DNA from: Blastocladiella emersonii ATCC 22665 | Lineage: Eukaryota > Fungi > Blastocladiomycota | Length of the DNA: 64,000 nt | NCBI GenBank assembly: GCA_025594325.1 | Contig: JANHCV010000004.1 | Location: 62,001 to 126,000, forward strand | Direction: 5' to 3' | Part shown: positions 1-64,000 of the stretch, piece by piece | Position numbering within the stretch: the stretch's first letter is position 1 | How the letters are laid out: each line of letters opens with the position of its first letter | Made by a program: the position numbers and the translations under genes | Notes under the pieces: generated by a model | Told to the model about the DNA's origin: nothing | What the model saw: only the letters and a program-made list of their open reading frames with translations | Databases searched by the model: none

Positions 1-2963
1 GTCGAGCTCGACCGCGGGGAGGATCAGGCTCGCGTCGCCCGAGTGCACGCCCGCGTTCTCGACGTGCAGCGACACGGCGTCCGCAATCAGCGCGCCCTGG
101 TACGCCACGCCGTCCACATCAATCTCGTGCGCGCCCTCGATGAACTGCGTCACGACCACCGGGTGCTTGGGCGACACGCTCGCCGCCAGCGACAGGTACT
201 CGGTCAGCTCGCCCGCGTTGCGCGCCACGCGCATCGCCGCACCCGACAGCACGTACGACGGGCGGACCAGCACCGGGTACCCGACGCGCTCGGCAAACGC
301 CACCGCCTCGGCCGGCGTCGTCAGCTGCTGCCACTGCGGCTGCGCCACGCCCGCCGCGTCCAGCACCTGCGAGAACTGGTGCCGGTCCTCGGCCGCGTCG
401 ATCATCTTGGGCGAGGTCCCCAGCACCGCGCACCCGGCCGCGGACAGCGGCAGCGCAATGTTCTGCGCCAGCTGGCCGCCCACGGAAACCACCACGCCCG
501 TCGCCGCCTCGGCCTGGTAGATGTCGAGCACGCGCTCGAGCGACAGCTCCTCAAAATACAGGCGGTCGGCCTCGTCGTAGTCGGTCGACACCGTCTCGGG
601 GTTGTAGTTGACCATGACCGTTTTCTTGCCCATGCCGCGCAGCGTGCGGATCGCCGACACGCCGCACCAGTCGAACTCGACCGACGACCCGATCCGGTAC
701 ACGCCCGACCCGAGGACCATGGTGCCGTGGGCGTCAAACGTCACGTCGTGGGCGCTGCCGTGGTACGTCATGTACAGGTAGTTGGTGTCGGCGGGGAACT
801 CGCCGGCAACGGTATCGATGCGCTTGATCCAGGGGGTGACGCCGAGCTGCGTGCGGTGCGCGCGCACCGCGAGCTCCGACGGCTGCGACGTGAGGGCGCC
901 GGCGATCTGCTTGTCCGAGAACCCGAGCTGCTTGGCGGTGCGCACCGTGGTCGCGTCGAGCGTCGACAGGTCCGCGTGCGTGGACAGCGCGCGGTGCGCC
1001 GTGGCAATGTTGGCCAGCTTGTACAGGAACCACCGGTCCACCTTGGTGATCTCGAACAGCTCGTCGACCGTGTGCGTGCCGCGGTGCAGGGCCTCGCTCA
1101 GGTGGAACATGCGCGTGTCCGACGGCTTGGCCAGCAGCGCCGTGAGCCGCGACTTGGCCGCCTCGAGCGACTCGGCCGCGGGCGCAGCCTGCGGCGCGAA
1201 CCCGTCAATCGAGGGGTCGACCATGCGCATGGCCTTCTGCAGCGACTCCTCGAAGGTGCGGCCAATGGCCATGACCTCGCCGACCGACTTCATCTGCGAC
1301 CCGACGCTACGGCCGACGTGCGCGAACTTGGCGAGGTCCCAGCGCGGGATCTTGGTGACCACATAGTCGAGCGACGGCTCGAAGCACGCGGTGGTGGTCT
1401 TGGTGACGCCGTTGCGCAGGTCGGGCAGGCTGTAGCCTAGCGCGATCTTGGCGGCGACGAGGGCGAGCGGGTAGCCCGTGGCCTTGGACGCGAGCGCCGA
1501 CGACCGCGACAGGCGCGCGTTGACCTCGATGACGGCGTACTCGAGCGTGTCCGGGTTGAGCGCGTACTGCACGTTGCACTCGCCGACGACGCCGAGGTGG
1601 CGGATGATGCGGATCGCGGCGGTGCGCAGCATGTGGTACTCCTGGTCCGACAGCGTCTGCGACGGCGCGACGACCACGCTGTCGCCCGTGTGGACGCCGA
1701 GCGGGTCGAGGTTTTCCATGTTGCACACGGTGATGCAGTTGTCCTCGGCGTCGCGGACCACCTCGTACTCGACCTCCTTCCACCCCTTCATGGACCGCTC
1801 GACGAGGATCTGCGGCGACAGCGTCAGGGACTGCGTCGCGAGCGCGTGCAGCTCGTCCGCGTCGTTGGCGAAGCCGGACCCGAGGCCGCCGAGCGCGAAC
1901 GCGGACCGCACGATGACCGGATAGCCGATATCCTTGGCCGCGGCGAGGGCCTCGTCGACCGTCTCGACGGCAACGCTGGTGGCGATCGGGATGTCGATCT
2001 CCTGCAGGGCCTTGGCGAACAGGTCGCGGTCCTCGCTTCTCTCCAGGGTGGAGATCTGCGTGCCGAGCACCTTAATCTTGTACTTTGCGAGGACGCCCGA
2101 CTTGTCGAGGGCAATGCCGACGTTGAGCGCCGTCTGGCCGCCGAAGGTGAGCAGGATGCCGTCGGGGCGCTCCTTGGCGATCACCTCCTCGACGTACTCG
2201 GGGGTCACGGGCAGGAAGTAGACGCTGTCGGCGAGGTTGCGGTCCGTCTGCACCGTGGCGATGTTCGGGTTGATGAGGATCGTGTGCACGCCCTCGTCCT
2301 TGAGCGCCTTGATGGCCTAGGTGGGTCGCGCGTAGGTCGGTGTCAGCGACTGTCCCGAGTGCGGATCAGAGCGAGGAGAAAAAGGCTCGTACTTGGCTAC
2401 CCGAGTAGTCAAACTCGCCAGCCTGGCCGATGGAGAGGCCGCCAGAGCCAATGACGAGCACGCGCTTGGCCAGGGGCACGCGGGCCGACGAAAAGGTGGG
2501 CTCGGAGGCCGTGGCGCCGGCGGCGTTGGACGAACCGGACGCGGCAGCAGCAGCAGCAGCCGACGTCGAGTGCCACCGGTAGCCGCCGACGTTGAGGACG
2601 ACCGACTTGGGGTACGGCTTCGGACCGGCTACGGCTGCGGGGGCGCCGGGCTTGGTCCATGGCCACGCGCCCGAGGTGGTGGCGACGGTTACTGGGCGAT
2701 GTGCCGCGACGGAGAAGGACCTGTTGGGCGAGGATCGAGCGAGCGATGAGTGTGGGATCACGGGGACTTGGTAAGGACGAGGAGCACGCGTACCGCTTGC
2801 CGGGTAGAGCGCCAGGTAGACACGGCGGGTGCGGATTCGAGGGCACGGTGGCGGCCGACGACAGGGCGCGGGTACGAAGCAGGCCGCGGTGCGGCAGGCT
2901 CGAGGCGCGGAGGCGGAGGGGATTGGAAGCGACGGCAGCCGACAGACGAAGCATCATGGTCAT
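1..2963 (-). CDS. CPA2: Carbamoyl-phosphate synthase large chain, arginine-specific type with mitochondrial presequence; 3' part runs off the window. Introns 2721-2793 and 2317-2392
   Basis: Spliced translation gives hallmark CPS motifs: [23 protein letters not shown]|[65 protein letters not shown]. The N-terminus is Arg/Ser/Ala-rich ([11 protein letters not shown]). Splice phases are consistent. Confidence 0.95.
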
Positions 2964-3049
2964 AGAATCCGTTGCACGGGAGGAAGGACGTCGCTGAGCG
3001 AGGCGACTGGTACCGAGAGCGAGAGAGGGAGGACGGGGCAGCGGCCGCG

Positions 3050-3056
3050 TTTTATA
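3050..3056 (-). promoter_or_regulatory. TATA-like box (TATAAAA) upstream of CPA2
   Basis: TTTTATA on the + strand, ~90 nt upstream of the CPA2 ATG in otherwise GC-rich DNA. Confidence 0.5.
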
Positions 3057-3573
3057 GTCGGCAGGCGGAAGCGTGGGGGTGCCCGTCCGCGACGGCGGCA
3101 GCGACGCGCGGCCGCGAGCCGGTCCCCGATGCCCTGACAAGGCGAGATAACCCGAATCTCGCAGCGGGACACGTGACCCGACTCACAGATTTCCGATATC
3201 GCCCGCAGGCAAGCCTCGCGCCTGCTTGATCTGCAGCCAATGGATGCGCTCGCTCGAATCACCTCCGCGGCGCTCGGAGATCTCCGCCGCTTGCCCGCGC
3301 ACCTGCTCGCGTCCAGCGCGTATGCCTCGTGGCGCTCGGCTCGGCTCGGTCCGCGGACGTCCATGCCTTCGTCGACGGTCGACGGCCGCCTAATTTCGCG
3401 CGCGAGATGAGGGCTGAACGGGCACGCGCGAGGGAGGAGGGTGCTGAAAGTCAAGTCGAGTCCAACTCTACTCGCCCGCCCGACCCGCCGACCCAACCCG
3501 CGCTCACATCGCTCTCTCCCCCACTCCTCACTAAACTGCTCTGAAGCTCATGGATCAGTAAAGTACCACCACC

Positions 3574-6500
3574 ATGTCATCGCCACGCCGTCCAACCGAG
3601 GCGGACCCGCTCCTTCCGCGCGGCCCTGCCCGCCGCACCCGCCGCATCAGCGCCAACGCCAACGTCAACCCGCCCCGCCGCCCGCTTGGCCTCGCCGTTG
3701 CGGCCACTGGTGCCATGACCCCCGGCGTATCGGGCTCGCCCGCCACGGCCACGCCTTCGTCCGCCGTCCCGCCGACCTTCGTCGCTGCTTCGCCGCGCAC
3801 CGCCACCCTCCTCTCCGAGGCCGCCGCCAACAACGATGCCACGCCCGTCGGCCGCAGCTACATCTCGCACTCGTCCTCGGCCGTCTCGCGCGCCTCCATG
3901 GTCCCCTCGGGTGCGCTGCGCTTCCTCAAACTCTCGCCCGCAAAGTCAAAGTCCCTGATTTGACTTCTCTTCCTGTTCGCCCACTTGTACAGAGCTCACG
4001 TCGTCGCTGACCTCGGCTGCCAGCGTCCGCGCCATGTCGCTGACTCTCGGCGGCACGCCGACCCCAACCCCGACGTCGGCCGAGCCCGCGCGCTCCTCGC
4101 GCCTGACGCTGCAGGTCCAGGCAACCCCCTTTGATACCACGCTCTCACCGCCCGTCACCCCCGCCGCCTCTTCTTTTGGCGGCTCGCGCCCCGGCACCAC
4201 CCCGCGCGAGTCGGCCCTCTCGGCTTTGCTCAAGTCGGGCCAGACCCCGCCTGCGCCTTCCTCGATGCCTTTTGCGACCGACTCGGCTGAGATCCCGCCG
4301 GTCCCTGCCCTCAGCATCTCGTCGCCGGGCGAGACCGCGCGCGCTGCCGCTGACATCCTTGCCCAGGAGACTGCCATTACTTCGGCCGCTGCTAATGCCC
4401 ACATCGAGTCGGAGCTTACTACGGGTCCCTTCTTCCCGCTCGACTCGGCTCTCGAGAGCGACCGCGAGTCGACTCTGCGCCACCCGAAGCGCGACGACGG
4501 TCGGACGAGCGACTTGTCGGCCGACGAAGATGACGACGAAGCTACCACGGCCCTTCTGGGCGCGGACATTGGCTCGGCATTCTTCCCTTCGCACCAGGAC
4601 ACCAAGAAGCTTGCCGAGGCCGCCGCGGACGCGGGCCACCAAGCCGGCTACGGGACCTGGAGCGCTGCCTCGACCCACACCACTACTTCGGCGACTTATG
4701 CCACCGCCGAGAACCCGGCTTCAACCGCCGGGGTCGACGCAGACGCCCAGGAACTCGGCGAGGGCATGCACCTGGCCGCGGCCGCCGACGAGCCGTGGCG
4801 CAAGGGCTTCCTCCCGGCCATCAGCTATGCCGGCGGCGAGATTGCCAGCGTGCTTCCCGCTGTCTCGCTCGGCGTGATCCTCAACATCCTCGACTCGATC
4901 TCGTTCGGCATGATCGTGTTCCCGCTCTCGGACGCCGTCTTTGCCGACCTCGGCTCTGACGGAATCGCCATGTTTATGGTTTCTACGCTTGCTGGACAGC
5001 TCATTTTCAGCACGACGTCCACCTTTCGTTGCGGAGTTAGCTCGATGATCATAGAAATCATCCCGTTCTTGCACGTTATGGCAAGAACTGTAGCGGCCGA
5101 TCTGGTCCCCCTTGGCATCGATCCACTCCCTACGGTCATGGCTGCCTTCATTGCGTCCACGGTTCTCACGTCGATCGCATTCTTCTTGCTCGGCGCGTTC
5201 CGCCTGGGCAACGTGATGGGTTTCTTCCCTCGCCACATCCTCGTCGGCTCGATCGGCGGAGTTGGCTACTTCTTGCTGCAGACGGCCATCGAGGTCAGTG
5301 CCCACGTCAAGGTCGAATACACGCACGAGGCCCTCACCGACATGTTCCAGGCCACGGCCTTTGCCCAGTGGGGCATCTCGCTCGCCGTGGCCCTGGTCCT
5401 CCGCCTCGCCCTCACATTCCACCTCGATCGCAAGCTGCTCGGCGCCGACCCGCGCCGCCGCGGCATGTTCGTGCCGTGCTTCTTCCTCGTGGTCCCCATC
5501 TTCTTCCATGTTGCTCTTTACCTGATGCAGGTCGACGTCGAGGCGGCGCGCGAGCTCGGCTGGCTGTTCGAGCTGCCGGAGGACAAGCCGTTCTACAACT
5601 TTTACCGCCATGTGCGACCGGGTGACGTGGTGTGGAGCATCCTTCCCTCGCTGCTGCCTACCATGCTCTCGCTCACCTTCTTCTCCGTGCTTCACGTCCC
5701 GATCAACGTGCCCGCGCTCGCCGTGTCGACGCGCAGCGGCGTCAGTGTCAACCGCGAGCTGGCCAACCACGGCCTCGCCAACCTGCTCTCGGCCATGTGC
5801 GGATCGGTACAGTCGTACTTGGTGTATTCGACGTCCGTCATGCTTCACCGCTCAGGTGGCGACTCGCGGTGGGCTGGCTACACGCTTACCGTTCTGACGT
5901 TCTTGGTCTGGGTGTTTGGCGGGTCTCTCATGCGACTGGTTCCCACGATCGTCGTTGGTTCGCTTATGTTCCACCTCGGCATCGATTTGGCCAAGGAGGC
6001 CGTCTGGGACACGCGCGGCCTCGTCACGCCGCTCGAGTACTCGACAATCTGGCTCATCATCGGCAGTATGGCCGCGCTCGGCTTCACCGAGGGCGTGGGC
6101 GTCGGTCTTATCCTCGCCTGTATCTTCTTTGTTGCCACGTACGCGTCGCGCACCCACGACGCGGTCATCGCCCGCGAGCGCCGCGGCACCTTGTGGGGTA
6201 CGCCCGTCCGCCGGATGCCCGCGCACCGCGCTATTTTGCGCGAGCCGATGCGTCACGCGGTCCATGTCCTGGAGCTTCACGGTTTCGTGTTCTTCGGCTC
6301 GGTCCACCACATCACCAAGCGCGTCCAGAATTTGATTGATCCCGGGCGCAGCGTCGGCGCTGCGGCCGAGCTCGCCAAGGCGCGCCGCCGCCGTATCGTG
6401 TGGCCCGAGTACACGGACCCGGCGACATCGGCTGTCGTAGCCACGACGCCGGGCAGCGCGGCGGACCTTCACCGCCCGCAGTTCCTCGTCCTCGATTTCG

Positions 6501-7462
6501 CACACTGCCAGGATATCGACTTCAGCGCCGGCGAGGCCTTCGTCAAGCTGCAGCGCCTCCTCGCCGCGCACCACGTTGGGCTCGTCCTCGCGGGCGTGGG
6601 CGGCGACGGCCGCGGTCACATTGCACGCGCCCTGCAGCGCGCCGGCGTCTGGCCGACGCACCGCGCCGTCCCCGGCGACCGGTCCGGCATCGTGTGCTGC
6701 GCGACGCTGTCGGGCGCTCTTGAGTACTGCGAGAACGCGGTCCTCGCCGGTGTCGCCCTGCCGCCGCCGCCGCACGCCGTGGTCGCTCTCGCGACGCGTA
6801 ACGTCGACGCCGAGCGCGTGGTGCTCGCCGCCATGGTTCTCGGGACCGCCGGGAACGACGACGCGGAGCTGCGGCTTGACGCGCAGCTGTTCGCCGCGAC
6901 GACCGCGGACGGCAAACCGCTGTTCGAGCGCCGCGAGCTCGCCCCCGGCACGATTCTGTGGCGCGCCGGCGACGACGCCGACTCGGTCGCCCTCGTTCTC
7001 CGCGGCGCGCTGTGCGAAGCCCGCGTCGCGCCGTCCCCGGCCCTCCTCGGTGCGCGGTCGCGCGACTCGCTGGTCCTCCTCGGATCCGTCGCGGCTGCCG
7101 CTGCGGTCGCCGCCGCCTCGGAACACACCGAGGCTCTCGTGGCCGCGGCTGGCGAAGATCCGGACGAGGACGACCCCGCGGCGCGCTGGATGACGTCGCT
7201 CCCCGGTACCGCCGTAGGCGTGCGCGCCTTCGTGACGCGGACGGCGCGCCGGACCGCGTGCTGGGTCGCGCCGCTTGGCCACTTCCATTCCTCATCCGCG
7301 GCGCCGGGCGAGTCGTCGTCGTCGTCCGAGGGGGACGAGGACGAGCAGCAGCTCGCCATGACCACCGTCGTCTACCTCGTCCGCCGCGCTACGCTCGAGG
7401 GTATGGACCCCGTCGACGCTCTGCGCCTGGTGCGCTTGTTGGTCCGCGCCGACGAGCAGTGA
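3574..7462 (+). CDS. SulP/SLC26-family transporter with STAS and C-terminal cNMP-binding-like domain (yeast Vsb1/YGR125W-like architecture); intron 3911-3992
   Basis: Multi-TM core (LNILDSISFGMIVFP, IIEIIPFLH, HVPINVPALAV, NRELANHGLANLLS, SYLVYSTS), STAS (LELHGFVFFGS...FLVLDFAHCQDIDFSAGEAF) and a cupin-like tail (LWRAGDDADSVALVLRG). The phase-1 intron joins the ORF at 3574 to the ORF at 4034. Confidence 0.88.
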
Positions 7463-7592
7463 GTACGGGTCCAGTCCTGTTCATATGTATCAGTATGAGT
7501 TGTTTAATATCGAGTATATATTGAGGTTTCTTCGATCCGAATCAGGTGGAGTTGCGATTCCATGTCCTGTCCGCGCAATGGACGCACGCTGA

Positions 7593-10500
7593 TTATTTGG
7601 GCAGGCCCTTCGAGACGAGCTCGAGGAGCTCCTCCTGCGAAAGCCCCTCGACATCGAGGCCGTCGTCCATGAGCTCGCGCAGGCTATCCTGCGCTGCGGC
7701 TGCCGCGCCCGAGTCCGCGAGCGCCTCGGTGTGCACGCCGTTGCTGCCCACGGCCCGCTTGGTCGCGCCGTCGTGGTCTGCGCTCGCGCTCGAGGCAGGC
7801 GCCGGCGCGGTGATGTCGCGCAGGCCCTCGTGGCCGGCGACCGGGAACAGGGGCGTGAGGACGGCGCGGCGAATCTCGTTCTGGATCTCGAGGAAGTAGT
7901 CGTTGGTGAAGGAGAGCTGGGCAATGTCCTGCGACTTTTCGGCCGTGGCCTTGTGGCACAGCTCGAGGAACTCGAAGAAGGGCGCGACGTGCGCGTCGGG
8001 CATCGTGATCTGCTTCGGGTCCGGGTTCGCGTTGCCCGTGGAGTCCACGTACGACCGCGACGCGTTGCTGAGCATGTACGTGTACTTGATCTTCTCGTGG
8101 TCCTGCAGGCGGCGCATCGGCGACAGGCACAGGTACGTCACGTCGAGCATCGGCGTGGGGCCCCGCGCGGGCGACTGCGGCAGGTGGATGTAGATGCTGT
8201 GCAGGACCATGAAGCCGAAGGCGCCGCGGGCGTGGTCGTGCAGCTCGATAATGCGGTACCCGTCCTCCCACGCGTCGAAGATGCCGTGGACGAGCTTGAT
8301 GAGGTGCTGCGCGATATCGCCCGGCGAGTCCTTGGTGAGCTCGCTCGCAGGGACGGTCCGGAACGCACCCTTGCCCGCGTTGGCCAGCAAACGAATCGCC
8401 ATGCGCTCAAACACCTGCCGCTTCTCCTCGTCAGCCTCATCGTCCACGAAATCGTCGTCCAGGTCCTCCTCGTCCCCGTCGTCCTCATCCTCATCGTCGC
8501 GCGGCACATCCGACTGCCGGGGCATGAGGTGGAGGCACTGCGGGAACAGCGGCGCGATGCCGAGCTTGGGCGCGGCGACCGACAGGACGCGCGAGAGGAG
8601 CAGGGTGACGCGGCCCTGCTTGCGCGCAGCAAGCACCTTCTTGATGTGCGCGGGGCACGCGAGCCGCATCGTCTGCGGCTTGCCGTTAACCTTGAGCGTC
8701 GCCGCGCCGTTGCTGAGCGGCAGCTCCTTTTCCGTCTCGAGCCCGAGCTTCGCGTCCTCCTTGCCCGCCGGCAGCGTGAGCACGAGCTGGATGTCCTCCT
8801 CGGCCTCGATCGCGTGCAGCACGGGCAGCGTAAGCGAGGCCGCCTTGCCGAAGAAGGTCGGCCGCGACTGCAGAATCCCGTCGATGGCGCCGCGCAGCGA
8901 CCCGACGCGCACCTTGGTCAGCGTCACTTCAAACAGCGACTTGCCCTTGCTGACACCACCGAGCAGCGCCGACTCGCGCCCGCCGACCGCGGCGCCCTCG
9001 AACTCGCGATACAGGCCGAGGCGGAAGTTCTTGGTCGCCTGCTCGACGACGAACCGCGGCAGGTACGCCATGACCTGGACGTGCGACCGGTTGCGGATCA
9101 GGGTGACAGAGAGACTCTCGAACTGCAGGTTGCAGTTGGTGTCCTCGACCTTGAGCACGAGGTGCGGCGTCGGCGCCTTGCCGTAGTCGACGGGGAACAC
9201 GGCCTCGACCCGGTACAGGTACGTGTCGCGACCCATATCGTCGACGTCGACGGGGAACCCGTGCAGCTGCGCCTGCGTGAAGATCTCGGTCATGCTCGTG
9301 TGCATGGACCGCGCGTGCCGGATTCCGTGCCACAGCAGACCCATGTTCGGCCACGGCAGCGACGTGTGCGGCGTCGAGCCCGACCACACGAGCCGGCCCG
9401 AGGCGATGGCGTAGGCCAAAATCTTGGCGATGAGCGCGCCCGTGCTGAACGACGCGGCTGTTCGGAGCACGTGTGGGTGTGAGCTCATATAGCACCAACG
9501 AGGCGATCGAGGCAAGAACACGTACCGGCAGTTCGGACCTTGAGGTACGAGATGGTGCAAAGCGCCTCGGCGCACGCGACGATCGAGTTGCGGAGAAAGT
9601 CGGACTCGGAGAGCGAGACGGGAACAGTCGGGGCCTCGAGCTTGAGGAAGGCAAACTCCTCGAAGCAGCTGTCGCCGTACCGGGTCACCTGGGCCTTGTT
9701 CCAGGCAAACGGCTGGACCCACGTCGACCAGTGCCAGGTACTCGGCTGGTCAGCGAGCTGCACGCCGAACAGGGTTGGGAAGGTGGCAAGCGGGAGTCCC
9801 GTGACGCGCTCGAGGTACTCGGTGCGGGTCTTGGCGAGCGTGTACGCGTGGCGCGTGTGGGCAAAGAGAAGCGAGCGCGAGGTTGGGGTCGGCGGCTTCA
9901 TGAGCACCGAGCCGTGAAGCACGAGGTTCAGGATGCCGCAGGTGTCAAGCAGGTTGTACGTGTGGATGACGTCGAAGCGCTGCTTCGGGTCGGCAGCGAG
10001 CTCCTCCATGAGATTCACGGCGTGCGAGAGAGCAAAGGTAAGCGTGGTGGCGAACCCGGCCTTGGGCCGGTCGTTGCGGACCGAATCGTCGTCATCGTCG
10101 TAGTCCTCGTCGTCGTAGTCCTCGTCGTCGTAGTCGTCCTCGGGCTGGAGGGTCTCCTGCAGCGTGTAGACCCAGCCCTCGAGGGCATCCAGCATTCCGC
10201 GCTCGACTGTGCTGCGAGCGTAGTTGATGCAGGCGGCGTCGAACGGGAGCGTGCCGAAGAGCGAGTACACCGGGGTGCCGTCCTCGCGGAGAACGAGCAT
10301 GGTCGGGTTGACAACGGGGCGGCGGAAGTCGGCATCGCGGCTCTCGGCGTCAGCATCGCGCTTACGCCGCAGGTTGCGCTCGCACCGCGGGCGGCGCTTG
10401 TCGGCCTCGATGCAGTAGATGCCGTCGGATGCAAGACGCTCAACCTGGCAAGCCGTGACACCGAGATCCGTGGGGCCAAGCAGGTCGCCGTACTCGAGCT

Positions 10501-11221
10501 GCTGGCGCTTGATGTAGTCGCGCGCCTGCAGGTTCCCAAAGTTCTTGTTCTTGTTCTTGCCGCTGGCATCGGGGCGGGAAGCCGTCTTGGCGAAGGCGTC
10601 GCGCTTCCGCGAAAGCGACTGCGTGGACCAGTCGACGGCGAGCCACGAGCGCCAGCAGTGGCGGACGGCCTTGAGCGTGGCCTCGTCGCGGACGCGGATG
10701 GGCGAGTCGGCATCGAGCCAGTCGCGAGTAAGGCACTCGTGCATGCGGCCGTCCCAGTACTCGCGCGCGGCAGGCTCGAGCTGCAGCGACCACCACAGCT
10801 GGCCGACGAACTCGATGAACTCGGTGTAGTCGTCCTTGTCGGGCTCGCTGACGATGGCGTGCAGAAGCAGCAGGTTGCGCGCAATCACCTCGGCCTGCAG
10901 GTCGACGAGGAGGATGCCGAGGCGGGCCGAGCCGAACTTGGAGTTCGCGGCGTCGAGCGTGTGCGCGACATCGCGGAGGTCGCCGCACCCGCAGATGAGC
11001 GCGTCGAGCTGCTGGTGCTCGCGCACATTGTAGTACATGAAGAAGTCGCGCGGGTAGTCGCCGCCGAACGGGTGGAAGTAGTCGGCCTGCTCGGATCGGA
11101 GGAAGGTCGAGTTGGTCGCGGTCGGGACCGACACGCCGTACGGCACGTCAGCATCGCCCTTGGGGTAGTCGGCACCGCTCGTTGCGGCGGGTTTGGCCTT
11201 GGGCTTGGCTTTGGGCTTCAT
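7593..11221 (-). CDS. Large DUF4470-type (SAM-methyltransferase-like N-terminal domain) protein; intron 9458-9525
   Basis: LDALICGCGDLRDVAHT...ILLVDLQAEVIARNLLLL matches the DUF4470 pattern; VIHTYNLLDTCGILNL follows. A GTACGT..CAG phase-1 intron joins ORFs 9485-11404 and 7593-9722. Confidence 0.75.
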
Positions 11222-11578
11222 GGCAGCGGGGTGGGCGAGGAGAGGGCGTGCATGCTGGGTGCGGCTCTGAGAGCGACTCGATGCGATGCGATGCGACGAG
11301 TCGGCAGCGAACTGCTGCCTGCCACGGCCATCATCGCGCCGTCGCCAACTTCGCCTTTCCCCTCCCTCTCGTACAGATCGCTCTCTCCCACTATGAAACG
11401 TCAATGAAGTCGATGCATTCGTGAGTGCCCTAGTCTGAGCTGCCGCAGCGCCGCATCAAGCGTGGTCGCGGCGCTCCGGCGCGCGAACCTCATGCACGGC
11501 GCGAGTAGAGAACGTCGAGATGTATATACTGCGAACTAGATCATATCTTCGCCTGCTTCTGAAGCACGAGGTCGGAGC

Positions 11579-13518
11579 CTACTCTTCGCCCAGCTCCTTG
11601 ACGTTGACGTCGTCCTTGCTGGCGACGAGGGCCGACGAGTTCATGCGGTCGAGCACGGCGCGCATCTCGGCCGTGTACCCCTGGCCGGCGATGCCGAACA
11701 GGGCCTGTGCGGCGAGGGCGCCCGCGGTCCACAGGGCGAGCCCGGCGACGGACGCGACGAGCGGGACCAGGAACGCGAACAGGTCGTACCCGTTGCCCCA
11801 CCACGCCCACACGAACCCGTCGCCGAAGCTGCCCTGCGTGATCCACCCGTACCCGGTCAGCGCCGCGGCCGCGGACACGCTGCCGAACATCATCGTGTAC
11901 CCGGACACGTACCTGCGGTGCGGGTCGGCGAGCCCCGACAGCAGCGGCAGCACCGACCCCGTCGTGAGCAGGTTGCTGACGAGGAACAGGTTGAGCGCGG
12001 GCAGCGTGAGGAAGCCGACCGCCATGAGCGGCACGTTGATGAGGAACACGACGGCGCGCGTGAACCGGAGCGGGCGGTCGCGGAACAGGTTGGCCGTGAC
12101 CGTGGCCGTGAGCGCGTTCTGCACGCTGTCGACGGCCGACTGTTGTTGGTGGTATCGTTCAGTAATTAGGTCAGCCCGCGGGCGGGTGGGAGCAAGGCGC
12201 GTAAAAGCGTACCATGTTCATGGTCACGGCGAGGACCACGACCAGCACGCCGACCCAAGAGTACTGGCGGTCGCCCAGCACGTAGAAGAGAAACAGGTTG
12301 GCGTACTGCGCGTCGGTGCTCGGCGCAAACGCCCACATGCTCAGCAGGCCGCACGCGCCAAACGCCGCCATGGCGACCACGATGAGCGCGCACCCGAACG
12401 CCGCGCCCTTGCGCAGCGCCGCGGGGCTCTCGGCCGCCCACACGCGCTGCCAGTTGGCCTCGGAGAAGAAGGTGGACGCGACGAGCGAGCACGGCAGCGT
12501 CAGCACCGTGGACCACCCGTAGCTCGTGGCGCCGAGCGTGTCGTGCGGGAACGGCGGCAGGCCGCCCTCGAGCTGCGGGAACGTGACGGCGACGAACACG
12601 ACGAGCAGCGCCGTCAGGGCGAGGGCGAAGATGCCCTGCAGCTGGTCCGTGACAATGGAGATGAGCAGGCCGCCGTACGCCGTGTACGCGGCGGTGACGA
12701 GCGCGACGAGCACGATGATCGGGTACTGCGACGACTTGACGAAGGTCTCGAACACGGACCCGATGGTCGAGTACTCGCTGACGATGAAGAGGGCCATGCT
12801 GAGGATGCAGATGGCGGCGACAAAGACCTGGGCGACGCGGCCTATAGATGGGTGTGCGTGGTTGCGTAGGGCGCGAGTATGTGAGATTGAGCAGCGAGGG
12901 AAGTGTGTAAGGGCGGGTTGATCAGAAGAGTGATCGCGCCGTGCAGCGCGCGAAACAGCAGCGGCATACGGCGCCGCCACAGGCCGAGCCACCCACCCAC
13001 CCACCCACCCAACGACGACAACCACCTACGACCGCCGACAGGTGAGGGAGCGTACCGTAGCGCCAGAGCACAAAGTCGGACAGCGACAGCGGGCGCGGGA
13101 GCAGCCGCTGCATGCGCTCGCCGGCAAACGCGACGAGGACCGTCGGGATGCCCGTCGACACGGCGTACGACACGAGCCCAATGTACCCGGCCGTGGCCGC
13201 CATGTTGGCCGGCGTGGCAATGGCCCAGGCGCCGAGCGCGCCGGCAAAGAACGAGTACCCGATGCGCGCCCACGGCTGCGTCCCGCGCGCCGTGATGAAC
13301 TGCTCCGTGTCAAAGGCGTCGTCGCCGGCGGGCGGCTTGGGGGTTCCGGCGCCATCGTCGCTGCTGCTGTTCGACTTGCACCGCTGGGCAGCAGAGTGGC
13401 GGCGCGTGAGGAGGACCGCGGCCGAGGCAAAGGCGACGAGCGTGGTGACGCTGGCGGCCCACGTCCACGCAACAAAGGCGGTCCCGGGCTCGAGGCGCTG
13501 GATGGGGGTGGCCTCCAT
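11579..13518 (-). CDS. Sodium:solute symporter (SSS/SLC5-like) family transporter; introns 12842-13055 and 12140-12212
   Basis: Many TM helices and the motifs DTEQFITARGTQ, SFFAGALGAW, YTAYGGLLISIVTDQLQG, FFSEANWQRVWAA, SAVDSVQNA. Splice phases are consistent. Confidence 0.85.
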
Positions 13519-13791
13519 CTGGATAAACTTGTTGCTGCTGGGGCCTCGGGATGAGAGGATGGTGAGGAGGGTGGAGGAGGGCGGATGTGAGCAGGGGTTT
13601 TGAGCGGCCGGCCCCACCGCCCGAGCGAGCGGCCGACATGATCGGGGGCCAACCATCGACTTTGCCCGCTCACAGGGAATCACAGGGACAAATACGCTTG
13701 CTCTCGCGAGCGCGAGCGAGTGCGGGGAGAGAGACAATTTCATCCGCGAGAGTGTGGGCACGGCGCATGTGATGTATCCGAACAGTTGGTG

Positions 13792-38750: not shown

Positions 38751-39883
38751 ATGGGCGCATGCCTGTCGACCGACGATGCTGCTGCCACGAGCCGGAACGC
38801 CGAGATTGAGCGCCAGATCCAGCTCGACGCGGAAAAGTTCAAGCGCGAGTGCAAGATCCTGCTGCTCGGCTCGGGCGAGAGCGGCAAGAGCACCATTGTC
38901 AAGCAGATGAAGATCATCCACCAGAACGGCTACTCGCGCGAGGAGCTGCTCGGCTACCGCTCCACCGTCTTCTCCAACACGATTGACTCGATGCGCGCCC
39001 TCATCGAGGCCCTGCGCACCCTGGCCCTCGACTACGAGCTCGAGGCCAACCGCCCGCTCGCCGAGCGCTTCCTCGACCTCGTCGACTCGCGCAAGCTCAA
39101 CCCCGACGACCCGCGCCTGCTCCCCGAGGCCGCCTCCATCATCGAGTCCATCTGGAAGGACCCCATGATCCCGCGCGCCCTCGCCCGCTCCTCCGAGTTC
39201 TACATGCTCGACTCGGCGCCCTACTTTTTCAGCGAGATCCGCCGGATAGCCGCGCCCGAGTACATTCCCAACGAGCAGGACGTGCTGCGCGCGCGTATCA
39301 AGACCACGGGCATCATCGAGACGCGCTTCACCATGGGCCAGCTGCAGATCCAGTACGTTTGTTCTTGTTCTACTGGAGGCGACTCGAGAACTGACGAGTG
39401 CGACGCGTGTGTAGCATGTTCGACGTGGGCGGGCAGCGCAGCGAACGGAAAAAGTGGATCCACTGCTTCGAGGCGGTCACGTCCATCATCTTCTGCGTGG
39501 CGCTGTCCGAGTACGACCAGACGCTGCTCGAGGACAGCACGCAGAACCGCATGGCCGAGTCGCTGGTGCTGTTCGAGTCGGTCATCAACTCGCGGTGGTT
39601 CATGCGCACGTCCATCATCCTGTTCCTCAACAAGGTCGACCTGTTCAAGGAGAAGCTCACCAAGGTGCCGCTGGCCCGCTACTTTGAGGACTTTACCGGC
39701 GGCGACGACCTCAACAAGGCGGCCAAGTACGTGCTGTACAAGTTCACGCTGCTCAACCGCGCCAAGTTGAAGATCTACCCGCACCTGACGTGCGCCACCG
39801 ACACGTCCAACATCCGCCTCGTCTTTGCCGCCGTCAAGGACACGATCCTGCAGAACGCGCTCAAGGACAGCGGCATCCTGTAG
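38751..39883 (+). CDS. Heterotrimeric G-protein alpha subunit, fungal group III (cAMP-pathway type); intron 39353-39414
   Basis: MGACLS myristoylation/palmitoylation start, [24 protein letters not shown], spliced [31 protein letters not shown] and C-terminal NALKDSGIL. Confidence 0.96.
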
Positions 39884-40954
39884 CGGCACCCCGCATCTGC
39901 CCGCTCGAGCTCCGCCTGCCTGCCCTCCCTCTCTCCATTTTGTCTCTGCTAAACGCGCCCGCGGCCGCCGAGCCGATGCGCTCCCCCTCTCCTCTGCCCG
40001 CCCCGCCCTCCCTGGATAATGCCCGACTCGCTCGCTCGCCTCCTCTGCTCCATTTCCCGTCGCTCTCGCCCTTCCACCGTTTCTCTATATGTATCATAGC
40101 TTTGGATGTCCCTGCCTTGTTTGACGCGAGTGAGCGGGCCGCTAAATCAGTTTGGGAGACAGTCACGTGCGGCGAGACGTGAGACGCGACGCGTCGCGCC
40201 CTCGGCGCCGCGTTTCACCGCGCCGCGGTCCCTCGCCGCGGTCCCTCGCCGCGGCAAAGAGCGTGCCGTACCCCCCGCGCCATAAACGGCACCTCATTGT
40301 TCGGTGGATTCGATTGCTGTAGCCGAGTGCGCGGCTCGCGTGCCCACCGGGAGACGCGCAACACTTCGCCTCGACTCGGCTCGCGCCTTGCCCACCCCGC
40401 GACCGAACACACGCAACAGCTCATACCCCATACCCCACGTCGTCCGGCCGCGAGTGTGGCGCAGCGCGCTCGACTCTGCTCTCTCTCGATCCCCTTGCGC
40501 TCGCTCACTGTGCCCCGGACTCGGCTCCCCACTACCCGCCCCCCTTCCGCGCCTCCCGCCTACCCCGGCCCGCCGACTTGCCGCATCCGGGCCCTACCCG
40601 ACCCGGCCTCCCGATCCACCCGCGTATCCATACCCGCGCCGGATCCACGCGACGACCAGTGTACGTCGACTTCGAGCAGGGTCCCCACGCGTCTCCTCCC
40701 CGGCCGCCCGTGTCTCGCGTCTCGCGTCGCGTCTCGCGTCGCGCCACCGACCTCTCTCCTCGCGCGCGTCCCGGATCGCTGCTCTACTCTGATCCCATGT
40801 AACTCGCCCCTGCCCGGCCTCGCGACATCCTGCAATCCGCTGGCTGACTCGACCCCCGTCGACTGCTCCAGCTAGATCCGCTCGCGCGCTACTACACTCG
40901 ACGCACCACCGCGTGCTGCTGGCCAGCTCCGCGTCCATCCACACCTACCCGCCC

Positions 40955-43900
40955 ATGAGCGCACCTCGAGACCCGGGCCGCGGCCCGCCGCCCGCTGCTG
41001 CAAGGCAACCGCGGCCGTGCACCGCCCCCGCCGCCTCCGCCATCCACCGCGCGCTCGTCGTCGGCGGCATGCTGCTCGGCCTCCTACTCCTCGCCTCGAC
41101 CGCCGCTGCGCAGACGGCTACTATCCGCTACTATGTCTCGCCGACGGGAAGCGACACCAACGACTGCCTCGCGTCCACGACCGGCCGCGTGTGCAAGACG
41201 CTGCAGCGCGCGCTCAACCTCGCACCGACTACGGGCGCCGAGATCATCATGGCCCCCGGCAACTACTCGGGTCCGGGGAACGTCGGGCTCACGTTCCCGG
41301 GCAAGACCGTCAAGTACGTTTAGTCGCGATTCTCGGCGTGGGACCGCGATACTGAGCCTCACCGTCGCACGCATAGCATCACGGCGCCCGGCGGGAGCGG
41401 GTCCACCTTCATCGACGGGCAGAGGACGAGCCAGATCTTCCGCCTCGTGGCCGGCGAAGCCGGATGGGTCGACGGGCTCACCATCACGCGGTACGTGTGC
41501 TCGACGCGATGAGCGGCTCTCGGGCGAGTCTGACGCGATCGTTTACGGATGTAGAGGTCAGTCGATCAGCGGCGGATGCGCGCTCTACAAGCAGTCGACG
41601 CTGGTCCGTACCCTCCGCACGGCATGGTCAAGAACCTCGTCCTGACCGACTCTCGCACGCCTCCGCGTAGAGCTTCCGCAACAGTGTCTTCGAGGCGTGC
41701 CAGGCCCTCAACCAGGGCACCGCGAGCAACAACAGTACGCCGCTGCCACACGCGTCGCACGTCTCGCTGGCTTTGCTTACTAACACCGGGACCGCGTGTA
41801 GCCGAGACGTTCGCCGAGGGAGGAGGCGCGCTGTACATTCTGCAGGCCGCGCCCAAGTTCGTCAACGTCACGTTCCAGTACAACTGGGCCAACCAGGCCG
41901 CCTCGAGCGCGTGGCTCGACAACGGCGGCGATGCCGGTACGCGCCGCCTTCACACGGCCATCATCGATGACGGACGAATCTGACCACAGCCACGACCGCG
42001 TAGAGTTCACCGACTGCAAGTTCCTGTACGAGCGCGCCGAGTCGTTTGGCGGGTCCATCGTGCCCGAGGGCACCAGTTACCCCAAGTTCACCAACTGCCT
42101 GTGGAACGGGTGCTTCTCCAAGTTCGGCGGCAGCATCGACACGGGGTCCACGTCGCGCGCCGAGTTCTGGGGCGTGACCGTGGCCAACTCGACGGGCCAG
42201 CGCGGCGGCGCCGTGTACCACTACAACATGGACAACGTCAAGTTCTACAACTCGCGCTTCATCAACAACACGGCCGAGACCAACGGCGGCGCCGTCGTCT
42301 TCTCGCTCTCGGTCAACAGCACCTACGTCAACTGCACCTTCGAGAACAACGTGGCCGGCGGCGTCGGCGGCGCCGTGTACGCCGAGGCCAGCTCCACCCC
42401 GCGCTTCTTCAGCACCACCTTCCTCCACAACACGGCGCCTGGCGGCGGCGGCGGCTACTTCAGCCGCGGCAACACCAAGACCGCCTTCAACGACTGCGCC
42501 TTTGTCAACAACACGGCCATCTACGGCGGCGCGCTGCTGTTCGAGGACTCGTCGATTGTCAACATCAACAACATGACGTGCACGGGCAACTCGGTCAACC
42601 TCGACGGCGGCTGCGTCAAGTTCCAGAACAGCGTGAACCTGACGGCCACCAACTCGTACATTGCCCGGAACTCGGCGACGACCGAGGGCGGCGGGATCCA
42701 GGTCGACTCGAGCAGCGTGATTACCAGTACCAACAACGTGATCGAGAACAACAAGGCGGGCACGATTGGCGGTGGCGTGTACCTGACAAGCACGGCGCAG
42801 GGCACCTTCACCAACACGGTGATCCGCAGCAACTCGGCGGCCAAGGGTGGCGGGTTCGGGCTCGGCAGCCGCGCATCGGCCACCTTCAACGGCGTCAAGC
42901 TCACGTCCAACACGGCGGGGCTCGGCGGCGGCATGTACACGTCGAGCTCGCAAGGGTTCACGGCCACGGCCGCATCCAACATGTCCTTCAACACGGCGCA
43001 GTTTGGCGGCGCCATCTTCTTTGACAGCAACTCGAACCAGAACACGATCACGGGCGGGACCGTCAGCGGCAACTCGGCCAAGGCCGGCGCCGCCTTCTTC
43101 TACAACGTGTGGGACCGCCTGCTCAACTACACGGGCACGAGCTTCACGGGCAACACGGCGCTGTACGGCCCGATCGAGGCGACCAAGCCGTGGCGCATGG
43201 TCAACATCAACGACTTGCGGCCGGGCTACTCGCCCAAGGACCGCTTCTCCATCTCGCTCAAGCTCGTCGACTACTTCCAGAACGTGGCCGTCGACACGCC
43301 CGACCAGGTGATTGTGACGATCGAGGGCCAGGGCGGGCTGCAGGTCGACTCGTCGATCCCGCGCCAGGGGTTCCAGGACGGCCTCGCCATCTTTGACAGC
43401 GTGATCGTGGCGGGGACGCTCAACAACGTGTACACGCTGAGCGCCGTGTCCAACTCGCTGCCGACGCTCAACTTCACGATCCAGGTCCTCAGCTGCGGAC
43501 CGGGCTACCAGAAGACGTCGCTCGCCAGCGACCCCGTGTACCGGTGCACGCAGTGCCAGCCGGGCACCTACTCGCTTGTCGCCGACTCGCAGTGCTACCC
43601 GTGCCCGACGGGCGCCGACTGCACCTCGGGCGGCGCCAACATCACGGCGCTCGAGGGATTCTGGATGGACCCGCGCTCGCTCGCCGACCTCAACCCGAAG
43701 CTGTACCGCTGCAAGTCGGGCAACTGCCTCGAAAAGTCGCAGTGCGCCGCCAACCGCTACGGCCGCCTGTGCTCGACGTGCGAGGACGGCTACAGTGAGT
43801 GGAACAGCAAGTGCCAGGACTGCACGCTCACGTCGCCCGGGTGGATGATGGCGCCGCTCATGTCGGGCATCATGTATGCCGCGTTCCGTACGTTGCTTCG

Positions 43901-45520
43901 CACCATTCCCGCCCGTCTGCCTTGACCCGAGTACTCGACTGACCCGTTGTCGTCCGCCGAAAATAGTCGTGCGGTACCCGCGGCTCACGGAAGCCGGTAT
44001 CCCCAAGTCGCTCGTCTTCTTCATCCAGTCGGCCATCATCCTGGTCGCCAACGACAAGCGCGTGTCGGCGCAGTCGTTCCTGCAGACGTTCAACGTGGCG
44101 TTCGACTGGATCATCAACCTCGACTACCGGTCGCGGTGCGTGCTCAACCTGTCGGCGCTGCCGCGGCTCGCCTACGACTTTTTCGCGCCGTCGACGCCCA
44201 TCATCGGCGTCGTGCTTTGCTACATTGTCATGCGCCTGTACCACGCCATCTTCCTGCACGCGCCCATGACCTCGTACTGGAACTGGCGAGTCATTGCCGC
44301 GTTCGTGTGGGTGCTGCTGTGGGGCTACATCATGGTCGCCAAGGCCACGTTCAACCTGCTCAAGTACGATCGATTGCTTGCTCGGGAGGGAGGGAGTTTT
44401 CGGCGGCGACGACTGACTTGATCTTGCGTTCGGGCTACCTGTAGCTGCATCCAGATAGGTGACGCACACGTCCTCGCGGCCGCGCCGGGTATCGTCTGTG
44501 GCAGTCCCGAGCACGTCCCGTACCAGGCCTTTGGTACGCCGAGAACTCGATCCGAGTCCCGCTGATCCACGACTCACTCACTCATTGCCAACCTATGTAG
44601 CGTGGGTCGTCGTCATCTTCTACATTCTCGGGCTCCCCGCGCTGTGCGCCGGGCTGCTCGTGTACTCGCGCAAGCGACTGATGGCGGACCCCAACTACCC
44701 GCTGGTCAAGGAGCTGTACCGGTCGTTCCAGCCGTCGCTGTGGTACTTTGAGATTGTGCTGACGCTGCGCAAGCTGCTCCTGACGCTGCTCGACGTGTTC
44801 CTCGCGCCGTTCGAGGCCGAGCACGCGCTGGCGCTGGCCGTCTTCTTCTACGCCATCTTCATTGTGCAGTACGCGACGCAGCCGTTCAAGAACCGGCTGT
44901 TCAACCGCGCCGAGGACTTCTTGCTCATGACGCTGATCCTCATGGCGGGGCTGTCCATGGGCGACACGATGCGCACCAACTACCTGTCGACCATGGACAT
45001 TCTTGGGGCGTCGTACGGGTTCGTGGTGATCGGGATCGTGGTCGTGCTCACGTTCATCGTGATGCTCACCAACACGGGGTCGCGCGTCGTGGCCAAGTTT
45101 GTGCAGAGCCACCCGGTCATTGCGCGGTCCATCAACAACATTGCCGCGGCCAAGGAGCGCGTCGCCGCCATGGGCTCGACGTACAGCATGCACGCGTCGC
45201 CCAAGGGCTCGATCGGCGCGCTCTCGTCCAAGAGCGGCAAGCACGGCGGCGGCGGCACCACGTCGCCCAAGGGCGGCGCGTCGACGCCGACCAAGAAGGC
45301 GTCCATGTCGCAGGAGCTCCACGCGACGAGCGGCCATCTCAAGTCGGCCATGAAGAACAGCCCCAGCATGCAGGGCGTCGTCAAGTCGTCGGCACTCGCC
45401 GAGGCCCGCGACTCGCGCGAGGCGCCACCATCGCCCACCGAGAAGCCCACCATCATGGTCACGCCAACGACCGTCGCCCGGCCACCACGGTCCGAGGGCG
45501 AAGAGGAGGCGGGACGGTGA
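40955..45520 (+). CDS. Surface receptor-like protein: N-terminal hydrophobic segment, right-handed beta-helix (Pmp-like GGA/FxxN repeats), Cys-rich stalk, multi-pass TM domain and cytosolic tail; multi-exon
   Basis: YYVSPTGSDTNDC start motif, many FINNTAETNGGAV/NNVAGGVGGAVY/FVNNTAIYGGAL repeats, CPTGADC..GFW..LYRC..C..NRYGRLCSTC, and a TM region with LYRSFQPSLWYFEIVLTLRKLLL..QPFKNRLFN. Confidence 0.85.
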
Positions 45521-46015
45521 TCGTTTCCACCAGAGACGGACCTGTCCATGTGGCTGCCGGGCTGTTTACTTGTCTTGTCCATACATCAATCGCATCGTTG
45601 TCCACCACGCTCTCGCAGATCATCAGCTCGGTCGAGATAAGACGTCGAGGTTGGCGTCGAGTGGCGGAGCGGAGACCTTGTGTCGGTTTCAGATCATGTG
45701 CGAGAGAACGGCGCGTCCACAGACCCACTTGTCCGGACCCTTGACTTCCTCTCAAGCTCTTGTTACCGCATGACTTCGTTCGCGCGAGAGAATGTGATTT
45801 ATTTCGTGCCCGCCTCCGGAGATCGCACCGCGAGAAACTGTGCGCAGCGGAACAGAAATCAACGGCTACGGGAGCGACTTGAAGTCCGAGGACTCGTGCT
45901 GCGAGATGCGGCCCGCGCGATGTGCAGCAGTTTTGTGACCACGAGCCCGCGCGACATCGCGCCGAAGTTGCCCAGCGTTTCGGCCTTCGTCGTTGCGCCG
46001 CGTTGCGGAATGCGA

Positions 46016-48140
46016 TTACGCCGTCGCCGCCCACCCGGCCCGTGTCGCGAGCATCGGCTGGAACAGCGCGGTCAGCTCCTTGTTGAGCTCGACGACCTGG
46101 TCGGCGATGCGGCGGCACAGCTCATCCGCGTACTGCTCGCGAGTGCTGTGCTGCCTGGGCATGACGATGAAGAAGAGACGGCCGAGGCGCTTTCGGGAGA
46201 CTAGGCGATGCCGCGCACGAGGTGGTCAGCAAATCCTCGTCCAGCGACCAGGTGACGCGCGCGGGAAGATGCGGACCACAGATGGGGGTTGAGTTGAACC
46301 TCGAGCGTGCAACAACGATCGCGAAGGAGCCGTTGTAGCCGGCGAGAAAGCGATGTAGGAGACCCATGACGAGGACGGGAAGGAGACGACCTCGGGAGGC
46401 TGCAGTCCGTGGAGCGATGGACAGCGTTAGTACGCGACTACACCTTACACACGGCGCTCGAGTAACCCCTGGAGTCGAGTTGCGAATCGAAGAACGAAAT
46501 TGATGACCAGGGGGTTGAAGAACGGGACCCCCGCGGGCGCAAACTTGTCGAACAGCTGGGCTACGCTCGTTCCAATGAAACTGTCACCGAGTGCGCCAGG
46601 ATGAGAGGCCCGGACGGTCATGGTGAGGGATTTGGGGATGGCCGACCGACGGAAGACCTTGACGGCGGTGCCAGGAGCGCCTTGACTACGAGCTGGGCGC
46701 GGTAAATCGAGGGCACGTTGCGCGCTCGAAGTCCAGCAAGCCCGCGAGGACCCCGAAAACAGCCTTTTCAACGCGGCGGGAACGACGGGATATACCGCAA
46801 ACGGTCGGCTCAGCGCGACGCCGGTGGTATGAAGACGCCGTGTGCGATGGCGAGGCACGGGGCGCAGTAGGTGCTCAGCATACACGCGGTGAGGAAGGGT
46901 CTCGAACAACATTGCGACATGCCAGGACAGCGAGTGAGCGCTCGATCTGAGCGCCGAAGTCAGTGTCGCTAGTGTACCCTAAGCTCCAGCATCCGGGGGA
47001 TCAGTCGCAGGGTCGACTGCGTCACCGGATCCCACCTCGAAGTCTCACCCACGAGCTCAGAAAGCAACACGGCCGCCCAGCGCGGCGGTAAAGTGCTCGG
47101 CGTCCTCGGATCCCGAGCGCAGGTGCAACTCCGGCATGTCGCGAGCTGGTCGCGCCGCACGACGAACGCGTGGAAGGCCCGGGTGGCAGTACACGGCGCA
47201 GTTCTCGGCCCCGTCAGTCGGTGGAGTGGAAGCGAGTTACTCGGCCACGGGGAGCGTCAACTGGGAGATGCGAGTGCACGACGCTGCGAGTTCGGGCGGC
47301 AGCAGGCGCGCAGGCCCGGCGTGTGCAGCGGCGCGTCGACGACGGACGCGGCCGATGCAACTACTGCTGCTGCGAATGCATTGCATCGAGTGGGGACGAG
47401 TTCATGGGCTGAGTTCGTTGCATCGGAGGGGTGAGAGAGGGGAGGTGAGTGCGGCGAAGGCGGGAGAGATCACGCCGGCATGAGCGCCGCGTCGCCGTCG
47501 AGTCTTCCGCGGGCAACGTACAACCAGGCACCGAGCGAAAGAGCGAGCTGTTAGCACGGATCGGACATCAAAGTAGCAACGCAGGCCCCACAGGGGTTAC
47601 GCATATCTAGGCGCCCGTCGGCGGCGCCCAGCGTCCATGAGAGGGACGCGAGCAACCAGTGACGGGCGGCCTCGAAAGAGCTGCTGGTACGGGCGCGGAG
47701 GATGGTGCGAGAGAGGGGAGGGGAGAAAAATGTTAGTAGTACTGTACTGCACGCGTGCGTGGCGTGCGTGTTCCGCCCCCGGCGGTCCACGACTCCAGTC
47801 ATACGCTGCCCGCGCGCGCACGCATGGGTATACGTCCTCGTCGTGTCCGTCCGATCGGCCGCCCCGTGGCGGGGAGCTGCGTGAGGCGTGCGGATGCGCC
47901 CGGCACCCGCAACGCACGCTCGCGCCCCGCTGTCGAAGCCCTGCCGGTGCTACTCCCGACACTTACGACAAGGTGGGACTCGGGCAGTCAGTCCCCTTGC
48001 GGTGTGGTCCGTGGTGAACCCCACCAGCCCCGATCAGAGAGATATCGTGCTGGTGTGGGGCGGAAGGTCCACCACCAGGCCTATAGTCGGCAGGGACGGG
48101 CGCGGCGACGGACACGGTGTGGGTGCGTTCATTGCATGGG
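46016..48140 (-). CDS. Putative multi-exon orphan gene or decaying gene; exon structure only partly resolved
   Basis: TATAAAA on the - strand (48225-48231), TACTAAC branch points (47732-47738, 46426-46432), plausible 53-nt introns (47548-47600, 46400-46452) and host-like codons in some exons. No complete continuous reading frame was established. Confidence 0.3.
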
Positions 48141-50298
48141 GTCGATTGAGGGGAGGTGGGTGGGTCGGGACAGTGCGCTACGTGAGGAGCGAGAGCGAGA
48201 GGGTGGGCGGGGCGACGGCGCCGGTTTTATAGGGCGTCCGCGCCGCCTCTCTGTTCGACGCGTCGCGCGCGCTGCGCCACAGCAAACCGCGGAGGGCGCG
48301 AACGCCGCTGCAACGCAACACTCGGGCGCGCTCGGCGAACAAGAAGGCGCGCCGCCCGGCAAGGCTCGTGGCCAAATATGAGTAAGCAATGCACAGCGAG
48401 CAGGTCTTGGCGCTCCCGGTGCGGAGATTCGAGGAGGGAGACGGCGGCGCGACGCGTCCGGTGCGAGGATCAAGCAAGGTGGGCGACCCCGGCGCGCCGC
48501 GGGGGCATCGAGCCCCGAACTCGATGCAACGGCTCATTTGGGCAGGCAGACGTGGCGGCGAGCAAAGTGTATCGGATCTTCGTCAATGTCGATGCGGGCC
48601 ACGTCAGTTTGACGCGTAGCGCACCGGCGGAAGACAACGTGGAAGCCTCGATCGTGGCCGCGCGCGACGCGCCAAGTGGGCGACAAGTGCCGTTATGGGG
48701 TGCTGCCAAGAGGGAGACGCGGCGGCGAGGTGCCGAAACCGGACGCGACGCGCGGCGGCGGCGATGCGCGACGCGTCTCCCCCCGCGGTCGCGTGACGTG
48801 AGACGCCTTCGGCGTGACCGACCCCTGAAGATCATCAACCAGAACCAAGTCTCGCCGGGAGGCTATCCGCGTGGTCACGGCGGCTGCACGACGAGGATCT
48901 CGCGCGAGCGAGCGACTCGGCGGGCTGTGACGATGGCGAGAGCCGTGGGGGAAGGGCGGGACACTTCTCAGAGCGGTAAGCAGTCAAGGGAAGCGCTCGA
49001 GCGGGAGTGCACGGAGATGCAGCGAAGCCTCGGGGTTGCCGGCGAGGATGGCGGCACCGTGGAGGCGCGCGAGAGCGAGCCTGCCCACAAGGACGGCCGG
49101 GAAGGTCGGCAGGATGCATTGCAGCGAGTGGTTCGGCCACGAGAAGCCGTCTCGGGTGCAGAGAAGGCGGGTCGAGTGTGAAGGCGGCCGAGCGGGTCGG
49201 CGCCGCCCGTGAGCGAGCGACCGCACCTCGCTAAGAGCACCCGTCCCACGTAGACCTGCAACGCGACGCGTTTCGGCGCGCGTTTCCCGTGACGTTGCTC
49301 TTCGGCGCACTCATGAGAAAGTGCGTCGAGCGCGTCTCCGGGTCGCCCCGTCAGGGGTCGTCAACGAGCGGGCGAGCTCAGAGGTCGGTGGCGGGCCACG
49401 CCGCGCGCTCGCAGCAGCCGTGACGGCGGGGCCGGCTGCGCACTCTCACGCAACCGTCTCACGAATGAACGAGACCGAAAGCATGGATGAAAATGAATGC
49501 TCCAAAGAGGTGTTCGAGATGCAAGTCCAGGGCGTGGAATCCTCACGGATGGGCGCCGGTTTGCAGGCGCGCGGCGGGGGACTGCGCTCGAGGTGCCGCA
49601 GCGGCAGGCCCATCCTCGGCCCCGGTCCCCGTATGCGTCTATCTCGGTCGGCCTAGCAGTGCGGCATGAAGGCTCAAGGACGAGTCCTGAGCGGGTGGCC
49701 ACCGTCGCGGAGCACTCGCCGCGGGACGCCAGCACCGACCCAGGATGCAGTGCGGGTCGGCCGCAGCGCGCTGCAGGCACTTTCGGGTGCGATTACGAGT
49801 CGCTTTGGGTGCTGCCGAGAGGAGCGGCGACGTCCGATCGCGCCAGAAGCAGTCTCGGAGGCCGTGGGAACGCGGGGGAGGCTCGGCGCCGACGTGTTGC
49901 TGCTGGTCGCGTGCGTGGCGGCGCCGGAGCCCTTCTCCACCTCACCATCTCGCCAGCGGCTCTCGCTCGTTGCCGGAGCGCACCCAGCGTAGTCGTTCGT
50001 TCTCTGCCCGCTACTCCCTCCTCGGCGTAGTGTCGCTCGCGGGCGATCCCGACCTTCTCCGACCTTGCGGGGTGGCGCGTCGCGCCGACGCGTGTGCCGC
50101 GCGGCGCGTCGCTCAGAAGTCGGGAGACGACGCGCCACGTGGGCCCGCCTTCGCTCCTCCACCCCTTGCTTCTCTCGCTCTCTCCCCGGTGGCCATGAAT
50201 CTCACACACATCACGCCCATGTATCGCAGACCACTCCGCGCAACGTGTGCGCACCACCACCACGGCCGCCGTGACCGCGGTCTCGTTCCTCAACAACT

Positions 50299-52031
50299 TT
50301 GGTGCGACCTCGCTCGGCTTCACCGACTTCCTCTCCAACACCAAGATCTCGTCCTGCGGCCCGCTCGCCCCACGCACCGACTCTAAATATCTCTACATCC
50401 CGTGTGCGTCGCGCGCTGGCCATCGACTTTACCAAGAACCAGACGCTGCCGGTCGCCCTCGAGGTCGCGGCTACTGCAGCCACGCCTCGGGGCGCTACAC
50501 CCGCACCCGACTGCATCATCCTGGGCGGCGGCAAGCTCTACAGCTCCGCCCTCCGCGTCGTGACGACGCTGACCGCCGGCCACGCCGCGGCCGTCCTGTC
50601 CGACCTGTACTCGGCCCTCAAGGAGCCGACACTCGGGCTCGCCAAGATCTTCACCCTGCTCCTCGACTACTCTACTCTTCGCTCGATTGTTGTGATCGCC
50701 AGCACACTCCTCCGCGGCAACGCCACATCACTCGCCGCCTCGCTGTACTCCCACCTCCCTGTCGACTTTGCCACCCCGACTACCGCTGGCCCCGTTGCCG
50801 TGGCTCGACTCGACTACCTCACCACCATCGTCGCCCTGACCATCGCATTTGGCCTCATCACCACGCTCGCGCTGCGCCACGCGCGGCCCACCTCCAAGCT
50901 CGACTCGGGCATCCACGACGACCTCGACGCGTGCGACGCACGCGACTCCACCGTCGCCGACTCGGACGCCGAGACCCTCGTCGACGCGTCCCCCGACAAC
51001 TTCAAGACGGCCCTCGAGACCGACTGGAACAACAACGACGACGTGACCGTGTCGGGCAGCAGCACCACCACCACCACCACCATGTCCGACTCGACCTGCG
51101 CCAGCTCGCCCGCCTCGGTCCTCGCGCAGTCGGTCCTCGACCTCGACAGCATCAAGTCGGTGACCGTGCCCGAGTCCAAGATGCTGGTCGAACCCCCGGC
51201 CAAGACCGACATCCCCGCGTGCGACACCGTCCCGCGCCCCATCACCCCGACGACTGGGCCCTCCGCTGACGCGGGCCTCGCGCAGTCGGCTGGCTCGGCG
51301 ACTCCGATCATCCAGCCCGGAAACCCCAACATCACTAAGCCGGCGGCGGCGGCGGTGCTCGACGCCGAGGTCGCGCTGGCGACGGACCTCACGATCCCCG
51401 CGAGCGACCTCGGCTCGCGCCCCACCACCCCGACGACCGGCCTCGACATCGACAGCGCATCCATGACCATGCCCAAGACCCTGTCCAACGGCTACGAGAG
51501 CGGCTACGAGACCGACGCCTCGTGCTCCGACAGCGACTCGTCGGACGAGGACCAGTTCGGCTTCGAGACCCGCGGTGCCGCCTCGATCGACCAGCTGTCG
51601 TGCTCGGCCCTGTTCCGCAACGGCACCGACATGACGCCCACGGTCTCCGCCGACGTGTTCGCCCCCGCCCTCGCCCAGCCACTCGCGCTCGCACTCGCGC
51701 ACGAGATCTCGCCCGCCCCGCCGGCCCGCGCCATCAAGAAGACCAAGAAAAAAAGTCGGCGGCCGCCAAGAAGCCCACCGCTGCCGCCGCCACCGCGTAC
51801 GCGTCGCCCTCGTCATCCGACTCGGACCTGGCCGCCGCCGACTACGTCGCCATCAACTCGGCTGACGTCCTCGACGCCATGGACCGCGACGAGTACGTCA
51901 AGGTCGACGTGCGCGACTCGATCCCGACGCCCCGGCTGACCGACGCCAAGCTCGACGGGGAATACGAGGCGCTCGAGACGGCCGCGATTGCCGAGGAGAA
52001 GGACCGCGACGAGTTTGTGCTCGTTTTCTGA
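50299..52031 (+). CDS. Hypothetical Ser/Thr/Asp-rich protein with a predicted TM segment; reading frame broken at an A-run near 51750-51755; 5' end uncertain
   Basis: Strong host codon bias through the ORF 50299-51939. After the A-run the biased coding signal moves to the frame ending at 52031 (SAAAKKPTAAA..EFVLVF). Confidence 0.5.
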
Positions 52032-52966
52032 CCCGCGGCCGACCATCGCCACCACCACTTCTAGAAGCCGTTGGCGCCGCGTGTACGGCGCCCGTCGACA
52101 CTACTACCAGGCGTGTACACTCTACCCCACCCCAACTCTTTTGTCAAACGTAACATACCCGACTTGGACTCTGTGAAAATGGCACTCTCGGCTCAGTCAG
52201 CGAGTTGGGCAGCTCGGTCGGTACAGCAGCGTGTCCTAATGAGCTCGGCCATGGCGAGACCCCTGTTACTCGCAACCTGCCGCGACTGCTGAAGCTGGTC
52301 GCGGACGGCGGACGGGGGTCTAGAGTTTGAGCTCGAGCGCCAGCTGCATCGCTGACCGCCGCACGAGCTGGTCTCGTCGCGCGTGTTTGTCAAGTCGGCG
52401 CCCTCGCGGATTGATCACCACACCGACACGGCACGGGTACAATTTCCTCAGTCTTGGACCTCATTCCTGCGCGCGCGGACGTGTTTTTTCCTGATGCACA
52501 TCCAGTGCTGGCGCCTCGGTGAGAGCATTGTCGTCGCGGGCGTGAGTGCAGCGACGCGGGCCGCCGACCCATCAATCGTAACAAGACTTCAACGACGTTC
52601 ATCATGACGTTCAACACCCCCAAGGTGCGTGAGTCATGGCCACGCGACGGGACCGCTCCACGTTGAGCTCGACGCGCCGACCGAGGCCGGACGCGGAGCG
52701 TAGGGCGAACGAGTCGTGTACGCCGGCGCATGGCGATGCGGTGCTGATGTTCTGGTGGTGGTCGGCGAGGCCGTCGAGAGGGTACGAGTGGAAAGAGTAC
52801 GAGTGGAGAGAGAGGTAAAGTTGTCGTGAGGGTTGTTGTTGGTGGTGGCAAAGGGTGATAGAAGTTGGTGGGAGGGGCGGGAGGAACGGGTGCTGGCCGG
52901 CGCGGGCCAGCCGAGCGCGAGGTCGAGGGTCCCGTACTTGGCCTGGCCTCGTCGGGGTCGTTATCC

Positions 52967-54136
52967 TCAGCGGCCAAAGCCGGGGGCGGCAGCGCCCGAG
53001 TTCATGCGGCGCAGCTTACCGTTGGCAATGAGCTTCTGGAGGTCCGCCTTGGGCGCCGAAGCTTTCTGCTTGCCCTTGGGCTTGGAGGGGTAGCCGGTGG
53101 TCGACTTGTAGCCGTTGGCCGGCGCCGAGGTGATGGTGAGCGTGATGGTGGAGGTCGGCGGCGAGTACATGCTCATCGGCGCGGACGCGGCCAGCGGCGA
53201 GGGCGTGACGGGCAGGAACCGCGCGGCCGGCACAGGAGCGGGCGTTGGGGGCACCACCCGGCTCCGTTGCACCGCCTTCTGCTTGTGCTGGCGGCGACGA
53301 AAGACGAGGTGGGCCGTCGACTTGAAGGTGTCCGAGGCCAGCAGCCCGGTCCGGAACCCGGACAGCTTGGAGGACTGGGCGCGGCCGACCTTGTTGCCGC
53401 CGCCGAGCGCCGACCGCATCGCCTTGACCGACTTGCCGAGCAGGTGCTGCTTGCGGATGTCGGCCCAGAGCGCCGCCTTCTTGTCGTTGCGTGACTTGGC
53501 CGCGCGCCGCAGCTGGTTCTTGTTCTCCTTCTTGAGCGGGTAGCTGCGCTTGGGCAGGGCCGGCGCGGCCCACACGGCGGCGACGTGGTCGTCGGCGAGG
53601 TCGAGCGACGACTTGATCACGTAGTCGTCCTCGATCTCCGTCTTGTCCTCCTCGAGCTGGTACTGGGCGGCCTGCGTGTCGGCCACGACATGGAGTGGAG
53701 CGGCACATTCTAGGTGGTGGAGGACGTCAGCTTTGTGCGGGCGAGAGAGTTGGCAGTGAGAAGGCGTAGCGTACCAGCATGGGGAGGGCGGCAGTCGTCA
53801 AAAGCGGTCGAGCGGTCGACGATGGCCGACGACGTCTTGCGGGTCACCAAGTCAGTCGGGCGGTCGCGCGGGCGCTCGTTAGCGCCGGCAGAACGCGGAC
53901 CCGTCGTCAGCGCAAAGGAAAGAGACGAGATCGTGAACGCGGCGTCGCGGGCCGCACGGCGCTGTTCCACAGTTGCGACAACGCAGTACGGCTTGTCGCC
54001 GGGGTGATGGCGAGGCCCGCCGAGGCCGGGACGGGGCGCGCGCGTCGAGCAGGACGGGCGCCGTCTCACGGTGCATGGCGTTGGTCAGCGCGGGCGCGGA
54101 CTCGAGGACGACAGCCGTACTACTGGTCGAGGCCAT
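52967..54136 (-). CDS. Hypothetical Lys/Arg-rich protein, probably three exons (intron 53710-53774 well supported)
   Basis: The codon-biased ORF 52967-53686 lacks its own ATG. A GTACGC..GCTGAC..CTAG intron links it in phase to upstream exons starting MASTSST at 54136. Confidence 0.5.
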
Positions 54137-54210
54137 GGCGGCGGATGCGTACACGACCTTGGAATCACGGCCGGCAAGGCAGGAGCGCGAGGAAAGTCAC
54201 GCCGAGGAGC

Positions 54211-54338
54211 TGGCCAGCCCAACCCTGACCCCCTGGCGTAGGATTGACGAGTCGACCTGCAGCCCGCCCTGGCCCTCGATGGTCACGATCATCTGTTCGG
54301 GCGTGTCGACGAGCTTGAGCGAGATGGAGAAGCGGTCC
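54211..54338 (-). pseudogene. Inverted, decayed fragment of the receptor gene (source ~43238-43389)
   Basis: DRFSISLKLVD-TPEQMIVTIEGQGGLQVDSSI versus source DRFSISLKLVDYFQNVAVDTPDQVIVTIEGQGGLQVDSSI; long runs of DNA identity and a 24-nt deletion between two GTCGAC copies. Confidence 0.9.
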
Positions 54339-54734
54339 GTGATAAGGGCGGATGGGCGCGTCGTCACGACGCGCCGATCAAGCGCACGTGCGATCCTTTG
54401 CAAAATTCTCTCGCTCAGCGGTTGGCAGCTCGAATCTGTGTGTAATTATTGCATCCAATATTATTAACTTTATAATTTATAAAAACACTCCGCACTGGCC
54501 GATCCAAACCGCTTCTGAGATGTCGACCTATCGCGATGTGTTGGGATTTGTCACGTGGCCCGGCCGATCCCACTGAACACGGCCGAACGTGCAGCAGCAA
54601 CGCGAGGATGGATTTCGTTCGCTCGAGCAGGCTGCCGGCGGCCCCGTCCGTGGGGATAAAAGGCAGCGCGACCTCGCCCTCCTCCCCTTCTCCCTTGTGC
54701 TGATCGAGCCTGACCTCAAAGCAACGTAATCAAG

Positions 54735-56027
54735 ATGTCGTCCAACCCCCGCGTCTACTTCGACATGACTGGTCCGTGGCCCTCGACACCCGCCCGCCCT
54801 CGCCCCGGCGCTTCGCGCCTCGCTGCCTCGCCGCCATGACCGCTGTGACCGCCGTAACCGCCGCAACCGCCGCCTTCGCCGATCTTCCGTAATCGTCCGC
54901 ACGGGCCATCACCGTGCAGAACTCGCGGTCAGGATGTGGCGAGCAACGCGAGGGCCTGGGCGCACCTTACAGATCGCTCGGACTCTACTCACTTTTGCCT
55001 CTTCCCAAATCCCTCACCATGTAGCCGACGGCAAGCCGCTCGGCCGCATCGTCATGGAGCTGCGCGCTGGTACGGATCACCAACGTTGAGCCCGAGTGGC
55101 GGTGCAGCACGGTCGAGATCGTGTGTGACTGACACTCCCGACCTCCCACCACCTCCCACCACCTCCCTCGACATCCCATCACCTCTCTGATCTCCGTGCG
55201 GAAGATGTGGTCCCAAAGACTGCCGAGAATTTCCGTGCCCTCTGCACCGGCGAGAAGGGCTTCGGCTACTCGGGCTCGACCTTCCACCGCGTGATCCCCG
55301 ACTTCATGTGCCAGGTACGCATTTTCGGCATGTCTGGACCGCGGTACGCAGCGCGCGGCGGTCGTGCGCGTTCAGGCTTGTGTGTTGACCCGGGAGTGGG
55401 CCTGGGGTGACCTCGGGGTGAGCTCGAACTCGGCGATCGCGACGAGACCTCGACTCCCATCACTCACAACTCCCTTCTCCTCCCCCTTTTCAGGGCGGCG
55501 ACTTTACGGCCCATAACGGTACCGGCGGCAAGAGTATCTACGGGAACAAGTTTGCCGATGAGAACTTTGTGTACGTTCCGAAGTGTCGGAAGTGATCCGC
55601 GGTGTCCGGCGACCTCTCGCGGCTCCCGACCGTATCATCCCCTCCTCCCTACCCATCTTCCAGCTAGTCTCTCCCATCTCCTTGTGCTTATTTCGATGAC
55701 TTTCGACGTGTCGCGGACACCACACGCTCACCGACCTCTCTCCGCCTCACCTCGCGATCGTACGTGGGAACCCGCAACTCACCTTTCGACTACTCTAGCC
55801 TCAAGCACACTGGCCCGTACCTGCTGTCGATGGCCAACGCCGGCCCCAACACCAACGGCTCGCAGTTCTTCATCACCACGACCAAGACGGCCTGGCTCGA
55901 TGGCAAGCATGTCGTGTTCGGCTCCGTTATCGAGGGCCAGGACGTCGTGAAGACGATCGAGTCGTACGGCAGCTCGTCGGGCCGCACCTCGGCCAAGATC
56001 GCCGTCGCCGCCTCGGGCCAGCTCTAA
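54735..56027 (+). CDS. CPR1: Cyclophilin A (peptidyl-prolyl cis-trans isomerase); 5 exons, introns 54772-55024, 55070-55204, 55315-55493, 55571-55798
   Basis: Spliced product [12 protein letters not shown]|[15 protein letters not shown]|[33 protein letters not shown]|GGDFT..FADENF|[32 protein letters not shown]. Confidence 0.97.
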
Positions 56028-56996
56028 GTTCCTGGGACACCGCTACCGCTACGACCCGCCCACCAAGAATGACCCGCCGAGCACGCAGTTTGTCTCTCTC
56101 GAGTTCCTCCTCCTCCTGTTCCTCCTGATCTTCTGGTGAGACGGGTCTGATCGTCGTCATTCGACGTGAAGCCGTCCTCCAGCGAGCGTTTGAAGAAAAA
56201 CATACATGGAAGTCCTTCTGTGAACCCGACCCTCGCTGCGACTGCCAGGAGGACTTGAGAGTCGAACAAGGTTGTCCACCGCGCCTAGATTAGACGAACT
56301 GGCTGGCTGAATCGTTGTGTGCAACATGATGAGCGTCGACCCGCTTTGCCAAGTCTGCCACGGTGTGCATCGGCCGCACCTTTGACGCGTCGCTGCGGAG
56401 GGCCATGCGCATGGTCGGTCTCCCCTCGCTCTCGATCGACGGGTCCGCGTCGCCGTCGCTGCCCGCCGCCGAGTCGCGAGTGGCAGCCAAGTTGTTTGAG
56501 GCGGCCAAGTCGCGGCTCACGGGCTGCTCGCCATGTCGGCGGATACGCGCATGGTCCAACAGAGCAAGACGGTAAGGCTTTGCTGAACGCACGCGGTCGA
56601 CGACTTGCTCGAGCGATGGCGTGGCTCACGTTGGCCACGCACCCGGACCTGGCGACCCTCGACGCGACGACGGTTCGCATGACCAAGCAGTTCGCTGGCG
56701 CGTTGGCGCTGCGGTCGTCCGACGGCTCGCATCGCACGCAGCTTTGCGTCACGCCCTGGATCAAGCACATTGACACGGTCGCGAAGAACGAGTTTTTTTT
56801 TGATTCAGTCGCCACCCACGCGGTACCTTAAGTCGTCTTGAGCACGCCTTGTAATGCGACGAGCGTGGGTCGCGTCACGCTCGCGCGGCGATCGACGTGT
56901 CTCATCTCTCACGCCCGTCACGTGATAAATCGACGCGTCCGGCGAGCCCCTCGACCCGCGTCAGGGGGGGGAGCGCAGCACCACTACAGTACCCCT
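55871..56996 (+). repeat. Left arm (1126 bp) of a near-perfect long inverted repeat
   Basis: Reverse complement of 59196-60324. Mirror-image ORFs appear in the track (56285-56815 vs 59377-59907; 56319-56831 vs 59361-59873). The only difference I found is (GGA)4 vs (GGA)5. Confidence 0.95.
56369..56795 (+). pseudogene. Decayed fragment of the carbamoyl-phosphate synthase gene (source ~795-1265), inverted relative to the source
   Basis: [27 protein letters not shown] and [32 protein letters not shown] versus [30 protein letters not shown] and [32 protein letters not shown]; indels and frameshifts are present. Confidence 0.92.
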
Positions 56997-57181
56997 GCCA
57001 GCACTCCTGGTGATTCACCAGGAGTGAGTCAAGTGAGTCAAGTGGTCTGTAACTGTGGTAGGAGAGCTTTAGGGGGCGGAGGAGGAGGAACCTCGCCTCC
57101 TCGGACCTACAAAGCCGGACCGGCCCCCGATCCCCTTCTCTCGTTGGTCTCTCGAACAACAAGTTAAACCAAAACCAAACC

Positions 57182-58672
57182 ATGTATCGCTTTTCACGAC
57201 TTTCTCGGCTCACACGTGCACCGGTCCTTGCTCGCGTCGCTCGGCTCGCGTCGCCGATTGTGGCTCAAGCTGTCCAGCTGCAGGCTGGCGCGCTCTCCCG
57301 CCGCCATGCGCTGCCTCACCAACACTTTGTCCGCTTCGCGACGACGACTGCCCAGCAGACTCCCGTCGCTTCCGAACTTCTCCTTGACCTGGAGCACGTT
57401 GGCACAGCCATCAACGTTTATCACGCTGCAGGCTTCGAGAAGGAGAAGGCTGTCAAGAACCTGTCGTGGCTCAACGACGCCTCCAAGTGCACGCCCGCTG
57501 CCTTTGACGCTTTGTTGGACGAGTTTGCCAAGCTTCCATCGTGGGCCGACTCGGTCGACGACGAGTGGTGCAACGGCGTGAACGAGGCCGTCCTGCGCCT
57601 CGTCAAGCTCGAGGGCATCAAGGACATTGCCGCGTCGCGCCCGGATCTCATTACCAAGCTTGCCATCATCGCTGGCAAACGTCGCCTTGAGAACGATGCC
57701 GTGCGCGCAGTCGTCGATCTGGTCGCCGCGGCAGGTAATCGCGCCGAAGCCATCCTTCCGCTCTACGCCGAGGTGTACCGGACCTTGGGCCCATCGCCCG
57801 TCAAGACCATGGCCGCGGCCGCGGTCGGCCTGACGCCGCTCGACCGCGTCCGGATCGAGGCCACGACTACTTATGATGACGCGCGCGTCCGTCAGATCGT
57901 GGACCGCGCGGTGGCCGACGGTCTTATTTCGCACAAGTGGGCGGACCCGGTCCTCAACTTTGCCCAGATTGACGTGATTCACGACCCCGCGGTGCCTTAT
58001 TCGTTCCGCCGCCTTGAGAAGATGGTCGCGGCGAAGCTCAAGGAGGCTCCTGGTTCGCGCAACAGCGTTGCTCTCACGCGCGAGATGTTTTCCATGTTCG
58101 GGTACTGCGCAAACAACGAGTTGCGCCACACGTTCTACGATGCTAATCAGGCGGCAGTGCTTGCCGGGCGGGTCGGGCTCGATCTGACGACCCGTGCCAA
58201 GTATCAAATGTCGAATACGTCCTCGGCCAGCACCGAGCTCAACGAGATCGCCCTCCATTATCTCGGCGAACGTGGTGACAAGCTTCCCGTCGTCTCGTGG
58301 CGCGTGCTTGTCGCGGTCATGGACGCCCACCTCTATTCTAAGGGGATCAGGGACTACGGCAAGCTCGACGATCTCCATCGACATGCTCTTTCGCTTCAAC
58401 ACCCGAACGTGCTCACCCCTGAGTACTACCACTACTTCGTAACTTGGATCAAGCTCCAGCATGTCCATGCTAACAATAAGCAGCACGAGGAGGAGCGAGA
58501 GTTCGACGAGTGGTGCGTCTCGGAAGCCGTTCGACTTGTGGACGAGATGCTCGGTCTTGGTATCCAGCCGCTCGACGCGACGATCAATTTTCTGGCGAAG
58601 CTTGGGCACGAGGCTGACTTCCCGCAGCTGCTCGAGGCGGCCTCCCGCTGCCGCGCGAAGCTCGCCACTTGA
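57182..58672 (+). CDS. Intronless helical-repeat (PPR-like) protein with predicted mitochondrial presequence
   Basis: 496-aa ATG ORF with an Arg-rich, acid-free N-terminus (MYRFSRLSRLTRAPVLAR). The C-terminal EAVRLVDEMLGLGIQPLDATINFL resembles a PPR motif. Confidence 0.65.
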   Translation: MYRFSRLSRLTRAPVLARVARLASPIVAQAVQLQAGALSRRHALPHQHFVRFATTTAQQTPVASELLLDLEHVGTAINVYHAAGFEKEKAVKNLSWLNDASKCTPAAFDALLDEFAKLPSWADSVDDEWCNGVNEAVLRLVKLEGIKDIAASRPDLITKLAIIAGKRRLENDAVRAVVDLVAAAGNRAEAILPLYAEVYRTLGPSPVKTMAAAAVGLTPLDRVRIEATTTYDDARVRQIVDRAVADGLISHKWADPVLNFAQIDVIHDPAVPYSFRRLEKMVAAKLKEAPGSRNSVALTREMFSMFGYCANNELRHTFYDANQAAVLAGRVGLDLTTRAKYQMSNTSSASTELNEIALHYLGERGDKLPVVSWRVLVAVMDAHLYSKGIRDYGKLDDLHRHALSLQHPNVLTPEYYHYFVTWIKLQHVHANNKQHEEEREFDEWCVSEAVRLVDEMLGLGIQPLDATINFLAKLGHEADFPQLLEAASRCRAKLAT

Positions 58673-58971
58673 AATGGACGCGAATTATGTTCAACAATGT
58701 GATGTTAATTGTTTGCTGTTATATAATGGGTTTTCTTGTTGATGATACGAATCAAGTCTCGCTTGTTGCAATGGTATAATGTTCGTCGTCGACTTCGTGA
58801 GTGGGCCGCGCCGTTGCAGCGTTGGTCGGCTTGCGGGAACACCTCTCGCGCGACGCGCTCCTGACCGTTGGATCACGGCTCCAATCAACGCAGTGTTTGG
58901 CTTACAAAGTCGCGTTCAAAGTGGATCAAACCCTTTCGCTGGTCCATTTCTCTGCCGTGTACATCGGTGTG

Positions 58972-59195
58972 TCGCGCAGGCGGGTCAGAAGCGGCGTGGT
59001 TGATGTAAGCGAACAAGGAGCAGGGAGCACCACGGCGGCGCGGAAGTTCAAGCTCGATTCGCTGCGACAGTCGGTGACCGTGGCCATCGTCGGCGCGAAG
59101 TCCAAGATCGCGTCGCTCAAGGAGATCACGGGCGCCAGCCACCGCGCGGCCATCAAGCGCGCGCGCTCGAACCGATCAAGGACCCGCCTGCGCGA
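58972..59195. repeat. 224-bp segment bounded by a perfect 15-bp inverted repeat (TCGCGCAGGCGGGTC / GACCCGCCTGCGCGA)
   Basis: 58972-58986 is the exact reverse complement of 59181-59195, which abuts the right arm of the long inverted repeat. Confidence 0.85.
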
Positions 59196-59396
59196 AGGGG
59201 TACTGTAGTGGTGCTGCGCTCCCCCCCCTGACGCGGGTCGAGGGGCTCGCCGGACGCGTCGATTTATCACGTGACGGGCGTGAGAGATGAGACACGTCGA
59301 TCGCCGCGCGAGCGTGACGCGACCCACGCTCGTCGCATTACAAGGCGTGCTCAAGACGACTTAAGGTACCGCGTGGGTGGCGACTGAATCAAAAAA

Positions 59397-59823
59397 AAAC
59401 TCGTTCTTCGCGACCGTGTCAATGTGCTTGATCCAGGGCGTGACGCAAAGCTGCGTGCGATGCGAGCCGTCGGACGACCGCAGCGCCAACGCGCCAGCGA
59501 ACTGCTTGGTCATGCGAACCGTCGTCGCGTCGAGGGTCGCCAGGTCCGGGTGCGTGGCCAACGTGAGCCACGCCATCGCTCGAGCAAGTCGTCGACCGCG
59601 TGCGTTCAGCAAAGCCTTACCGTCTTGCTCTGTTGGACCATGCGCGTATCCGCCGACATGGCGAGCAGCCCGTGAGCCGCGACTTGGCCGCCTCAAACAA
59701 CTTGGCTGCCACTCGCGACTCGGCGGCGGGCAGCGACGGCGACGCGGACCCGTCGATCGAGAGCGAGGGGAGACCGACCATGCGCATGGCCCTCCGCAGC
59801 GACGCGTCAAAGGTGCGGCCGAT
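59397..59823 (-). pseudogene. Second copy of the decayed CPS fragment (inside the right arm)
   Basis: Mirror of 56369-56795. Confidence 0.9.
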
Positions 59824-60167
59824 GCACACCGTGGCAGACTTGGCAAAGCGGGTCGACGCTCATCATGTTGCACACAACGATTCAGCCAGCCAGTTCGTCT
59901 AATCTAGGCGCGGTGGACAACCTTGTTCGACTCTCAAGTCCTCCTGGCAGTCGCAGCGAGGGTCGGGTTCACAGAAGGACTTCCATGTATGTTTTTCTTC
60001 AAACGCTCGCTGGAGGACGGCTTCACGTCGAATGACGACGATCAGACCCGTCTCACCAGAAGATCAGGAGGAACAGGAGGAGGAGGAGGAACTCGAGAGA
60101 GACAAACTGCGTGCTCGGCGGGTCATTCTTGGTGGGCGGGTCGTAGCGGTAGCGGTGTCCCAGGAAC

Positions 60168-60324
60168 TTAGAGCTGGCCCGAGGCGGCGACGGCGATCTT
60201 GGCCGAGGTGCGGCCCGACGAGCTGCCGTACGACTCGATCGTCTTCACGACGTCCTGGCCCTCGATAACGGAGCCGAACACGACATGCTTGCCATCGAGC
60301 CAGGCCGTCTTGGTCGTGGTGATG
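60168..60324 (-). pseudogene. Duplicated 3' end (157 bp) of the cyclophilin last exon including its stop codon
   Basis: [51 protein letters not shown] is identical to the cyclophilin C-terminus; no upstream cyclophilin sequence is present. Confidence 0.93.
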
Positions 60325-60369
60325 TGTCGCGCCTGCACGACGCGTAACAATAGCTGCGATAACAAGCGT

Positions 60370-61515
60370 TTATTTCCGCCGTGCTAGGTCAAGCAGTGAC
60401 GGAACGTTGGGGTATTGGACAATGAGGTCGTAAGTCGCCATGTTCCAAGGCGATCGGGCAAAGGACACCGCTTCGTGAATCAGGGTACTCGCGAGGTCCT
60501 CTCGGCCGTTCAAGACTCGTGCGACGTCGCCGATACAGTCCTGGGATTGCGGGCTAGACGCCCTAATTGAGTGAGTTGCCGAACCGCGCGACGGGTTTGC
60601 TGTAGCAGAGCCAAGAACGCGTTGAACGACAAGATTTACGAGCGTCCGATCCATCTTCGCGTGCGAGACTGGACTCGAGGTAGACCCGCAATCGACGATG
60701 CGCGGTTGACCGAGAAGAATAGCGCCGTACACGGCATCGAGGTCGCGCTCGAGCCAAGCCGCAACCTTGGCGTGGACTCGTGGAGCGAGGCGCGAGGAAC
60801 CGTCCGTTGCACTTCCCCACGTCTGCCACTGCGTATCTGGCGAGCTCCCAACATGCGGGGCGCGCGCACCGCGGAGATAGACGAGCTCTCGGCGACAGAA
60901 TGCCAGGTGCGCCCGCTCAGTGGGATCGAGCGCCCGCCATATGGGGTCATCCACTGGATTGTGTGAGGCGGCACCAGTATTGAAATCCTGCGCTGTCGCT
61001 CCGGCTGCTCGACGTCGGGCAGGAGAAGGTCGAGCAGACTCGGATTTAGGTGCAACAGTACGCGGCAAACGCCAGCGAACGGGCGGAAGGTCGAGCTCGG
61101 CGGCGTCGCGCGAGGTGTCGCGAAGCGTTCCCTCCTCGAACGGCGCCTTGCACAGAGGACATAGCGGAGTTTGAAGATGAGACGGCACATTCCGAGAAGC
61201 CGGCCGGGAGTAAGGGTGGGCGCGAGCGCGCGAGGCCGAGGCCGGCGGGTTTGGGGCGCGATACATAGAAGCCACGGCCCAGTCTTCGATGCACGGGCGG
61301 CAGAACGTGTGGCCGCACGGCAGGACGACGGTGCTCGAGTCCAAGTCAAAGTCGACGGTCAAGCACACGGGGCACATGGTCCGCGCCGGGCCGGCTGGGT
61401 CGGCGGTCCCCGAGGCCGCAGCGGAGACGCGACTTGGCGACCCGTCGCGCACGTCATTGCAGGGACTGCCGAAGGTCTCCTGGGAGGGCTCTGCCCGCTG
61501 TCCATTCGATGCCAT
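60370..61515 (-). CDS. RING-finger (C3HC4) E3 ubiquitin ligase, Topors-like; probable start at 61515
   Basis: [22 protein letters not shown] motif and a C-terminal [24 protein letters not shown] resembling the Topors-family motif. Confidence 0.8.
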
Positions 61516-61668
61516 GGTTGCAAGGGAGCGCGAGCGCGGCGCCGCCAGCGTCGTCGAGTCACACGCGCCCGTCGCGCTGCCCACGCGCGTCGACTTGGGC
61601 AGCGCTCCCTCTCCCCGCGAGCCCGACCCTGCGCTGAACCGCGGCAGCTTCCATGAAAACTTGATGCA

Positions 61669-64000
61669 ATGTGGTTCATCTTCGGCGAAAAGGACGACAA
61701 GTGGGACAATGGCCGTACGTTCGGTTCCTCGTTGCACGGGCCGATCCCGCACCGCGGCGAGACCGCTGGCGGCCGGCGAGGACTGGCCGGCCGGCCCGCA
61801 GTGCCCGGCAAACTCGTGAGCCCGTGGACGGACGGCTGACTGTCCTCGGCTCGCGCCTGATAGCGACCTTCATTCCGCTTGAATGCGAGTCGTCGATCGA
61901 TTTCGGGCGCAAGTCCGGCCCCATGCTGCGCACCGAGGACAAGGGCGTCTCCAAGGTCCAGTTTCGCCTCGCTGTCGGCGAGTGCGACCCGCGGAACTTG
62001 GTGCGCTTCCTCCGGCCAAAGTGACGCGTAAAGCGGACACTCATCGCTGGCGACCAATCACCGCGCGCGCACCCTCACCTGTAGGCGCTGAACGGCACGG
62101 GAGTACCGCAGTATCCTCGCGTGTCTGTGGAGGATCTGAGCAGAAAGAGTACTTTTCTCAACGGCGCCGTGGTGCCGCCCGACGAGCGCCGGTATGCTGT
62201 CGCGCCAGTCAACGAGCTCCTGATCGGCAAGTTCCAGTGCTCGATGCTCATCATCCACGTCTCGGTCGTGTTTCTTCTCGACGAGTCTGTCCTCGGCGTC
62301 GCCGGTGTCGCGCAGGTCGTCGAGCTGGCCAAGAAGATTGGCGCCAAGATTGCCCCCGAGTGGTCGCCCGCGTGCACCCACGTCGTGTCTGCGCCAACGA
62401 GCTCGGCGTCGCCGCTGTTCACCCTCGCCCGCGTCAAGGGCATGTCCGTGGTCTCGCTTGACTGGATCAACCAGCTTGCCGGCAGCGTTGCCGCGGTCTA
62501 CCCGTACACGCACGCGACGCCGCAGGAAGAGATCCAGGTGTGGATGAAGCCGGCCGACATTCGCGCCGCGACCGCGCCACTTGCGCACAGCCGGATCCTT
62601 GCCTCGCACACGATTGTCCTCACGCCCGATGCGGTCGCCGCCATTGGCGAGAGCCAGGTCCCCGTTTTCGGCCAGGTGCTGCGCCATTTCGGCGGATCCG
62701 ACCCAGTGATGGCCACTTCGGCCACGGCTCCGACAGGCGTCCCGATCCACGTCGGCACCACCTCGACCTGCAGCGTCCCCTCGGCGACTCGCTACACCAC
62801 CCTGTCCGCCTTTTTGGACGGGCTCCTCGCCAACCAGGTGACGTCTACCGTGGTCCGTGGCGGACTCGGCGCCACGCAGGGAACCGCTGCTGGGTCGGCA
62901 CCTCGCCTCGCTCCGCGCCCGGCGGGCATCACCACCCCCGGCGCAACCCCGATCGCGTCATCCTCCGCATTCGGAAGCGTCCTCGACGACATCTTTCACA
63001 ACGCCATGTCGGGCTCCGCGCGGCCGGCAGCGACCCAGGCGCGGGGTTCCAGTTTGGCGCCCCGCCGCGCGACGCAGGCCCAGCCCAGCGCTGGCACAGG
63101 CACGGGCGCCCTTTTTGCTCTCGGCGACCTGTTCAGCCGCGCGTCGGCTTCGGCTTCGTCCTCGCTTCGCCCCGAAAACTCGCTTCGGCAGCAGGGCTCG
63201 CAGCCGCCACGACCTGGCACGCGCGAGACCTCGCGCGCGTCCACTGCTACGGGACAGACCGGTGCCGGTACCGCGCGGCCGGGCACGACGCGTACTCGCG
63301 CCGCACCCATCTCGAGCCTGTACGGCACCGAGGTGCGGCTCGAGCAACTCGGGATCCCGCAGCCGGCGGCACCCGCGGCTCCACCGGCGCCTGCTCCCGA
63401 ACCGACCAGCGCGGCGACCCCCGCACCGAGTACTTCCTCGTCGCAGATCCCCGCACCCAACGATGTTGAGTCGGCGGGCGCGACCGAGGGCGAACCCGCG
63501 GCGGCTACAGGTGCGGCGGGTTCGGCATCGCAGGCTCGCGCGACGATCCCGTCGCCCGAACCGGAACCCGACTCGGCGGCCGCGACCCCGGCTCCGTCCG
63601 CGCCCGCACCGAGCGAGGAGTCGCAGGCCATTGACCCCGACGTCGATCCCGAGACGCTCTCGGGCCTGCTGCGCGTGTCGTACGTCAAGCTCGTCGTCGA
63701 TCCCGCCACGTCGACCACCACGGCGTGCCGCCCGGGCTACGTCAACGCGTACCCGGCCTCGCAGGCAGCGGCGGCGGGCAGCGCGGGCGTGTCGTCGCAG
63801 GATGGCGGGAGCGCGACACTCGACTCGTCGCAGCGGTGGGCGGGCCGGCGCAACTTCAAGCGGTTCCGCAAGTCGCAGGCGCCGAACCCGCTGCTCAAGG
63901 TGATCCTGCCGCTCGGTCTCATCGCCAACGTCCCGATCAACGGCGGGGGCAGCGACAGCGACGAGGACGAGCTCGGCAGCGCGGCACGCCGGCGCCGACG
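61669..64000 (+). CDS. NBS1: Nibrin/NBS1 (FHA + BRCT + Mre11-binding motif); multi-exon, 3' end beyond the window
   Basis: MWFI start, FHA (FGRK..DKGVSKVQF..DLSRKSTFLNG), BRCT (EWSPACTHVV..VVSLDWI) and the GRRNFKRFRK Mre11-interaction motif near 63850. Confidence 0.85.

Follow-up and report, generated by a model that had tools for sequence, protein, structure and literature searches.

A recent inverted segmental duplication with hairpin-prone DNA at its inner junction in Blastocladiella emersonii

Analysis of a 64-kb window (the whole stretch of DNA considered here) from Blastocladiella emersonii ATCC 22665 (GCA_025594325.1) showed that it contains a recent inverted segmental duplication, i.e. 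an interrupted palindrome with unique DNA on all sides. The structure is probably the evolutionarily very young scar of a passive templated inverted insertion that arose during break or replication repair. On its own it is a young structural variant of an ordinary kind, without demonstrated function. It is also a clean natural example in which the donor, the copy and all four break points are legible to the base, and in which the two sides of one junction carry the strongest hairpin motifs of the 64-kb window.

Structure of the inverted repeat

The inverted repeat was recovered in three ways, by repeat search, MAFFT and blastn. Its left arm (55871-56996, forward strand) is 1126 bp long and its right arm (59196-60324, reverse strand) 1129 bp, and between them lies a single-copy spacer of 2,199 bp (56997-59195) with a depth of about 1x. 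Alignment of 55871-56996 to 60324-59196 by blastn gave 99.73% identity over 1129 columns with 0 substitutions. The lone difference is a 3-base gap, corresponding to one TCC/GGA unit, in a (TCC)n microsatellite located at 56105-56126 on the forward strand of the left arm, with its partner at 60066-60092. Blastn and alignment agree on exactly the arm coordinates of the original prediction, which had also named one GGA unit as the only difference between the arms. This length difference is not secure, as the arm contigs of sequencing runs X1 and X2 show the longer form only and the shorter form was found solely in one 47-nt, depth-2 contig of run X3. The repeat search extended the arms to 57003/59189, an extension with three mismatches among its seven bases, and the exact edges stay at 56996/59196. 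Past the arm ends, identity drops straight to background (18% and 23%, ungapped, over 100 nt). Two copies in opposite orientation were found in the window by blastn, with no third copy or triplication.

A young age is indicated by the lack of any substitution in 1126 bp and of residual homology past either edge. Counting against youth, an older duplication could have stayed identical through gene conversion, for which identical 1.1-kb inverted arms at a distance of 2.2 kb are good substrates. An older inverted duplication with arms held identical by frequent conversion is nevertheless quite unlikely. The edges of old converted repeats have usually decayed, whereas here identity is perfect up to both edges and reaches background within a few bases. 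Conversion would furthermore have to maintain a right arm for which nothing selects, because it contains only non-functional fragments.

Gene content and polarity of the arms

As had been described from the sequence, each arm is a mosaic of a cyclophilin 3' exon, its 3' flank, a CPS pseudo-fragment and DNA from upstream of the gene in the spacer. The cyclophilin gene (54735-56027, forward strand) is intact and consists of five exons (54735-54771, 55025-55069, 55205-55314, 55494-55570 and 55799-56027) with GT-AG borders at all introns and a spliced coding sequence of 165 aa. Its last exon matches PF00160 in Pfam with 79.7 bits against a cut-off of 21.7 (E 3.7e-22) and the annotated product carries the same family, which identifies the gene feeding the arm as a cyclophilin-type peptidyl-prolyl isomerase. 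Codons 114-165 and the stop codon (55871-56027) form the cyclophilin part of the left arm, and the upstream continuation of this arm is the rest of the last cyclophilin exon. The right arm starts in the middle of the exon, at codon 114, and is bordered by unrelated DNA on both sides. Since the left arm is continuous with the intact five-exon gene while the right copy is truncated from codon 114, the left arm is the donor and the right arm the new copy, in accordance with the polarity proposed originally. The locus is also relevant to annotation, since a 66-aa 'cyclophilin' gene was called in the new arm, overlapping the end of a neighbouring RING-finger ORF. An exact-protein look-up returned the source assembly only.

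The CPS fragment (56368-56782, forward strand) is old and frameshifted and derives from the oligomerisation region of carbamoyl-phosphate synthase. Relative to the real CPS gene (window positions 806-1267) it is an inverted copy with 67-72% identity, which was duplicated along with the arm in the recent event; the arm has a single exact 25-nt word in common with that gene.

Outside the right arm, the RING-finger ORF (60370-61752, reverse strand, 460 aa) is convergent with the 496-aa ORF of the spacer, and the right arm sits between these two convergent genes. The RING-finger stop codon lies 45 bp off the outer end of the right arm, and the 3' end of this gene therefore runs into a sense-oriented copy of the cyclophilin 3' exon and its 3' flank. 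No known RNA families were found within 53.5-61 kb.

Presence of the repeat in sequencing reads

Read support was assessed on Logan k=31 de Bruijn contigs from four runs, all from the same strain and one study, with two release years. Run X4 represents a different library type, because a loxP-type linker is present. The k-mer depth of the arm was about 265 versus about 130 in X1, and 62 versus 28-39 for the flanks in X2. The depth of the arm is thus about 2x in both runs, and the novel junctions are bridged. Contigs 19 and 23 of X3 span 59195|59196 and 60324|60325, the junctions unique to the new copy, and the 56996|56997 junction is spanned by a contig of X1. Separate PacBio HiFi and Illumina DNA preparations are described in the genome paper (PMC9730499), which lists HiFi reads with a mean length of 10.5 kb and in which the word 'inverted' is absent. 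The repeat is no assembly artefact and both copies are present in the DNA of the strain. From the twofold arm depth it also follows that the genome contains no further copies.

An allele without the right arm was considered on the basis of loose contig ends at 59180/59181, and was rejected. With 1-2 mismatches, a depth above 1x and sequences that vary from one to the next, these contigs are assigned to paralogous short repeats from elsewhere. The arm depth fits 2.0x and not 1.5x.

Inverted chimeras are known from amplified and long-read libraries, and some transposable elements have long terminal inverted repeats. It is nonetheless extremely unlikely that the structure is an assembly or library artefact (from chimeric or fold-back reads) or else a transposon in which terminal inverted repeats of 1.1 kb enclose the ORF. 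The former would have to produce doubled depth and bridged junctions in several libraries that differ in type and year. For a transposon or foldback element, the left 'end' would be the in-frame continuation of an intact cyclophilin exon, no target-site duplication or direct repeat is found at the outer ends of the arms, and the depth corresponds to only these two copies. Depth, junction contigs, the host-gene end and the missing target-site duplication together largely refute both possibilities.

The spacer gene and possible functions

The 2.2-kb spacer holds an intact gene, as predicted, in the form of an intronless and uninterrupted ORF of 496 aa (57182-58672, forward strand) with an Arg-rich N-terminus and a predicted all-alpha structure. 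An exhaustive HMMER search gave just four B. emersonii paralogues and one doubtful match, and a word search gave no match beyond the protein itself; the ORF belongs to a paralogue family confined, in these searches, to B. emersonii. No Pfam family was matched at E 0.1 and no solved structure matched the whole protein. The product contains one 26-residue PPR-consensus-like motif at residues 446-471, scoring about 3 bits per repeat against the designer-PPR consensus, and the profile of the paralogue family matches PPR chains via this motif alone. Language-model features gave a value of 0.90 to PPR clusters, and a single-sequence AlphaFold model was all-alpha with low confidence. The name 'PPR-like' given to this gene is consequently weakly supported: the single motif speaks for it, and the lack of a Pfam family and of a whole-protein structure match against it.

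The arm was also said to contain promoter DNA of this gene. The DNA in question is about 215 bp of distal upstream sequence. The proximal 185 bp belong to the spacer and are unduplicated; tandem TGAGTCA sites are located in this proximal part. Downstream of the stop codon comes an AT-rich 3' region, at a distance of more than 400 bp from the right arm.

Two functional roles can be envisaged. The structure could be an invertible (flip-flop) cassette that controls the 496-aa ORF, or its RNA could form hairpins or act in antisense to silence cyclophilin (and CPS). Intrachromatid recombination between identical inverted arms can invert a spacer, and flipping is physically plausible judging from the arrangement of the arms. 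Junction k-mers at k=31 are the same for either spacer orientation when the arms are identical, and the TCC marker was lost to bubble popping. Convergent transcription across the right arm could yield RNA antisense to the cyclophilin 3' end, and the 25-nt word would offer a link to the real CPS gene. A functional element is very improbable all the same. Flipping should matter little, because the proximal 185 bp moves with the spacer and the arms provide an equal 1.1-kb context on either side, and none of the scanned local ORFs contains a recombinase domain. A hairpin RNA would need read-through past the AT-rich 3' region, no RNA run contains the stretch, and the arms are haphazardly assembled from gene debris.

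Hairpin-prone DNA at the inner junction

A new observation concerns the inner junction, where both sides carry hairpin-prone DNA. On the donor side, a perfect 25-bp palindrome (12-1-12; 57002-57026) is found 5 bp past the inner end of the donor, and it is the only palindrome of the window with stems of at least 12 and a loop of at most 10. On the insertion side, an interrupted inverted repeat (58972-59195) has perfect 15-bp stems (58972-58986 and 59181-59195) around a 194-nt loop and is the longest of the eight perfect inverted repeats in the window with a stem of at least 12 and a loop of at most 300. Its right stem ends with base 59195, directly at the insertion junction 59195|59196. As single-stranded DNA, both motifs fold. 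Only 0.02% (palindrome) and 0.18% (inverted repeat) of the window positions are equally close to such motifs, and block shuffles yield 0.15 palindromes and 3.1 inverted repeats of these classes, figures that apply to an association spotted post hoc at a single junction. The 15-bp inverted repeat might alternatively mark the two termini of a small transposon-like element at which a transposase cut, or it might be a by-product of the event itself.

Besides 57002-57026, the window contains two palindromes with 10-bp stems. A second, older inverted local copy at 54208-54341 has one end 14 bp from a palindrome of this kind.

No junctional microhomology could be demonstrated, and microhomology-driven models therefore receive no specific support. 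The 10-mer TGTGTCGCGC is present at 58968 and again at 60323.

The position of the junction also bears on an origin in two steps. Here a fold-back template switch (ODIRA-like or snap-back) at the 15-bp repeat would first create an unstable palindrome with arms of about 3.1 kb, in which the 496-aa ORF is present a second time in inverted form. The inner 2 kb of one arm would then be deleted, with the repeat and the copied 25-bp palindrome as end points. The right stem does end, at its outer base, on the junction itself, the position from which an inverted copy starts in fold-back models, and both deletion end points would fall on hairpin-prone DNA. Erosion of short-spacer palindromes, by which the spacer lengthens, has been described (PMC10766186). 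This route is unlikely, however, as two events are required and the deletion must begin exactly at the last base of the stem. In addition, the DNA left of 58972 does not reappear as its reverse complement after 59195, and a third copy or triplication is absent.

Proposed mechanism

Three interpretations had been offered with the original prediction, and the one favoured by the sequence is a very recent fold-back or repair event, given the sharp edges, the absence of substitutions and the hairpin motifs. A templated inverted insertion could have proceeded as follows, in a scheme deduced after the fact from one junction and with reads of a single strain and study. At 59195, where the 15-bp interrupted inverted repeat has its base, the DNA would have broken or a fork stalled, and the free 3' end may then have primed synthesis on the nearby donor, 2.2 kb upstream. 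Synthesis would have started or stopped beside the 25-bp perfect palindrome (57002-57026), and the copied strand would have been sealed by essentially blunt end joining, so that the copy landed, inverted, in the gap between the two convergent genes. Once formed, the identical arms may recombine or convert and could flip the spacer; no sign of cellular use was seen.

A broader interpretation can be put forward tentatively, in which the event reflects a process typical of the lineage. Hairpin motifs (short perfect palindromes, interrupted inverted repeats and possibly Helitron 3' hairpins) would repeatedly seed inverted copying within the same chromosome, and the 6-kb stretch would record three successive events, namely copying of the CPS fragment over a distance of 55 kb, of a receptor exon over 11 kb and of the present arm over 2.2 kb. 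Though doubtful at present, this possibility would turn the genome into a natural model in which the birth, flipping and erosion of palindromes could be read at base resolution, and would also show how palindromes produce gene fragments and supply neighbouring genes with new 3' ends.

Comparison with known systems

The locus resembles ODIRA in that a junction falls on a short interrupted inverted repeat and that an extra copy arises in inverted orientation; in ODIRA the short repeat is the supposed site of a leading-to-lagging strand template switch (PMC10766186). It is not an ODIRA-type inverted triplication. ODIRA gives three copies, the middle one inverted, and its arms begin right at the short repeats, with the loop forming the centre of the palindrome, whereas the B. 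emersonii locus has two copies, with a depth of 2x and not 3x, and its copied segment begins 2.2 kb away. At the base of the stem the sequence continues as the reverse complement of 56996 leftwards, and not of 58971 leftwards. The dimensions differ as well, with 15-bp stems and a 194-nt loop in B. emersonii versus stems of about 5 nt and loops of 40-80 nt in yeast (PMC10766186).

Templated (synthesis-dependent) insertions at repaired breaks and fold-back inverted duplications around a single-copy spacer offer a further comparison, based in part on that work (PMC10766186). They have in common with the present locus a nearby inverted copy on the same chromosome, a single-copy spacer in the kilobase range, a retained donor, and base-sharp junctions with little or no homology. 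The B. emersonii event differs from them in being interstitial, balanced and 1.13 kb in size, with no terminal deletion or dicentric outcome, and in carrying perfect hairpin motifs on both sides of one junction.

Structure and reality of the inverted repeat

A blastn search of the region against the window recovered the 1.13-kb inverted repeat at exactly the coordinates of the original prediction, the left arm (55871-56996, plus strand) matching the right arm read from 60324 to 59196 with 99.73% identity over 1129 columns. MAFFT alignment revealed 0 substitutions in 1126 bp; the arms are distinguished solely by an additional TCC within a short (TCC)n run, corresponding to the single GGA unit (plus strand of the right arm) by which the arms had been said to differ. 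This difference is insecure, as the arm contigs of X1 and X2, two of four sequencing runs of the same strain, carry the longer form only, while the shorter form was seen only in a 47-nt contig of depth 2 from run X3. In the 100 nt next to the arms, ungapped identity is at background level (18% on the outer and 23% on the inner side); an automated repeat search stretches the arms to 57003 and 59189, but the added 7 bases include 3 mismatches. The spacer of 2,199 bp (56997-59195) does hold the intact gene claimed for it, in the form of an open frame of 496 codons (57182-58672; the 496-aa ORF).

The protein of this ORF has an exact match on contig JANHCV010000004.1 of assembly GCA_025594325.1. 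The genome (JANHCV000000000) was assembled by LJA from PacBio HiFi reads with a mean length of 10.5 kb and polished with Illumina reads, for which DNA was prepared separately by the methods of a 2014 paper (PMC9730499). For a read-level check, four public runs of one sample containing the stretch were used as Logan contigs (k=31); run X4 represents a different kind of library, as indicated by a loxP-type linker at the ends. In X2 the arm forms one 1129-nt contig of depth 62, with depths of 33.1, 32.9, 38.6 and 27.9 for flanks and spacer. A 1680-nt contig of X1, consisting of the arm and 551 nt of spacer, has a depth of 220.6 against 126-134 for its surroundings, from which the arm depth solves to about 265, or 2.0x. 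After allowing for the k-1 overlap, contig ends fall exactly at 55871, 56996 and 60324. The junction 56996|56997 is crossed by X1 contig 2, the inner junction (59195|59196) by X3 contig 19, which starts at 59141 and reaches far into the arm, and the outer junction (60324|60325) by X3 contig 23, which runs from 60097 past 60800. The predicted structure thus withstood the check for coverage collapse, and an artefact of the assembler or of a single library is ruled out by the depth and the bridging contigs. Since the doubled depth and bridged junctions recur in several libraries, the duplication belongs to the DNA of the strain, as judged from runs of one strain and one study.

Origin and content of the arms

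A cyclophilin gene on the plus strand (exons 54735-54771, 55025-55069, 55205-55314, 55494-55570 and 55799-56027, with GT-AG introns) splices to an intact 165-aa frame, and its last exon matches Pfam PF00160 (E 3.7e-22). The arm starts at codon 114, 72 nt into this last exon. Because the intact five-exon gene runs into the left arm, the left arm is native and the right arm a truncated copy, in agreement with the predicted order of events. A retrocopy origin was rejected; the copy was made at the DNA level.

Past the cyclophilin stop, the arm continues with some 340 bp of 3' flank, followed by a fragment of a carbamoyl-phosphate synthase (CPS) gene (56368-56782). This fragment reproduces a part of the real CPS gene in inverted orientation, frameshifted and with 67-72% identity (blastn E 2.7e-34 and 4e-13). 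The real large-chain gene (window 1-2316, minus strand) carries Pfam CPSase domains and continues beyond the left window edge; the arm fragment derives from its oligomerisation region, 55 kb away. The arm closes with roughly 215 bp from the distal upstream region of the 496-aa ORF. The proposed mosaic of cyclophilin exon, 3' flank and CPS fragment therefore holds, but its "promoter DNA" is distal upstream sequence only. Two tandem TGAGTCA motifs lie in the proximal 185 bp, which were not copied and remain single-copy in the spacer. These motifs, of the AP-1/Gcn4 type, belong to two tandem AGTGAGTCA units at 57023-57044, directly abutting a 25-bp palindrome and about 140-160 bp upstream of the start codon, in the non-duplicated part.

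The 496-aa ORF and possible functions

The 496-aa ORF has no Pfam match, and no relatives were found by word-index search. An exhaustive HMMER search of a library of 1.8 billion proteins returned only four paralogues, all from Blastocladiella emersonii ATCC 22665 according to NCBI (25-28% identity, E 1.9e-8 to 3.8e-4). The paralogues lend support to a coding role of the plus-strand frame, and within this library the ORF is part of a small family restricted to B. emersonii. Two of them, P0002 and P0004 (KAI9187836 and KAI9187835), are encoded on another contig under consecutive locus tags (H9P43_002227 and H9P43_002226) and may well be a tandem pair. Residues 446-471 are akin to the PPR consensus (about 3 bits per repeat), the profile of the paralogue family matches PPR chains in the PDB via one 35-residue position only, and language-model features point weakly to PPR-type clusters as the nearest (0.90). 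The AlphaFold single-sequence model is all-helical and of low confidence (pLDDT 45), and the whole protein has no match in the PDB. With a single motif, no Pfam match and a low-confidence model, the designation "PPR-like" was a reasonable guess and not a finding.

The repeat had further been proposed to flip the spacer or to form hairpin RNA, and we regard a functional element, be it an invertible cassette or a hairpin or antisense RNA locus, as highly improbable. The arms could recombine and thereby flip the spacer, but in either orientation the ORF would have the same 1.1 kb upstream of it and the proximal promoter would move along, so flipping is expected to be neutral; with identical arms, the junction k-mers of the k=31 contigs are the same for both orientations. 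For hairpin RNA, transcription from the cyclophilin gene would have to continue across the ORF and reach the right arm; antisense pairing would call for an ORF transcript reading past the AT-rich region directly after its stop. The search for runs containing the stretch gave no RNA run. The CPS fragment shares one exact word of 25 nt only with the real gene, and no Rfam matches were obtained in the region.

Insertion site

The right arm was placed between convergent genes, 523 bp past the stop of the 496-aa ORF and 45 bp past that of a 460-aa RING-finger ORF (60370-61752, minus strand; Pfam zf-RING, E ~1e-8), which on its own strand now leads into the copied 3' exon and 3' flank of the cyclophilin gene in sense orientation. 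The public gene list for the locus lacks this RING-finger ORF and includes a 66-aa 'Pro_isomerase' gene on the minus strand (60168-60441), composed of the copied cyclophilin fragment and the tail of the RING ORF, which is probably an annotation artefact caused by the duplication. Upstream of the RING ORF, the short divergent region contains a perfect 10-12-10 inverted repeat (61574-61605).

Junction anatomy

Perfect inverted repeats were enumerated across the whole 64-kb window, with block shuffles as control. The only palindrome with stems of at least 12 and a loop of at most 10 (12-1-12, 57002-57026) begins 5 bp past the inner end of the donor arm at 56996. With loops of up to 300, eight inverted repeats with stems of at least 12 occur, against a mean of 3.1 in the shuffles; the last base of the longest (15-bp stems, 58972-58986 and 59181-59195) is the base directly before the insertion at 59195|59196. 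Positions as near to such a palindrome make up only 0.02% of the window, and those as near to such an inverted repeat only 0.18%. Both motifs are predicted to fold as single-stranded DNA and form the two sides of a single junction, the inner one. No such hairpin motif was found at the outer junction (55871 joined to 60325), and no microhomology could be demonstrated at either. The link between junction and hairpins is strong, though it was spotted post hoc.

An older inverted local copy at 54208-54341 (75% identical to 43392-43235 over 158 columns, blastn) ends 14 bp from a 10-1-10 perfect palindrome (54355-54375); including this one, the window has just three palindromes whose stems reach 10. 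Its source is a coding stretch 11 kb away, and three inverted local copies of differing ages lie within 6 kb.

The 224 bp of 58972-59195 lie between perfect 15-bp inverted ends, with TG on each side once the arm is taken out, and might represent either a miniature mobile element or simply a structured intergenic stretch. The 10-mer TGTGTCGCGC occurs at both 58968-58977 and 60323-60332. Short contigs at 59130-59180 have 1.6-2.2x depth, and mismatched versions lead into two different other sequences from 59180/59181, suggesting a short dispersed repeat that ends 15 bp before the insertion point.

Mode and age of formation

The starting point of the duplication was probably a stalled fork or a break at the foot of the interrupted repeat with 15-bp stems, through hairpin or cruciform cleavage, or through end cleavage if 58972-59195 is a small element. 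A free 3' end would then prime synthesis on the donor, 2.2 kb off. Either the right-hand end would be extended from 55871 to 56996, halting just before the perfect palindrome, or a folded-back left-hand end would be extended from a start adjoining it, and near-blunt end joining would close the product. A two-step course, in which fold-back at the 15-bp repeat first gave a palindrome and one of its arms then eroded, as discussed for inverted copy-number variants of yeast and human (PMC10766186), requires an extra event and is unlikely.

The "very recent" event of the original prediction is favoured by the lack of substitutions and the base-sharp edges, which make an old inverted duplication kept alike by gene conversion quite unlikely. 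The duplication may have arisen during the 70 years of the strain in culture, and it is older than the separate DNA preparation for the Illumina library.

Comparison with known systems

The word 'inverted' is not used in the genome paper (PMC9730499), and what is new here is the junction anatomy, with the inner junction on hairpin motifs. Alone the locus is of modest weight; it gains more as a single case of what may be a hairpin-seeded process acting genome-wide. A transposon was rejected for want of a target duplication and of additional copies, and because one end falls within an intact gene. An ODIRA triplication was likewise rejected, since ODIRA yields three copies whereas this locus has two and, unlike in ODIRA, the short repeat is not where its arms start. 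The B. emersonii structure resembles a templated inverted insertion or a fold-back duplication.
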